The position numbers were made by a program, and so were the translations under genes. Positions 1-64,000 of a stretch of DNA of 64,000 nucleotides are shown here, one piece after another. Origin of the DNA: an uncultured Methanosarcinales archaeon (GTDB lineage Archaea > Nanobdellota > Nanobdellia > Woesearchaeales > JAHJBD01). Position 1 is the stretch's first letter, and the number at the start of each line of letters is the position of its first letter. The notes beneath the pieces were generated by a model that was not told where the DNA came from, searched no databases, and was given only the letters and a program-made list of their open reading frames with translations. The DNA lies in contig CAZHRT010000001.1 of assembly GCA_964534665.1 (NCBI GenBank), positions 605-64,604 of the forward strand, in the 5' to 3' direction.

Positions 1-765
1 AAAACATCAATTATGATAGAATTCTCACCATTAAACACAAAGAATATTACAAAACAATTGGAAAAAATTTGTAAGTCTGAAAACATAAAATATAATGAAG
101 ATGTTCTAAAGAGGCTTGCAAGACGTTCAGCAGGAGATTTAAGAGCTGCAATCAATGATATTCAAACATTATCAATGACAACAGGTTCTTTAGAAAAAGA
201 AGCACTTGAATCTCTTGGAGAAAGAGAAAGAAGAGATACAATCATAAACGGCTTATTAAAAATATTTAAGACAACAGACCCAAAAATTGCAATAAAAGCA
301 TTTGAATACTGTAATGAAGATTTAAATGAACAAATGTTATGGATTGATAAAAATCTACCATTAGAATACACAAAACCAGCAGATTTAGCAAGAGCTTATG
401 ATAAACTTTCAAAAGCAGATGTTTTTAACCGAAGAATTAGAAGATGGCAACATTGGCGTTTCTTAATTTATATTAATGCACTAGTCACAGCTGGAATTGC
501 AGTATCTAAAGATAAAAAATATGATAAATATGTACAATACAAGCCAACAGGCAGAATCTTAAAATTATGGTGGGCAAAACAAAAATCAATGAAAAAGAAA
601 GCAGTTGCAGAGAAAATTGCAGAACACACACATTGTTCAATAAAAGAAGCTATAAAAAACATTGATTATTTTCAAGCAATATTCAAAAATAACAAAGAAA
701 TGTCAGAAGGAATAGCAAACCAACTAGGTTTAGACAAAGAACAAGTTGCTTGGTTAAAGAAATAA
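1..765 (+). CDS. rfcL: Replication factor C large subunit, C-terminal part (5' end outside window)
   Basis: Frame is open from base 1. Contains SAGDLRAAINDIQTL, the RFC clamp-loader lid motif, followed by an archaeal RFC-large-type C-terminal helical region. Confidence 0.8.
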   Translation, partial: KTSIMIEFSPLNTKNITKQLEKICKSENIKYNEDVLKRLARRSAGDLRAAINDIQTLSMTTGSLEKEALESLGERERRDTIINGLLKIFKTTDPKIAIKAFEYCNEDLNEQMLWIDKNLPLEYTKPADLARAYDKLSKADVFNRRIRRWQHWRFLIYINALVTAGIAVSKDKKYDKYVQYKPTGRILKLWWAKQKSMKKKAVAEKIAEHTHCSIKEAIKNIDYFQAIFKNNKEMSEGIANQLGLDKEQVAWLKK

Positions 766-827
766 TACTAAAGTTTTGTACGACATTTTCAATAAATTAT
801 TTAAACTCTCATTCTAAACCATCAAAT

Positions 828-2306
828 ATGACACTAACTATTGAAGACATGGCAACTTTCTGTAAAAAGAAAGGTTTTGTATTCTCAAACAGTGAGATTT
901 ATGGAGGAATTGCTGGTTTTTTTGATTATGGTCCGTTAGGTGTAGAACTAAAAAACAGTATCAAAGCTTCTTGGTGGAAAACCTTTGTTCAAGATAGAGA
1001 CGATGTAGTAGGAATTGATGGAACAACTATCACTCATCCAAAAATTTGGAAAGCTTCAGGACATGCAGATTGTTTTGGAGATATAATGCTTGAATGTACT
1101 AAATGTAAAGAACGTTTCAGAGGGGATCACTTAATTGAAGATTCACTTAAAATTCAAGCAGACGGTATAAGCAAAGAAGACATTGATAAATTAGTTACAG
1201 AAAACAATATCAAATGTACTAAATGTAAATCAGACTTAGGCAAAGCACATGAATTTAATTTAATGTTTACAACTCAAGTTGGTCCAATTGTATCAGATGA
1301 ATCTAAAACTTATCTTAGACCAGAAACTGCACAATTAATTTTTGCAGACTTTAAATCAGTACTAGATACTTCAAGACAAAAATTACCTTTTGGTATAGCA
1401 CAACAAGGAAGGGCTTACAGAAACGAGATTTCTCCAAGAGATTTTCTATTCAGATCAAGAGAATTTGAACAAATGGAAATTGAATTCTTTATTCATCCAA
1501 AAGAAACCAAATGTTCCTTATTAACAAAAAAAGATCAAGATTTTGAATTTCAACTTTTAACTGAAAATAACCAAAAAAAAGAACAAGAACACACAAAAAT
1601 CAAATTAAAAGACATGATAAAAAACAAAGTTGCAGGAGAATGGCACGTTTATTGGATAAAAGAGTTGTATCAATGGTTTGTTGATATTGGCATTAAGAAA
1701 GATAACTTAAGACTAAGAGAACATCTTAAAGATGAACTTGCGCATTATTCAAGTGCTTGCTTTGATATTGAATACAACTTTCCTTTTGGATGGAAAGAAA
1801 TTCATGGAAATGCAAACAGAGGTACATTTGACCTTGAACAACACGAAAAAGTATCAAAAAAATCAATGGCTGTATTTAATGAAGAAACAAAAGATAAAGT
1901 TATTCCTAGGGTTATAGAACCTTCTCAAGGAACAGACAGAGCTTTCCTAGCAATTATGTTTGATGCATATGAAGATGATAAAAAACGTGGAAATGTTGTA
2001 TTAAAATTAAATAGAAAGTTAGCACCTACAAAAGTAGCTGTATTTCCACTAGTTAATAAGCTAGAAAAAGAAGCAAGAGATGTATATGATACACTTAGAA
2101 AAGAATTTACAACCACTTTTGACAGATCAGGTTCAGTAGGAAGGCGTTATGCTAGAGCTGACGAATCAGGCATCCCATACTGTGTTACATTTGATTTTGA
2201 TAGTAAAGATGACAAATCAGTTACAATTCGTGATCGTGATTCAACTAAACAAGTGAGAGTTAAGATTGAAGATTTGAAAGAAAAATTGATTAATTTGGTT
2301 AGTTAA
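828..2306 (+). CDS. glyS: Glycyl-tRNA synthetase, archaeal/eukaryotic alpha2 type
   Basis: FVFSNSEIYGGIAGFFDYGPLG N-terminus, RFRGDHLIED insertion flanked by two CTKCK knuckles, RPETAQ, class II core and anticodon-binding tail. ATG at 828 fits the family N-terminus better than the tracker start at 750. Confidence 0.92.
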   Translation: MTLTIEDMATFCKKKGFVFSNSEIYGGIAGFFDYGPLGVELKNSIKASWWKTFVQDRDDVVGIDGTTITHPKIWKASGHADCFGDIMLECTKCKERFRGDHLIEDSLKIQADGISKEDIDKLVTENNIKCTKCKSDLGKAHEFNLMFTTQVGPIVSDESKTYLRPETAQLIFADFKSVLDTSRQKLPFGIAQQGRAYRNEISPRDFLFRSREFEQMEIEFFIHPKETKCSLLTKKDQDFEFQLLTENNQKKEQEHTKIKLKDMIKNKVAGEWHVYWIKELYQWFVDIGIKKDNLRLREHLKDELAHYSSACFDIEYNFPFGWKEIHGNANRGTFDLEQHEKVSKKSMAVFNEETKDKVIPRVIEPSQGTDRAFLAIMFDAYEDDKKRGNVVLKLNRKLAPTKVAVFPLVNKLEKEARDVYDTLRKEFTTTFDRSGSVGRRYARADESGIPYCVTFDFDSKDDKSVTIRDRDSTKQVRVKIEDLKEKLINLVS

Positions 2307-4233
2307 CCTGTACGTCTGTTCTATCTGCCTTTTGATATTTTTCATGACAATCTAAAAACCATAATACATTATCCCTGTCTGAAAAATGTTGCCTTATATG
2401 ATCTACCACTACTTGCACACGATCTAATGATGTACCTACCCTCTCTGGAAACAAATTCCCAAAAAACCTTGCTTGTCCATCTTCTTGATCTTCACACCTT
2501 TCACCAGTATTTATTTCATAATATGTAGGAGTATACTTTGTACCAACATCATGTGTAACCTCTGATCTGAAATAAGTTAGTTTCATTTCTGTGTCTGCCG
2601 CCCCAATATGTTCAAGAGTATGTCCACTTGCTTCTTCAACTTGCGCTTCATATAAAGCATCACCGTATGGTTTTAGATTTAAATCCACACCAGAACCTTC
2701 AAAAGATTTAATCCATTTCAATAAAGGTACAGATGTATAAACAGCACCCCTTTTACTCGCATCAGTACATAATCCCTGCATGTCATCTTCCTTGATATTA
2801 ATGGCCATAGTTCTAACAATCTCAATACTTCTATCATTACGGGCAAACTCCAGATAAGCATCTATGCTAGTTACACCATGTTCCAAACACATTCCAGGAG
2901 TAGGTAAATTCAAATTTCCAAACCTCCGCCCATATTTCATAGGAACTGCAACACCAATTCCTTGATACTCATCAGTTCTAGCTTTGGTTGCTGCAATATC
3001 TAGAACTTGCATTACAGGATGATACAACTCAGGTCCCAATTCTCTAAAGTTAGCTTGAGGTTTGAAAAAACCTTCAGGACCAGTCAACATTGGATAATAA
3101 CCTTGTGCTAGAAAAGCTTGCGCAACAACTAAACTTAGATTAGTATTTTCTGTATCCATACCAATGGTGGGTGTCATATCATAAAAATCATGAAGATCAG
3201 GATTAAAGAAAACAAAAGCCAATGGAGATTCAGGTCTGATCTTATCCATAATTCTTGGAGCTCTTACATCCAAAGCAGCAATGATTTGGTCAGTCATAGG
3301 AGCATGATCTACCATTTCAGCAGCTAACATATTGATATTAACATGTTTAGGCCCATCAACATCAACCATGACTGCAGTTTCAGGATGATATATATGCGGC
3401 AGATTTTTCTTGGCTTCTACAGCAGCTTCTTGAGCTCTAGCTACTGTATCACCTCTATGCGCAAGCATTCGCGTTGCCATTTGCCTTGGCGTTACAGCTG
3501 GAGTACATTCCATAAGTTCATCTGGTTTCATACCATGCATTTCTTTACCATCCAACATTGCTTGCATAATCAACAACATTTCTGAACGATGGTCTAATTC
3601 AGGCGCTATATAATTAGCTTCATACATTGCTTGTGCAATTCCAGCCAAAGAACCCAATTTTCTCAATTGAGCTATTTCATGTCCTTTCAAATTTCCTTTC
3701 AAAACATCAAAAGGTGCAGTATCCCAGTTAGCATTATGCACCATCATGCTTCCAGTAGAAAAATTGCCCATTGATAAACCATCTTCTCTAAGGAAATACT
3801 CAATACTAGTTCTAGTATCTGCATAACTTATCGCATCATTCCATTCAAAACCATCATAAACATCAATCCCTAAGACTTCTCTTGCTCCCTCAACCCCTTT
3901 CGGAAGCCCAACATGTATCTCAGTCAATCTTGTAACCTTTTCTGCTAAAGGAGCAACAACATTAGCTTGAAATCTCTGATACGCTTCAACATCATCATCA
4001 CGTAAAAAGAAAGCAAATATTTCATGATCCAAACCATCATCCTCAAGAACACCAACATACCCTAAAATTGGCTCGCCAGTATCAGGATTTAATCTAAAAC
4101 CGCTTGAACTAATTATATGGCAACCACTACTCTGTGTTGGCTCAACAGAATATCCATCAAAATTAAGCATAGCCATAAGGGTTTTTGTATCCTTGAGAGT
4201 AGAATCTGCACCAATAAGCTCAGTAAGTGGCAT
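2299..4233 (-). CDS. Hypothetical protein, 644 aa, compositional outlier (Lys-poor; rich in Asp, Gly, His, Met)
   Basis: A 644-codon uninterrupted ORF in AT-rich DNA cannot be chance. No family recognised, and no TM segment or signal peptide. Its stop overlaps the glyS stop region by 8 nt. Confidence 0.75.
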   Translation of the reverse strand: MPLTELIGADSTLKDTKTLMAMLNFDGYSVEPTQSSGCHIISSSGFRLNPDTGEPILGYVGVLEDDGLDHEIFAFFLRDDDVEAYQRFQANVVAPLAEKVTRLTEIHVGLPKGVEGAREVLGIDVYDGFEWNDAISYADTRTSIEYFLREDGLSMGNFSTGSMMVHNANWDTAPFDVLKGNLKGHEIAQLRKLGSLAGIAQAMYEANYIAPELDHRSEMLLIMQAMLDGKEMHGMKPDELMECTPAVTPRQMATRMLAHRGDTVARAQEAAVEAKKNLPHIYHPETAVMVDVDGPKHVNINMLAAEMVDHAPMTDQIIAALDVRAPRIMDKIRPESPLAFVFFNPDLHDFYDMTPTIGMDTENTNLSLVVAQAFLAQGYYPMLTGPEGFFKPQANFRELGPELYHPVMQVLDIAATKARTDEYQGIGVAVPMKYGRRFGNLNLPTPGMCLEHGVTSIDAYLEFARNDRSIEIVRTMAINIKEDDMQGLCTDASKRGAVYTSVPLLKWIKSFEGSGVDLNLKPYGDALYEAQVEEASGHTLEHIGAADTEMKLTYFRSEVTHDVGTKYTPTYYEINTGERCEDQEDGQARFFGNLFPERVGTSLDRVQVVVDHIRQHFSDRDNVLWFLDCHEKYQKADRTDVQVN

Positions 4234-4318
4234 AATATAACTGAATTAAAAGAAATTTATAAATGTTATTGTGATAAATAACAATATTTATAAAATACAT
4301 TCTCCTACCCATCTTAAA

Positions 4319-4774
4319 ATGGAAATTAAAGATTTACAACCAAGACAAGGAAAAGTCGAAATAGTTTTAGAAGTAACTGAAAAAGGCGAAGTAAGAGAAT
4401 TCGAGAAATTCGGCAAAAAAGGTAAAGTTTGCAGCTGTAAAGCTAAAGATAACACCGGCGAGATTATCTTATCGTTATGGAATGAACAAGTTGATCAAGT
4501 GAAAACAGGCGACAAAGTCAAAGTTTCTAACGGTTATATAGGAGAATGGCAAGGCGAAAAACAACTCTCAACCGGTAAATTTGGAACTTTAGAAGTTGTT
4601 ACAGGAGAAACAGAAGATAAGCCAGAACCTGTTTATACAAATGTTCCACCTCAAGAAAGACCAGAAGAAAATCTAGGCCAAGAACTTGAACAAATGCAAA
4701 ACATTCCTGATCCAGAAATGCCAAAAGAACAACTTAGTGATGACGTTGTAAAAGATGAAGAATATATTGGCTAA
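4319..4774 (+). CDS. Single OB-fold ssDNA-binding protein (SSB/RPA-like) with acidic C-terminal tail
   Basis: GKVEIVLEVTEKGEVREF..GEIILSLWNEQVD..GDKVKVSNGYIGEWQGEKQLSTGKFG is a typical archaeal OB-fold SSB. The tail is acidic (DPEMPKEQLSDDVVKDEEYIG). ATG at 4319 is preferred over the GTG at 4271. Confidence 0.8.
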   Translation: MEIKDLQPRQGKVEIVLEVTEKGEVREFEKFGKKGKVCSCKAKDNTGEIILSLWNEQVDQVKTGDKVKVSNGYIGEWQGEKQLSTGKFGTLEVVTGETEDKPEPVYTNVPPQERPEENLGQELEQMQNIPDPEMPKEQLSDDVVKDEEYIG

Positions 4775-4803
4775 ACTTTTTCTTGTCAAGAACAATTGTT
4801 ATT

Positions 4804-4832
4804 AAGCATGCTCAGAAATGATATTTCTGACA
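4804..4832 (+). repeat. Copy 1 of the GCATGC-centred palindrome plus hairpin repeat
   Basis: AAGCATGCTCAGAAATGATATTTCTGACA. The hairpin is TCAGAAAT/ATTTCTGA (8 bp, 3-nt loop). The same motif and orientation occur at 14966 and 61579. Confidence 0.7.
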
Positions 4833-4843
4833 TTTTAAAAACA

Positions 4844-4851
4844 TTTATAAA
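4844..4851 (+). promoter_or_regulatory. Putative TATA box for the tRNA at 4880
   Basis: TTTATAAA lies about 30 nt upstream of the tRNA 5' end, the spacing expected for archaeal promoters. Confidence 0.45.
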
Positions 4852-4879
4852 CAATTTATTGATTCTATTCACTTATATT

Positions 4880-5025
4880 GGGACCTTAGCTCAGACCGGG
4901 AGAGCACACGTATGAAAATACGGTTCAGTACGCTGAAGTGAATTTTAGCAACTCGGTCACGTAGGGGAAGGATGTAACGAAAGGTGCATCCTCCTAAATC
5001 GCGGATTCAAATTCCGCAGGTCCCA
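4880..5025 (+). tRNA. tRNA gene with about 72 nt of extra internal sequence (intron or introns); isotype unresolved
   Basis: Acceptor GGGACCT/AGGTCCC, D arm GCTC-AGACCGGGA-GAGC, T arm GCGGA-TTCAAAT-TCCGC. 90 nt lie between the D stem and the variable region, where 18 are expected. A GAA anticodon is possible if CACGT(4907)/ACGTA(4959) is the anticodon stem, but I could not fold a clean BHB motif. Confidence 0.75.
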
Positions 5026-5712
5026 TTTTTTTATTTTTATCAAGTGCCTTTTATTTCTAAAATAAATATATTTAAACCATAATCTAAGATTTTCTCGTCC
5101 ATTTAATCTTAAACGATATACAATTGAAGGTGATTTGAACCTCACATCGTGCCTAGTTTCTTTATAATAATTTTTTGTTAAAAATCCTTCTTGTTTCAAG
5201 AAATTAAACACTTCACTAACTAATACCTCACTCTTTGAAGTAAAACTAATTATTGGATAATCTTTCCTATAATGAATTGAACAATCAGTATCAGCTAAGC
5301 CTTTTATGAATGAGAACATATAATTTCTACTAGAATTAATCCAATTAGGAATACCAATTTGCTCTTTTCTTCCTTTCTTAAATCCTACATATACTAAATA
5401 ATTAACAAGCCCCTTTGATATTAATCTTAGGCATAGAGAGTTCTGATCTTTCTTTTTATGTGTTGTAGCAACCAAATTAAACAATTTTTTAACTAAACTT
5501 GTAACATAACTTTCTAAATAATTTTTATCTAATCTTGAGTCCCCATAAATTTCGATTAAATATTTATATTGATCAGAATAAAAATTTAAATAGCCATCTC
5601 CAGTAAGTATCCCTAAAAACTCTGCTAATTCCTTAGAAGATTGTGTTGGTAAAATTAACCCTCTTTTAATATCATTTTTGCTTAATTTGATATTTAATAA
5701 ATCAAATTTCAT
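4957..5712 (-). CDS. LAGLIDADG homing endonuclease, two-motif single-chain type
   Basis: Two LAGLIDADG-type motifs are present, LAEFLGILTGDGYL and FIKGLADTDCSI. ATG at 5712 (the tracker starts at a TTG at 5715). The last ~23 codons are read antisense through the tRNA 3' half (4957-5025). Confidence 0.85.
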   Translation of the reverse strand: MKFDLLNIKLSKNDIKRGLILPTQSSKELAEFLGILTGDGYLNFYSDQYKYLIEIYGDSRLDKNYLESYVTSLVKKLFNLVATTHKKKDQNSLCLRLISKGLVNYLVYVGFKKGRKEQIGIPNWINSSRNYMFSFIKGLADTDCSIHYRKDYPIISFTSKSEVLVSEVFNFLKQEGFLTKNYYKETRHDVRFKSPSIVYRLRLNGRENLRLWFKYIYFRNKRHLIKIKKWDLRNLNPRFRRMHLSLHPSPT

Positions 5713-5781
5713 CAATTAAGTTAACAGGTCCCCATTTAAATACCCTACGCCTACCTGTCCTGTGTCCTATGGTATAACAAG

Positions 5782-7929
5782 TTAAATACCACTCATTAAA
5801 CCAGTATCCATAATTGTAGAAGCTATTGTATTAAATAATACAATAATCACAATCGCAATAAAAGAATAAAGCACTGTACTTTTAATCATATTCTTTGCCA
5901 ACGCATTCTGCTCTCCTAATTTATCAGCACCGTTCTCAATACCATTTGCCATAACAGTTAAAATATATACAATTTGAACAACATAAAGCCCAACTATAAT
6001 CTGGAAAAAGAAAGTAGGTATGCCATCACCAAAAAGCAGAGGTATATTACTGCCCCCACTTTCCATCTGTTTCATTTGAACAGTTAATTTTCCCAAGATA
6101 TTTGTTACCATTGAAGTAATTCCAACTACTATTCCTGCAATTGCTGGCGTCAAAAACTTAATCTGAGAATTCATCGATGAAATAATCTCTGACATTAAAT
6201 CTTTAAGCCTTTCATTTACTTTATGAATTTCTTTAACATACCTTGAAACATTCATTAAAGATTCAGCAGCAATTTTAGGACCTTTTTGAATAGATTCTGT
6301 AAAGATCTTCATACTACTTTCAATAATTTTTGAAGGAAATCTTACTATCGCCCCATACTTCTTATCAAATATGGCCTCTCTAACACCCATACCCAATCGA
6401 TGAATATTATTAGTTACAACACCAAAAAACTTACCAGAAACAGTACCTTCCATTGATTGTGCAACATTTTCAACAGCCATTTCAGCTGGTACACCGTCCC
6501 CTAATCGATTACCTAATTGAAATAAAGCAGAAACAAACTCCGTCTCAAGCTTCTTAGATTTGTTCTTAACATCCATTATCCTTTTACTTTTAGTTTTATA
6601 ATAAATTCCAACTGCCAAACCAAAAGCTATTGTAATAAAAATACTTAATATAGAAGCTACAAGACCAAAAGGCCCAATCATATTATTAGAGTTTGTCATA
6701 CTTTCCCTATAACCTAAAAACGAAAATTTGCCATCCATAAACTGGACATCCCATCCAGGATTAATAGCATTGATTATTAATGGGGATAAACCAATTAAAA
6801 TAAGTATACCACCAACAAGTAAAGCTAAATACATAGGATTAACAGAATACTTTTTACCAAGAAAATTAATATCCCATTTAGTAAATTTCTTAAGTTCAGG
6901 ATTCTGTTCAGTTATATCTTCATCACCATAGCCACTAGGCCTTTTTGCAAGAATAGTTTTACCAAAATAATAAACCATAATAGGCAAAGCAACATTATAC
7001 ATTGAAGCTATATGATACCATTCAACACCTTCTAAGAAACTAACCACAAGTGGCAATACTACTAAACCAAGGATTGGTAAAATAACCCCCAACATATGTA
7101 ACATTGTAATTGGAGATTTAAGATTTTGAGCATAATGTAACATTTTTTCATATGTTCCTGATAAAATTACATCTAATGACTTATCTAAAGTTGCTAACCT
7201 TTTTTCTTCATCCCCTTCAAGCAAAGAAGATTCGATTAAATGAAAAGCTTCAATAAACTCAGAGTTATATTCCTTCCATGTTTCAAGATAATTATCTAAA
7301 CTTTCTTTTACAGATTCATACTCTTCAGTTTCAACATCCCACAAAACCTTTCTCAAATCTAAACTTAAAGGTGGTGCAAGATGCTCAGAAGCAAATTGAA
7401 CAGCACCCTCAAGGTTTGGTGTATGTCTCATATAAGTTACAACATAAAAAACACATAAAACCATTTGATTTGATGCTTTCATTCTCCAACTATTAGCAAT
7501 AAAAGCAGGCATCCTAGATAAAGGAGTTATTACAGAAGCCCCAATAGCTAAAAAGAAAAATACAAAGAAAAAAGAATTAAACAAAACATAAGAAAATAAA
7601 CTTCCAAAAAGCATAATAACTAAGGGAACTAATATTGCAAAAGACGCACTGCCTGTTGGCGTAATATTAATATGCGCAATCTTAATATGTTCTTCTATCT
7701 GTTGAGCTTTCTTCTTATCTGGTTTTATTTTAAGTAATTTTTCACTAAACCCACAAACTTTCTCATAAGTTGACAATTGTGGTGGAAGAATTTCTTTCTT
7801 AAACTGCTGATATTCAATTGATTTTACAGACTTAACTTCCTGCTTAGAACTTTCTAAAGGCCCACCTAACTGTTTATCAATCTTCTCACTAAATTCTCTC
7901 TTTAAATCACTAAAATCATCATTCCCCAT
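5782..7929 (-). CDS. Polytopic membrane platform protein, FlaJ/TadC/PilC-like (T2SS-F type domain), 715 aa
   Basis: Many TM segments, plus the cytoplasmic helical domain ETEFVSALFQLGNRLGDGVPAEMAVENVAQ..GVREAIFD typical of GspF/FlaJ repeats. It starts 1 nt after the stop of the upstream ATPase gene. Confidence 0.7.
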   Translation of the reverse strand: MGNDDFSDLKREFSEKIDKQLGGPLESSKQEVKSVKSIEYQQFKKEILPPQLSTYEKVCGFSEKLLKIKPDKKKAQQIEEHIKIAHINITPTGSASFAILVPLVIMLFGSLFSYVLFNSFFFVFFFLAIGASVITPLSRMPAFIANSWRMKASNQMVLCVFYVVTYMRHTPNLEGAVQFASEHLAPPLSLDLRKVLWDVETEEYESVKESLDNYLETWKEYNSEFIEAFHLIESSLLEGDEEKRLATLDKSLDVILSGTYEKMLHYAQNLKSPITMLHMLGVILPILGLVVLPLVVSFLEGVEWYHIASMYNVALPIMVYYFGKTILAKRPSGYGDEDITEQNPELKKFTKWDINFLGKKYSVNPMYLALLVGGILILIGLSPLIINAINPGWDVQFMDGKFSFLGYRESMTNSNNMIGPFGLVASILSIFITIAFGLAVGIYYKTKSKRIMDVKNKSKKLETEFVSALFQLGNRLGDGVPAEMAVENVAQSMEGTVSGKFFGVVTNNIHRLGMGVREAIFDKKYGAIVRFPSKIIESSMKIFTESIQKGPKIAAESLMNVSRYVKEIHKVNERLKDLMSEIISSMNSQIKFLTPAIAGIVVGITSMVTNILGKLTVQMKQMESGGSNIPLLFGDGIPTFFFQIIVGLYVVQIVYILTVMANGIENGADKLGEQNALAKNMIKSTVLYSFIAIVIIVLFNTIASTIMDTGLMSGI

Positions 7930-7930
7930 T

Positions 7931-10207
7931 TTACTTAATGTTCATTTTTTTATAAGTACGTTTAAGCCACTCATTCCAGTCAAAAAATATCCTTTTAGAA
8001 TCTAAAGACCCAACTTCTGTTTTAACTATATCAGAAATCCTATGAAACTCATCATTTGCTTGTATTGTAAATTCAGCTTCCAACAAATCCATGTTCTTCG
8101 CTTTTACTGCAAAATCAACCAATGTTTGTTTCATTTTTGCTCTTAACTGTATATTGTCCCATACAGCATCCCAGTCGCCAGCCCAATCTTTTACTTTTCC
8201 AGCTATAGATTTTAGTATTTCACTGTCACCATTTATCAAATCATCAGAAGGTTCAAGCTGATCTGTTGCTGTTTCATATTTCATCAAATCAACAAAACCA
8301 CCTTCTAAAAGAGGGTCATTTTCCCAATGTTTTCTTACTTCAGTTATAGCAGTTACTCGTCGCCATTTATGCAAACCATCTGCACTTTTTATTGGATTTG
8401 CAACAATAACAATATCAGTAGCTTTAAATGAAGTTTTTGGAACACCTAAATCATTTACAACCCTATCATAAACACCATACGGGCTATCACCATGAATTGT
8501 TCCCGCAACAACATTTGCTAAAGCTCCAACCCTCATAGCTTCATAAAGTGCTTTTGCTTCTGTACTCCTAACCTCTCCAACTATCAAACTGCTATCACCT
8601 AGTCTTAATGTTGTCCTTATACCTTCATCTGCTGGAACTTCAGCTGTACCTTTTGACATAGCTGACGCAACTTTCATTGGTTGAATATTATAACCCATCT
8701 TTCTTAATGCAGTAACAGGCAATTCTAAAGTATCTTCAATAGTTAGAATTCTATACCTTCGCATTATCTCAGTAAGAATAGAACCAAGCAAAGAAGATTT
8801 ACCAGCCGACCTTGTTCCAGCAACAAGCATTGTTCTTGAACCATCAACCAAAAAACTAATTATGCCTGCAGCCAAAGAGTTAATCATACGATAATGAATA
8901 AATAAAGGAAGTGTCCAAGGTTTATCCCTATGGCGCCTAAAAGAAAATGCCATTCCATTTGGGTTCAAAGGTTCTGAAATAACTGCAACCCTGTTTCTTG
9001 CACCTGGAAGTTCAAGTTCTGTATCTAAAATAGGATTAGCTTCATCTAATGGCCTTCCACTAATCATTCTAAGTTTTGAAGCCCATGATTCTGCCTCAGG
9101 TGGTGTTGGAATAACATTTGTTATACAATCTCCATGATCCCCATGAACAATAAAAATAGGAACCTCTCCCATTGGACTATTGATTGAAACATCTTGAACT
9201 TTCTCATCTTGAAGTAAAACTTCAATTAAACCAAAACCAATAGTATATCTAACAAGAATTTCTGTTAACTCTTTAATTTCTTTAAGAGACATCTTAACAT
9301 GATGTCTATCTGTTAATTCTTCAATCAAATCCTGGCCAATGTTCGAAAAAACTTGCCTCATTCTTTCAGGCTCAACAAACTCACTCCTCTTAGGCTTATG
9401 CTCAGCCATAATTTTTCTAGCCATGTCAAGAATATTATACGCATCTTCTGACAACTTAAACTCAGGTGGCACAATATGATAAAGAAGCTGTATTGTATTA
9501 GGTAAACTAAATACTGTTACTTCAGTAGCTCCAACTTTATAAGCATCAATCTCTTCTCCATCAATAGGATAATTTGACATCAATTTAGTATACATAAAAT
9601 CTGGCTTAATAGATGCTGAGAAGAGTTTACGATAAAGTTCTCTTTCACCCATTTTATATCCAGCTAATGTAGGAGCAGCTCTAACAATAATCTGCATTTT
9701 CTCCATCATAGAAATAATCTGACTCAGAATCTTGATAACATTCTCATAACACTCTTTAGCTGTTCTATCAACAGCTTTTTCTTCCATAATATGAACATCT
9801 CTTGATAACCTTCTAAGTTCAACATATCCTCCTATGGGGTCACCTTTGAAAACATCAGTAATGAAATGTTTTACTTGACTAAATAAACCAGCACTATACC
9901 TAGCACATGCAGGATCATAAACAAAAGCATTGTAACTCAAAAGATCTTTTCTTTTTGATATCTCAGCAGAAATTCTTGCAACTTCTATTAGTAGTGATGT
10001 TTGAGCATATTCATATTCATAATTTCTTTTTTGATAGAAAATTAATTTAGTTGCACCAGTTGTTTCAACTAATGCATCAACTGCTTTAGCCATTAATACA
10101 GAATCATTTTCCAATGAAGGGATCTTATGATATGATTCACAATTAATCTTAACAATTACTTCTTCTCCTTCCCTGATTACATCGTAATCAAAAAGCTTGT
10201 CTGCCAA
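7931..10207 (-). CDS. Type II/IV secretion-family ATPase (FlaI/PilB/VirB11-like), 758 aa with a long N-terminal extension
   Basis: Walker A is GTRSAGKSSLLGSIL. ILTIEDTLEL and GEVRSTEAKALYEAMRVG are Asp-box and His-box type motifs of the GspE/FlaI family. A GAGGTGA sequence precedes the ATG. Confidence 0.85.
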   Translation of the reverse strand: MADKLFDYDVIREGEEVIVKINCESYHKIPSLENDSVLMAKAVDALVETTGATKLIFYQKRNYEYEYAQTSLLIEVARISAEISKRKDLLSYNAFVYDPACARYSAGLFSQVKHFITDVFKGDPIGGYVELRRLSRDVHIMEEKAVDRTAKECYENVIKILSQIISMMEKMQIIVRAAPTLAGYKMGERELYRKLFSASIKPDFMYTKLMSNYPIDGEEIDAYKVGATEVTVFSLPNTIQLLYHIVPPEFKLSEDAYNILDMARKIMAEHKPKRSEFVEPERMRQVFSNIGQDLIEELTDRHHVKMSLKEIKELTEILVRYTIGFGLIEVLLQDEKVQDVSINSPMGEVPIFIVHGDHGDCITNVIPTPPEAESWASKLRMISGRPLDEANPILDTELELPGARNRVAVISEPLNPNGMAFSFRRHRDKPWTLPLFIHYRMINSLAAGIISFLVDGSRTMLVAGTRSAGKSSLLGSILTEIMRRYRILTIEDTLELPVTALRKMGYNIQPMKVASAMSKGTAEVPADEGIRTTLRLGDSSLIVGEVRSTEAKALYEAMRVGALANVVAGTIHGDSPYGVYDRVVNDLGVPKTSFKATDIVIVANPIKSADGLHKWRRVTAITEVRKHWENDPLLEGGFVDLMKYETATDQLEPSDDLINGDSEILKSIAGKVKDWAGDWDAVWDNIQLRAKMKQTLVDFAVKAKNMDLLEAEFTIQANDEFHRISDIVKTEVGSLDSKRIFFDWNEWLKRTYKKMNIK

Positions 10208-10226
10208 TCATTTCACCTCTTTTTTT

Positions 10227-10370
10227 TCACTCTTTTTTATCTTTTAATAACTCAATAGCAATCTCAATCAAATGCGATTTATTCCTATACTTTTTCGTAT
10301 CTTTTAGTTCACTATCTATCCACTTAACCAAATCAGCATCAATAGTAGCACTAATGATCTTTTTTGCCAT
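10227..10370 (-). CDS. Ribbon-helix-helix (CopG/Arc-like) DNA-binding protein, 47 aa, missing from the ORF track
   Basis: My hand translation is MAKKIISATIDADLVKWIDSELKDTKKYRNKSHLIEIAIELLKDKKE. The pattern is beta strand (ISATID), helix, turn, helix, as in RHH proteins. It ends 19 nt upstream of the ATPase gene on the same strand. Confidence 0.65.
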   Translation of the reverse strand: MAKKIISATIDADLVKWIDSELKDTKKYRNKSHLIEIAIELLKDKKE

Positions 10371-10480
10371 TTACCCTTACTTTAACTAATATATTTTATA
10401 AAACTTTCTATTAGAAAATATATTTTATTTATATTATATATTAATTTAATTAATAAATATCTTATTTAAAACTAGAAATA

Positions 10481-11329
10481 TTATTCTCCAAGAAATTGTA
10501 CTTGTAAATAAGAAGTAGCACCTACTTCTCCACTAGATATTTGCAAACCATACCCTTCTTCAAGCCTTTGCATCAAAGTTGGATCAAACCCATTTACATC
10601 ATGAAAAATATCCTGAGCAGATAATCCCGCGACTCCTGCACTTGGAGCGCTCAACCTAAATCCTCCATCAGACATCTCAGTCGTCAAAACAGGCCTCCCC
10701 TCTAATTCAGAACCAATCAAAGCGCGCACCGCACTAACATAGTATGCAGTCATCAAATAACCAACCTCATAAGGACTAGCCCCTATTCTCTGGTGAATAT
10801 CTCCATCTGGAAGATTACAATCAACTCGATCCCCTTGAACAGTTCGTCCAAATGCTTCTGGTGTCTCCATTGATAAATGTTTTCTTGATAAGAAATTCGC
10901 ATCTAACAAAAGATTATATAGTGATAGATCAAATTTTGCTGTAGGATCATTAACAACAGATTGAAATGTGCCAACACGCTGATAATCTTCAGCAACATGG
11001 CCTGTATAATTAACCTGTAATCGTTTAGCTTGGGTGACAGTAACAGGAAGCTCATCAGGAAACTCAGCCCTTCCTGTAATAATATCATCTATTTGCATAG
11101 CCAATCCCTGAACATCAAAATCAGTCCCCAGCTCTTTGCCTATATCTAATATTCTTTGCCTATATCCAACAAAACTTGCAACTACATCTTGTAAAGAATC
11201 TATTTCAGAAGCAGTATGTGCAAAACCCATATGACAAAAAGTGCCTCCAACTAATGACGCACTATGTGCCCACCTTATCCTATTTTGATGTGTATCTTGT
11301 AAGGTTTCAGGTGTAAGTAAGTCTGACAT
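10481..11329 (-). CDS. Hypothetical acidic protein, 282 aa, extreme compositional outlier
   Basis: Long ORF with only 4 Lys in 282 residues (my count), set among Lys-rich proteins. No family recognised and no TM segment. Confidence 0.7.
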   Translation of the reverse strand: MSDLLTPETLQDTHQNRIRWAHSASLVGGTFCHMGFAHTASEIDSLQDVVASFVGYRQRILDIGKELGTDFDVQGLAMQIDDIITGRAEFPDELPVTVTQAKRLQVNYTGHVAEDYQRVGTFQSVVNDPTAKFDLSLYNLLLDANFLSRKHLSMETPEAFGRTVQGDRVDCNLPDGDIHQRIGASPYEVGYLMTAYYVSAVRALIGSELEGRPVLTTEMSDGGFRLSAPSAGVAGLSAQDIFHDVNGFDPTLMQRLEEGYGLQISSGEVGATSYLQVQFLGE

Positions 11330-11489
11330 TCCATTAAATAATACATTTTAGTTTAAATAAATTTATATTATATATAGTCGTTTATACATTTTCTTCCAAA
11401 AGACGATAGAGAGCCATATAACAACATCATTTAAATAGTAAAAATAATTAATAGTTACAAAGGATATTAATTTAGAGAAGATCATAAAA

Positions 11490-12026
11490 ATGAAAAGGAA
11501 AATAATACTCAATTTAGCAATTAGCTTGGATGGTTATATTGCAGATAAAGATGGTGGTTTTGCTTGGATTAAAGGAAATGGAGATAAAAGACATGATACA
11601 AAAAATCAGTTTAGCTTTCCTAAATTTCTTAAAACAGTAGATACAATAATTATTGGAAAAAAAGCTTATGATGATAGTTATGACATATCAAAAAAAATGT
11701 TTAAATCTAAAAAAATTTATGTGGTCACACATAAGAAATTAGAAAATAAAGAGGATAACATAGGAATCATTAGTGGAAATATTGTCTCAAAAATTACTAA
11801 ACTTAAAAAAGAAAAAGGCAAAGATATTTGGTTATTTGGTGGAGGCATAGTAATTGATCCATTTGTTAAGGCGGATGTTATTGACGAATATATTATTGGT
11901 GTTGTCCCAACAATTTTAGGTAGCGGAAGACCTTTATTTTTGAAAAACAATCCGCTAATTAAATTACATTTTAAAGAATGTACTTCCCAAGAAGGAATTG
12001 TTATTCTAAGATATTCAAAAAAATAA
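11490..12026 (+). CDS. Dihydrofolate reductase-like / RibD C-terminal domain family protein
   Basis: KIILNLAISLDGYIADKDGGFAWI, IIIGKKAYD, WLFGGGIVIDPF and IIGVVPTILGSGRPLF match the RibD_C/DHFR-like fold signature. Confidence 0.75.
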   Translation: MKRKIILNLAISLDGYIADKDGGFAWIKGNGDKRHDTKNQFSFPKFLKTVDTIIIGKKAYDDSYDISKKMFKSKKIYVVTHKKLENKEDNIGIISGNIVSKITKLKKEKGKDIWLFGGGIVIDPFVKADVIDEYIIGVVPTILGSGRPLFLKNNPLIKLHFKECTSQEGIVILRYSKK

Positions 12027-12155
12027 TTGGAATTATACTTCTGCTATAGAAACAAACAATCAAGTGATTGTTTACATCAACCACTATAAAATAGTCACAC
12101 ATATTTATATTAAAACAAACTAAAATATGATTTAATCTAGATAATAGAATAGAAA

Positions 12156-12611
12156 ATGGGAAAACCACTATTTGTAATCGGAAAGCCTAAACCAGGCGAA
12201 CCAGCAAAACCAGGCGCAATGACTTTAGGTAAACCAAAAAAAGGTGAACCAGTAGCTGCACCAGACGTTTCAGAAGATGTTGCAGAATTAAATAGAAGAA
12301 TGCGCCTTATTGAAGAAAGAAACGCAAGCTTAGACATTCGTTTAGAAGTTATTGAAGAAAATGCAGTAAAAAGGCACCAGAAACTAGCCAAAGAATTTAA
12401 AACATTTTTACTAGATATTTTAGAATTAAGAAGAGATATGAACGAATTAAAAAACAAATTACTTTCATTAATAAAGAATATGAGCCTTTTATCTAGAAAA
12501 GAAGAAGTTGATGTTTTAAAAAAATATCTTGATTTATGGAAACCTATGAATTTCGTTACAAGAAGCGAAATCCAAGAAATAGTTCAAGAAGAAATCAAAA
12601 AGTTTAAATAG
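12156..12611 (+). CDS. Hypothetical coiled-coil protein with Pro/Gly/Lys-rich N-terminus
   Basis: The N-terminus has GKPKPGEPAKPG..GKPKKGEP repeats, followed by heptad-like helical sequence. No family recognised. Confidence 0.6.
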   Translation: MGKPLFVIGKPKPGEPAKPGAMTLGKPKKGEPVAAPDVSEDVAELNRRMRLIEERNASLDIRLEVIEENAVKRHQKLAKEFKTFLLDILELRRDMNELKNKLLSLIKNMSLLSRKEEVDVLKKYLDLWKPMNFVTRSEIQEIVQEEIKKFK

Positions 12612-12645
12612 CGCTAATAGAAAAATAAAAAAGAGGTAATAGATA

Positions 12646-13176
12646 ATGGCAGGTCTTTCAGATACAATTAATTCTTATAGGCAACAGGGCTATAAAGATG
12701 ATCAAATAGTACAATATCTACAAAGCCAGGGCCATGCTCAAAATGAAATTTTTGCAGCTATGGGAAAATCAGCTCCGCCTGCAGGGGGCGCACCGCCGCC
12801 ACCACCAGGGGCACCAACAGCCAGTTCACAATCTTCAAGAGAACAAATTGAAGAAGTTGCTGAAGCAGTTGTAGAAGAAAAGTGGAAATCATTGTTAGAA
12901 AAATTAGACGCATTAACTGAATGGAAAAATGATGCACAAACAAAACTAACAACATTAGAACAAAACCTAAAAAATATTCAAACTAATTTTGATTCATTAC
13001 ACAAAGGAATTCTAGGTAAAATCTCTGAATATGACAAAAATCTAACTGACGTTGGCACATCAATAAAAGCCATGGACAAAGTCTTTAAAGAAGTTCTACC
13101 AAGTTTTACGGAAAACGTAAACAAATTAGACAGGATAGCAAATAAATCTTCCGCACCTCAAAAAAGAAGAATATAA
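12646..13176 (+). CDS. Hypothetical protein: small N-terminal domain, polyproline linker, coiled coil
   Basis: The linker is APPAGGAPPPPPGAPT, followed by a long helical and coiled-coil region. No family recognised. Confidence 0.6.
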   Translation: MAGLSDTINSYRQQGYKDDQIVQYLQSQGHAQNEIFAAMGKSAPPAGGAPPPPPGAPTASSQSSREQIEEVAEAVVEEKWKSLLEKLDALTEWKNDAQTKLTTLEQNLKNIQTNFDSLHKGILGKISEYDKNLTDVGTSIKAMDKVFKEVLPSFTENVNKLDRIANKSSAPQKRRI

Positions 13177-13698
13177 TTATTTAGGCTTTCCCGCCATTAA
13201 AGCTATTGTAAATACTGCAACTAATAAGATAATTATTCCACCAAGAACTTGCGGATGAAATAATACAGATGTTGGCCTAGTATAATCATCTTCATCAATA
13301 CTATCATTATTACCTGGCAAACTTGTTTCTTGTCTTATGTACATTAAAGAACCAACAATTATTACTAAAACAATTACAACTCCTAAAAGTAATTTGAGCG
13401 AATTTGAACCTAACACTTGTGCTGTATTAACACCCATAACTCTAAATGCTATTGAAGAAAATATAATTAAGATAAATATAACTGCAAACCAAGGCGCAAT
13501 CAAATTAATAATCCCTGTAGCAATAGGGGATAGTAAAACAAGCAGACCTACCACAAAAGATACAACCAAGTTAATAGCATCATTATCCCCTAGTATCTTA
13601 GTAGTCTTAAGTATTGCATAAACTATTAACAATACAAGAACAAATATAAATACATTAGAAAATTGAGTTAGTCCTGAAACATCTAAAAATGTTGCCAT
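13177..13698 (-). CDS. Integral membrane protein, paralogue 3 of a tandem triplet
   Basis: Shares the N-terminal pattern MA(S/T)...hydrophobic-AIL-K-T/I-K-I/V-(L/F)G...(I)N-(A/L)-V with 13701..14294 and 14299..14856 (here YAILKTTKILGDNDAINLVVSF). Confidence 0.7.
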   Translation of the reverse strand: MATFLDVSGLTQFSNVFIFVLVLLIVYAILKTTKILGDNDAINLVVSFVVGLLVLLSPIATGIINLIAPWFAVIFILIIFSSIAFRVMGVNTAQVLGSNSLKLLLGVVIVLVIIVGSLMYIRQETSLPGNNDSIDEDDYTRPTSVLFHPQVLGGIIILLVAVFTIALMAGKPK

Positions 13699-13700
13699 TC

Positions 13701-14294
13701 TTATTTATTACCACCAAATATTTTACCAAAATCCATTCCAAACCGTTTCATCGTACCTAATTCTTCTTTGGATCCTTCACCTGTAACAAAACTAATAATC
13801 ACACCAAATACTAAAAGCATAATAATTATCGCTACTGCATCTGACCCAAAAAAGCCTTCAAACCAACCATATCCACCCCACCAACCTGCAGATCCTCCAA
13901 AAATAAAGACAATTGTTAAGATAGATAATATAGCAATCCAATTAGGTGCAGCAACACCAAATATATGTGCTTCTCCACCAAATATACCAATAAGAACCAA
14001 TAACATCAAAACTGCAATTACTACTATTGATACAGAAGGTAAAGCTTCTTTTAAAATATCTATTACATCAAAACCTGGCGGATAAGTACCAGTTACATGA
14101 GGAATAACAGTCATTAATGACATAACTAAAGCAATAACAGCATTAATGTTTCTTCTTTCACCAAAAACTTTAATTTTCTGAAGAATTGCAAAAAGTACTG
14201 CAAAAATTAAAATAAATGGGAGAAAAACATCTGTCATACCCCACGATTCCATCGCTTCTACAAATCCTTGTAATTGCCATGCTCTACTTGCCAT
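13701..14294 (-). CDS. Integral membrane protein, paralogue 2 of a tandem triplet
   Basis: DVFLPFILIFAVLFAILQKIKVFGERRNINAVIAL aligns with the neighbouring paralogue. About 5 TM segments and a Gly/Trp-rich C-terminal region. Confidence 0.75.
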   Translation of the reverse strand: MASRAWQLQGFVEAMESWGMTDVFLPFILIFAVLFAILQKIKVFGERRNINAVIALVMSLMTVIPHVTGTYPPGFDVIDILKEALPSVSIVVIAVLMLLVLIGIFGGEAHIFGVAAPNWIAILSILTIVFIFGGSAGWWGGYGWFEGFFGSDAVAIIIMLLVFGVIISFVTGEGSKEELGTMKRFGMDFGKIFGGNK

Positions 14295-14298
14295 TTTT

Positions 14299-14856
14299 TT
14301 ATTCAGATTTATTTGAAGATGATGGTCGCTTATCTCCCTTAATTATCCAACTTATAAACAAGATTATAACTACTAATAGTATAATTGACCCAATTCCTGC
14401 TCCACCAGTTCCAGTACTTAAATACTTCCAAGTTAAATCTAACCATCCTAAAGCATTCAAAAAAATTAATGAGATTCCAATAAACATGATAAACATAAAA
14501 AAGACTTTCCAACCTTCTGGAAGAAAAACTCCTGAAGGATCTTCTTTAAAGAATGATCCAACTAAAAGTAAGAATAAAACAGATAGCATTAACAAAATAA
14601 CCATCTGACTTGATACAGTAGTGATAATATAAACAAGTTTAGATGATGCAATAACCAAGAAGGATATTACAAAAGCAACCAAAGCATTAATATTTTTTCT
14701 AGTATATTTTTTACCATCAATTTCTTCTTGACCAAAGACTTTAGTTTTCTCTAATATTGCAAAAACAATTGCAAAAACAAGCAAGAACGGTAAAACTACA
14801 TCATAGATACCAATATCTGCAAAAAAATCAATTGTACCTCTAAACAATGATGCCAT
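14299..14856 (-). CDS. Integral membrane protein, paralogue 1 of a tandem triplet
   Basis: DVVLPFLLVFAIVFAILEKTKVFGQEE..KNINALVAF. I chose the ATG at 14856 (MASLF...) by alignment with the MASRAW start of the paralogue; the tracker used a GTG at 14910. Confidence 0.7.
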   Translation of the reverse strand: MASLFRGTIDFFADIGIYDVVLPFLLVFAIVFAILEKTKVFGQEEIDGKKYTRKNINALVAFVISFLVIASSKLVYIITTVSSQMVILLMLSVLFLLLVGSFFKEDPSGVFLPEGWKVFFMFIMFIGISLIFLNALGWLDLTWKYLSTGTGGAGIGSIILLVVIILFISWIIKGDKRPSSSNKSE

Positions 14857-14965
14857 GTTCAAAATAATAGGACGATTCATATTTAAAGGTTTCGATTTGT
14901 CAAGAACCACAAGTCATAGACCAATAATACAAAGTGAAGCTTCATCTTTACTATATTAACAGTGG

Positions 14966-14998
14966 TTCTTGAGCATGCTCAGGAATATATTCCTTACA
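14966..14998 (+). repeat. Copy 2 of the GCATGC-centred palindrome plus hairpin repeat
   Basis: TTCTTGAGCATGCTCAGGAATATATTCCTTACA. The palindromic core is TGAGCATGCTCA and the downstream hairpin is AGGAAT/ATTCCT. Intergenic. Confidence 0.7.
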
Positions 14999-15046
14999 TG
15001 ATAAATTAGCAAGCTTTAAAAAAGGCAATATAATTTAATAGATAAA

Positions 15047-15613
15047 ATGATAAACAAACAAAATTTTGACAAAGTAAAAAATAACTTAGATAAATTTGAT
15101 AAGAAAAGAGAAGAATTAATCAAAACTTCAAGAGAAATTGTTAGAGAATCTAAAAAGATAATTTATTCCATTCATAGAAATGAAAAAGTATCAACTACTA
15201 AAATTAAAACCTCATTAAAGAGTCTTACAATTCTAGCAAAGAAAAATCCTAAACTATTATATTCAGGATCAGTTAAAATAGCTGTACAAGAATATGTTGA
15301 AGCTATTGCTTTCTTAGAGTTTAACAAAAGTGGTAAGATAATTCCATATAATCCAGAATTTATTGATGATGAATTCTATTTGCTTGGATTATGTGATTTA
15401 TCAGGAGAATTAGTTAGAAAAGCAGTTCAAGAAGGTATTAACAATAAAAATAAAGCTGTATTAAACATAAGAAAAGCAGTTGACGAATTATATTATAAAA
15501 TTCTAGAATTAGACCTAAGAAATGGCGAGCTAAGAAAAAAATCAGATGGTATTAAGTGGGATCTAAAGAAACTTGATGAGATGGTTTTTAGTTTAAAGCT
15601 TAGAATCCCATAA
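15047..15613 (+). CDS. Translin family protein
   Basis: AVQEYVEAIAFLEF, YLLGLCDLSGELVRKAV and LRKKSDGIKWDLKKLDEM match the conserved translin helical signature. Confidence 0.7.
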   Translation: MINKQNFDKVKNNLDKFDKKREELIKTSREIVRESKKIIYSIHRNEKVSTTKIKTSLKSLTILAKKNPKLLYSGSVKIAVQEYVEAIAFLEFNKSGKIIPYNPEFIDDEFYLLGLCDLSGELVRKAVQEGINNKNKAVLNIRKAVDELYYKILELDLRNGELRKKSDGIKWDLKKLDEMVFSLKLRIP

Positions 15614-15648
15614 AAAACTTTATAAACCTACTATAATCCTCTCTTTCT

Positions 15649-17889
15649 ATGAAACGAACACACACCTGTGGAGAATTAGATGTTAAATCTGTTGATGAAA
15701 GAATAGTTCTAAATGGTTGGGTAAATTCAAGAAGAGACCATGGTGGAGTTATATTTATTGATCTAAGAGATAGATATGGCCTTACACAAGTAGTTTTCAA
15801 TCCTAAAAATAATAAAGTTAGTCATAAAGCGGCTGAAGATTTAAGAAGAGAAGATGTTGTTCATGTTGAAGGTGTTGTCAAAAAAAGAAGTGAAGGACTT
15901 GAAAATCCAAACCTTAAAACAGGTAAAATCGAAATTTTTGTTGAAAAACTTGAAGTTCTTAATAAAGCAGAAACACCACCAATAGAAATTGACGATCGTG
16001 TTGAAGTTAATGAAGATATTGCATTAAAATATCGTTATCTAGATTTAAGAAAAACAACTTTACAAAATAATTTATTGGTTAGACATAAAGCTGCAAAAAT
16101 TACAAGAGACTATTTTGATAGTTTAGGTTTTATTGAAATTGAAACACCAGTTCTAGCTAAATCCACACCAGAAGGTGCTAGAGATTATGTTGTACCATCT
16201 AGAGTAAACCCTGGTAAGTTTTTTGCTCTACCACAATCACCACAAATTTTCAAACAATTATTAATGGTATCAGGCTTTGATAGATATTTTCAAATTGTAA
16301 AATGCTTTAGAGATGAAGATTTAAGAGCTGACAGACAACCAGAATTTACCCAGATTGATGTAGAGATGAGCTTTATCGAAGAAGAAGACATCTATACAAC
16401 AATGGAAGGTCTTATGAAAGTTGTTTGGAAAGGAATCCTAAATATCGATATTAAATTACCTTTCAAAAGAATACCTTATGACGAAGCAATGGACAAATAT
16501 GGTTCAGATAAACCTGATTTAAGGTTTGAATTAGAATTAAAAGACATTACAAAGATTGCAGAAGGTTCTGGATTTAAAGTTTTTTCAGAAACAGCAAAAA
16601 ATGGCGGTTTGATTAAAGGTATTAATGTTAAAGGTGCAGCTGAACAATTTTCAAGGAAAAAAATTGATGAATTAATTCCATTTGTAAAAATTTATGGTGC
16701 AAAAGGTCTTGCTTGGATGAAATATGACGGTAAAAAACTAGAAAGTTCAATAATCAAGTTTTTTAGTGATGAAGATCAAGAAAACATAATAAAAACACTT
16801 GATGCAAAAGCAGGCGATTTATTAGTTTTTGTTGGAGACCTTAAATCATCAATAGTACATGCATCTTTAGGTAACCTAAGAATTAAATTAGCAAAACAAT
16901 TAGGATTAATTAATGAAAAAGAATATAATTTCTGCTGGGTAACTGATTTTCCTTTATTTGAATACAATGAAGAAGAAGCAAGACATCAAGCAATGCATCA
17001 CCCATTCACTTCTCCAAAAAAAGAAGACATGGAACTTTTAGAAAAGGATCCAACTAAAGTTAAAAGCATTGCATACGATCTTACACTTAACGGTGTAGAA
17101 GTTGGTGGCGGTTCAATAAGAATTCACAAAAGAGAAATACAAGAAAAAATGTTCAAAGCATTAGGAATATCACCAGAACAAGCACAAGAAAAGTTCGGAT
17201 TCCTTTTAGAAGCTTTCAAATATGGTGCTCCACCACACGGTGGTCTAGCTTTTGGTTTTGATAGATTATGTGCACTATTAGTTAACACAGAAAATATCAG
17301 AAATGTTATTGCATTCCCAAAAACAAAATCAGCTGAAAGTTTAATGGATGATGCACCTAGTTATATTGATGACAAACAACTAAAAGAATTACATATTAAA
17401 CTTGACATTGTTAAAATGCCAGCAAAAGATGAAGTTTTTCAAAAAATCATAGATGCATTAAACAAAGATAAAATTGAAATTGAGACAATTGAACATAAAG
17501 CAGTCTTTACTTCAAAAGAAGCAGCTGAAGTTCGAGGTACAAAACCTAGTCAAGGCGTTAAAGCATTAGTTTGTAAAACAGACAAAGGGTTTTTACAAGC
17601 ATGTGTTCCTGGCGATAAAGAAATTGATTTAGATAAACTTAAAAAAGTATTACAAAGAAAAAGTGTTGAACTAGCAGCCGCTGAAGACGTTAAAAGAGTT
17701 ACAGGTTGTAGTATAGGTTCTGTTCCACCTTTTGGAAACCTTTTTGGAATTGATATTCTAATTGATAGCAAAGTAACTGAAAATAAAGAAGTTGCTTTCA
17801 ACGCAGGTTCACACACAAAATCAATTAAGATGCAAGCAAAAGATTTAGTAAAAGTTACTGGCGCTAAAGTTGCTGAGTTCTCCAAATGA
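15649..17889 (+). CDS. aspS: Aspartyl-tRNA synthetase, bacterial long type, fused to a C-terminal YbaK/ProX-like deacylase domain
   Basis: RTHTCGEL..GWV..RRDHGGVIFIDLRDRYG, FRDEDLRADRQPEFTQID and GGGSIRIH..GAPPHGGLAFGFDRL are class IIb motifs, and there is a GAD-type insertion. Residues after ~585 (GVKALVCKTDKG..GCSIGSVPPFG..AFNAGSH) look like a YbaK/INS-family domain. Confidence 0.85.
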   Translation: MKRTHTCGELDVKSVDERIVLNGWVNSRRDHGGVIFIDLRDRYGLTQVVFNPKNNKVSHKAAEDLRREDVVHVEGVVKKRSEGLENPNLKTGKIEIFVEKLEVLNKAETPPIEIDDRVEVNEDIALKYRYLDLRKTTLQNNLLVRHKAAKITRDYFDSLGFIEIETPVLAKSTPEGARDYVVPSRVNPGKFFALPQSPQIFKQLLMVSGFDRYFQIVKCFRDEDLRADRQPEFTQIDVEMSFIEEEDIYTTMEGLMKVVWKGILNIDIKLPFKRIPYDEAMDKYGSDKPDLRFELELKDITKIAEGSGFKVFSETAKNGGLIKGINVKGAAEQFSRKKIDELIPFVKIYGAKGLAWMKYDGKKLESSIIKFFSDEDQENIIKTLDAKAGDLLVFVGDLKSSIVHASLGNLRIKLAKQLGLINEKEYNFCWVTDFPLFEYNEEEARHQAMHHPFTSPKKEDMELLEKDPTKVKSIAYDLTLNGVEVGGGSIRIHKREIQEKMFKALGISPEQAQEKFGFLLEAFKYGAPPHGGLAFGFDRLCALLVNTENIRNVIAFPKTKSAESLMDDAPSYIDDKQLKELHIKLDIVKMPAKDEVFQKIIDALNKDKIEIETIEHKAVFTSKEAAEVRGTKPSQGVKALVCKTDKGFLQACVPGDKEIDLDKLKKVLQRKSVELAAAEDVKRVTGCSIGSVPPFGNLFGIDILIDSKVTENKEVAFNAGSHTKSIKMQAKDLVKVTGAKVAEFSK

Positions 17890-18437
17890 AGATCTATTTT
17901 GTAACGCACAACCCTGGAAAAGTTAAAGAATTCAAACAAATTCTAGAGCCAGATGTAGAAGTTGAACAAATTGACTACGATTCTCCTGAAATTAGACATG
18001 ATGATCCTTTAGACATTGCTAAAGACTGTGCAAAACATTCAGCAGAACACCTAAACAAAAAAGTTGTTGTTGAAGATTCAGGATTATTTATCAATGCATT
18101 GAAAGGTTTTCCAGGAACAAGTAGCGCTTACATCCACAAAAGAATAGGATTAAAAGGTATTCTTAAGTTATTAGAAAACATTAAGGATAAAACATGTTCA
18201 TACAAATCCGCAGTTGCATATTGTGAACCAGGTAAAGAACCAATTGCTTTCTTAGGTGAAGAAAAAGGTACAATTGCAAATGAAGAAAAAGGAACTAACG
18301 GTTTTGGTCACGATCCAATATTTATTCCAGAAGGTAATGATAAAACATATGGTGAACTTGATAATGTTGAAGAGACTAAAAAGTTCAGAAGATTAGCTGT
18401 TGAACAATTAATGGAATATTTGACTAAAACTTTATAA
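17886..18437 (+). CDS. rdgB: Non-canonical purine NTP pyrophosphatase (RdgB/HAM1 family)
   Basis: KIYFVTHNPGKVKEF, EDSGLFINALKGFPG and GFGHDPIF are signature motifs. There is a 4-nt overlap with aspS. Confidence 0.85.
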   Translation: MKIYFVTHNPGKVKEFKQILEPDVEVEQIDYDSPEIRHDDPLDIAKDCAKHSAEHLNKKVVVEDSGLFINALKGFPGTSSAYIHKRIGLKGILKLLENIKDKTCSYKSAVAYCEPGKEPIAFLGEEKGTIANEEKGTNGFGHDPIFIPEGNDKTYGELDNVEETKKFRRLAVEQLMEYLTKTL

Positions 18438-18460
18438 GATTAATTCTACTTTAATAGTAT

Positions 18461-18856
18461 ATGAAACCTTCTGAAACAAAAGTTTTAGTTGTAGATGATG
18501 ATAAAAGAATTTGCGCTTTTGTTTGTAAAATGCTTAATAGCGCAGGTTATACATCACATCAAGCCGCAGAAAATGGCCAACGAGGAATTGAACAAGCAGC
18601 TGCTTACTTACCACATTTTGTCTTAATGGATACAAATATGCCTGGAATAGATGGTTATGAAGCATGTAGACAATTAAGAGAAACAGAATATGGCCAAAAA
18701 ATGGCTATAGTTGGCATGTCTATATGGGATGATAAAGGAAGGAAAAAAGCTCGATGGTTAGCAGCTGGAGCTGACGCATTCATTAATAAAGAAGAATTAG
18801 AAAAAAGTCTACTCGTTCAAGTAATAGAAGAAACAGTACCCAAATACCAAGGATAA
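18461..18856 (+). CDS. Stand-alone response regulator receiver domain (CheY-like)
   Basis: KVLVVDDD...LMDTNMPGIDGYE...GADAFINKE carries the acidic pocket and conserved Lys context. No output domain and no kinase gene nearby. Confidence 0.8.
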   Translation: MKPSETKVLVVDDDKRICAFVCKMLNSAGYTSHQAAENGQRGIEQAAAYLPHFVLMDTNMPGIDGYEACRQLRETEYGQKMAIVGMSIWDDKGRKKARWLAAGADAFINKEELEKSLLVQVIEETVPKYQG

Positions 18857-18888
18857 TTTATTAAACATTAAGTTATTTCTTATATAAT

Positions 18889-19383
18889 ATGAAAATCACA
18901 ATTAAACAAGCCGACATTGGACAATTGCAAGTTGATGCAATAATTAATCCAGCTAATTCTTATGGATTCATGGGGGGAGGCATTGCTGGTGCAATAAAAC
19001 AGTTCGGTGGTCAAGAAATTGAAATGGAAGTAATCGCTCATGCACCAATCCCAATAGGTCATGCAGTCCTAACAACTGCAGGCAACTTAAGAGCAAAGCA
19101 TATCATTCATTCTCCAACAATGGAACAACCAGCAGCAGTTACAGATCTTGCAACAATTAAAGAAGCAACAAAAGCAGCATTAGATTGTGCAGAAGAAAAT
19201 AATTTTAAAAAGATAGCAATACCTGGTATGGGTACTGGTGTTGGCCGTGTACCAAAAGAAAAAGCAGCATTAGCAATCCTAGAAGTTATCTTAAATTATG
19301 AACCAAATTCATTAGAAGAAGTTGTTCTATTTGATAAAAGCCAAGAAATGGTTGACGCTTTTGATAAAGCATTTAATGGTTAA
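18889..19383 (+). CDS. Macro domain protein (ADP-ribose binding/hydrolase, AF1521-like)
   Basis: VDAIINPANSYGFMGGGIAGAIK and IAIPGMGTGVGRVP are macro-domain signatures. Confidence 0.85.
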   Translation: MKITIKQADIGQLQVDAIINPANSYGFMGGGIAGAIKQFGGQEIEMEVIAHAPIPIGHAVLTTAGNLRAKHIIHSPTMEQPAAVTDLATIKEATKAALDCAEENNFKKIAIPGMGTGVGRVPKEKAALAILEVILNYEPNSLEEVVLFDKSQEMVDAFDKAFNG

Positions 19384-19387
19384 GTAA

Positions 19388-19882
19388 ATGAATTCTCCAA
19401 AGTATGCAAAAGATATAGCTAATGCAATAGGAATGCCACAAGAAGATTTCTTTTTACAATACGGACATCTAGTAGATAGAGGAAAAATAGCTTATCCAGT
19501 TTCTGAAACATTGTGCTCATTAAAATTAGAAACTCCAAATTTAACACCACAAGAATTTTCATTAGCTTCAAATATACCAATCAATAAAACCATCTTATTA
19601 GTAGAATACGGTTGGCTAGTTGCTAGAAATATCTCAAAAACACTTAACCCAAGATATTTAATCCCTAGTTCAGAGTATAAAAGAGCAGAAGAACAGGGGA
19701 TTCTAGAATTAACAATCGAAGATATCAGAACAGGTCCGATACATTATCAAGCTTTTTTAAAAGCAAAAAGAAAACGTAAAAGAACAGCAAAAGATAAAAC
19801 ACCTAATCCAAGAATAGACGAAATAGTAAGACGATTAGAAGAAGACCAATCAAATGAAATGTCTAATGATGAAAATAATTAA
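19388..19882 (+). CDS. Hypothetical protein with two HTH-like repeats and a basic/acidic tail
   Basis: Two similar segments are KDIANAIGMPQEDFFLQYGHLVDRGKI and EFSLASNIPINKTILLVEYGWLVARNI, followed by KAKRKRKRTAKDK. Assignment is tentative. Confidence 0.5.
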   Translation: MNSPKYAKDIANAIGMPQEDFFLQYGHLVDRGKIAYPVSETLCSLKLETPNLTPQEFSLASNIPINKTILLVEYGWLVARNISKTLNPRYLIPSSEYKRAEEQGILELTIEDIRTGPIHYQAFLKAKRKRKRTAKDKTPNPRIDEIVRRLEEDQSNEMSNDENN

Positions 19883-20510
19883 CACAAAATACAAAATATA
19901 ATCCTAATAAAGTACAAGAAATAATTGTTGGCCATGTAGACAAAGGATAAATCAAAGCTGAAAGAAATAAAACAACCAATGAAAACAATTTAATTCTATA
20001 TTTACTAAGAAATACCAAATAACTAAATACAAACATACCCCCTGTTAAGAACCATCCCATTAAAACATTAATAGGCATACCCAAGAACCAAAGAAGATCA
20101 TAAACATTTGATTTATTCCAAGACCACCATCCAAGTGCAGCCCCAATTGGCTCTCCAGCTAATGAAAATACTACCATAAAAAACGCAGAGATAATTGTAA
20201 TTGCATAAATTCTATTTGAAGTAATCTTATACTTCCTCAAACCCAATACTTTTTCAGCTAACCACAATGACAAATAAAAATGAAAAACCCAGCCAATCAA
20301 AATTAAAAATGGAACACCAAAGAAAAGTAAAGATGTTCCCTGATATAGCGGCCTAGTTGTATGAGACATATTAAATTCTCTAATAAAAGAATAAATTAAC
20401 CCAACACCAAAAAACCAAAGTGTATTCTTTTTTCCTCTAACATAAAAACTATGAATAATTAATAAAATAAATTCAATAAAAATGATAATTGAAATAACTA
20501 TATTATTCAT
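19863..20510 (-). CDS. Integral membrane protein (about 7 TM), function unknown
   Basis: Hydrophobic throughout. Sits next to the prenyltransferase cluster. No family assigned with confidence. Confidence 0.6.
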   Translation of the reverse strand: MNNIVISIIIFIEFILLIIHSFYVRGKKNTLWFFGVGLIYSFIREFNMSHTTRPLYQGTSLLFFGVPFLILIGWVFHFYLSLWLAEKVLGLRKYKITSNRIYAITIISAFFMVVFSLAGEPIGAALGWWSWNKSNVYDLLWFLGMPINVLMGWFLTGGMFVFSYLVFLSKYRIKLFSLVVLFLSALIYPLSTWPTIISCTLLGLYFVFCVNYFHH

Positions 20511-20721
20511 TTTTCAACACCACAATAATTAAAATTAATAAAGGTAATAAAGTCCATAAATAAACTAAATTACCAATTTTAAATATTACAATAAAAACAT
20601 ACAAAATAAACATAAAAACTATTATCCCAAAAGGTATAAAATCAATATTTTTCATAATATCATAAAAAATATTAAAACATATATAAAAATATCCAAAAAA
20701 CATAAGTGTATTAAAACACAA
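20503..20721 (-). CDS. Small membrane protein, 72 aa
   Basis: Two or three hydrophobic segments. Overlaps the downstream membrane gene by 8 nt, which suggests co-translation. Confidence 0.45.
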   Translation of the reverse strand: MCFNTLMFFGYFYICFNIFYDIMKNIDFIPFGIIVFMFILYVFIVIFKIGNLVYLWTLLPLLILIIVVLKNE

Positions 20722-20737
20722 CTAACTACCTAAAAGA

Positions 20738-21778
20738 ATGAAAGTTAACCCTGCTTTACTAAAACTTGATTTATTTTGTAAAGGATTAAGAATTGAATGC
20801 ACACTAGATAAAGATACACGCCCAATAATAAGAACAAGGGGTGGATTAGGTTCTGGTCTTGAAATAATACTCCCAGAGGATATTTATTGCAATGCTCCAA
20901 TTTACGAGGATTTTGCTAAAGATTCCCCATATACATTAAGAAAGAACAAAACATATTATCTAGAAAAAGACAATCAATTTCTTTGTAATATTGACATTCC
21001 AAAAAAACCAGGGTTCTACTCAAAAAAGACATCTTCTGGAAAAGAAATGTCAAGGATAGGAACTATTCAAGGAAATTATCTTGCAATTTATTATGGAAAA
21101 CTTTGTGAGTTTTGGAAAACTAAAGAAAATTGTAAATTTTGTTCTTTAGGTTTAAATCTTGGAAACAACGAAGAAATTGAGAAAACAGATCAAGATATAA
21201 TTGAAACAATTAAAGAAGCATCAAAAGAAGTTTCATTTATACATTTTAACACAGGCCATAACAAAATTGATTCATTAATAGACTTGATAAAAAAGATACA
21301 CACAGATATTCCTATAGGTGTACAAGCCCCACCGCAAAAAGATCTTAAAAAATATAACATACTAAAAGATGCAGGCGTTGTACATTTATCTTTTTGTTTT
21401 GAAATATTTAACAAAGAAAAGTTTAGCATTATTTGTCCTGGGAAACACAAACACATCACCCAAGAAACTTATTTCAAAACAATAAAATATTGCACAAAAT
21501 TATTTCAACCAAAATTAGTAACAGGAGAAATTATTGCAGGTCTTGAACCAGTAAGCGATACAATTGCAGCAATTGATTATCTTAATTCAATTAACGCATC
21601 AACAACAGTTTGTGTCTTTAGACCAATACCAGGAACAAATTTAGAAAAAATGAAACCACCAAAATTAGAAGATCTGCTTCCAATCTTCAAACATCTTGCT
21701 AACAATTTTCCAATGCCCAATCTAAAAGTAAGTATTGTTCTAACACCAAACGAAGCAACCTACCTAAAAGATGTTTAA
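20738..21778 (+). CDS. Radical-SAM-like protein with a non-canonical Cys triad
   Basis: CEFWKTKENCKFCSLG is Cx8CxxC, not CxxxCxxC. The TIM-barrel-like periodicity afterwards resembles radical SAM enzymes. Tentative. Confidence 0.45.
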   Translation: MKVNPALLKLDLFCKGLRIECTLDKDTRPIIRTRGGLGSGLEIILPEDIYCNAPIYEDFAKDSPYTLRKNKTYYLEKDNQFLCNIDIPKKPGFYSKKTSSGKEMSRIGTIQGNYLAIYYGKLCEFWKTKENCKFCSLGLNLGNNEEIEKTDQDIIETIKEASKEVSFIHFNTGHNKIDSLIDLIKKIHTDIPIGVQAPPQKDLKKYNILKDAGVVHLSFCFEIFNKEKFSIICPGKHKHITQETYFKTIKYCTKLFQPKLVTGEIIAGLEPVSDTIAAIDYLNSINASTTVCVFRPIPGTNLEKMKPPKLEDLLPIFKHLANNFPMPNLKVSIVLTPNEATYLKDV

Positions 21779-22613
21779 AAACTATATTACCTTAACAAGA
21801 CCATTCACTCTAGTTTTACCTATAATTGCATTTATTTCTGCAGGTATAATTGCAATAAAAAGTATTAATATGCAACTATTGCTTGGAGGATTAGCTATAG
21901 CATTTCTAAACGCTGCATCAAACGAACTCAACCAAATATTTGATATAAATATTGACAAAATCAACAAACCCAACAGGCCACTACCATCTAAAAAAATTTC
22001 TTTGAAAAATGCATTTTTATCATGTTTGCTTTTATACATTATTTCATTACTAATATCCTACTTTATCAATTCAAGATTATTTATCATTTTTATAATTATT
22101 ACAATATTTACTATTACCTATTCAGCACCACCTTTTAGATTCAAAAGAATACCTTGGATTTCCAATCTTAATATTGCAATACCAAGAGGATTAATCATTA
22201 TTGTTGCTGGTTGGGCTTCTGTTAAACCAATTACATTTGAACCAATCTTTATCGGACTAATATATACAATTTATTTATTTGGTGCTCAATCAACTAAAGA
22301 CTTCAGTGATATAAAAGGGGACAAAAAATATAACATTATCACACTCCCTATTTTATATGGAAAAACAAAGACAATTAGCATTATGATCCCATTTTTAACA
22401 CTGCCATTTTTATTAATACCAATTGGCATATCTCAAGGAATATTGACTGGAAATCCCCTCGTTTTACTAATTACAACAACAATATCATTAATTCTTGGTA
22501 TTCGCACTTCAATAATACTTAGAAAAAATACAAAAAGTAAAGCCTCTTGGATCTATATGTATTACACATTATTTATCACAAACCTAGGTTTTGCTATTGC
22601 ATACGTAGTCTAA
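21771..22613 (+). CDS. UbiA-family prenyltransferase (size and context fit digeranylgeranylglyceryl-phosphate synthase)
   Basis: NELNQIFDINIDKINKPNRPLPS is the NxxxDxxxD motif, with a second Asp-rich region KDFSDIKGDKK, and there are 8-9 TM segments. Confidence 0.8.
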   Translation: MFKNYITLTRPFTLVLPIIAFISAGIIAIKSINMQLLLGGLAIAFLNAASNELNQIFDINIDKINKPNRPLPSKKISLKNAFLSCLLLYIISLLISYFINSRLFIIFIIITIFTITYSAPPFRFKRIPWISNLNIAIPRGLIIIVAGWASVKPITFEPIFIGLIYTIYLFGAQSTKDFSDIKGDKKYNIITLPILYGKTKTISIMIPFLTLPFLLIPIGISQGILTGNPLVLLITTTISLILGIRTSIILRKNTKSKASWIYMYYTLFITNLGFAIAYVV

Positions 22614-22652
22614 CAAAACTTATTTAAACCCTACTTCTTCACTAGATATAAA

Positions 22653-22937
22653 ATGAAAGTAGACGAAGAACTGATTAAACATGTAGCAAAAGTAGCTAGG
22701 TTAAAACTATCAGCAGCAGAAATTAAGAAATTTCAGCCTCAGTTAAAAGATATTCTTAACGCATTCTCAAAACTAGAAGATATTGATACAAAGAACACAG
22801 AACCTTCTTTTCATCCAATAGAAATAAAGAATGTTATGAGAGAAGATAAAGTAACAGATTCCCTTACTCAAGAACAAGCACTTTCATTAGTCAAAAACAA
22901 AAAAGATGGTTACTTTAAAGGACCAAAAGCGGTGTAA
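22653..22937 (+). CDS. gatC: Asp/Glu-tRNA amidotransferase subunit C
   Basis: [28 protein letters not shown] matches the family, as does the size. Lies upstream of gatA and gatB. Confidence 0.85.
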
Positions 22938-22942
22938 ATAAA

Positions 22943-23470
22943 ATGAAAATCTATAAAACAATAATTTGTATTTTAACATTAATCCTAATAATAGGATGCG
23001 GAGGAAATAAAATGAAGATAGCAGAATTTGAAACTAATAAAGGAACTTTTGAAATAGAGCTTTTTACTGAGAAAGCACCAATAACAACACAAAATTTCAT
23101 TGACTTAATAAATAAGGGATTTTACAATGGATTAATATTCCATAGAATTATCAAAGATTTCATGATTCAGGGCGGCGACCCAGACGGGGACGGCAGTGGA
23201 AGTCCAGGTTATACAATTAAAGATGAATTCGATCCTGAGTTAACACATAATAGTGAAGGAATTCTATCTATGGCTAACCGTGGCCCAGATACTGGTGGTT
23301 CTCAATTTTTTATAACTCTAGCACCAACACCACACCTTGACGGAAAACATGCAGTTTTTGGAAAAGTTACAAAAGGCATAGAAATAGTTAGAGAAATAGG
23401 TAATTTAGCAACTGGTGCAAATGATAAGCCAGTTGAAGATGTAATAATCAAAAAAATTACAATCAAATGA
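22943..23470 (+). CDS. Cyclophilin-type peptidyl-prolyl isomerase with a lipobox-like signal
   Basis: [31 protein letters not shown] and HAVFGKV are cyclophilin motifs. The N-terminus has LILIIGCGG. Confidence 0.9.
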
Positions 23471-24786
23471 ATAAGATAATTGAACAAGTAAAGAAAATCA
23501 ACAAAGAATACCATTTCTTCAATGAGATAGTTGAAGATCCAAGAAAATTAGGAAATGGTAAACTATCTGGCATTGCTGTTTCTGTTAAAGATTGTATTGT
23601 TGTTAAAAACATTGAAAGTAAAGCTGGTTCAGCTATTCTAAAGAACTACAAACCAGTATTTGACGCTACAATTATTGAAAAAATTAAATCTGAAGGTGGC
23701 TTAATTATTGGTAAAACTTCTCAAGATGCATTTGGTTTTGGTTCATTCGCAACAAATGTAGGCATAGATATGAAAATTCCACTTAATCCCTTTGATAAAG
23801 AAAGGGCATGTGGTGGTAGTAGCGGAGGTTCAGCAGGAATAACACAAGCTGCAGACTTTCAACACATAAGTATTGCAGAAAGTACTGGCGGTTCAATTGT
23901 TTGCCCAGCAAGTTTTTGCGGTGTAATTGGTTTATGCCCAACCTATGGAAGAATTTCAAGGTACGGATTAATGGATTATGCTAACAGTTTAGACAAAATT
24001 GGTCCAATGGCTAAAAACATAAAAGATATCGCCTTAATTATGGAAATTATCGCTGGTCATGATCCAAAAGACAGCACATCACTTAATGAAAAAGTTCCAA
24101 AATATTCAAGCTTTGTAAACAAAGAAATCAAAGGAATGAAAATTGGAATAATTAAAGAAGCTTTTGAAAAAGGTATTGACAAAGAAGTAAAAGAAAATGT
24201 TCAAGAAGCTATTAAAAAACTTGAAGCTTTAGGTGCTAAAACAGAAGAAGTTTCCCTTCCACTAGCATCAAAATACGCTTTAGAATGTTATTATCTTCTC
24301 GCAACAACCGAAGCTTCAACAAACCTTGCTAAATATTGTGGTATGCGTTATGGTGAAGAAGAAAAACTTGAAGGTAATTTTAATGAATATTTTTCAAAAG
24401 TTAGATCAAAATATCTTAACGAAGAATCTAAAAGAAGAATTATTATAGGAACATTTGCAAGAATGGCTGGACAAAGAGATGCTTTCTATATAAAAGCAGC
24501 TCAAGTAAGAACAAAAATAATTGAAGAGTACAAAAAAGCATTCAAAAAATTCGATGCTTTAATCTGTCCAACAATGCCAGTTATCGCACCAAAACTTTCA
24601 GAAATTAAAGAATTAACTCCATTACAAAACTACATGATGGATATACTTACTGTAGGTCCAAATTTAGCTGGCTTACCACATATCACTATTCCAACAGGAT
24701 TCAAAGATAAAATGCCAATAGGCACAATGCTTATTGGAGACCATTTAACAGAAGAAAAATTAATTCAAATAAGTGCAAAACTATGA
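23467..24786 (+). CDS. gatA: Asp/Glu-tRNA amidotransferase subunit A (amidase signature)
   Basis: GGSSGGSAG lies in a Gly/Ser-rich amidase signature, and KDCIVVKN is present. Confidence 0.9.
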
Positions 24787-24861
24787 AAATTTCAAAATTA
24801 AAAAGAAATTTTATTATTATAAACAAACAACAAATAAAAAAAAGACTGCGAGTGAATATAT

Positions 24862-25443
24862 ATGAAAAAAGAAATAACATATTTTGAGAAAACTGGAGAA
24901 GAAAATACAAAAAGCGCATTACTATTAGCAGTAGATTATGCTAAAACTAACGATATCAAAACAATAGTAATATCTTCAAGCACTGGAAACTCAGCATTAA
25001 AACTTAAAAAACTAGCACCAGAACTTAATATTGTTTGTGTTACATATTCAAATGCAGTAACTTACAAAGATAAACTTGAAGCATTTGAGAAAAACAAACC
25101 AGTTCTTGAAGAAGAAAAAATAATAATAGTCAAAAATACACATTCATTTAGTGGTATAGATAGAGCAATATCAAACCGCTACAAAACAGTTATGCCGTCT
25201 ACAATGATTGCAGACACATTAAAATTAATTTCTGAAGGTACAAAAGTTTTAGTTGAATGTGTTTTAATGGCAACTGACTCTGGTTCAATAAAAGTTAAAG
25301 AACCAATATTAGCATTAGGCGGAACAAGTAAGGGTGTAGATACCTGTATGTTAATTGAACCAGCTACAACTTCAAACTTTTTTGAATTAGGTATTTTAGA
25401 AATAATCTGTATGCCAAGAATTGGAGGATTAGTTCATGGTTAA
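24862..25443 (+). CDS. Pyruvate kinase C-terminal-domain-like protein (archaeal stand-alone alpha/beta domain)
   Basis: YFEKTGEENT...AVDYAKTNDIKTIVISSSTGNSALKL resembles the stand-alone PK_C-like proteins of archaea. Recalled from memory, not verified. Confidence 0.5.
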   Translation: MKKEITYFEKTGEENTKSALLLAVDYAKTNDIKTIVISSSTGNSALKLKKLAPELNIVCVTYSNAVTYKDKLEAFEKNKPVLEEEKIIIVKNTHSFSGIDRAISNRYKTVMPSTMIADTLKLISEGTKVLVECVLMATDSGSIKVKEPILALGGTSKGVDTCMLIEPATTSNFFELGILEIICMPRIGGLVHG

Positions 25444-26851
25444 CTTCACAACAGACGTTGTTATAGGACTTGAAATTCATGTTGAGTTAAATACAAACTC
25501 AAAAATGTTTTGTGGTTGTGCAAGATCAGGTGATAATACACCTAACAGCAGAACCTGCCCAGTTTGTCTAGGACATCCAGGATCAAAACCAGTATTAAAT
25601 AAAAAAGCAGTTGAATATGGAATTAAATTAGCACTCGCAACAAACTCAAAAATAGCTAAACAATTAGTTTTCAGTAGAAAATCATATTTCTATCCAGACA
25701 TGGCAAAAAATTATCAAATTTCACAATATGAATTGCCTTTAGCCCAAAAAGGTGAGATTAAACTTCCAAATGGTAAAATTATCAAACTAACAAGAATACA
25801 TCTAGAAGAAGACCCAGCTTCATTAACTCATCCTGGTGGCATGCAATCTTCCCCTTTTGTTTTAGTTGATTACAACAGGTCAGGAGACCCTTTAGCAGAA
25901 GTAGTAACTGAACCTGATATGACTTCTCCTCAAGAAGCAAGAGATTTTATGAGACAATTAATTACAATCCTTGAATATTTAGAAATATTTGATATTAACA
26001 ATTGCATAATTAAAGCAGACGCAAACATCTCAATTAAAGAATCTGGTTATATTAGATCTGAAATAAAAAATGTTACTGGATTTAAAGATATTGAACGTGC
26101 ATTAACATATGAATTACAAAGACAAAAAAAAGAAGTAGCAGAAGGAAAAAAACTAACTTTACAAACTCGTTCATGGGATTCAGAAACAGGAACAACTCAT
26201 TTACTAAGAACAAAAGAAACAGAAGCAGATTATGGTTATATAATCGATCCAGATCTTGTTCCAATTGATTTAACAAAAGAATGGATTGATGAAATAAATA
26301 AAACAATACCTGAACTTGCAGAAGCTAAACTTGAAAAGTTCACAAAAGAACATGGCCTTACAGAAGAAATGGCTAAAATTCTAAGTAAAGATAAAAAACT
26401 AGCTTTAATGTTTGAAGAAGTAGCAATTGCAGTTAATCCCGATTTAGCAGCTAAATGGATTAGAAGAGAACTTCCAAGAGTCTTAAACTACAACAAGAAA
26501 ACATTAGAAGATACAAAAATTGAAGCAATCCATCTAATTGATTTATTAAAATTAATTGAATCAAAAACAATAACTGAAAAAACAGGCCAAAGAATAATTG
26601 AAAAACTTGTTGAAAAAGTTTTTGATGTTAAACAATATGTAGAGAAAGAAGGTCTTGCAGCAGTATCAGATTCTGGAGAAATAGAAATATTCTGTAAAGA
26701 AGCAATCAAAGAAAACCAAAAAGCTGTTGAAGATATCAAAGCGGGTAATGACAAATCAATTAATTTCTTAGTAGGACAGGTAATGCGTAAATCAAAAGGT
26801 AAAGCAGTTCCAGGAGAAGTTCAAAAAATATTAAAAACGTTAATCAAGTGA
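25436..26851 (+). CDS. gatB: Asp/Glu-tRNA amidotransferase subunit B
   Basis: IGLEIHVELNT.SKMFCGC, CPVCLGHPG, LEEDPASL and a YqeY-like tail (NFLVGQVMRKSKGKA). Confidence 0.92.
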   Translation: MVNFTTDVVIGLEIHVELNTNSKMFCGCARSGDNTPNSRTCPVCLGHPGSKPVLNKKAVEYGIKLALATNSKIAKQLVFSRKSYFYPDMAKNYQISQYELPLAQKGEIKLPNGKIIKLTRIHLEEDPASLTHPGGMQSSPFVLVDYNRSGDPLAEVVTEPDMTSPQEARDFMRQLITILEYLEIFDINNCIIKADANISIKESGYIRSEIKNVTGFKDIERALTYELQRQKKEVAEGKKLTLQTRSWDSETGTTHLLRTKETEADYGYIIDPDLVPIDLTKEWIDEINKTIPELAEAKLEKFTKEHGLTEEMAKILSKDKKLALMFEEVAIAVNPDLAAKWIRRELPRVLNYNKKTLEDTKIEAIHLIDLLKLIESKTITEKTGQRIIEKLVEKVFDVKQYVEKEGLAAVSDSGEIEIFCKEAIKENQKAVEDIKAGNDKSINFLVGQVMRKSKGKAVPGEVQKILKTLIK

Positions 26852-28030
26852 TTTCAAATTTTCAATCAATCTTTTCTCAAAATCAGCAACTTTTTCACCT
26901 TCTGCTTTTTCAGAACTCAAAACATTCATAAATTCTTTTATTAACTTTTCTTCATCAGAACCAATTTTTATTTGTCCTAAATGTTCTTTAATTAATTTAT
27001 CTTCAGTTTCTTCAGCAGTTCCAGTATCAACATTAATCTGTTCAAATTCTTTAGATTGCAAAGCATTAGTATTTTTCATAACAAAATAAGCAGATTTATC
27101 ATAAAGTGCAGAAAAAATATCTTTAAAATTAATATCAGATACGTTTCCAGCTTCAAGAGTTCCAGCAACTCTAATTGTAACAATAGTATTAAAAAACTCT
27201 TTATTAGCTATATCATCCATAAGTTCTTTAGTAGTCTGTTCAGCAGATTTATGATTACAATCAATTGAAATGTGGTGTGTATTATATATCTGTACCGGTA
27301 TCCAATCTAATTTCCCATCATCATAAATGTAAAAACCTCCTTTACTTAACTTTTCTAGTTCTCTAAAATTATTAGGAAATAGCGGCCCAGGATATGCAAC
27401 AATACCATAATCATCTAACTTTTTATTCTCAACAAAATGTGGATGCCCACCAGCATAATAATCAAAATGTTTAGGTAATAAAGACATAGGTTGACTATCA
27501 ACTTTTTCAAGATCTTTTGGCTTTAATTCTGAAAGCAAAGAATGAAACATAAAAATCTTAAACCCTTCTTCTGATTCAATACTTCTATCAAGTTCTTCAT
27601 AAAAACTTTTTTCTAAACCGCCACGCTTCCCAAGCATCCCAGTAATCTTTGCACCAGTTTTAGGATCAATTGTAAATTTAAGTTTTAACTTTCCATCAAC
27701 TTCTTCGCCCTTAACAACGTTTTTAAACAAATCAGCATGTTCTAAAACATCTAACATGGTCTTCCCACTAGGAGAAAAATCATGACTTCCAGCAATAACA
27801 TAAACAGCAATGCCTTTATCTTTTAATTCCTTTAATTTCTTAGTTACTTCTTTAATAAATTCTATACCTGGTAAAGAAGTATTAAACAAATCCCCAGCTA
27901 TTAACACAAAATCAACTTTTTTCTCAATACATATATCAATTGCTTTAATAAAAGCTCTAGTACTAATATCTTTAAGCTTAGGATCCCTCCAAGAACCTAT
28001 ATGGCAATCAGCCAAGTGTGCAAATTTCAT
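26840..28030 (-). CDS. mre11: Mre11-type DNA repair metallophosphoesterase
   Basis: MKFAHLADCHIG, AGDLFN, IAGSHD and GGHPH are calcineurin-like nuclease motifs in Mre11 order. Confidence 0.85.
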   Translation of the reverse strand: MKFAHLADCHIGSWRDPKLKDISTRAFIKAIDICIEKKVDFVLIAGDLFNTSLPGIEFIKEVTKKLKELKDKGIAVYVIAGSHDFSPSGKTMLDVLEHADLFKNVVKGEEVDGKLKLKFTIDPKTGAKITGMLGKRGGLEKSFYEELDRSIESEEGFKIFMFHSLLSELKPKDLEKVDSQPMSLLPKHFDYYAGGHPHFVENKKLDDYGIVAYPGPLFPNNFRELEKLSKGGFYIYDDGKLDWIPVQIYNTHHISIDCNHKSAEQTTKELMDDIANKEFFNTIVTIRVAGTLEAGNVSDINFKDIFSALYDKSAYFVMKNTNALQSKEFEQINVDTGTAEETEDKLIKEHLGQIKIGSDEEKLIKEFMNVLSSEKAEGEKVADFEKRLIENLKSLD

Positions 28031-28062
28031 AATAAAAAAGAATGTTTACTTTTATTTAAAGA

Positions 28063-28479
28063 TTATCCAAATACCCAACTAGAAGTTGGTTTCCTTCTTC
28101 CACGTACGAGAGTAGTTTCTAAACTATTATTAACTCGTAATGCATATCGAGATGCCAATAACTCAAGTGTAAAGAATGCCTCATGATTTGTAACTGAATT
28201 ATTTTCAACACTTTTTGTTAATCTTCTTACATCATAGACATTATTTGATCTGTAATTATTGCAACCTAAGAAATACAAAGCATGCGCTTTTGCACTTGAC
28301 AAATGATCAGTAATATCCAAGCCATCCTTTTGAGCCATTTCCACAAGTTCGTCAGGAAATTTATGTTTTAATATACTCATCCTAGCACTATAATGCAAAC
28401 CATCTCTATCTGCTTGATATTCTCTCGTTAATCTTTGTACTTCAGAAATATAATCTACAATACCAACATCCCCTCTCAA
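28063..28479 (-). CDS. Hypothetical protein, 138 aa or longer, compositional outlier with no ATG start
   Basis: The first candidate start is a TTG at 28479. The frame stays open 32 more codons upstream (to 28575) without ATG or GTG, and there it encodes ..AVSDYCHDEGKIVN.., an HD-like dipeptide context. Possibly a gene fragment. Confidence 0.5.
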   Translation of the reverse strand: MRGDVGIVDYISEVQRLTREYQADRDGLHYSARMSILKHKFPDELVEMAQKDGLDITDHLSSAKAHALYFLGCNNYRSNNVYDVRRLTKSVENNSVTNHEAFFTLELLASRYALRVNNSLETTLVRGRRKPTSSWVFG

Positions 28480-28632
28480 TAATCTTGCAACATTATATCC
28501 TATAAGATTAACGATTTTCCCTTCATCATGACAATAGTCGCTTACTGCAATTTTAATAATATTAAGAAGAATTCCTTATTTAAGATTTATATTATTAATC
28601 ATATCTATTTTAATATCCACAACATTAGAAAG

Positions 28633-30156
28633 TCAACCAACAATCTCAGAGAAATCTTTCTTAACTTCATCCTTTTTACTTTCTTTTACAATATCCTCAA
28701 AAAGTGGAATTTTAATAGGCATTGCAAACTTTGAAAAATTAGAAGTTACAATTGCTTCCCCAACATCAAGTGAAGCAATGTTTCTATTATCTTCAGATAA
28801 ATCTTGAGCAGCGCTTTCAATAATCGCTTGCCTTTCAGGAGCCATCTCAATACCTAAGATTATCTTAGTATTCATATTAGCTAATATTTGTCTAGGAATT
28901 AATGAAGGCAATTGTGTTATAGCTGTTAATCCAACTTTAAACTTACGCCCTTCACGAGCAATAGTTGAAAAAATGTTAGGACCTTTTTCCAAGACCTCTT
29001 TTCCAAGAACTCTAGGTGCTTCTTCAAGTACAACAGAAACAACTGGTTTATCATTCAACTGTCCTTTAATCTTATACTGTTTATATTTTCTTAATATTTC
29101 AGTTGTAATCAAACTACCAATTAATATTTCAACAGCACCTGAAAAAGGTGATGTATCAATTATAACTGTCTTACTTTGTTCTAATTCTGAACAAATGTCA
29201 TGAATAGTAGTATCACCTGCATTCAAATCAAAAACACCATTACAAAACAACTGAGTTCCATCCCATTCAATATCTAATAAACTTAATATTCTTCTTTTTA
29301 CAACACCAATTGTCCCTTCATTAAATTTTAACCCTTCAAGTGGTTTATCCATTACAATTGATTCAATCCATTTTTTACCATATCGCTTATGATAAGCACC
29401 CAATGCTTCCTTTTGGGGTCCACTCCAATCTAAAACACCATTAAAATGTGCTGGCCTAATTAAATTAAGATTAATCTTTAAACTTCTACAACCTACTGGT
29501 GGATGATTTGCTGTATAATAAGACAATTTATCCTTTGCCTGTACATGATCTTTCAAACCTAATTTATTCCTCCCATAATATTCATCATGCGGGTCTAATA
29601 CTAATATACCACAATAGCTTTTATCCATAACATCCCATAACATACAATATGTTAAATTTGATTTTCCCCTACCAGTTGTTGCAGGAATCAATATATGATG
29701 CGAAAAAACTTTATCGCCTTGTAAAAAAATATCAACATCAAGCATTTTACTTCCACTCCTTAATTTACCCATAAATAAAGGATTAACTGGTTTTGTTAAA
29801 AACTTTAAATCTTCTTCAGTTACTTCTCTTACTGCAGAAAATACATCTGGCAACCCTTTTGATATCTTTACATTATCACTACTTAAAGTAATCAAACTTT
29901 TCAAATATGCTAAATTATAATTTCTAAGATTTGCATCAAAAAATTCAATTGGTGTACCTTCTTCAAGGTTCATACCAGATATCAATTCAAGATTTTGTTG
30001 TGATATTTGACTACCATATATTAGATCATAAGCTTGCATAAGCACTTTTCCACCCTTATTTTCAGCAACTAACAATTCACCAATCTCAATATTTTCTTGA
30101 GACTTTTCCCTCACTATAACCTTACCAAATTCACCAGAAATAACCTGACCTTTCAT
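28633..30156 (-). CDS. herA: HerA-type hexameric ATPase/helicase (DUF87)
   Basis: The N-terminal barrel is [20 protein letters not shown], Walker A is [10 protein letters not shown], the Walker B context is [12 protein letters not shown], and [13 protein letters not shown] is present. Confidence 0.85.
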
Positions 30157-30315
30157 AACTTTTAATTAATGCAATATCCCTTATTAAGTTTATGATACCA
30201 GAGAAGTTATGTATAAGATTATTACCAACTCTAGCATTTCTGTTATATAATTTGGTTCACCGAAAAATATATAAACTTTGTAAAACCTAATTTACATTAG
30301 TTAAATGGTGGTTAA

Positions 30316-30945
30316 ATGATAAATGTACTGAAAAAGTTCTTTAATAAATTTAAAAGTCTGTTCAAAAAGAAAAAAGACGTAAAACTTGGTCTATATGGTC
30401 CTCCAAACGGCGGAAAAACTACTTTAGCTAATAAAATCTGTCAGGATTGGCTAGGTGAAGACATGGGTTCTGTATCAAATGTTGCTCACGAAACAAGAGA
30501 AATCCAAATAAAAGAACAAGTTCATATTGAAAAAAACGGAAAATCATTATCCTTTAACTTAGTTGACACACCAGGTATCGCAACAAAAATCGATTATGAA
30601 GAATTTCTTAAAGTAGGAATGAAGGAAAAAGAGGCAAAAGCAAGGGCTAAAGAAGCAACAAAAGGGGTTATAGATTCTATTAAATGGTTAGATGATATGG
30701 ATACAGTAATTGTTGTATTAGATGCAACAAAAGATGCTTACAGCCAAGTCAATATCACAATTATTGGAAATCTTCAAGCAAGAGATATTCCAGTTTTATT
30801 AATTGCAAATAAGATAGATTTAAAAAAGGCAAACATAAAGAAAATACAGGCAGCATTCCCACAATATGAAGTAATAGGTATTAGCGGGAAATATGGTAAA
30901 AACATAGATAAATTTTACGATGCTTTATTAAAATTAGCAGCATAA
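30316..30945 (+). CDS. Small GTPase (archaeal Era/Arf-like P-loop)
   Basis: G1 is GPPNGGKTT, G3 is LVDTPG and G4 is ANKIDL. Confidence 0.8.
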   Translation: MINVLKKFFNKFKSLFKKKKDVKLGLYGPPNGGKTTLANKICQDWLGEDMGSVSNVAHETREIQIKEQVHIEKNGKSLSFNLVDTPGIATKIDYEEFLKVGMKEKEAKARAKEATKGVIDSIKWLDDMDTVIVVLDATKDAYSQVNITIIGNLQARDIPVLLIANKIDLKKANIKKIQAAFPQYEVIGISGKYGKNIDKFYDALLKLAA

Positions 30946-30960
30946 AAAAAGAGGTGAAGA

Positions 30961-31356
30961 ATGTTAACTCTACAATTCGTACCTTACACAGAAATTGAGG
31001 ATCTGGGTCCGGCACGACGCGTAAAAAAGGTATTAGACATAGCAAAAGAAAACAAAATTGTACTTTTAGAAGGTAGGCTAAAAAAAGAAGAAGAAGCAGA
31101 CCTGATTGCAATTACAATGGAAGAAATTGATGATAAATTCAAAGGCATCGAACTTGCAGTAATTAACCCACAAAAAAAAGACTTAAATTTTTTTAAATCA
31201 ATTAAAGCAGGAATGATCAATCTTTTGCTTGGTGACAGACAAGGATTCACAATTATTGGGCCAGCAACAGTAGTTAAAGAAATCAAAAAAGACCCAGACA
31301 AAATTCAGCTTTATACCAAGGAAAATAAAGAAACTAAAAAAAGAAAGAAAAGGTAA
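30961..31356 (+). CDS. Conserved archaeal protein, DUF2073-like (recalled)
   Basis: Small acidic and basic protein immediately after the GTPase. As I recall, this gene order recurs in archaea. Confidence 0.5.
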   Translation: MLTLQFVPYTEIEDLGPARRVKKVLDIAKENKIVLLEGRLKKEEEADLIAITMEEIDDKFKGIELAVINPQKKDLNFFKSIKAGMINLLLGDRQGFTIIGPATVVKEIKKDPDKIQLYTKENKETKKRKKR

Positions 31357-31363
31357 AAAAACA

Positions 31364-31747
31364 ATGCCACACCAATGCGTCAGATGTAACACATTTTATG
31401 ATGATGGAGCTACAGAGATTATTAAAGGCTGCAATTGCGGTGGCAAACTCTTTTTCTATATTAAAAAAAGTAAGTTAGAAGAAACTAAAAAACTTCAAGA
31501 AGACATAAAACTTACTCCAAAAGATAAACAACAAATTGAAAAAGATGTTTTTGAACTTGTCGGAACCGATATAGATACAGATCAACCAGTAGTTTTAGAT
31601 ATTGAAGCTATACGTGTTCTTCAACCAGGCAAATACGAACTTGACCTTGTTCATCTATTCAAAAACGAACCTTTAATCTTCAAACTTGAAGAAGGAAAGT
31701 ATATGATAGACTTAGTTGAAAGTTTTAGTAAGTTTAAGAAAAAATAA
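31364..31747 (+). CDS. Zn-ribbon protein (DUF2072-like, recalled)
   Basis: CVRCNTFY...GCNCGG gives CxxC...CxC at the N-terminus. Third gene of the GTPase triad. Confidence 0.55.
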   Translation: MPHQCVRCNTFYDDGATEIIKGCNCGGKLFFYIKKSKLEETKKLQEDIKLTPKDKQQIEKDVFELVGTDIDTDQPVVLDIEAIRVLQPGKYELDLVHLFKNEPLIFKLEEGKYMIDLVESFSKFKKK

Positions 31748-31749
31748 TT

Positions 31750-32961
31750 CTATTTATCAGCAACAATCTCTACTATATCTCCAGATTTAAGAACATGTTC
31801 TTTTCCAACAGTCATCTTTGTCTTAACATCAATAGCTCTTATGAATTTATCACCAAAATCAGTATGCAACCTATAAGCAAAACCAAGAGCAGTAGTACCA
31901 GAAGGCATCAAAAAACAATCAGGAATAACATTGCCATGCTGATCTTCAAGCTTATTAACGCCACCAGGATATAACGGAATATAATTCAACACTTCAAAAA
32001 CAGCATTATCTAATACTTGTTGAACACCTGTGGAACCAAATTTAGTTAAGATATTTTCCTTGATATAACCTAAAGCACTTTTCTGCTTATCACTAAGTTT
32101 ACTTTCACCTTTCATCAAAAAATCATTTAATCCAGGAACATATTCAATCAATCCATGTTTAGCAGCTTCTCGTAAAGCAAGTTCGCTTTCAGCAGAGCAA
32201 GCAATCAACATATGATCGGGAAATTCATTTTCAATTCTAGTAAAATTCTCAATTGCCCCTGGAACATCTATTTTATTACATGCAATAATCATAGGTTTAG
32301 TAATTTTACGTAATTCCTGAGCTAACTTAAACAAAACATCTTTATCCCATGAAGCTAAACTAGAACTATCCAAACTAAGTTTATCAATAACTCCCTTAAC
32401 CATATCTTCATCAACACCTAATCCAGATAATTGTTTACCAACAGCTTTATGCACTTCACCATGAGTTTGTTGTACTTCACGAGCAAATTTATCCCACCCT
32501 TTCTTAATTATACCTAAATACCAATAATCAAGTTCTTCTTCTAAAAATCTAATATCCTCTGCAGGATCATACTCACCAGGATTTACAGGCTCACCTTTTT
32601 CATTTGTAGTTCCTGCAATATCAACAACATGTACTAAAACATCAGCTGGCCTTAAATCATCTAAAAACTGATTCCCCATACCTTTTCCTTCATGTGCACC
32701 AGGAACTAAACCAGCAACATCAATTAATTGAATAGGTGCAAATCTCTTATCTCCAACAACAAAACCATCTCTTGGATTACTAATCTTACCAAATTGTTTA
32801 GCAGGATCATCAACTTTAACATATCCAACACCAGAATTAGGTTTAATTGTAGCGAAAGGATAATTAGCAATTTCTACTTCAGCAAGAGTTGCAGCCTTAA
32901 AAAAAGTAGATTTTCCAACATTAGCTTTACCAACAACCCCTATTAACATCTTTATCCCCAA
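31750..32961 (-). CDS. Obg-family GTPase/ATPase (YchF/OLA1- or DRG-like) with a C-terminal TGS domain
   Basis: GVVGKANVGKSTFF, YPFATIKPN, DVAGLVPGAHEGKG and NKID, with a TGS-like end (GDIVEIV). Confidence 0.85.
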   Translation of the reverse strand: MGIKMLIGVVGKANVGKSTFFKAATLAEVEIANYPFATIKPNSGVGYVKVDDPAKQFGKISNPRDGFVVGDKRFAPIQLIDVAGLVPGAHEGKGMGNQFLDDLRPADVLVHVVDIAGTTNEKGEPVNPGEYDPAEDIRFLEEELDYWYLGIIKKGWDKFAREVQQTHGEVHKAVGKQLSGLGVDEDMVKGVIDKLSLDSSSLASWDKDVLFKLAQELRKITKPMIIACNKIDVPGAIENFTRIENEFPDHMLIACSAESELALREAAKHGLIEYVPGLNDFLMKGESKLSDKQKSALGYIKENILTKFGSTGVQQVLDNAVFEVLNYIPLYPGGVNKLEDQHGNVIPDCFLMPSGTTALGFAYRLHTDFGDKFIRAIDVKTKMTVGKEHVLKSGDIVEIVADK

Positions 32962-33049
32962 TTAATTATAATACAACGAAATTTAAAAAGCTTCCTAAAA
33001 TATGAAGTATATCGAAAATTATATAAAACACCAGAATTAATATCTAATC

Positions 33050-33688
33050 ATGCCAGCACCTGAAAGGCCAAAAGATATAGTTAGTATGGATGAATTAAGT
33101 ATTAAGTATTTCGATGTATTCCATCTTAAGAATTTATACATTTCAATGCACGAATGGCTAGCAGAAGAAGGTTGGTATGGTAAAGCTGGTCCAAGAACAG
33201 GTGAACCAAAATATAAGCGTCATAGTGACATAGAAACACTATACTTTGTTAACGATTATCAAAAAGGCCTTCATAGAGGCGGAAAAGAGATGTGGATATG
33301 GTGGCGTTTATGGAAAAATGTCGCTGGTAAACGTAGCGAATATTTCAAATACCGAATAGAACTTGATTTACATGTTGAATACATGACAACTAAAGAAGTT
33401 ATGCATCAAGGGAAAAAGATGAAAGCTAATTATGGTGAAATCCAATTATGGATTAGGCCTGTTATAGAATCAACAATGCATAATAAATGGGAAAAACATT
33501 GGTTCTTAAAACACTGGGTAGATTGGTTCGAAAAAAGAATATGGAGCCAAGAAATAGAGAAAATGGAAAAAGATTTATGGCGTGAATCTTATCGTTTCCA
33601 AGGTATGATTAAACGTTATCTTGATTTAAGAACTTTTATTCCAACACCTGAATCTTTCCATCCTAAACAGTTTGGTTGGGGACATTAA
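33050..33688 (+). CDS. Hypothetical Trp-rich protein, 212 aa
   Basis: 14 Trp in 212 residues (my count), clustered as MWIWWRLW and KWEKHWFLKHWVDWFEKRIW. No family recognised. Confidence 0.6.
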   Translation: MPAPERPKDIVSMDELSIKYFDVFHLKNLYISMHEWLAEEGWYGKAGPRTGEPKYKRHSDIETLYFVNDYQKGLHRGGKEMWIWWRLWKNVAGKRSEYFKYRIELDLHVEYMTTKEVMHQGKKMKANYGEIQLWIRPVIESTMHNKWEKHWFLKHWVDWFEKRIWSQEIEKMEKDLWRESYRFQGMIKRYLDLRTFIPTPESFHPKQFGWGH

Positions 33689-33716
33689 AAAAAGAATACA
33701 AAACATTTTAGTAATC

Positions 33717-33724
33717 TTTTTAAA
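33717..33724 (+). promoter_or_regulatory. Putative TATA box for tRNA-Thr
   Basis: TTTTTAAA lies 25-32 nt upstream of the tRNA 5' end. Confidence 0.4.
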
Positions 33725-33748
33725 CACATATTTAATTCTATAATTTAT

Positions 33749-33821
33749 GCCTCCGTAGCATAGTAGCTATTGCGTGGGATTTGTAATCCCAAGGTCGCGA
33801 GTGCAACTCTCGCCGGAGGCT
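33749..33821 (+). tRNA. tRNA-Thr (anticodon UGU), intron-less, with atypical D and T loops
   Basis: Folded by hand: acceptor GCCTCCG/CGGAGGC, anticodon arm TGGGA-TTTGTAA-TCCCA, variable AGGTC, T arm GCGAG-TGCAACT-CTCGC. 73 nt, with no encoded CCA. Confidence 0.8.
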
Positions 33822-33913
33822 CTCTTTTTTCTTTCGAGTTTAACGAGAAAGCTTTTGAGGGTTGATACAGGGCAAACTGCCCTTATTGCTGGCTCCGCCG
33901 GAGGCTCTCTTTT
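33822..33913 (+). other. tRNA-trailing two-hairpin element ending in an exact 18-nt repeat of the tRNA 3' end
   Basis: CGCCGGAGGCTCTCTTTT occurs at 33811-33828 and again at 33896-33913. Hairpin 1 is CTTTC/GAAAG with loop GAGTTTAACGA (33831-33851). Hairpin 2 is AGGGCA/TGCCCT (33869-33883). Confidence 0.7.
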
Positions 33914-33950
33914 CACAAATTTTAAATAAACATCAATTCTGAATAAATAT

Positions 33951-34265
33951 ATGAAAAAAGGTGTATGTGTTCTTTGTGGATATGTATTTTACTTATTATT
34001 TCTCTTCTTAATACCAATATTCACAATATGCACAGATTGTGCAACTGAAAAAAACCAATTATTGGTAAAAGATATTACAACAAAACCTGGAAATAACCTA
34101 ACTTTAGATTATTCAGCTTATAATCAAGATTCTAATCCAAAAGTAAATTGTAAAAATCTAAGAATTACAGAAAATAAAATACCAAATAACACTAAAACAG
34201 GTAAATACAATTGCACATTATCAATTGACAACCTAAAAAAAGATTTCTTTATTACAGTAAAGTAA
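33951..34265 (+). CDS. Small secreted or membrane-anchored protein
   Basis: An N-terminal hydrophobic segment is followed by an Asn/Thr/Lys-rich, beta-like domain. Confidence 0.5.
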
Positions 34266-34306
34266 ACTTTTTAAACAATCATCCTATCCTAAAACCTGGT
34301 GATAAA

Positions 34307-34930
34307 ATGAATATAATATTTTTAGGCCCGCCAGGAGCAGGCAAAGGAACAATAGCACAACAAATTGTAAATGATTTAAATATTCCACAAATCTCAACAG
34401 GAGATTTATTAAGAGCAGCTGTTAAAGAAGGAACAGAATTAGGTATGAAAGCTAAAGAATACATGGATTCTGGTCAATTAGTACCAGATGATTTAGTAAT
34501 TAACATGCTTAAAGAAAGAATTAAAAAAAATGATTGTCAAAACGGATTTATTCTTGATGGTTTTCCAAGAACAATTCCTCAAGCAGAAGCTTTAGATCAA
34601 GCCGGAATTAAGATTGATAAAACAATTAACTTTCAAGTTTCAGATGAATTAGTTATCCATAGAATTACTGGTAGACGTACTTCAAAAGAAACAGGTAAAA
34701 TCTACAATATCTATCCAGATTGTGCCCCTAATCCACCAAAAGGACATCCAGAAGAAGATTTGCTTCAAAGAGATGATGATAATGAAGAAGTTGTCAACAA
34801 AAGGTTAATACAATATCGTGAACAAACAGAACCTTTGATTGGATTCTATAAAGAAAAGGGTTTGTTAGTAGATATTAATGCGACAGAACCTCTTGATAAG
34901 ATTGTTACTGCAGTAAAAGACAATATTTAA
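34307..34930 (+). CDS. adk: Adenylate kinase
   Basis: The P-loop is [13 protein letters not shown], with ISTGDLLR and [10 protein letters not shown]. The LID lacks the Cys4 zinc site. Confidence 0.93.
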
Positions 34931-35946
34931 GGAAATTTTCTTTTTTCTTTTTCTAATATTTTTTTATACCTTTCAAAAGATTCATCTGCAAGCATTGAAA
35001 GACCGTCTTCTGATAGTCCAAGGTCTTCTGGAGTTAGTAATGATGCATGTTTTAGATTAGATGTTGAACCATATCTTAACGATTTAAATGACCTAAATGT
35101 AACAACCAGATCTCTTGTTGTATTTGCCCCTTCATGCCTAGCAAAAAGGTTTTCACCAGAAAAAGATTCAGGACCCATATTTTCTGTTAAACTCCTTAAA
35201 CTTTGTAACATTAAAACTGAAAATCCCTTCTCTTCATATCCTCCAAAAAGCATATATCCACCAAACCTTTCTTGATGTAAAGTATTGCTCCACATCATAA
35301 CTAAAGGTTCTGCCAAAACTTCACCACGACTATTTACTATTGGTGTTCTTGTATCATGCATATATTCCCTATAATGTTGTGGATAATGATCCCTTAATTC
35401 AGTAACATAATCATCTAAGTGCGCTAAACAAACTGAAGCAGCAGTAAATACATCTGTTCTTCCACCATAATCTTTAACAAATCTTGGAGAAAGAGTTCTT
35501 GATAATCTTAATGCCCGCCTTTCTTGATCATCTCTCCCTTTATGCTTTCCAAGTGAAACATGTGTAGCAATGTTCCATAATATCTTAGTTGCTATCATCC
35601 TTCCAATAGAATACCCATCTCTTCTCATTAAAGTTGCACCATCTTTATCTCTCAATACATGGTCAATTATTCCATCAAATTCTTCATTTTTCCATGGTAA
35701 CTTGAGATCAGTTGTTGGTATATCATCTGTTTTTGTATCCCACGAAACCATGTCTCTTGGTAAATATAAAAAACCCTTATCATATGTTAAACCAGGTGTT
35801 TCTTTTCCACTCCCACCAAGCAAAGAAAGATCTTGAAGCCCAAGTCTAGACCACATAGTGTCATACATTGCAGTAAATACATCTCTTACTATTCTACTCT
35901 TAGTTATATCCTCTTGCAGCCCTGCATAATCTATTACGTTTGCCAT
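34927..35946 (-). CDS. Hypothetical protein, 339 aa, compositional outlier
   Basis: Long ORF that is relatively Lys-poor except for its last ~15 residues, and rich in Arg, Asp, Gly, His and Met. Its stop overlaps the adk stop by 4 nt. No family recognised. Confidence 0.7.
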
Positions 35947-36048
35947 AAAATCATCTAAGAACCCCTTTTTAACAATTAATAAGAATCTATTAAATATAAA
36001 CTTAATTCTACTTAAGAATATACTTTATAACACAAAAATAGAGATTTT

Positions 36049-37020
36049 CTAACTAAAAATATTTCTCAAAACTTCAGTTGCATAATTCCCAGGACCTAAT
36101 ATAAACGTTAAAACAGCTTTATATTTTTGATTTAATATATCTTTTCCAACTTGTTTTAGTTGAAGATTAGTAATTGACATTATTTTTTTTCTTTCTGTGC
36201 CTTCAGAACTTAACTCAGGAAATTCTCGAATAACAAAATCTCTAAGCCCAATATTTTCTTTTTTCATTATTTCTTCAATAATCTCTTTAGAATCGTAATC
36301 ATCTAATTCTGTACCAAAACCAACAACAGGAATTTTCTCATCTTCACCAGAATATTTAATTAATGTTTGATTAAATATTTTAGATTGATAAGCACTTACA
36401 AATAGTTTCAATATCTTTTTGTTAACTTTTCTTAGTGCCCCTACAAAATCATTTTCATGAATCTTTAAATAATTAGCAACTTCTTTCTCATAATCACCAT
36501 CATTTTCTAGCATTAACTCTACTGCTTGCTTAAAATCTCTTTTAACAATAGCCTTGCCAACTTCAGAATTATTTCTTGAGAACCTTTGTTCACCAAAAGA
36601 ATTAAGAATTTTCATTTCTTTTTTCAATTTAATATCTAATAAATCAAGCTCTTCTTTTATTAAATTTCTAACAGTAATCTCAAAACTATTTCCAAATAGA
36701 TTACCTAATGATATAGGTTTATTACCAAAACCTACAACTTCAATCTCAATATCTTTTAATTTTATTTGCTCTAAAAGATCTTTAGGTATGTCTTTTACAG
36801 AAACCATTTGTTCTGTTAATGCAACTTTATCTTTATTACCTGCAAAACCAAATCTTTTAACAGGGATTCTCAATCTCTCTGCAATCCTTTGAAGGGCAGT
36901 AACAGTATTATAATTCTTTTTTTTCAAAATAAAATAAGTAAATTGTCCAACCTTCCCAAATTCAACATTACTAACTTCTTTAACAATAAAATCCTCAGGT
37001 ATTTGTTTTATAGTATACAT
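36049..37020 (-). CDS. truD: tRNA pseudouridine synthase D (TruD/Pus7 family)
   Basis: IPEDFIVKEV at the N-terminus and FGFAGNKDKVALTEQ (GxKD catalytic Asp motif). Confidence 0.85.
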   Translation of the reverse strand: MYTIKQIPEDFIVKEVSNVEFGKVGQFTYFILKKKNYNTVTALQRIAERLRIPVKRFGFAGNKDKVALTEQMVSVKDIPKDLLEQIKLKDIEIEVVGFGNKPISLGNLFGNSFEITVRNLIKEELDLLDIKLKKEMKILNSFGEQRFSRNNSEVGKAIVKRDFKQAVELMLENDGDYEKEVANYLKIHENDFVGALRKVNKKILKLFVSAYQSKIFNQTLIKYSGEDEKIPVVGFGTELDDYDSKEIIEEIMKKENIGLRDFVIREFPELSSEGTERKKIMSITNLQLKQVGKDILNQKYKAVLTFILGPGNYATEVLRNIFS

Positions 37021-37041
37021 AATCCTCGATAAAACAAAAAC

Positions 37042-37049
37042 TTATAAAA
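37042..37049 (+). promoter_or_regulatory. Putative TATA box for the tRNA at 37075
   Basis: TTATAAAA lies 26-33 nt upstream of the tRNA 5' end. Confidence 0.4.
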
Positions 37050-37074
37050 AGATATCTTTAATTCTGGAGAGTAT

Positions 37075-37203
37075 GCGCCTGTAGCTCAGCTTGGATAGAG
37101 CGATAGTAGAGCTATTTTCTACCGCGAATGCCTCCTAGTTGAGTGGTTTTGCTCCACACAAGAAGTAAGCAATAGGTCCGGAGTTCGAATCTTCGCAGGC
37201 GCG
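37075..37203 (+). tRNA. tRNA gene with about 54 nt of extra internal sequence; isotype unresolved
   Basis: Acceptor GCGCCTG/CAGGCGC, D arm GCTC-AGCTTGGATA-GAGC, variable AGGTC, T arm CGGAG-TTCGAAT-CTTCG. 72 nt lie where 18 are expected. Candidate anticodon loops are TTTCTAA (UCU) and CTCCACA (CCA), and I could not decide by eye. Confidence 0.75.
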
Positions 37204-37290
37204 TTCTTGTCCTACTGAGTTAAGCGAAGTAGGACTTAATTCTCTACGAGTGTGCGTGAACGCATAAGTTCCAGCATCTTCGCAAGCGCG
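37204..37290 (+). other. tRNA-trailing two-hairpin element ending in a 15-nt (14/15) repeat of the tRNA 3' end
   Basis: ATCTTCGCAGGCGCG (37189-37203) compares with ATCTTCGCAAGCGCG (37276-37290). Hairpin 1 is GTCCTACT/AGTAGGAC with loop GAGTTAAGCGA (37209-37235). Hairpin 2 is TGCG-TGAA-CGCA (37253-37264). Confidence 0.7.
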
Positions 37291-37335
37291 CTTTTATCTT
37301 AACCTTTTTATACTAAAAACTATTTTACTGCCTAT

Positions 37336-37512
37336 ATGGGAAAAAGTCAAGTTATTTTAGGAATAATTCTAATGGTAATTGGTGCAGCACTAGAATTGAT
37401 CCCAATAATTGGCTGGATCTATGGAACATTCTTATTTCTAACAGGATTATTTCTAATTATTTATAGAAAAGAAGAGGATAAAATCGAAAAAATTCGGAGG
37501 ACAAAAAAATGA
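37336..37512 (+). CDS. Small two-TM membrane protein, 58 aa, missing from the ORF track
   Basis: My hand translation is MGKSQVILGIILMVIGAALELIPIIGWIYGTFLFLTGLFLIIYRKEEDKIEKIRRTKK. Its TGA stop overlaps the ATG of the next gene (ATGA). Confidence 0.55.
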   Translation: MGKSQVILGIILMVIGAALELIPIIGWIYGTFLFLTGLFLIIYRKEEDKIEKIRRTKK

Positions 37513-37823
37513 TAATAACAACAACAGAAAACATACCAGGAAAACAAATAGTCCAAACATTAGGAATTGTACAAGGAAATACTGTAAGAACCAAGCATAT
37601 AGGAAAAGATTTCATGGCTGGTCTTAAAACAATTGTTGGTGGAGAAATTAAAGGCTATACAGACATGCTTACACAAGCTAGAACTGAAAGCTACAACAGG
37701 ATGGTTAATGAAGCAACAAAGCTTGGAGCAGATGCAATAATTTGTATGAGATTTACAACATCTCAGGTTATGCAAAACGCAGCAGAAATTCTAGCTTTTG
37801 GTACAGCTGTTAAATTACAGTAA
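37509..37823 (+). CDS. YbjQ/UPF0145 family protein
   Basis: ITTTENIPGK..IVQGNTVR...GGEIKGYT..L..AR..A..RM...A..LGADAII..RF matches the family over its full length. Confidence 0.85.
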   Translation: MIITTTENIPGKQIVQTLGIVQGNTVRTKHIGKDFMAGLKTIVGGEIKGYTDMLTQARTESYNRMVNEATKLGADAIICMRFTTSQVMQNAAEILAFGTAVKLQ

Positions 37824-37825
37824 TT

Positions 37826-38023
37826 TTATTTTTTATTTTTCTGTGCAAGATAAGCAAAAAACGATACTACCATACCAAGTATTGCAAAAGCCCATACAAT
37901 ATTTGTAATATGTACAAGATATTCTTTTGCAAAGATTAAAACTACCACTACCATAGATAAAACAATCCCTCCAAAAACTGCCGATATTGCAACAAATGGA
38001 TTTCCTTCTGGACATTTCTTCAT
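37826..38023 (-). CDS. Small membrane protein, 65 aa
   Basis: Two hydrophobic helices. An alternative overlapping frame in the track is less hydrophobic and was rejected. Confidence 0.45.
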   Translation of the reverse strand: MKKCPEGNPFVAISAVFGGIVLSMVVVVLIFAKEYLVHITNIVWAFAILGMVVSFFAYLAQKNKK

Positions 38024-38092
38024 ATTATCACCAATTCCAATTATTAAAGAAATAGTATAAAAAATTAACTAAAAAAGAAAGAAAAAAAGAAA

Positions 38093-40708
38093 TTACTTTT
38101 CTTTTAATGCAGCCTGTGCAGCAGCTAAACGAGCGATTGGCACCCTAAATGGTGAACATGATACTTCATCAAGTCCAATCTTATGGCAAAACTCAACAGA
38201 TGTTGGTTCTCCACCGTGTTCTCCACAAATACCAATATGTATCTTTGGATTAACTTTTTTAGCAAGCTCAATACACTGTATCATAATCTTTCCAACACCT
38301 TCTTGGTCAATTGCTTGGAAAGGGTCTCTATCATAGATCCCTTTTGCAACATATTCACCAAGGAAAGCACCTGCATCATCTCTTGAAAAGCCACAAGTCA
38401 TCTGGGTTAGATCATTTGTTCCAAAGCTCATGAAGTCAGCGTCTGCTGCAAACTCATCTGCAGTTAATGCAGCACGAGGAACTTCAATCATTGTTCCAAT
38501 TTTATAATCAACCTTACCTTCAACTTCAAGTTCCTTAGCAGCAGCTTCAATGATTTCTTTTATCATCAAATATTCTTTTGCATTACCTGCAAGAGGAACT
38601 TCAATCCAAGGAATTGGCTTACTTTCTCCAGAAACAGCAATTGCTGCTTTAAAGATTGCTTTTGCCTGCATCTTAGTAATCTCAGGATATCTAACACCTA
38701 ACCTACATCCACGAAATCCAAGCATTGGGTTAAATTCATGAAGTGAAGTAATCTTATCCTTAAGTTTATCTGCAGTAACTCCAAGTTCAGCTGCAACTTC
38801 TTCAATATCTTTAGCTGCTGTTGGTAAGAATTCGTGTAATGGAGGATCCAAAAGCCTAACAATAACAGGCAGGTTATCCATTACTTTAAACAAACCTTCA
38901 AAATCTGCTTGCTGCATTGGTTCTAGTTTTGCTAAAGCTTTTTCTCTGCCTTCCAAATCATCTGAAAGTATCATTTCTCTAACAGCTTTAATCCTATCAC
39001 CTTCAAAGAACATGTGCTCTGTTCTACATAGACCAATACCTTCTGCTCCAAACTTCTTAGCAACTTCAGCATCGTGTGGTGTATCTGCATTAGTCTTAAC
39101 CAAAATGGTCCTATACTTATCAGCCCATTCCATCAATTTTTCAAAATCACCTGAAAGTTCAGGATCAATTACTGGAACTTCGCCTTTGATAACTTCACCA
39201 GTTGCACCATCTAATGTTAAAGCGTCTCCCTCTTTTAATTCTACATCACCAACCTTAAAACAACAAGCATCTTCATTAATTACAACATCTGCACATCCTG
39301 CAACACAACATTTACCCATTCCTCTAGCAACAACTGCTGCGTGTGAAGTCATTCCGCCTCTGGAAGTTAAAATACCCATAGCAGCGTTCATACCTTCAAT
39401 GTCTTCAGGTGAAGTTTCTGTTCTACAAAGAATTACTTTTTTACCTTCCTGTGCAAGCTCATGAGCTTTTTCAGCCGTAAATACTATTTCTCCAACAGCA
39501 GCACCAGGTGAAGCTGGAAGACCTTTAGCAATAACTTCTGCTTTTTGTTTTCCAATTGGATCAAGCTGTTTATGTAATAACTGATCTAACTGCTCTGGAG
39601 CAACACGAAGAACCGCTGTCTTCTCATCAATCATACCGTCATTAACCATTTCAACTGCAATTCTAACAGCTGCAGCTGCGGTTCTCTTACCAGTTCTTGT
39701 CTGTAAAATATACAATTTACCTTCTTGGATTGTAAACTCCATGTCCTGCATATCTTTGTAATGATCTTCTAATTTTAAGTAGATATCAACCAATTCTTTA
39801 TAATTATCGGCCATAACTTCATTTAACTGTTCAATTGGCTGTGGTGTTCTAATACCAGCAACAACATCTTCACCTTGTGCATTCATTAAATATTCACCAT
39901 AGAACTTGTTCTCGCCAGTTGAAGGGTTTCTTGTAAAACAAACACCAGTACCAGAAGTTTCACCCATGTTACCAAAAACCATTGTCTGAACATTAACTCC
40001 AGTTCCAAGTAGACCAGTAATGTGGTTTAACCTTCTGTAAGTAATTGCTCTTTTATTATCCCATGAATCAAATACTGCATTTATTGAAAGTTTCAATTGT
40101 TCACGTGGGTCATCTGGAAAACTCTTTCCAGCATGCTCTTGAATAACTGCTTTATAAGCTTCAACTACTGCTTTTAGATCATTTGCATCAAGATCTGTAT
40201 CAATTTCAACGCCTTTAGTTGCCTTAACATTATCAAGTGCTTCTTCAAAGAATTTGTGTTCAACGCCCATAACAACGTCTCCAAACATTTGAATAAACCT
40301 TCTATAAGCATCATATGCAAATCTTTCATTACCTGTTTTCTTTGCCATTCCTGCAACAGAATTATCATTTAAACCCAAATTAAGAACAGTATCCATCATT
40401 CCTGGCATGGATACAGCAGCTCCGCTTCTGACACTAACCAATAATGGATTTGCAGGGTCCCCAAGTTTAGCACCCATCTTTTCTTCAAGCTGTACTAATT
40501 TAGCTTCAATTTCTTCTTTCATACCTTCTGGGTATTTTTGTCCTAATTTATTATATTCCCCACAAGCTTCTGTTGTAATTGTAAATCCTGGTGGTACTGG
40601 TACACCCAAAGTTGTCATTTCAGATAAGTTAGCACCTTTGCCACCTAACAATTCTTTCATCTCTTTTTTCCCATCTTCAAAGGAATAAACCCATTTATTT
40701 TCAGTCAT
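38093..40708 (-). CDS. ppdK: Pyruvate, phosphate dikinase
   Basis: GGKGANL, the phosphohistidine loop GGMTSHAAVVARG, GLCRTEHMF and a PEP-utilising TIM barrel with FSFGTNDLTQ-type motif (MSFGTNDLTQM). Confidence 0.95.
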   Translation of the reverse strand: MTENKWVYSFEDGKKEMKELLGGKGANLSEMTTLGVPVPPGFTITTEACGEYNKLGQKYPEGMKEEIEAKLVQLEEKMGAKLGDPANPLLVSVRSGAAVSMPGMMDTVLNLGLNDNSVAGMAKKTGNERFAYDAYRRFIQMFGDVVMGVEHKFFEEALDNVKATKGVEIDTDLDANDLKAVVEAYKAVIQEHAGKSFPDDPREQLKLSINAVFDSWDNKRAITYRRLNHITGLLGTGVNVQTMVFGNMGETSGTGVCFTRNPSTGENKFYGEYLMNAQGEDVVAGIRTPQPIEQLNEVMADNYKELVDIYLKLEDHYKDMQDMEFTIQEGKLYILQTRTGKRTAAAAVRIAVEMVNDGMIDEKTAVLRVAPEQLDQLLHKQLDPIGKQKAEVIAKGLPASPGAAVGEIVFTAEKAHELAQEGKKVILCRTETSPEDIEGMNAAMGILTSRGGMTSHAAVVARGMGKCCVAGCADVVINEDACCFKVGDVELKEGDALTLDGATGEVIKGEVPVIDPELSGDFEKLMEWADKYRTILVKTNADTPHDAEVAKKFGAEGIGLCRTEHMFFEGDRIKAVREMILSDDLEGREKALAKLEPMQQADFEGLFKVMDNLPVIVRLLDPPLHEFLPTAAKDIEEVAAELGVTADKLKDKITSLHEFNPMLGFRGCRLGVRYPEITKMQAKAIFKAAIAVSGESKPIPWIEVPLAGNAKEYLMIKEIIEAAAKELEVEGKVDYKIGTMIEVPRAALTADEFAADADFMSFGTNDLTQMTCGFSRDDAGAFLGEYVAKGIYDRDPFQAIDQEGVGKIMIQCIELAKKVNPKIHIGICGEHGGEPTSVEFCHKIGLDEVSCSPFRVPIARLAAAQAALKEK

Positions 40709-40807
40709 ATTAATTCTCCTCCACTATTATAATATATGATAATTTAGAATTTTAAAGCATTTATAAAGCTTATGGTGGCTTTACTCATCGATTCAAACAA
40801 TAAAATA

Positions 40808-41227
40808 TTATAAGAAAAGCCGCATAGATTTAATTTTCCTCAAGAAGAACCTTAACAATTGTCCAAGTAATATTCCTACAAAATCATAACCCAAATCTAA
40901 TAATTCTGGAACTCTTGGTGGGAAAAAAAACTGCAATATTTCAATTAAAGCACCAAATAATGTTAAAAACCAAATGGTTAGAAAATAATCATGTTTTCTT
41001 ATATCCTCATGTGATGAATGTCTTAATGCAATACTTATAATGAAACTAAGCACAAAAAAAGTAAATAAATGAATAATTTCTGAACTTGTAGATATTCCTA
41101 GAAATACATTAAAAAATTCAACAGGATTTCCAACCAAACTAAAATATATGACAATTGTTGTTAAGACATTATATAACATCCAGAAAAAGAAAAAGAAATG
41201 TATTTTAATAAATGAAGATGTCTTCAT
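40808..41227 (-). CDS. VanZ-like membrane protein
   Basis: EILQFFFPPRVPELLDLGYDFVGILLG matches the VanZ E..Q.f.p.R....D...n..G motif. Four TM segments. Confidence 0.6.
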   Translation of the reverse strand: MKTSSFIKIHFFFFFWMLYNVLTTIVIYFSLVGNPVEFFNVFLGISTSSEIIHLFTFFVLSFIISIALRHSSHEDIRKHDYFLTIWFLTLFGALIEILQFFFPPRVPELLDLGYDFVGILLGQLLRFFLRKIKSMRLFL

Positions 41228-41231
41228 TAGA

Positions 41232-42659
41232 TTATTTAACCTCTTTTTTTAATATTTCCATCACTTTCTTCCCATCAACTTTCCCTCTAAACTTCCCCAT
41301 AATCATTCCCATATAAGCACCAACTGATAATCCTTTTTTAGATACAATAATTTTCTTAATCTCAATCTCAAGTTTTTTATCATCAACACCTTCATACTTA
41401 GCCAAATTTACTTTATTACCTTTAATTTTCTCAACTAAAACTTCAATAACTGCTGCTTTTCCAATTTTACCATCATTTAAATAACCAAGAACTTCTTCAA
41501 AATCTTCTTGTTTTAATTTATCAGAATCATGCTTTAATCTTGACTTAATATCTTTTGGTATGTTTACAAGAATTTCCGCAATTTGATTTGGTTTAACTTT
41601 CTTAAAAACCCCAACATAATGGCCAAAATCAATTCCTAGCTTAATAATTTCAGAAGCTAAAACATCACTTATACCATACTTCTTCTCTAAAGCAACTGCT
41701 TTTTCAGTAATTAACTCAGGAATCTCAATTCTAGTTAACATTTCAGCAGTAATTGGAATTATTGGAACATCTGTTTCAGGATACATTCTAGCAGCACCAG
41801 GCATTGGCCTTAAAAAAGATGTAGAAAAATCAGACTCAGCTTTCCTTACTTCAGAAACAATCTTTTTACCTTTCTTAATAATCTCTTTTTGCCTTACAAT
41901 CTCATTTTCAATAATCTTAGGAATAGACTTTAAATCTTGAAAACCTTTAATTTCAACTCTCGCCCCACTCTTTATAGAAATATTAACATCTTGACGAATA
42001 GTTCCTAAACCCCTTTTAACTCTTTCAGTACTTCTTAAAATCATTCCAATCTTTCCAGCTACCTCTTTTGCATGTTCCGGATTTTGAATATCTGGATCAG
42101 TAGCGATTTCAAGCAAAGCAACCCCTAGCCTATCTAAACGATACGTTACAGATTTTTCATCTTTTTTTATTTTCTTAGCTGCTTCTTCTTCTAAACATAA
42201 AACAGGAATTCCAACTTTTCCAAGGGAAGTTTCAATATAACCATTAGTTGCAACCAAAGCAGTTCTTTGAAAACCAGAAGTATTAGAACCATCAATAACT
42301 GTTTTCCTCATAAACTGTATCTCATCAACAATATCAGCATTTATCAATTTTGCAACAATCAAAGCTGTATCTAAAGCATCTTCATTAACCTTATGTGGTG
42401 GCTCTTCATCAAACTCAACTAAACATGCTGATGTAGAAGCAGCTTCATAAACAAAATATTTACCCTTTTTCATCTCATGCAAAGCAGCTTTATCAATCTC
42501 ACCAGTTTCACCAGCAGAAGGTCTTAATTTCCTAATAATTTTAATATCATTTGGATGTTCATCATTAACCAAACTAGGACAACTACAAAATAACTTATGA
42601 GTTTCTAACTGTTGATGAATCTCAATACCACATTTAAATCCAAGTTTCTTATAATCCAT
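41232..42659 (-). CDS. gatE: Glu-tRNA(Gln) amidotransferase subunit E, short form
   Basis: GFKCGIEIHQQL..KLFCSC and RKTVIDGSNTSGFQRT, with a YqeY-like tail. At 475 aa it is shorter than the ~620-aa GatE I recall. Confidence 0.85.
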   Translation of the reverse strand: MDYKKLGFKCGIEIHQQLETHKLFCSCPSLVNDEHPNDIKIIRKLRPSAGETGEIDKAALHEMKKGKYFVYEAASTSACLVEFDEEPPHKVNEDALDTALIVAKLINADIVDEIQFMRKTVIDGSNTSGFQRTALVATNGYIETSLGKVGIPVLCLEEEAAKKIKKDEKSVTYRLDRLGVALLEIATDPDIQNPEHAKEVAGKIGMILRSTERVKRGLGTIRQDVNISIKSGARVEIKGFQDLKSIPKIIENEIVRQKEIIKKGKKIVSEVRKAESDFSTSFLRPMPGAARMYPETDVPIIPITAEMLTRIEIPELITEKAVALEKKYGISDVLASEIIKLGIDFGHYVGVFKKVKPNQIAEILVNIPKDIKSRLKHDSDKLKQEDFEEVLGYLNDGKIGKAAVIEVLVEKIKGNKVNLAKYEGVDDKKLEIEIKKIIVSKKGLSVGAYMGMIMGKFRGKVDGKKVMEILKKEVK

Positions 42660-42733
42660 AACATCATTAAAAGAACAGTCATTTATTAACTTTTGGTAAA
42701 GATTTTTAAAACAGGAATTATTTTAATGGAATT

Positions 42734-43516
42734 ATGATATCTTACAAAGAATTACATACTGCAGCAACCGATATTATGGAGCCTTGGGCTTTTTCAGCAA
42801 GAGCTAATTTACTTAGTGTAACAGAAATTACTTTTGATCAACAAAGACTCAAATTAACTAATTTTTATTTACCTTTCCATCAACATGTAAACTTACCAGA
42901 ACTTATTGAAATGGGAGAAAATATCACTGGTACCAGTTTAGAACTTGCTCAAATTATGCAAGATGAATTAAAAAGAAGATACCATTCAGATGAGTCGCCG
43001 TTAGGTATAAACGCAGTTTATGCATACGAACCAAAATTCTTTAACAATAAAAGAGGAGATAGTCAACCAGTATTATTAGTTGACACATCAGAAGGTCAAG
43101 CATTAATAGACCCTGCTTTTAAAGTGGTTCGTCCATTTCAAGGCTCAAGCCAAGGTTCAGGTTATGTGACAGATAATGTTGATGTTAACTTTACCCCTTT
43201 AACCTACCCAAGCCTCATTTTAGACTTAGGTCAAGATATTCCATATTGTATAGATGAGGAACATTATTACTCAAGCGAACCAACAGACGAAAGTGTTATG
43301 ACTAGAATAGGTTTAGGAACTGAAAATCTAGGGCGTTGCGTTTTCTTTGCATATCCTATGACTGCAAAAACCCCTGCCACAGAAGAGATCACAAAGGACA
43401 TGTTAACTTTTAGATTTACAAAAGGAGATCCAAAACCCATTGGAACAATGGATGATGAAACATTGGAAGAACATTTAATAGATCTAATTAAAAAAGCTCA
43501 TAGATTTAGTAAATAA
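42734..43516 (+). CDS. Hypothetical protein, 260 aa, compositional outlier
   Basis: Long ORF between gatE and gatD on the opposite strand. It is acidic and rich in Thr, Pro and Gly. No family recognised. Confidence 0.7.
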   Translation: MISYKELHTAATDIMEPWAFSARANLLSVTEITFDQQRLKLTNFYLPFHQHVNLPELIEMGENITGTSLELAQIMQDELKRRYHSDESPLGINAVYAYEPKFFNNKRGDSQPVLLVDTSEGQALIDPAFKVVRPFQGSSQGSGYVTDNVDVNFTPLTYPSLILDLGQDIPYCIDEEHYYSSEPTDESVMTRIGLGTENLGRCVFFAYPMTAKTPATEEITKDMLTFRFTKGDPKPIGTMDDETLEEHLIDLIKKAHRFSK

Positions 43517-43553
43517 ATATAAATTCTATCTTTTAGTCTCAATTCAAAATTAA

Positions 43554-44810
43554 TCAAGCCTTTATCCTTTTATTAATCTCACCGCGTAAATTCTTACCAA
43601 TAAGCGATTTAACTTCCTTAGGATAATTTGCTAATAACCAAGCTAATTTAACAAAAGCAGTCTCAGGTAACATATCTTCAGCAGAAATAACCCCAATTGA
43701 AAGCAAATCTCTACCTGTTGAATAAACATTCATGTTAACTCTTCCATAAAGTGTTTGGGTTGCCATAACAACAACACAACCACTATCAATTAACTCTTTA
43801 ATTGCTTTTAGATTATCTTTATTACTTTTAGTAAATTCATCTATGCTATTAATTGGAGCATGACCAAGTCCTGTTCCTTCTAAAACAAGCCCTTTATAAT
43901 TTCTAAAAGATTTAATTTGTTCAGGTCTAATCCCTGGATACATCTTTAACAAACCAACATTTTCTTCAAGATTATCAATCACTTTAAAATCTTCTTGTGG
44001 CTTATGCAATTCTTTATGAAATTTAATTTCTTTAGTATTATAATCAATTGATGCAATTGGTAAATCATTAACTACAGTAAAAGCATCTCTTCTTGAACTA
44101 TGCATTTTCCTTGTTTTACAAGCAGGCATAATATCACAAATTTTATCACCGCTTTCACTATGCATACAAATCGCAACGCCAGCAAAATCACTTTTAATTA
44201 TAAATTCAGCAGCACATATCAAATTCATACCAGCATCAGAACTACCCCTATCAGAACTTCTCTGTGCACCAACAACTAATACAGGAACAGGAACATTATC
44301 TAAAATAAAAGCTAAAGCAGCAGCTGTATAACCTAATGTATCAGTACCGTGTGTCAATATAATTCCATTTGCACCATTACTAACCTCTTCTTTAATTGCT
44401 TTAGCCATCAACTTATAATGCTTAAAATTCATATCTTCAGACCACATATTACTGATTAATTTACTGTTCAGATTAGCAATTTCAGAAAGTTCAGGAAACA
44501 TTCCAACAAGATCTTCAGGTTCAAAAGAACTAAAAACAGAACCTGTCCGATAATCAACCTTAGATGCAATAGTTCCTCCAGTATGTAATATAGATATATT
44601 AGGTAAACCTTTCTTAGACTTTAATTTTTTACCATGTTTAATCTCAAACTTCTTACCTTCACCTAATTTTTTCTTAGATTTAATTTTATCTTTACTAATA
44701 CCCACATTATAACCATTATCTAATTTAACAAATACAGCATTTTCTGTCTCATTAACAAAAAGACCTTCATACTCATTTATCTTAACTTTATCCCCAGGTT
44801 TCATAAGCAA
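43554..44810 (-). CDS. gatD: Glu-tRNA(Gln) amidotransferase subunit D (asparaginase-like)
   Basis: ILHTGGTIAS and THGTDTLGYTAAAL are asparaginase motifs, preceded by an N-terminal GatD-specific domain. Confidence 0.9.
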   Translation of the reverse strand: MLMKPGDKVKINEYEGLFVNETENAVFVKLDNGYNVGISKDKIKSKKKLGEGKKFEIKHGKKLKSKKGLPNISILHTGGTIASKVDYRTGSVFSSFEPEDLVGMFPELSEIANLNSKLISNMWSEDMNFKHYKLMAKAIKEEVSNGANGIILTHGTDTLGYTAAALAFILDNVPVPVLVVGAQRSSDRGSSDAGMNLICAAEFIIKSDFAGVAICMHSESGDKICDIMPACKTRKMHSSRRDAFTVVNDLPIASIDYNTKEIKFHKELHKPQEDFKVIDNLEENVGLLKMYPGIRPEQIKSFRNYKGLVLEGTGLGHAPINSIDEFTKSNKDNLKAIKELIDSGCVVVMATQTLYGRVNMNVYSTGRDLLSIGVISAEDMLPETAFVKLAWLLANYPKEVKSLIGKNLRGEINKRIKA

Positions 44811-44878
44811 GATATATTTGAATATCTTATTTAAAGTTTTTGCAAAGATTTAAATAAAATCTATCTTAAAACAAAAAC

Positions 44879-45814
44879 ATGAAACATACAGCAAAAGTGA
44901 CTCTTCTTTTAGTATCACTTTTTCTTGCTGCACAATTAGTTGGCCTTTTCACAATAACAAATTATATTGAAGTTAATAAACAGATTTCTGAATCTGGCGA
45001 AGAAATAACAAAGATTAGCTACCCAGATACAGCCTTAGGAGTTCAACCAGAAATAAATAAAGAAAATAATTCTGAAATGACAACAACTGTAATTACAATA
45101 GTAATGGCATTACTACTAGGAACAGGTTTACTTTTACTATTAATCAAATTCAGACTTGGAAAATTGTGGAAACTTTGGTTTTTCATGGCCATTTTCCTTA
45201 CATTAGCAATATCTTTTGAAGTTTACACAAACATTATTACTGCATTTATTATTGCAGCATTATTAGCTGCATGGAGAGTATTAAAACCAAACCCTTGGGT
45301 ACATAACATAAGCGAAGTTTTCATTTACACAGGAATCGCAATTCTTATCCTCCCATTAATTAATGTTACAGGAGCAATAATAATCCTATTAATAATATCA
45401 TTATATGACATGTATGCTGTCTGGAAATCAAAACATATGGTAAAGATGGCAACTTTCATGACAGAAAATAAACTTTTCGCAGGATTGTTTGTACAATATG
45501 AATCAGCAAAGAAGAAAATTAAGAAAACAAAAAAAGTTACAATTAAAAAGACTATTCAAGTTAAAAGTGCAATTTTAGGTGGAGGAGATATTGCTTTTCC
45601 ATTATTATTTTCAATTACAGTCTTAGAGAGTTTAATCGTAAATACTGGAGTAACAAAACTAGTTGCCTTATCACAAACATTAATAATTACTCTTTTCGTA
45701 ACAATCTCATTATTATTACTTTTCTTAAAATCGAAGAAAGATAAATTCTATCCAGCAATGCCATTTTTAACTGCAGGATGTTTAATAGGATACGCAATAC
45801 TAATGCTTTTCTAA
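44879..45814 (+). CDS. Presenilin/signal-peptide-peptidase homologue (A22 intramembrane aspartyl protease)
   Basis: YD (SLYDMYAVW), GxGD (LGGGDIAFPL) and a PAL-like motif (YPAMPFL) occur in the canonical order across about 9 TM segments. Confidence 0.8.
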   Translation: MKHTAKVTLLLVSLFLAAQLVGLFTITNYIEVNKQISESGEEITKISYPDTALGVQPEINKENNSEMTTTVITIVMALLLGTGLLLLLIKFRLGKLWKLWFFMAIFLTLAISFEVYTNIITAFIIAALLAAWRVLKPNPWVHNISEVFIYTGIAILILPLINVTGAIIILLIISLYDMYAVWKSKHMVKMATFMTENKLFAGLFVQYESAKKKIKKTKKVTIKKTIQVKSAILGGGDIAFPLLFSITVLESLIVNTGVTKLVALSQTLIITLFVTISLLLLFLKSKKDKFYPAMPFLTAGCLIGYAILMLF

Positions 45815-46566
45815 AAACCCTGTAATGTTTTTTGACCCTGGTCGGCTGCGTATGATAATGGATTAATCACCATACCATCTTTAGCAGCAATTGTAGCAAC
45901 ACCTGTTGCTTTCTTAATTTCTCTTGCTTCATATAAAGGATCAGCTTCAACCATTTTAACACCAAAATTAGTTAAAATTGCAAGTTTAGGTTTTACTGCT
46001 TTAATTAATTTAATTGCATCTTCAGAAGAAAATCCCTCTTTAGGAGAAAAAACATTCAAGATTAAGATACTAGTATTTTTGCATTGTTCTTCTAAATCAG
46101 AGGAATATTTCATTGCTGGCACATAACAAACAGTAAATTGAGGCGCTAAAATCTTATATCCAATACCAAAATCCAAACCAATAGATTGAATTTCAATTTC
46201 ATTAACACCAACTTTTCTCCCAGAATCTAAAACAATAAATCTTTCTAAATAATCCCTATATTTTGTAAGAAGAAAACTTTCAGGCCCATTGATTACTTGA
46301 TGGTTTGCAACCAAAACACCTTTTTTATCAAATCCAGAATAAGTCATTGCATCAATAACAGTATTAATTTCTGCACAACTAAATAAATCATTCTTAGAAA
46401 CTAAGATTGCAGTAGTTGCTCTTGGATTAATATTACACATTTTAGAAGCTGTAAAAGCACCCGGTCCAGGATCTATATGAAGTTGATTCTCATTAATCTG
46501 AATAATTATACCACCAGAACCCCTCCCGTGTCTACCTAAAACATAAGAATCTCCTGCAGTTCCCAA
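45811..46566 (-). CDS. Metallo-beta-lactamase-fold protein lacking the HxHxDH motif and lacking a canonical start
   Basis: It has an FLGTAGD...HIDPGPG fold signature, but ILVSKNDLFS sits where (T)HxHxDH is expected. The frame is open upstream (ITISAILF) with no ATG or GTG, and the tracker's TTG falls inside the conserved FLGT. Confidence 0.5.
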   Translation of the reverse strand: MGTAGDSYVLGRHGRGSGGIIIQINENQLHIDPGPGAFTASKMCNINPRATTAILVSKNDLFSCAEINTVIDAMTYSGFDKKGVLVANHQVINGPESFLLTKYRDYLERFIVLDSGRKVGVNEIEIQSIGLDFGIGYKILAPQFTVCYVPAMKYSSDLEEQCKNTSILILNVFSPKEGFSSEDAIKLIKAVKPKLAILTNFGVKMVEADPLYEAREIKKATGVATIAAKDGMVINPLSYAADQGQKTLQGF

Positions 46567-46696
46567 AAAAAGTATCGCTGAAATAGTTATCCCTCTAGAA
46601 TGAGTAAAATTTTTAGGTTAATAAATATTATTGTGATTAAACATTAAGATAGAACCTATACAAAAATTTAAATAAAAAATTCCACTATCACTAAAT

Positions 46697-48259
46697 ATGA
46701 TAAATAACTTAATCTTAGTCTCCATGCCTTATATAGTACCTACTAGTCCACCCTTGGGCATTGCTAGCTTAAAGAGTTATATAGAAAGTAATTCAAAGAC
46801 TCAAGTTACCTGTATTGATATTAACCAATTATTTACTCAAGATATGATTAATACAATTCAAGAAGAGAATAAAACAATAGACCAAAAAGCAAAAGAATTC
46901 TTAGAAATCTCAAAATTGCTTAAAACTGATGAATTATACGCAGATGAATTAAAACTAAAGCAATCTCTTAAGGCTTTTTCAGATTTTCTAACAACAATAA
47001 ATAATAATACAATCAAAACTTCAAAAGAATATTTACAAGGAGAAAGAACTGATTTAGATTTAATGGATAAATATACAGAAACCATTCTTATTAAAAAACC
47101 TGAACTAATCGGATTCAGTATAGGTTACCCAGACCAGTTAAAAAATTCTATAGCTATGGCAAAAAGATTAAAAGAAAAAAATCCAAATATTAAAATTATT
47201 TTTGGAGGTTCTTTATTAGATAAATCTAAGAAATATTCAAATTTTTTCAAAAAACATAAACTAATAGTTGATTATATTATTTATGATCAAGGTGAATCAG
47301 GCCTCCTTGCATTAGTAAAGGGAAAAGAACTAACTAAAATCCCAAACCTTGTTTATATGAAAGATAATGAAACTAAACAAAATCATGAAGGAATCCTAAC
47401 AAACTTTGAGAATGTACCATTTGCTGATTTTTCTGATTTTAAACTATCTGAATATTATACTCCCAATTTAGTTTTACCAATACTATCTGCAAAAGGCTGT
47501 TACTGGCGAAGATGTTCTTTTTGCACCCACCACAATTCCTATTCACACAAATATGCAGCTAAAAACGTAAAACGCTTTGTTGAAGAACTAGAACATTATA
47601 ATAAAACATACAGAGCAAAATATTTTTATTTTTCAGATGAAATGATCTCTGCACCAAGATTTGAAAAAATTGCAGATGAGATAATTAGCAAAAGATTAAA
47701 CATCAATTATTCTGCATTAGTTAAACCTACTAATGATTTTTCTTTAAAAATTCTAGAAAAAATGCATAAATCTGGTTGTACAATCCTAATTTCTGGAATT
47801 GAATCAGGAAATCAAAGAATCCTAGATTTAATAGACAAAGGCACAAACGTCAAGGCTAACGAAGAATTTCTTAAACATGCAAACATAGCAGGCATTAAAA
47901 ATGTGTGCTATATTTTTATAGGATTTCCTACAGAAACAAAAGAAGAATTAGAAGACACTAAGAATTTCATTGTTAATAATGAAAAAATAATTAATTATTT
48001 GTTAATAGCAAAGTTTTTGCTTGAAGAAAATTCATTAATAATGAAAAATCCTGAAAAGTTTCAAATAATAATTAAGGAACCTATAAAAATTAATAATAAA
48101 ACTGTTATAAATAATTTTGAAGTGCTCACAAAAGATGGAATTCAGCCAAATTCTAGAGTATACCAAGAATATTTAGATTTCTTTCAAAATTTCAAAGGCG
48201 GCCAATATGGTTTAGGTAGATTCCGCGAACATATGCTGATATACTATAGTAAGATTTAA
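46697..48259 (+). CDS. B12-binding-domain radical SAM protein (class B)
   Basis: The N-terminus is Rossmann-like (IGFSIGYP...IKIIFGGS), followed by AKGCYWRRCSFCTH (CxxxCxxC). Confidence 0.8.
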   Translation: MINNLILVSMPYIVPTSPPLGIASLKSYIESNSKTQVTCIDINQLFTQDMINTIQEENKTIDQKAKEFLEISKLLKTDELYADELKLKQSLKAFSDFLTTINNNTIKTSKEYLQGERTDLDLMDKYTETILIKKPELIGFSIGYPDQLKNSIAMAKRLKEKNPNIKIIFGGSLLDKSKKYSNFFKKHKLIVDYIIYDQGESGLLALVKGKELTKIPNLVYMKDNETKQNHEGILTNFENVPFADFSDFKLSEYYTPNLVLPILSAKGCYWRRCSFCTHHNSYSHKYAAKNVKRFVEELEHYNKTYRAKYFYFSDEMISAPRFEKIADEIISKRLNINYSALVKPTNDFSLKILEKMHKSGCTILISGIESGNQRILDLIDKGTNVKANEEFLKHANIAGIKNVCYIFIGFPTETKEELEDTKNFIVNNEKIINYLLIAKFLLEENSLIMKNPEKFQIIIKEPIKINNKTVINNFEVLTKDGIQPNSRVYQEYLDFFQNFKGGQYGLGRFREHMLIYYSKI

Positions 48260-48262
48260 AAA
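48255..48262 (+). promoter_or_regulatory. Putative TATA box for SRP RNA
   Basis: TTTAAAAA lies about 21-28 nt upstream of the predicted RNA 5' end. Confidence 0.4.
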
Positions 48263-48280
48263 GTCAACTTTGTTTATCGA

Positions 48281-48561
48281 CTCTAGGCAAGCTAGGCTGG
48301 CAGGTTAGCCCTCTGTTGTTACCATCAACGGGCTTTAGGTGGAGTCGAAGCTTGGTAAGAGGTATAAACTTAGTTTATCAGTCTCTGTATGGACGTTGAA
48401 ATTCTGTCCTATAGGATTGATATCTTAAGGAACCGCGCCAGGGCAGGAATGCAGCAACGCTAACTTCTGATATTGATGCTTATAGGGTAGCGGAATTGAG
48501 GAAATATAGGGGTAGCTGGTCTTCTTTGTTTGTATCCATTATCAAGCGTGCTTGCCTACTT
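48281..48561 (+). ncRNA. Signal recognition particle RNA (archaeal 7S)
   Basis: A GC-enriched ~280-nt island with no ORF. CGCCAGGGCAGGAATGCAGCAACGC matches the helix-8 pattern CGCCAGG-NNN-GGAA-NNN-AGCAACG that I recall from methanogen 7S RNA. The terminal helix is TAGGCAAGC (48284-48292) with GCTTGCCTA (48550-48558). Confidence 0.8.
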
Positions 48562-48578
48562 TCTAATAAAAAAAGAAA

Positions 48579-49490
48579 TTAATTAACATAACTTAACCAA
48601 GATTCATATTTAGGAATCTTACCTTGAACAGCATCAAGATATATTGTTTTTAACTTTACAGTTATTGGACCCGGTGCTTTTTCGCCAATTGGTTTATCAT
48701 TCAAAGAAGCTATCGCAGTAACTTCAGCTGCTGTTCCTGTAAAGAAAGCTTCGTCTGCATTAAAAATATCTTCTTTGGTCAAAACTTTCTCTTCAACTTC
48801 AAAACCTTCATCTTTAGCTATTTGAATTACTGAATCTCGAGTTATGCCAGGTAACACGTTCCCTAAAGGTGGAGTATATATCTTCCCATCTTTAACCATA
48901 AATATATTTTCTCCAGGACCTTCAGCAATATTACCTTTATAATCCAAAAGTAATGCTTCATCATAACCATCTCTTTTGATTTCTATACTAGCAAGAATCG
49001 AATTAGCATAATTCCCACAAATCTTTGCATTTGGATCGGTTGATTCTGGATGAAGTTTGATTATCTTTGGAATTTTTATCCTAACTGCCTCTTCACCAAG
49101 ATAAGTTCCCCAGGGCCATACAGCTATTAAAACATTAACAGGAGCACCCTTAGGATTTAAACCCATCTTTCCATAACCAAAATATCCCATATGTCTTACA
49201 TATCCGGATTTTACTTTGTTAATTTTAACAATCTCAAGAGTAGATTTATTTATCTCTTCTTTTGAAAACGGAATTTCCATCTCAAATACTTCTGCTGACT
49301 TAAATAATCTATCTGTATGTTCTTTTAATCTAAAAATAGCTTGCCCTTTATCTGTTTCATAGAATCTTACTCCTTCAAATACTCCACCACCGTAATGTAA
49401 TGTATGTGTAAGTACATGTATCTTAGCATCTTTCCAAGGTACTAGCTTGCCATCCATCCAAATAAATTCCGTTTCGTCCATTTTTAACAC
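48579..49490 (-). CDS. ilvE: Branched-chain amino acid aminotransferase
   Basis: IWMDGKLVPW, LHYGGGVFEGVR, EGPGENIF and FFTGTAAEV are fold-type IV PLP motifs. Confidence 0.9.
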   Translation of the reverse strand: MLKMDETEFIWMDGKLVPWKDAKIHVLTHTLHYGGGVFEGVRFYETDKGQAIFRLKEHTDRLFKSAEVFEMEIPFSKEEINKSTLEIVKINKVKSGYVRHMGYFGYGKMGLNPKGAPVNVLIAVWPWGTYLGEEAVRIKIPKIIKLHPESTDPNAKICGNYANSILASIEIKRDGYDEALLLDYKGNIAEGPGENIFMVKDGKIYTPPLGNVLPGITRDSVIQIAKDEGFEVEEKVLTKEDIFNADEAFFTGTAAEVTAIASLNDKPIGEKAPGPITVKLKTIYLDAVQGKIPKYESWLSYVN

Positions 49491-49593
49491 TAATTTTTTA
49501 TCAATACTTAAAAATAGATGCTACGAATGTTAATGAGTTTGCGTCCATTTTAATATTGGAAAAGGAATTTGATTTAAATAATTTATGTTATAT

Positions 49594-50463
49594 TCACAAC
49601 ACATACCACAAAACTAAAGGTAAAGTAATCAAACTTATCAATATCCCTAAGAATACAACAGAAGAAACTAAAGCAGCATCTCGTTTATATTTAGATGTTA
49701 AAATCATTGAAAATACAGCAGGGGGCATTGAAGATTGTATTAAAATAATACTACGAGCAACTCCTGATATTGAAAACATACTAACAATCAATAAAGCCGC
49801 TAAAAAACCTCCAACAATTCTAAACAAAGCAATTGATAAAGCTGTTTTAAAAGATTTAATCTTAATTTCTGTTAGCTTATAACCTAAAACCAACAATGCT
49901 GCAGGTATTGTTATCATACCAATCATTTCAATTGGCTTAAGAATGATTTCAGGTGTTTGTATCTTATAAATATTAAATAAAATGCCTAGAATTGCAGCAT
50001 ACAATAGCGGCGTCCTAAACATCTCCTTAAAATCATTTTTTTTATTAACAATATATATTCCAAAACTAAACAAAAACAAACCATTTACAATATCATATAT
50101 TATTGCATGAGACAAACCAATAGCTCCAAAAGCAAATAACGCTACGGGAAAACCTAAATACCCAGTATTACCCGTAGCTATTGGCAAATAAATCCCTTTT
50201 CTTTTATCATTAGTAATCTTAAAATAAACAAAAGTAACAACCATTAACAAAGCAATTACTCCAGCAGCTGCAAGAATCATTGTTAAAAAATTACTCATCT
50301 GAACTTCTGCTATAGAAATCGAAGAGAAAACTAAAGCTGGTCCTGAAACATAAATTAACAGGTCTATAAGAACTTGAATATTTACTTTTTTCTTTTTACC
50401 AATAAAAAAACCTAAAACAACTATAAGGAATACAGGTATTACAACTCTTAATATTTGAAGCAT
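49594..50463 (-). CDS. AEC-family (auxin efflux carrier-like) transporter
   Basis: Ten TM segments with a GNTGYLGFP motif, and the size fits. Confidence 0.7.
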   Translation of the reverse strand: MLQILRVVIPVFLIVVLGFFIGKKKKVNIQVLIDLLIYVSGPALVFSSISIAEVQMSNFLTMILAAAGVIALLMVVTFVYFKITNDKRKGIYLPIATGNTGYLGFPVALFAFGAIGLSHAIIYDIVNGLFLFSFGIYIVNKKNDFKEMFRTPLLYAAILGILFNIYKIQTPEIILKPIEMIGMITIPAALLVLGYKLTEIKIKSFKTALSIALFRIVGGFLAALLIVSMFSISGVARSIILIQSSMPPAVFSMILTSKYKRDAALVSSVVFLGILISLITLPLVLWYVL

Positions 50464-50495
50464 AATAATAAAAGAAAAAAGATAGTATAAAAAAC

Positions 50496-52133
50496 TTACT
50501 TACAATAACAATTTCTTCCTTTAAACTTAACCCTATAAGCTTCCATAAGGGGAGTCATTTTCCTAACCGGACATAAAGGTTTTTTAAGTCTTTCAGCAAT
50601 TTCTTTATCACTTAATTTAACATTAAGTTTTCTATTAGGAATATCAATCTCAACTATATCGCCATCTCTAATTGCACCAATTGCTCCGCCGTTATAAGCC
50701 TCCATTTCAATATGTCCGATACATGGCCCAGAAGTTCCACCTGAAAATCTTCCGTCAGTAATCAAAGCAACTTTTGTATAACCAGCACCCTTAATTGTAT
50801 CTGTAGGTGTTAACATCTCAGGCATTCCAGGTGCACCCGCAGGTCCTTGATAAGGAAGAACTACCACATCCCCTTCTGAAATTTTCTTAGCTTCAATAGC
50901 ATCTAACAAATCATCTTCTGTATAGAAAACTTTAGCAGGACCACTATGAACCATCATATCTTCTTCAACAGCTGTCTGCTTAACAACAGAACTATTTGCA
51001 ATATTACCTTTAAGAACTGCTATTCCACCTTGTTGCATATAGGCATTATCTTTAGACCTGATAACATCATCATCTGTTACTTTTCCCTCTGAAGCTATCT
51101 CCTTAATTCCTTTACCCATTACAGTTGGACTATCCTTAATCATATCTTTTAATCTATTCAAAACTCCTGGAACTCCACCAGCTGCATCAATATCAGCCAT
51201 TTCATAATCACCTGCAGGAATTATCTTACATAAGTTTGGTGTTTTTTTAGATATTTCATCAAAATGATCAACACTAATTTCAACACCTGCTTCGTGAGCC
51301 ACTGCAGGAATATGTAATACAGTATTTGTTGAACCACCCATAGCCATATCTACCATAATCGCATTTTCAAATGCTTGTTTTGTCATGATATCTCTTGGTT
51401 TGATTCCTTTCTTAACTAATTCAACAATTTTCTTACCTGTTTCATAAGCTTGTTTCTTTTTCAAAGGATCAATTGCTAAAGTTGTAGAACATTTTGTAAC
51501 AGACATTCCTAATACTTCAGTTACTGTTGCCATTGTATTAGCCGTAAATAAACCAACACAACTTCCAACACCACAAGTCATACAAGGAAGCATTGCATTT
51601 GCTTCAGCTTCTGACATCTTACCGCCTTTAACCTGGCCAACAACACCAAAACCTTCAATAGGATGATGTTTTTTACCCTTTACTACATTAGCTTTCATTG
51701 GTCCACCAGTCACCATTATAGCAGGGATATTCAAACGTCCTGCAGCCATCAACATACCAGGAGTAATCTTATCACAATTAGTTACACCAACCCAACCATC
51801 CATTGAATGGCTAACAGTCATAATTTCAATATTATCAGCAATATGCTCACGAGAAGGTAAAGAAAGTCTCATCTCAACATGCATAGCTATCCCATCACAA
51901 ACACCTGGAACACCCCAAACAAATGGAATACCACCAGCATCTCTAATACCTCGCATTACTTCATCTGACAATTCATTAAGATGAATATGTCCAGGAATAA
52001 TAGTGTTATAACTATTAGCAACGCCAATAAATGGCTTATCTGATTCTAGATCTTCTTGTTTTACCCCAGCTGACATTAATAAAGCCCTATGAGGCAACGT
52101 TGAAATATCTTTCTTGATAATATCTGAATTCAT
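50496..52133 (-). CDS. ilvD: Dihydroxy-acid dehydratase
   Basis: PFIGVANSYN, CDGIAMH, CDKITPGM and LITDGRFSGGT. Confidence 0.95.
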   Translation of the reverse strand: MNSDIIKKDISTLPHRALLMSAGVKQEDLESDKPFIGVANSYNTIIPGHIHLNELSDEVMRGIRDAGGIPFVWGVPGVCDGIAMHVEMRLSLPSREHIADNIEIMTVSHSMDGWVGVTNCDKITPGMLMAAGRLNIPAIMVTGGPMKANVVKGKKHHPIEGFGVVGQVKGGKMSEAEANAMLPCMTCGVGSCVGLFTANTMATVTEVLGMSVTKCSTTLAIDPLKKKQAYETGKKIVELVKKGIKPRDIMTKQAFENAIMVDMAMGGSTNTVLHIPAVAHEAGVEISVDHFDEISKKTPNLCKIIPAGDYEMADIDAAGGVPGVLNRLKDMIKDSPTVMGKGIKEIASEGKVTDDDVIRSKDNAYMQQGGIAVLKGNIANSSVVKQTAVEEDMMVHSGPAKVFYTEDDLLDAIEAKKISEGDVVVLPYQGPAGAPGMPEMLTPTDTIKGAGYTKVALITDGRFSGGTSGPCIGHIEMEAYNGGAIGAIRDGDIVEIDIPNRKLNVKLSDKEIAERLKKPLCPVRKMTPLMEAYRVKFKGRNCYCK

Positions 52134-52234
52134 ATGGTGATCACCAGTGAGAAGGATTACCTAGGCATATATAAATTTAATTATAGTTACTCTACTAACA
52201 TTAACTATTTAAATAATCGAATAAAACAAAGTAT

Positions 52235-53041
52235 ATGGGGGAATTACAGCTATTAAACGACTTGGTAGAGTTATATCGTAAAACAGCAACAGAACTACCA
52301 GAAGACATTCTAATTGCTCTTAAGAATTCTAAAGATAATATTATTCAAGATTTAATTAAAAACTCAGATCTAGCAAAAAACCTTTCAAAACCAATATGTC
52401 AAGATACCGGCACCCCAATATTCTACATAAAACATGATAAAACTTATTCTCAAAAAGAATTAAAAGAAATTATTACTCAAGCAACAAAAAAAGCAACTGA
52501 ACAAATTCCTTTAAGACCAAACGCTGTAAATATAGAAACAGACAAGAATTCAGGAAACAACACAGGAGATAAATTCCCAATAATTTACTTTGAAGAAATC
52601 AATAAAGGTTTAATTATAGACTTAATGTTAAAAGGCGGCGGTTCAGAAAACGTTGGCCAAACCTATAAACTTCCAAATACAGAATTAAAAGCAGAAAGAA
52701 ACATGGAAGGAATAAAAAAATGTGTTTTAGATGCAGTCTTCAAAGCACAAGGCAAAGCCTGTCCACCATATATAATTGGCGTTGCTGCAGGCGGCTCAAA
52801 AGACATTTTATCATTTTTATCAAAAAAACAATTACTTAGAAAATTAAATGATGAAACTGAATTTGAATCACAATTAAAACAAGACATTAACAAATTAGGT
52901 ATTGGTGCCTTAGGTTTTGGTGGAGAAGATACATGTTTAAGTATAAAATACAAAGAAACAGCAAGACATCCAGCAAGTTTCTTTGTTGACATTTCATTTT
53001 GTTGCTGGGCATGTAGACGAGGTTCATTAAAATATGACTGA
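52235..53041 (+). CDS. Class I fumarate hydratase / tartrate dehydratase, alpha subunit
   Basis: CQDTGTP, LRPN and KGGGSEN motifs, with a split alpha/beta arrangement. Confidence 0.85.
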   Translation: MGELQLLNDLVELYRKTATELPEDILIALKNSKDNIIQDLIKNSDLAKNLSKPICQDTGTPIFYIKHDKTYSQKELKEIITQATKKATEQIPLRPNAVNIETDKNSGNNTGDKFPIIYFEEINKGLIIDLMLKGGGSENVGQTYKLPNTELKAERNMEGIKKCVLDAVFKAQGKACPPYIIGVAAGGSKDILSFLSKKQLLRKLNDETEFESQLKQDINKLGIGALGFGGEDTCLSIKYKETARHPASFFVDISFCCWACRRGSLKYD

Positions 53042-53618
53042 ACATTATTTAACAATTCCCTTAAAGGATAAAGATATTGAAAAGTTAAACATTAACGATA
53101 AAGTTTACTTATCAGGCACAATTTTCACTGCTAGAGATAAAGCACATAAATTTCTTTTAGATAAGAAAGAAGAACTTGACCTTAATGGTGGAGTATTATA
53201 CCATTGTGGGCCAGTTGTAAAAAAAACAGAAAATAATTATGAAATTATAGCAGCAGGTCCAACAACAAGTGCCAGAATGGACATGTACGAAACAGAGATT
53301 ATTGAAAAATATAAGATTAAAGCCATAATTGGAAAAGGTGGAATGGGAAGTAAAACATTAAACGCTTTACAAAAACATAAATCAATATATCTTTCAGCTT
53401 TAGGTGGGGCAGCAGTATTAGCAGCACAATCAATTATAAAAGTAATAAAAGTTTTAAAATTAGAAGAATTTGGAGTTCCAGAAGCATTGTGGATATTAGA
53501 AGTAAAAGACTTTCCAACAATCGTTACAATGGACTCAAAAGGTAATAGTTTACATGATAAAATACTAGAACAAAGCAAAATAAATTACAAAAAACTGGGA
53601 GATAATAATGGAATGTGA
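53034..53618 (+). CDS. Class I fumarate hydratase / tartrate dehydratase, beta subunit
   Basis: LSGTIFTARDKAH, YHCGP and IGKGGM. Overlaps the alpha subunit gene by 8 nt. Confidence 0.85.
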   Translation: MTEHYLTIPLKDKDIEKLNINDKVYLSGTIFTARDKAHKFLLDKKEELDLNGGVLYHCGPVVKKTENNYEIIAAGPTTSARMDMYETEIIEKYKIKAIIGKGGMGSKTLNALQKHKSIYLSALGGAAVLAAQSIIKVIKVLKLEEFGVPEALWILEVKDFPTIVTMDSKGNSLHDKILEQSKINYKKLGDNNGM

Positions 53619-55011
53619 CAAATGTGGTGAAAAACCAGAATCAATCTGCTATCACTGTGGTAAAAAGATAAACAATGAAATTCTAAACAAACCAGGAAAA
53701 GTATCTATTCTGGTTACAAAAGGTTGCAACACACAAGAAGAATTAAGTTATGCATATACTCCAAACGTTGGCAAATGTGTTGAAGCAATATCTAAAGACG
53801 AAAAACAACTTTCAAGACTTACAGGTTATGCAAATAAAGGTGCAATTATTAGTGATGGAACAGCAATTCTAGGTTATGGTGACCTTGGTCCAAAAGCAGC
53901 GACTCCTGTTATGGAAGGAAAATCAGTGTTGTTCAAAGTTTTTGGAGACGTCAACATGGACCCAATTGTAATAAATGAAAAATATCCACAAAAAATTGTT
54001 GATTTTGTAATGGCCTTAGAACCAACATATGCAGGTATTAATCTTGAAGACATTTCTGCCCCAAGATGTTTTAAAATTGAAGAAAAATTACAAAAACAAT
54101 ACAAAGGATTCATATTTCATGACGACCAACATGGTACAGCAGTCATTTCCTTAGCCGGAATATTAAATGCACTTGAAATCACAGGACAAAAAAAAGAAGA
54201 TGTAAAAGTTGTTATTAATGGTGCTGGCGCAGCAGCTATTGCCTCAGCAAAATTATACAAAAAAGCAGGCATCACCAATATTATGATGCTTGATCGAAAC
54301 GGGTTAATCTACAAAGATAGACCTTTTCCAACAAATAAATATAAAGAAGAATTTGCTATTGAATTAAATGGTTTAACACCAGAACAAGACAAAGTTAATT
54401 TAAAACAAACTTTGAAAGGTGCAAATGTTTTCTTAGGTTGTTCTGTAGGAAACTTAGTAACTGGAGATATGGTTGAAAATATGGCTCCTAATCCAATTAT
54501 CATTGCAATGGCAAATCCTGTACCTGAAATCCTACCAGATATAGCAAAAAAACATGGTGCAAAAATAGTTGCAACAGGCCGTTCTGATTTTCCTAATCAA
54601 ATAAACAATGTTTTAGGCTTTCCAGGGATATTTAGAGGCGCCTTAGATGCACAAATAACAAAAACTACTGATGAAATTAAAATTGCAGCAGCACATGCTC
54701 TAAAAGACCTTGCACATAAACCTGTTCCAGAAGATATTAAGAAAAAATATCCAAGAGATAATGAAAAAGAAATATTTGAAGGACAAGACCCTGTTAAACC
54801 AGATTACATAGTTCCTCTAGCACTTGATCCAAGGGTTGCAGTTGAAGTTGCTGCAGCAGTCTACAAAACAGCTTTCAAAACAGGAATCGCTACTGCAAAA
54901 TTGCCAGAAGGTTACAATTCTATTGAAGAATATATGCCTGAATACAAAAAACAAGTAGCAAATAGAATTAAAGTTCAAGAACAGTTCAGGCAAACTATAA
55001 AAAATCAATAA
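53608..55011 (+). CDS. Malic enzyme (short prokaryotic form) with an N-terminal CxxC...CxxC extension
   Basis: LSYAYTPNVG, SDGTAILGYGDLG, FHDDQHGTA and INGAGAAA. The first ~20 residues read MECDKCGEKPESICYHCGKK. Confidence 0.88.
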   Translation: MECDKCGEKPESICYHCGKKINNEILNKPGKVSILVTKGCNTQEELSYAYTPNVGKCVEAISKDEKQLSRLTGYANKGAIISDGTAILGYGDLGPKAATPVMEGKSVLFKVFGDVNMDPIVINEKYPQKIVDFVMALEPTYAGINLEDISAPRCFKIEEKLQKQYKGFIFHDDQHGTAVISLAGILNALEITGQKKEDVKVVINGAGAAAIASAKLYKKAGITNIMMLDRNGLIYKDRPFPTNKYKEEFAIELNGLTPEQDKVNLKQTLKGANVFLGCSVGNLVTGDMVENMAPNPIIIAMANPVPEILPDIAKKHGAKIVATGRSDFPNQINNVLGFPGIFRGALDAQITKTTDEIKIAAAHALKDLAHKPVPEDIKKKYPRDNEKEIFEGQDPVKPDYIVPLALDPRVAVEVAAAVYKTAFKTGIATAKLPEGYNSIEEYMPEYKKQVANRIKVQEQFRQTIKNQ

Positions 55012-55048
55012 TCAAAAAGAATATAAACAACCACGCCTGCCTAATTCT

Positions 55049-55828
55049 ATGCAAACTTCTGCTTTAGCTTCAGGTTCATCTGGAAACTGCTTTTTTATAG
55101 AAGCAAATAATATTTCATTCTTAATAGATGCAGGCATAAGCTGTAAACAGATATGTAGAAGATTAGAAGATTTAAATAAAAAACCTGAAAATCTAAAAGG
55201 CATATTCATAACTCATGAACATTCAGACCATATTAAGGGTGTAGATGTTTTAGCAAGAAAATTCTCAATACCAATTTACCTCACAAACAAATGCCATGAT
55301 AATTGTATGCATATAACATCAGACCATTCATTAGTTAACCACATTGAAAAAGATAAAGAACTTGATTTCCATGGTATAAAGATTTTACCTTTCTCAAAAA
55401 ATCATGATGCAAATGATCCAGTAAGTTTTTCTATAGTCCATAAAGACAAAAAAATAAGTGTAATAACTGATATAGGCATAGCATGTGATAATGTTGTCAA
55501 ACATCTCAAAGAATCTAATATTGTATACTTTGAAACAAACCATGATATCCAAATGTTAGAAAACGGACGATATCCAGCTTATCTAAAAAAAAGAATTTCT
55601 GGAGATTTTGGCCATTTAAGCAATTACGCAGCAGCTTTATGCATTCTAGAACATGCAACACCAAAGCTTCACCATTTAATATTAAGTCATTTAAGTGAAA
55701 ATAATAACACAGAAGAAATTGCACTAAAAACAATTAATGGATTAATATCAACAAGAAAAGATTTAGAAAATCTTAAAATTAACATTTCTGGACGACATAA
55801 ACCAACAGAATTAATTCATTTAACATAA
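55049..55828 (+). CDS. Metallo-beta-lactamase fold hydrolase
   Basis: ASGSSGNC..IDAG and the canonical ITHEHSDHIKG. Confidence 0.8.
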   Translation: MQTSALASGSSGNCFFIEANNISFLIDAGISCKQICRRLEDLNKKPENLKGIFITHEHSDHIKGVDVLARKFSIPIYLTNKCHDNCMHITSDHSLVNHIEKDKELDFHGIKILPFSKNHDANDPVSFSIVHKDKKISVITDIGIACDNVVKHLKESNIVYFETNHDIQMLENGRYPAYLKKRISGDFGHLSNYAAALCILEHATPKLHHLILSHLSENNNTEEIALKTINGLISTRKDLENLKINISGRHKPTELIHLT

Positions 55829-56430
55829 TTAATCAAACTACCAATTTTCTCAATCTTTACTTCTATCTTATCACCTTTTTTCATAGGTCCAACACCTGGC
55901 GGAGTTCCAGTAGTAATAATATCTCCCTTATTCAATGTCATAATTTTTGAAATAAAAGAAACAACTTCTTCAATCTTAAAGATAAAGTCTTCAGTATTAC
56001 CTTCCTGTACAACCTTACCATTTAATTTTGCTTGAACTTTCAAGTTATTTGGATTTCCAATCTTATCCCATGAAACAATCTTAGAACCTACAGGACAAAA
56101 AGTATCAAAACTTTTGCCACGTGTCCATTGCTCATCTTCAAACTGTAAATCTCGAGCAGTAACATCATTCAAACACATAAACCCTTTAACATAATTTTTA
56201 ACTTGATTTTTCTTAACATCTTTACATTTTTTCTTGATAACCAATGCAAGTTCTGCTTCATAATCAACTCTTTTAGACATAGAAGGATAAATAATACTTT
56301 CACCATCAGATATCAAAGCAGTAGTTGGTTTAATAAAAATAATTGGAGTTTTATGCCACTTTAATCCAAGCTCTTTAGCATGTTTCTTATAATTTAATCC
56401 TACACAGACTATTTTAGTTGGTTTAATCAT
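55816..56430 (-). CDS. Fumarylacetoacetate hydrolase family protein
   Basis: KIVCVGLNY..H, DYEAELALVI and GDIITTGTPPGVG. Confidence 0.85.
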   Translation of the reverse strand: MIKPTKIVCVGLNYKKHAKELGLKWHKTPIIFIKPTTALISDGESIIYPSMSKRVDYEAELALVIKKKCKDVKKNQVKNYVKGFMCLNDVTARDLQFEDEQWTRGKSFDTFCPVGSKIVSWDKIGNPNNLKVQAKLNGKVVQEGNTEDFIFKIEEVVSFISKIMTLNKGDIITTGTPPGVGPMKKGDKIEVKIEKIGSLINYVK

Positions 56431-56463
56431 AGAAAAAGAAAATAAAAAATAAAGTATATAAAT

Positions 56464-57465
56464 TTACTTCTTTTCAAACAAAGCTCTAATCTCACGTCCA
56501 ACAATCTCAATTGGATGTTCACCTAAAGCTTTTCTTTTTGCTAACAAGTTTGGTTTTCCTGCAGCGTTTTCAGCTAACCAGTCTTTAGCAAAGGTTCCAT
56601 CTTCGATTCTCTTAAGACTTTCTTTCATTTTTTCCTTAACTTCTGGACCAATTATCTTAGGACCGTTGTAATATTCACCAAACTCTGCAGTGTTTGAAAT
56701 AACAGCATTCATTTTTTGTATGCCACCTTCAAAAATCAAGTCAACAATTAACTTAAGTTCATGAAGACATTCAAAATATGCCATTTCTGGTGGATAACCA
56801 GCTTCTGTTAATGTTTCAAAACCATATTTGATTATATCAACACATCCACCGCATAAAACATTTTGTTCTCCAAACAAATCTTCATATGTTTCTTGTTCAA
56901 ATGTACATTCAAGTACACCAGCTCGAGTAAATCTCATAGCTTTTGCCATTCCAAGAGCAATATCTCTAGCTTTACCTGATGCATCTGTACCAATAGCAAC
57001 TAAACCTGGAACACCAAATCCTGCATGATAAGCTTTAAGTTCCTCAGTAGCGGGCGCTTTTGGAGCAACCATTATAACATCAACACCTTCTGGTGGAACA
57101 ATCTGTTTATAGACTATGTTAAAACCATGTGAACAACTAAATACCTTTCCAGGTTTCATGTGTTGTTCAATTTGTTCTTTGTAAACAGGCCCATGAAATT
57201 CATCTGGCAACAAAATATGAACAATGTCTGCTTTCTCAGCAGCTTCTGAAATAGTCATTACTTCAAAACCATCATCTTTTGCTCTTTGCCATGAAGAATT
57301 AACAGTTTCACCTAATTTCTCAGTCTCACCGATTATAACACTAACACCACTTTCTTTCATCATCTTTGCTTGTGCACTTCCTTGGCTTCCATAACCAATT
57401 ACTGCAACTGTTTTTCCTTCTAATGCAGCTTGATCCGCACCATCATCATGTACTAAATTTACCAT
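56464..57465 (-). CDS. ilvC: Ketol-acid reductoisomerase (class I)
   Basis: GYGSQGSAQA, LLPDE, SHGF and CGG..D(L/I)IK..FETL motifs. Confidence 0.95.
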   Translation of the reverse strand: MVNLVHDDGADQAALEGKTVAVIGYGSQGSAQAKMMKESGVSVIIGETEKLGETVNSSWQRAKDDGFEVMTISEAAEKADIVHILLPDEFHGPVYKEQIEQHMKPGKVFSCSHGFNIVYKQIVPPEGVDVIMVAPKAPATEELKAYHAGFGVPGLVAIGTDASGKARDIALGMAKAMRFTRAGVLECTFEQETYEDLFGEQNVLCGGCVDIIKYGFETLTEAGYPPEMAYFECLHELKLIVDLIFEGGIQKMNAVISNTAEFGEYYNGPKIIGPEVKEKMKESLKRIEDGTFAKDWLAENAAGKPNLLAKRKALGEHPIEIVGREIRALFEKK

Positions 57466-57466
57466 T

Positions 57467-58606
57467 TTATTTACCTCCTAGTTCTGCAACTTTCTTAGCA
57501 ACAGCGTCACCCATATCTGAACAAGTGTTACTGCCACCTAAATCTTTTGTTTGAACTTTCTTTTCTTTTAAAACTTCTTGAATAGCACTTACAATTAAAT
57601 TATGAGATTTACTTTCACCAATCTCATCAAGCATCATAGCACCAGCCCAAATTGTTGCCAAAGGATTAGCTCTATTCATACCTTTATACTTTGGTGCAGA
57701 ACCGTGTATTGGTTCAAACATACTAACACCCTTAGGATTAATATTTCCACCTGGAGCTAAACCTAAACCACCTTGTATCATTGCTCCAAGATCAGTTATT
57801 ATATCACCAAACATATTTGGTGTTGTAACAACTTTAAACCATTCAGGATTCTTTACAAACCACATAGTAATTGCATCTACAAACATATATTCTGGCTTAA
57901 TTCCTGAATATGATTTCCCAATCTCTTCAACTCTTTCTCGCCAAAAACTATAAATGTCAGATAAAACATTTGCTTTATCAACAAAATAAGCTGTATCAAC
58001 ATTTTCTTTTTTTGCAAGTTCATAACCATATTTAATTACTCTATCAGCACCACTCTTACTCATAACACCAATTTGATAAGCTATTTCATCAGTATTTTGA
58101 ATATCTAAATCAAACTTAACTTTCCACATATCTCTTACAACTTCTAATGATTGTTTTGTTTGACCTACCTGTGCCCTGTTTCCAATACCAACATAAAAGT
58201 CTTCAGTATTTTCTCTAACAACAGTAAAATCAATATCCTTTGATGTTTTGCCTTTTAATGGACATTCAACACCTTCCAATAATTTAATTGGTCTTAGATT
58301 AACATACTGATCAAAATAAAATCTAGTTTTCAAAAGAATACCTTTTTCCAATATTCCTGGTTTACATCTAGGGTCACCCAAAGCACCTAAATAAATTGAT
58401 TTACAAGTATCTTTAATCTCTTTTAGAGTATCTTCTGTGATTAATTCTCCAGTCTCAAGATATTTGTCTGCACCATTATCATATGTAACCCAATCAATAT
58501 TAAATCCATTAAGTTCCGCAGCTTTTTCAATTACTTTAATTCCTTCTGCTACTATTTCTGGCCCAATACCATCACCAGGCATTTTTGCTAATTTGTATGT
58601 TGTCAT
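57467..58606 (-). CDS. leuB: 3-isopropylmalate dehydrogenase family enzyme (sequence looks DmlA/TtuC-like)
   Basis: [27 protein letters not shown] and NMFGDIITD. The context with leuCD argues for LeuB function. The N-terminal half resembles the D-malate/tartrate dehydrogenase branch as I recall it. Confidence 0.8.
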
Positions 58607-59100
58607 TTTTTTGCCCCCTTCTTAATATGATTAATTAATCCACCATCATTCATTAACTCAACTGCAAAATCTGATAATGGAACAAATATATAATCTTCAT
58701 TCTTAGTATGATTAGTGATTTTTCCTGACTTTATATCTATTTCCAATTCATCACCATCACTAACTTTTCCAGAAATTCCCTTTGATTCAATCGCTACAAA
58801 ACCATTATTAATTGCGTTTCTAAAAAATATTCTAGCAAAACTATCTGCAATAACTGCCCTTACTCCAGAACCTCTTAAAGCCCAAATTGCATGTTCTCTA
58901 GATGAACCACAACCAAAGTTTTCTTTAGCAACAATAAAATCTCCTTTCTTAACCTTCTTAACAAATTCAGTATCAAGATCTTCCATTGCATGTTCTGCTA
59001 ACTCTTCTTCTTTATCAGAAGTTAAATATCTAGCTGGAATAATCTCATCAGTATTTATATCATCTTTTTTGTAAACATGCGCTTTTCCTTTTAGTTTCAT
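58603..59100 (-). CDS. leuD: 3-isopropylmalate dehydratase small subunit
   Basis: [22 protein letters not shown] and the archaeal short form. There are 4-nt overlaps on both sides. Confidence 0.9.
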
Positions 59101-60362
59101 TTTAAGAACCCCCTAGGATCAGTAATCTTCCCTTCAATAGCAGATGCTGCAACTGTTGCTGGCGAAGCCAAATAAACTTTACTTTTAGGGCTACCCATTC
59201 TTCCAACAAAATTTCTATTTGTAGTTGAAATGCAATTTTCACCTGCAGCTAAAATACCCATATGTCCACCTAAACATGCACCACATGTAGCTGTTGATAC
59301 TGTTGCGCCTGCTTCCATAAATATATCTAACAAACCTTCTTTGTTCGCTGCTTTCCAAATATCTGTAGTTGCAGGAACAACAATCATCCTAGTCCCTTCT
59401 TTAACCTTTTTTCCTTTCATAATTTCAGCTGCAATTCTTAAATCTTCAATTCTACCATTAGTACAACTTCCTAAATAAGCTTGATCAACTTTAACATTAT
59501 TAACCTCACCAACAGACTTCCCATTAGATGGTAAATCTGGAACAGCAACAATTGGTTCAAATTTTGAAGCTTCATAATCCATCACAATAGAATAATTTGC
59601 ATCTTCATCAGATTTAACAACTTCAAACTTTTCATCAGTTCTTTTTTTAACATATTCTAAGGTTTTTTCATCAGGTTCAATTATACCTGATTTGCCACCA
59701 GCTTCAATTGCCATATTAGTTATTGTCATCCTTGCTTCAACAGATAAATCTGAAATTGTTGAACCTGTAAACTCCATTGCTTTATACAAAGCACCGTCTA
59801 CACCAATATCAGAAATTATTTTTAAGATTATATCTTTTGAATAAACACCTTTAGGCAATTTACCATTAATAACAAACTTAATTGTTTCAGGAACCTTAAA
59901 CCATAATTCTCCAGTAGCAAGAGCTGCTGCAATATCTGTTGAACCAACACCTGTTGAAAAAGCACCAAAAGCACCATGAGTACATGTATGGCTATCACCA
60001 GCAACAATAGTCATACCAGGAACAACGTGTCCTTGTTCAGGTAAGATTGCATGACATACACCATGTCTACCAATATCATAAAAATGTTTAATCTTATGTT
60101 TCTTAACCCATTTCCTAATCCGATTAACCATTTCAGCGCTTTTAATATCCTTATTAGGAACAAAATGGTCTGGAGTAACAACAACTTTATCAGGATTAAA
60201 AACTTTATCCATGCCAGCTTTTTCTAACATATCAATAGCAGGAGTTGTAGTAACATCATGGCATAAAACCAAGTCTATTTTAGCATTAATTAATTCACCT
60301 GGCTTAACAACATCCTTTCCAGCATGTTTAGCCAATATTTTTTCAGTTATAGTCATTCCCAT
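59097..60362 (-). CDS. leuC: 3-isopropylmalate dehydratase large subunit
   Basis: VVTPDH, GDSHT, GSCTNGR and Cys ligands of aconitase type. Confidence 0.92.
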
Positions 60363-60470
60363 TGTTATATCCTCCTTAAATAGTCAAGATAACACCATAT
60401 ATAAACCTATGTTGTACCTATGAAGTACAACTATAGAAAACTTAATAAAGTCACTTAAATAATTAAAAAT

Positions 60471-61187
60471 ATGGAAGACTTAACAAAATTCGGACTTACC
60501 CCAAACGAATCAAAGATATACTTATTATTATTAGAAAAAAGAGAAGCAATTGCATCTGAAATTGCTAAAGACGTAGGCATTTCTAGGCCACATGTTTACG
60601 ATTCAATAAACAGGCTAATCAAAAAAGGCTTAGTATCATACGTAATCAAGAACAGCAAACGTTATTTTAAAGGTGCAAACCCAAAAGAATTAATTAATTA
60701 CCTTGAAGACGAAAAAGATAAGATTGACAGAAAGAAAAAAGAAGTAAGTAATCTTCTACCTAACTTACTAAAACTACAAAAAGAAAAAAAAGCAACAACT
60801 TCTGTTGAAGTTTACGAGGGAAAAGAAGGATTAAAAACTGTATTAATGGATTTAATAAATTATGAAAAAGATTTTGTTGCTTTTGGAGCAACAGGAAATT
60901 TCCCAAAAATCTTCCCAGTATTTTCCCAGATTTTTGTTAAAAGAAGAGAACAAAAAAAAATAAAAGGAAAAATTGTCGTTGTAAAAGGAGAAAAACCAAT
61001 TAAAACTAAACTTAATGATTACAGATGGATACCAAAAGAATATGGCCTTCCTAGTTCAACAATAATATATGGCAACAAAACAGCAATACTTATATGGACC
61101 GGAATAGGTATAATTATTAAAAGTAAAGAAGTTGCTGACTCATACAGAAGTTACTTTGAATTGTTATGGAAGATTGGAAAAAAATGA
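60471..61187 (+). CDS. TrmB-family transcriptional regulator
   Basis: The N-terminal wHTH is FGLTPNESKIYLLLLEKREAIASEIAKDVGISRPHVYDSINRLIKKGLV, followed by a TrmB-type C-terminal domain. Confidence 0.8.
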   Translation: MEDLTKFGLTPNESKIYLLLLEKREAIASEIAKDVGISRPHVYDSINRLIKKGLVSYVIKNSKRYFKGANPKELINYLEDEKDKIDRKKKEVSNLLPNLLKLQKEKKATTSVEVYEGKEGLKTVLMDLINYEKDFVAFGATGNFPKIFPVFSQIFVKRREQKKIKGKIVVVKGEKPIKTKLNDYRWIPKEYGLPSSTIIYGNKTAILIWTGIGIIIKSKEVADSYRSYFELLWKIGKK

Positions 61188-61390
61188 AAATATACTTACT
61201 AATTTTAATATTACTAATTGGCTGCAACAGTATTAACACAGAAGAAAGTTGTGATACAGAAGATGTTTGTAAACCACCAACAATTAATGAAAATGTTGCT
61301 TCTAGTGCAAAAGAAGATATGATTAACAACTCTAAATTATGTAATAATACTATTTCTAAAGAATGCGAAGTGATTCAACCAAATTTATAA
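61166..61390 (+). CDS. Small putative lipoprotein, 74 aa
   Basis: The lipobox-like sequence is LILILLIGCNS. Cys-rich and short. Overlaps the trmB-like gene end. Confidence 0.4.
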   Translation: MEDWKKMKIYLLILILLIGCNSINTEESCDTEDVCKPPTINENVASSAKEDMINNSKLCNNTISKECEVIQPNL

Positions 61391-61647
61391 TATTTCTTTA
61401 TTGGCTTAGTAATATTCCAAGTACATTTTAACCCTTGTTCAAAAATTACTAAGTCCCCTACACCAAAACTAATTTTATCACCAGTTGAAGAAATAACTTC
61501 AGCTTCACCCTCAATAATTAAACAGGTTTCCTTATCTGAATATTCCCATGGAAATTCAGAAATGTCGGAAATCGAAGATTTCTGAGCATGCTCAGAAACG
61601 CTTTACGTTTCTGACACTTCTTTCTCCCAAATAGACAACTGTTCCAT
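61375..61647 (-). pseudogene. Small cupin (Cupin_3/DUF861-like) gene interrupted by a 54-nt insertion carrying an in-frame TAA
   Basis: The hand translation is MEQLSIWEKEVSE[T*SVSEHAQKSSISDISE]FPWEYSDKETCLIIEGEAEVISSTGDKISFGVGDLVIFEQGLKCTWNITKPIKKYYKFG. Without the bracketed 18 codons it matches the family spacing W-E-x-E-x-x-x-F-x-W-x-Y. Confidence 0.7.
61555..61616 (+). repeat. Copy 3 of the GCATGC-centred palindrome repeat (inserted in the cupin gene)
   Basis: TTTCTGAGCATGCTCAGAAA is a perfect 20-nt palindrome, flanked by further TCAGAAA/TTTCTGA arms. The downstream hairpin is TCAGAAACG-CTTTA-CGTTTCTGA. Confidence 0.75.
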
Positions 61648-61723
61648 CTCTTTTCTTTCTTCTTCAGTTGCTTTATGAGTTCTTAGTAAAACCTTTGGTT
61701 TTTCTAACCCTTCCTGATGATTA

Positions 61724-62221
61724 TCAGGAAGTTCCATTATTTCCTCTTGAAATTGCAGTAACACCAGTTCTAGAAATATCTTGTATACCATACCCTTTAA
61801 CAATCTCAATAAAACTATCAATTTTATCAGGAGTTCCAATTATTTCTAATGTCATTGACTTAGGATCAACATCTACAAACTTAACTTTATAGATCTTTGA
61901 ATAATTAAGCAGTTCATCTTTAGATTTCTTATCCTTAGCAGCAACCTTAATCAAACAAAGTTCTCTAATAACAGAACCTTTATCCATTTCACTTACTTTA
62001 ACAGTATCTATTAACTTATTCAACTGCTTTTCAACCTGCTCAATAATTGAATCATCACCAATAACAGTGATAACCATCTTACTTATTCCTTTTTTATTTG
62101 TTTTTCCAACAGTTATTGTATCAATATTATAATTACGTCTAGCAAACATTCCAGCTATTCTAGTTAAAACACCTGGTTGATCTTCAACTAACATTGATAT
62201 TACGTGTTTATGTTGTGCCAT
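61724..62221 (-). CDS. ilvN: Acetolactate synthase small (regulatory) subunit
   Basis: The ACT domain reads ISMLVEDQPGVLTRIAGMFARRNYNIDTITVG, and the gene lies downstream of ilvB. Confidence 0.9.
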   Translation of the reverse strand: MAQHKHVISMLVEDQPGVLTRIAGMFARRNYNIDTITVGKTNKKGISKMVITVIGDDSIIEQVEKQLNKLIDTVKVSEMDKGSVIRELCLIKVAAKDKKSKDELLNYSKIYKVKFVDVDPKSMTLEIIGTPDKIDSFIEIVKGYGIQDISRTGVTAISRGNNGTS

Positions 62222-62230
62222 ATTTATCCC

Positions 62231-63937
62231 TCACAAAAACTGTCCAGGTACCTTCATACAACCACCAAAAGCATCTTTAACATGCCCTCCTGGTGGAAGC
62301 ATCGGCAAGATATTGGACTCTTCTTCAACTTTAAAATTTAAAACAGTAGTTACATCTGACTTAATTGCTTCTTTTAAAGCATTTTCAATATCTGTTGGTT
62401 TACTAACATTAATTCCTTTTAAACCATAAGCTTCAGCAATCTTAACAAAATCAGGACCTTTACCTAAATCAACTTCTGAATACCTTTTATCGTGGTATAT
62501 TTCAAGCCATTGCCTAACCATACCCAACCATGAATTGTTAAATATACAGATAATAACTTTAATTCCAGCTTCAGCTACTGTTCCAAGTTCTTGTAAAGTC
62601 ATCTGAAAACTTCCATCACCATCTATCAAATAAACTTCCTTTTCAGGCTTAGCAACTTTTGCACCAATTGCTGCTGGAAAACCAAAACCCATTGTTCCAG
62701 CACCACCAGATGAAATAAAAGTTCTAGGTATAGACCTTTTCAAATAATGCATTGCAAACATCTGATGCTGTCCAACCCCTGTAACCACAATGTCATCTTT
62801 CTTAATCAATTTGTTCATAGCTTCAATTATCATTCTAGGATGAATCTTTTTCTTATCTAAACACCAAGTACATTTTTCACAATTATTTCTCATTGTATCA
62901 AGTTCTTTCATCCAATTATCCCAATTAGGTAATTCCATCTCTTTCAAAACTTCTACTAAACCTGCAACTACTTGTTTTGCATCCCCAACTATGGGAATAT
63001 CAACATGTACATTTTTTCCAATCTCTGCAGGATCAACATCAGCATGAATAACTGTTACATTCTTCATATAACTTTCAAGGTTTCCTGTTATTCTATCAAC
63101 AAACCTACATCCTATGGTTATCAACAAATCAGTACTTATAGTTGCATAATTAGCAGATTTCTTTCCATGCATACCAACTATCCCTAAACTTAATTCATTA
63201 TCTTCATCAAATATTCCTTTACCTTGTAAAGTAGTTGTAACAGGAATATTAGTCAATTCAACTAATTGTTTAACTTCTTTATCAGCATCAGCTAAAACAC
63301 ACCCACCACCTAACAAAAACAATGGTTTTTTTGCCCCTGCAATAGCTTCAGCAGCTTTTTTTAATTGATGATTATTAGGTTTTAAATTAGGTTGAAACCC
63401 TTCTATCTTAACTTCATTAGGTATTGGCTTAGTAACCTGATGTATTTGAGTGTCTTTAGGTAAGTCAATATAAACAGGTCCAGGACGTCCTTCAGCAGCA
63501 AGCATAAAAGATTTCATAATAATTGGTGCAACCTCATTAGCAGTTCTAGGCTGAAAATTGTGTTTAGTTATAGGCAAAGTAATACCCATCATATCTGATT
63601 CTTGAAAAGCATCATTCCCTATTAATTTAGTTGGAACTTGTCCACCAATTGCAACAATTGGAATATTATCCATATAAGCATCCATTATACCTGTAACTAA
63701 GTTAGTTGCACCCGGCCCTGAAGTTGCAATACAAACTCCAACTTTTCCAGAAGCTTTTGCATAACCTTCTGCTGCATGTGCAGCTCCTTGTTCATGCCTA
63801 ACTAAAATATTCTTAATTTTACCTTTATAATCTAGATATGCATCAAATAAAGGAATAACTGCTCCTCCAGGATATCCAAAAGTAACATCACAACCTTGTT
63901 TCAAAAGAGTTTCTACAATAACATGTGCACCATTCAT
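62231..63937 (-). CDS. ilvB: Acetolactate synthase large subunit (ThDP-dependent)
   Basis: GYPGGA, the ThDP motif GDGSFQM...NN and SGGAGTMGFGFPAAIGAK. Confidence 0.95.
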   Translation of the reverse strand: MNGAHVIVETLLKQGCDVTFGYPGGAVIPLFDAYLDYKGKIKNILVRHEQGAAHAAEGYAKASGKVGVCIATSGPGATNLVTGIMDAYMDNIPIVAIGGQVPTKLIGNDAFQESDMMGITLPITKHNFQPRTANEVAPIIMKSFMLAAEGRPGPVYIDLPKDTQIHQVTKPIPNEVKIEGFQPNLKPNNHQLKKAAEAIAGAKKPLFLLGGGCVLADADKEVKQLVELTNIPVTTTLQGKGIFDEDNELSLGIVGMHGKKSANYATISTDLLITIGCRFVDRITGNLESYMKNVTVIHADVDPAEIGKNVHVDIPIVGDAKQVVAGLVEVLKEMELPNWDNWMKELDTMRNNCEKCTWCLDKKKIHPRMIIEAMNKLIKKDDIVVTGVGQHQMFAMHYLKRSIPRTFISSGGAGTMGFGFPAAIGAKVAKPEKEVYLIDGDGSFQMTLQELGTVAEAGIKVIICIFNNSWLGMVRQWLEIYHDKRYSEVDLGKGPDFVKIAEAYGLKGINVSKPTDIENALKEAIKSDVTTVLNFKVEEESNILPMLPPGGHVKDAFGGCMKVPGQFL

Positions 63938-64000
63938 TTTCTCACCTTCATAACTTGATTAATACATTTAATCAAAGCAATCACACTAGCCATAATAATA

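Follow-up and report, generated by a model that had tools for sequence, protein, structure and literature searches.

A double-hairpin palindromic element of a DPANN archaeal family inserted in frame into a Cupin_3 gene, with stop-free relatives in ribosomal protein genes

Inserts of ~50 nt that carry a stop codon and a hairpin within a coding sequence are known from T4 gene 60 and from the mitochondrial 'byps' of Magnusiomyces. Palindromic inserts lying in frame within unrelated genes have been described as Rickettsia palindromic elements (RPEs; Ogata et al. 2000); according to the review PMC10969869, these short repeats add a conserved peptide module to the genes that contain them, and further copies are intergenic. 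The bacterial REP sequences are defined by hairpins bearing a GTAG or CGTC tag (PMC3733652) and, like BIMEs and REPINs, are built from hairpin units of 20–40 nt that form inverted doublets and sometimes arrays (PMC3733652, PMC3116915); they are moved by REP-associated tyrosine transposases (RAYTs), Y1 HUH enzymes whose genes typically have REPs on their flanks. Classical MITEs, which derive from DDE transposons and include the Correia, Sulfolobus and haloarchaeal elements, are small and multi-copy, have terminal inverted repeats without a transposase gene, and are able to inactivate genes (PMC10969869, PMC11602168). A MITE census places one Woesearchaea genome among the archaea of highest density, at 105 per Mb, without describing the double-hairpin family reported here (PMC11602168).

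The 64-kb stretch of DNA analysed here (the window) contains a palindromic sequence inside a cupin gene (Table 1). On the minus strand the gene translates as ...MEQLSIWEKEVSET*SVSEHAQKSSISDISEFPWEY...KFG*, with 18 additional codons after ...WEKEVSE, the second of which is TAA. When the 54 nt were deleted in silico, the product gave a contiguous match to Pfam Cupin_3 (PF05899) of 70.8 bits, with residues 3–69 aligned to profile positions 8–74; with the insert kept, the match was limited to the C-terminal part (60.6 bits). Contiguity that includes the N-terminal strand W-E-x-E-x-S-x-F-P-W-x-Y was thus seen only without the 54 nt. A search with the restored protein yielded 149 homologues passing the E-value cut-off, of which those listed have 72–101 residues, and the motif WEKEVS(E/S)FPWEY or a near variant was unbroken in 10 of the 10 inspected. 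The best homologue, P0001 (84% protein identity), is the cupin of a syntenic ilvB-ilvN-cupin locus, L006, and alignment of the window with the DNA of this locus produced a single clean 54-nt gap in L006. The window reads GAAG[TGTCAGAAACG...TTTCCGACA]TTTCTGAATTT at the site, with the element in brackets, and L006 reads GAAG|TTTCTTCTTTT, the orthologue being given also as GAAG|TTTCTTCT.

From this alignment and the family consensus, the element occupies 61563–61616 and has TG...CA termini. The initial annotation had placed it at 61555–61608 with a junction ambiguous by up to 3 nt; the boundaries shift accordingly, and the actual nucleotide ambiguity is at most 1 nt (T). The insertion split the Val codon of the conserved motif WEKE-V-SEFPWEY after its first base, adding exactly 54 nt and duplicating 0 target bases. 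The central proposal of that annotation, an in-frame 54-nt palindromic insertion that brings a stop codon into the cupin gene, is borne out by the gap in L006, by the restoration of the Pfam match and by agreement among five assemblies; the uninterrupted gene it looked for among orthologues is present in L006 and in the ten inspected homologues, which do not have the 18 codons. It had also started the gene at 61647. The most likely start is ATG 61737, which overlaps ilvN and is the start in the gene calls of five independent assemblies.

As it stands, the gene yields a product of 44 aa, and the frame 3' of the TAA contains no ATG, GTG or TTG. TAA terminates 40 of the 60 long ORFs of the window; it therefore acts as a true stop here, and a reassigned stop codon was rejected on the same count. 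The C-terminal cupin barrel thus lacks a start codon, and most likely the gene has recently become a pseudogene. Compared with L006, the dN/dS of the cupin is 0.20 and those of ilvN, ilvB and the TrmB-family gene are 0.06–0.09; the cupin value indicates purifying selection through most of the divergence and fits a recent loss. With a dS between the window and the L006 lineage of ~0.4–0.65, the insertion is younger than the split of the two lineages. It had been called very recent, which holds in that it postdates this split and does not hold in that it is fixed in every contig sampled. Exact uninterrupted or CAA alleles of the cupin were absent from a collection of 15 billion proteins, so that insertion followed by the stop is an order of events that we infer.

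Table 1 Positions of the features in the window, and loci of in-frame copies elsewhere
Feature	Position or locus	Strand	Remark
Second family copy, 49 nt, degenerate first hairpin	4784..4832	plus	44.5 bits
Third family copy, 101 nt	14898..14998	plus	22.2 bits for 14954-14998 (core + second hairpin)
Interrupted cupin (Cupin_3 / DUF861) gene	61375..61737	minus	last gene of the ilvB-ilvN-cupin unit
Native TTTCTGA (GTT TCT GAA = V S E)	61556..61562	minus	adjoins the element; present in the orthologue
54-nt double-hairpin palindromic element TGTCAGAAACGTAAAGCGTTTCTGAGCATGCTCAGAAATCTTCGATTTCCGACA	61563..61616	minus	L006 gap and covariance model
Hairpin 2, TCAGAAATC-TTC-GATTTCCGA	61565..61585	minus	61567 C (consensus T) gives an A.C mismatch
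Central linker GCATGC, with the family CATG core	61586..61591	unstranded	invariant in alignment A3
Hairpin 1, TCAGAAACG-TAAAG-CGTTTCTGA	61592..61614	minus	family pair 12:16 is U.G here
In-frame TAA stop	61605-61603	minus	inside hairpin 1 of the 54-nt element
uL3	L205		in-frame stop-free copy
S3Ae (eS1)	L132, L225		in-frame stop-free copies
Apparently orthologous K/E-rich tail	L183		in-frame copy; fragment without the S3Ae domain
L31e (eL31)	L134		in-frame stop-free copy
DUF371 protein	L100, L169		54-nt in-frame copies
DUF371 protein	L151		nested 168-nt version, site as in L100/L169
Protein without a name	L164		60-nt in-frame copy

The element consists of two hairpins of 21–23 nt inverted about the GCATGC linker. 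Its termini are TGTCAGAAA and TTTCCGACA, and termini of the form TGTCAGAAA / TTTCYGACA are common to about 170 copies. At 54 nt it is too short for any gene, and it has terminal inverted repeats. Four alternating TCAGAAA/TTTCTGA arms had been assigned to it initially; the TTTCTGA counted as the fourth is native cupin sequence, and the element's own fourth arm is TTTCCGA (61565–61571). In an alignment of 38 distinct 54-nt copies, 98.9% of the cells in the stems pair and double changes occur at 8 of the 19 pairs; for the helix of hairpin 1 the figures are 99.2% paired and compensatory changes at 4 of 10 pairs. This pairing and covariation was reached by none of 500 shuffles, and no slid register came close. 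The first 10 stem pairs are 97% Watson-Crick across 89 unique elements, comprising the genome-scan loci and the window. The window element is the sole copy among the 38 with an unpaired cell at pair 34:50. Other family copies have TCATGA or ACATGA as the linker. In the mRNA sense the predicted fold has an energy of -33.3 kcal/mol (z = -4.2).

The window contains the 20-nt palindrome TTTCTGAGCATGCTCAGAAA together with two related sequences, one at 4799 and one at 14966, three occurrences against 0.01 expected from shuffles, and TCAGAAA-N-TTTCTGA hairpins likewise number three, against 0.08 expected. A covariance model built from 38 relatives of the window element and run filter-free over the whole window found three sites only, among which the cupin copy (61563–61616) scored 76.6 bits end to end; the other two are the copies, given as 4804 and 14966, to which the palindrome had been related at the outset. 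The second copy is intergenic, with an SSB-like gene on one side and an intron-containing tRNA gene on the other. The third is likewise intergenic, between divergent genes and upstream of one of the Translin family; it has a 51-nt insert in its first hairpin (14911–14961), a degenerate right terminus, TTCCTTACA, and a compensatory AGGAAT/ATTCCT change.

The element family is not private to the window genome but is spread across DPANN archaea. Scanning one genome per species with a degenerate 20-mer that covers the three window copies, we found at least 118 loci, and 87 of the 118 matches listed are complete elements with both termini. The records of these 87 are MAGs labelled Woesearchaeota, Pacearchaeota, Nanoarchaeota/Nanoarchaeia, Aenigmatarchaeota, 'archaeon' and (binchicken) 'Methanosarcinales'; among the matches listed, the Aenigmatarchaeota-labelled records with the element come from one MAG, and none of the 87 complete-element loci listed is bacterial. 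Seventeen bacterial 20-mer matches are without the termini and were set aside as chance. The perfect 20-mer occurs at 101 metagenome loci, 81 of them with complete elements. In all, there are at least about 170 complete copies, every one in a DPANN archaeal MAG or a metagenome, and the IMG/VR viral contigs contained no match to the element. Among the host loci, GC content spans 28–55%. Selfish MITEs do not usually retain a core across a whole phylum and over so wide a GC range, and the element may therefore serve the host in some way.

The consensus of the family is (A)TG-TCARRAA[stem-loop]TTYYTGA-(N)CATG(N)-TCARRAA[stem-loop]TTYYTGA-CA(T). Element lengths cluster at about 54, 111 and 153 nt, size classes that arise because either hairpin can hold nested hairpins, and tandem junctions of the form ...TGACATGTCA... 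occur among the copies. Rfam gave no match at the gathering score for the window and 18 loci, and the E-value mode returned sub-threshold noise only. To our knowledge, the C/D-box, H/ACA, hammerhead, integron attC and hix-like sites have box sequences or a geometry unlike those of the element. A literature search found no description of a double-hairpin DPANN element family, and the family appears to be undescribed so far.

Beyond the empty cupin site in L006, several observations speak for mobility of the element. The Woesearchaeota MAG JACQXV01 contains six or more copies of a composite of ~210 nt with the element at its centre, at 83–100% identity. Family copies also sit inside other palindromic repeats, within the core or the arms, and inside other copies. 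An HNH endonuclease gene (L072; Woesearchaeota chromosome record OY970338.1) is split by a 163-nt family copy, and removal of this copy restores the frame, ...GEIAH|IKGRHK.... No flanking direct repeats were seen at the cupin site or in the flanks of the copies in the fetched loci. A weak flank preference, TGACA|TnTCARAA, emerged from 180 ends of 90 elements, and the native TTTCTGA sequence of the cupin conforms to it. Most family copies are intergenic and many adjoin gene starts; the genes beside them, among them gyrA, glmS and that of the CCA-adding enzyme, have ordinary housekeeping roles. Family copies showed neither an orientation bias relative to genes nor a common neighbour gene. An oriented RNA element was ruled out by the lack of such a bias toward gene starts or ends, and apparent orthologous loci with a compensatory change proved to be a larger composite repeat whose outer flanks are unrelated.

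We found no long autonomous element with the same ends in about 220 fetched loci (each ≤15 kb), no IS200-TnpA-like (Y1 HUH / RAYT) motifs in 1798 ORFs of the fetched loci, and no serine-recombinase motifs in these loci. Two XerA-like tyrosine recombinases occur in the fetched loci, 1.7 and 7 kb from copies and unassociated with them. As about 200 fetched loci contain no transposase or recombinase partner, mobility is deduced from the distribution of the element and not from a mechanism. Conservation over a taxonomic and GC range much wider than is usual for MITEs suggests that a conserved protein acts on the element in trans, and this protein may be a new recombinase or transposase specific for hairpins.

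Three of the six reading frames of the subfamily consensus are open. All convincing in-gene copies, at least six of them independent, share one frame, ...(M)SETQSVSEHAQKSSISD..., are stop-free and have a length that is a multiple of three (54, 60 or 168 nt). They lie in genes for ribosomal proteins, DUF371 proteins and others (Table 1), and the uL3 insert falls where solved archaeal uL3 structures differ in length. This conservation of frame argues for translation, and against splicing, of the in-gene copies elsewhere. The cupin copy has the same orientation and frame as those in the ribosomal protein and DUF371 genes. Its closest relatives read CGCAAAGCG (CAA = Gln) where the window reads CGTAAAGCG, and ...TTTCTGACA where it reads ...TTTCCGACA. 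The window copy thus has two private changes, each weakening a hairpin pair (U.G at 12:16 and A.C at 34:50), and we infer that both arose after insertion. The former is a C-to-T change at 61605 that turns CAA into TAA, and the stop is private to the window copy. A stop is therefore not a property of the element, whose relatives have CAA and whose in-frame copies in ribosomal protein genes are stop-free.

Set beside the described systems, the element is a REP/RPE-like mobile palindromic element. It resembles RPEs, as reviewed in PMC10969869, in being a short palindromic repeat found in frame and stop-free within unrelated coding genes, to which it adds a conserved peptide, and in having further, intergenic copies. 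It differs in its DPANN archaeal hosts as opposed to Rickettsia, in a basic unit of 54 nt compared with about 100–150 nt for RPEs, in its layout of a double hairpin around a CATG linker, and in the stop codon within the module of the window copy. The CGTC tag is absent and no sequence relationship was seen; judged by description, through hosts, tag and layout, the element belongs neither to RPE-1 to RPE-10 nor to the alpha-proteobacterial CGTC repeats. With REPs, BIMEs and REPINs it shares the inverted hairpin doublet, a mostly extragenic location with occasional copies in genes, the lack of target duplication and stems kept by compensatory change. Unlike REPs, which are bacterial, the archaeal element ends in TG...CA, has CATG linkers and no GTAG or CGTC tag in its consensus, accepts nested inserts in its hairpin loops to give the classes of about 54, 111 and 153 nt, and has no RAYT or IS200-type gene near its copies in the fetched loci.

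Classical MITEs are matched in small size, terminal inverted repeats, the lack of a transposase gene, the ability to inactivate genes, and multiple dispersed copies that differ in presence or absence. They are not matched in target-site duplication, which the element lacks, or in range, MITEs being usually taxon-specific and this family phylum-wide. A search of about 220 fetched loci for an autonomous partner with the same ends found none. The absence of a target-site duplication brings the element closer to the REP/REPIN/RPE type than to a classical MITE. Of the original description as MITE- or REP-like, the REP half is thus the closer, and classical MITE membership fails for want of the duplication. 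Translational bypass elements are set apart by a take-off and landing geometry that the cupin does not have and by a stop that is not conserved in the family.

Other explanations of the interrupted gene were weighed against an insertion followed by loss. Palindromes can yield chimeric assemblies, and the stop or the entire insert might accordingly have arisen in sequencing or assembly, for instance through misassembly at the palindrome. However, the five assemblies, retrieved via an exact-protein look-up of the neighbouring IlvN and derived from five samples, three sources and different pipelines, are base-for-base identical (100% over 381 nt, TAA and insert included), and 17 contigs carry the truncated 44-aa product. 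Neither insert nor stop is therefore an assembly artefact, a possibility to which we assign practically no weight; the assembly error that had been named as a concern for the stop found no support, all five assemblies agreeing on TAA. A second alternative is that the 54 nt are a bulge-helix-bulge intron of the archaeal type, which the tRNA splicing endonuclease would excise from the RNA so that the cupin is still made. In its favour, the host is an archaeon by its SRP RNA, the window also contains a long-intron tRNA gene, removal of the 54 nt restores the frame exactly and the remainder of the cupin gene is undamaged. Yet both junctions fall within one continuous helix in the predicted MFE and centroid folds of the mRNA sense, from which 3-nt bulges spaced by a 4-bp helix are absent, and the flank geometries of the cupin and HNH copies differ. 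Moreover, the in-gene copies are stop-free, multiples of three and in one frame, which would be needless if they were spliced, and the copies are mostly intergenic without orientation bias to genes. We reject such an intron on the predicted fold and the in-gene frame conservation, and rate it as very improbable.

Ribosomes might instead hop over the insert, as in gene 60, or read through the stop to give a full-length cupin with or without the 18 residues. The stop does sit in a hairpin predicted to be stable, GAA codons lie near both junctions, and at 54 nt the gap is nearly the size of that in T4 gene 60 (50 nt). But the context of the stop is GAA ACG TAA, so that ACG and not GAA directly precedes the stop; the 3' junction offers no ACN codon in frame for landing, and landing on the one ACA close by would shift the frame. 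The TAA is, furthermore, private to the window copy, so that there is no conserved signal, and TAA is the main terminator in this genome. Bypass or readthrough was rejected on this codon geometry, the private stop and TAA usage, and its chance of being correct is very small, as is that of some residual function through rare readthrough. A further alternative concerns the family as a whole: rather than selfish mobile DNA, the repeats could be host cis-elements, for instance sites bound by a conserved DNA-binding or chromosome-organising protein or a structured RNA, with the cupin copy an accidental duplication. Conservation of the 20-bp core across the phylum and over 28–55% GC, a low to moderate copy number per genome, the gene starts that adjoin many copies and the strong hairpin covariation are in keeping with this. 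Against it stand orthologous sites that differ in presence or absence, near-identical copies at unrelated loci of one genome, the nesting of copies within copies, copies inside unrelated coding genes, the lack of an orientation bias or a common neighbour gene, and the lack of an Rfam match. We regard it as unlikely as an explanation of the family; a host role for some copies would be compatible with mobility, and bacterial interspersed mosaic elements (BIMEs) carry integration host factor and gyrase sites.

We therefore favour, with high confidence, the insertion of a non-autonomous double-hairpin element of a DPANN family into the Cupin_3 gene, a later stop, and a recent pseudogene as the outcome. 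The element would have entered the coding sequence without target duplication, landing in the orientation and frame in which its 54-nt form is an open, hydrophilic module of 18 codons. The insert, in frame and stop-free, would first have split the first conserved strand of the cupin; a nonsense mutation of CAA to TAA would then have ended the protein after 44 residues, and a T-to-C change would have broken a pair of hairpin 2. Movement was presumably in trans, by an enzyme recognising the hairpins or the arm sequences. A broader reading seems to us somewhat better than an even bet: that an undescribed selfish family of DPANN archaea enters coding genes in one permissive frame, adding an 18-residue module to uL3, S3Ae and L31e, that it is an archaeal counterpart of RPEs, and that it is moved without target duplication by a phylum-conserved enzyme that recognises hairpins or arms.

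The disruption of the cupin is in itself ordinary. The insertion accounts for the truncated gene call, a 44-aa 'hypothetical' after ilvN, and the last gene of the ilvB-ilvN-cupin unit is most likely a pseudogene and inactive in this population; peptides of the host organism spanning WEKEVSEFPWEY would speak against its inactivation. For genome annotation, gene callers read through family copies and produce spurious N-terminal extensions such as ...FLSMLKN.... The 20-bp core is usable as a lineage marker, the complete elements found being all in DPANN-labelled archaeal MAGs. For the biology of these archaea, the family appears to decorate essential ribosomal proteins of DPANN, and the encoded peptide of tryptic size, …VSEHAQK, would provide a handle for the metaproteomic detection of translated inserts.

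Copies of the 54-nt double-hairpin element lie within protein-coding genes at several of the other genome and metagenome loci fetched as carrying the family 20-mer core (L-numbers, Table). In other DPANN genomes, stop-free copies are found within the genes for the ribosomal proteins uL3, S3Ae and L31e, where the protein gains ...SETQSVSEHAQKSSISD... In three contigs, orthologous DUF371 genes carry insertions at an identical site, with 54 nt in two of them and 168 nt in the third. In the HNH endonuclease gene of L072, the reading frame is shifted by the 163-nt copy, and removal of this copy regains ...GEIAHIKGRHK...

Coordinates of gene-borne element copies, composite repeats and neighboring features
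Feature	Location	Strand	Remarks
54-nt copy in uL3 gene	L205 519-572		in frame, stop-free
54-nt copy in S3Ae gene	L132 8238-8291		in frame, stop-free
54-nt copy in L31e gene	L134 243-296		in frame, stop-free
54-nt copy in DUF371 gene	L100 7555-7608		in frame, open
54-nt copy in DUF371 gene	L169 804-857		in frame, open
168-nt nested version in DUF371 gene	L151 2698-2865		in frame, open
163-nt copy in HNH endonuclease gene	L072 174-336		Woesearchaeota chromosome record OY970338.1
~210-nt composite repeat	L017, L021, L038, L065, L113, L121; L095		first six loci, MAG JACQXV01
SSB-like OB-fold gene	window 4271-4774	+	adjoins family copy 1
tRNA gene with long intron(s)	window 4880-5025	+	36.2 bits, permissive filters only
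Translin-family gene	window 15047-15613	+	adjoins family copy 2
Aspartyl-tRNA synthetase, C-terminal YbaK-like tRNA_edit domain fusion	window 15649-17889	+	
74-aa ORF	window 61166-61390	+	convergent to cupin gene; lipoprotein-like N-terminus MKIYLLILILLIGC...

The element is also embedded in larger repeats. It occupies the center of a ~210-nt composite repeat, of which each genome holds six or more copies that are 83–100% identical. A second palindromic repeat holds the element in one arm (L142, L145, L159, L165, L173, L214, L216 and others), with the nested layout ...CCACTCAAT-element-CGGCGTGGRGC...hairpin...CCCCRCSG..ATTGAGKSG. Because the outer flanks of this second composite are unrelated between loci, the composite itself is dispersed.

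Within the window, intergenic family copy 1 is located ~50 nt upstream of a tRNA gene that was detected by neither ARAGORN nor the default Rfam scan of the window. An 88-nt stretch takes the place of its anticodon arm region, meaning one or more long introns. The aspartyl-tRNA synthetase contains a GAD domain and is of bacterial type; fusion of a GAD-type enzyme to tRNA_edit is an unusual architecture in an archaeon. The 74-aa ORF shares ~16 nt with the cupin gene at the latter's 3' end.

Many loci bearing the DPANN-type element are named 'uncultured Methanosarcinales archaeon' (binchicken/TPA assemblies), and these are small, DPANN-like contigs. On element-bearing records this label looks like a placeholder or misassignment.

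At L007, L048, L062 and L016, stop-to-stop ORFs were observed to continue through intergenic copies of the element. The predicted proteins thereby acquire false N-terminal sequence, for example ...FLSMLKN... or ...EHAQK..., and start codons in DPANN MAGs are probably mis-called as a result of such read-through.
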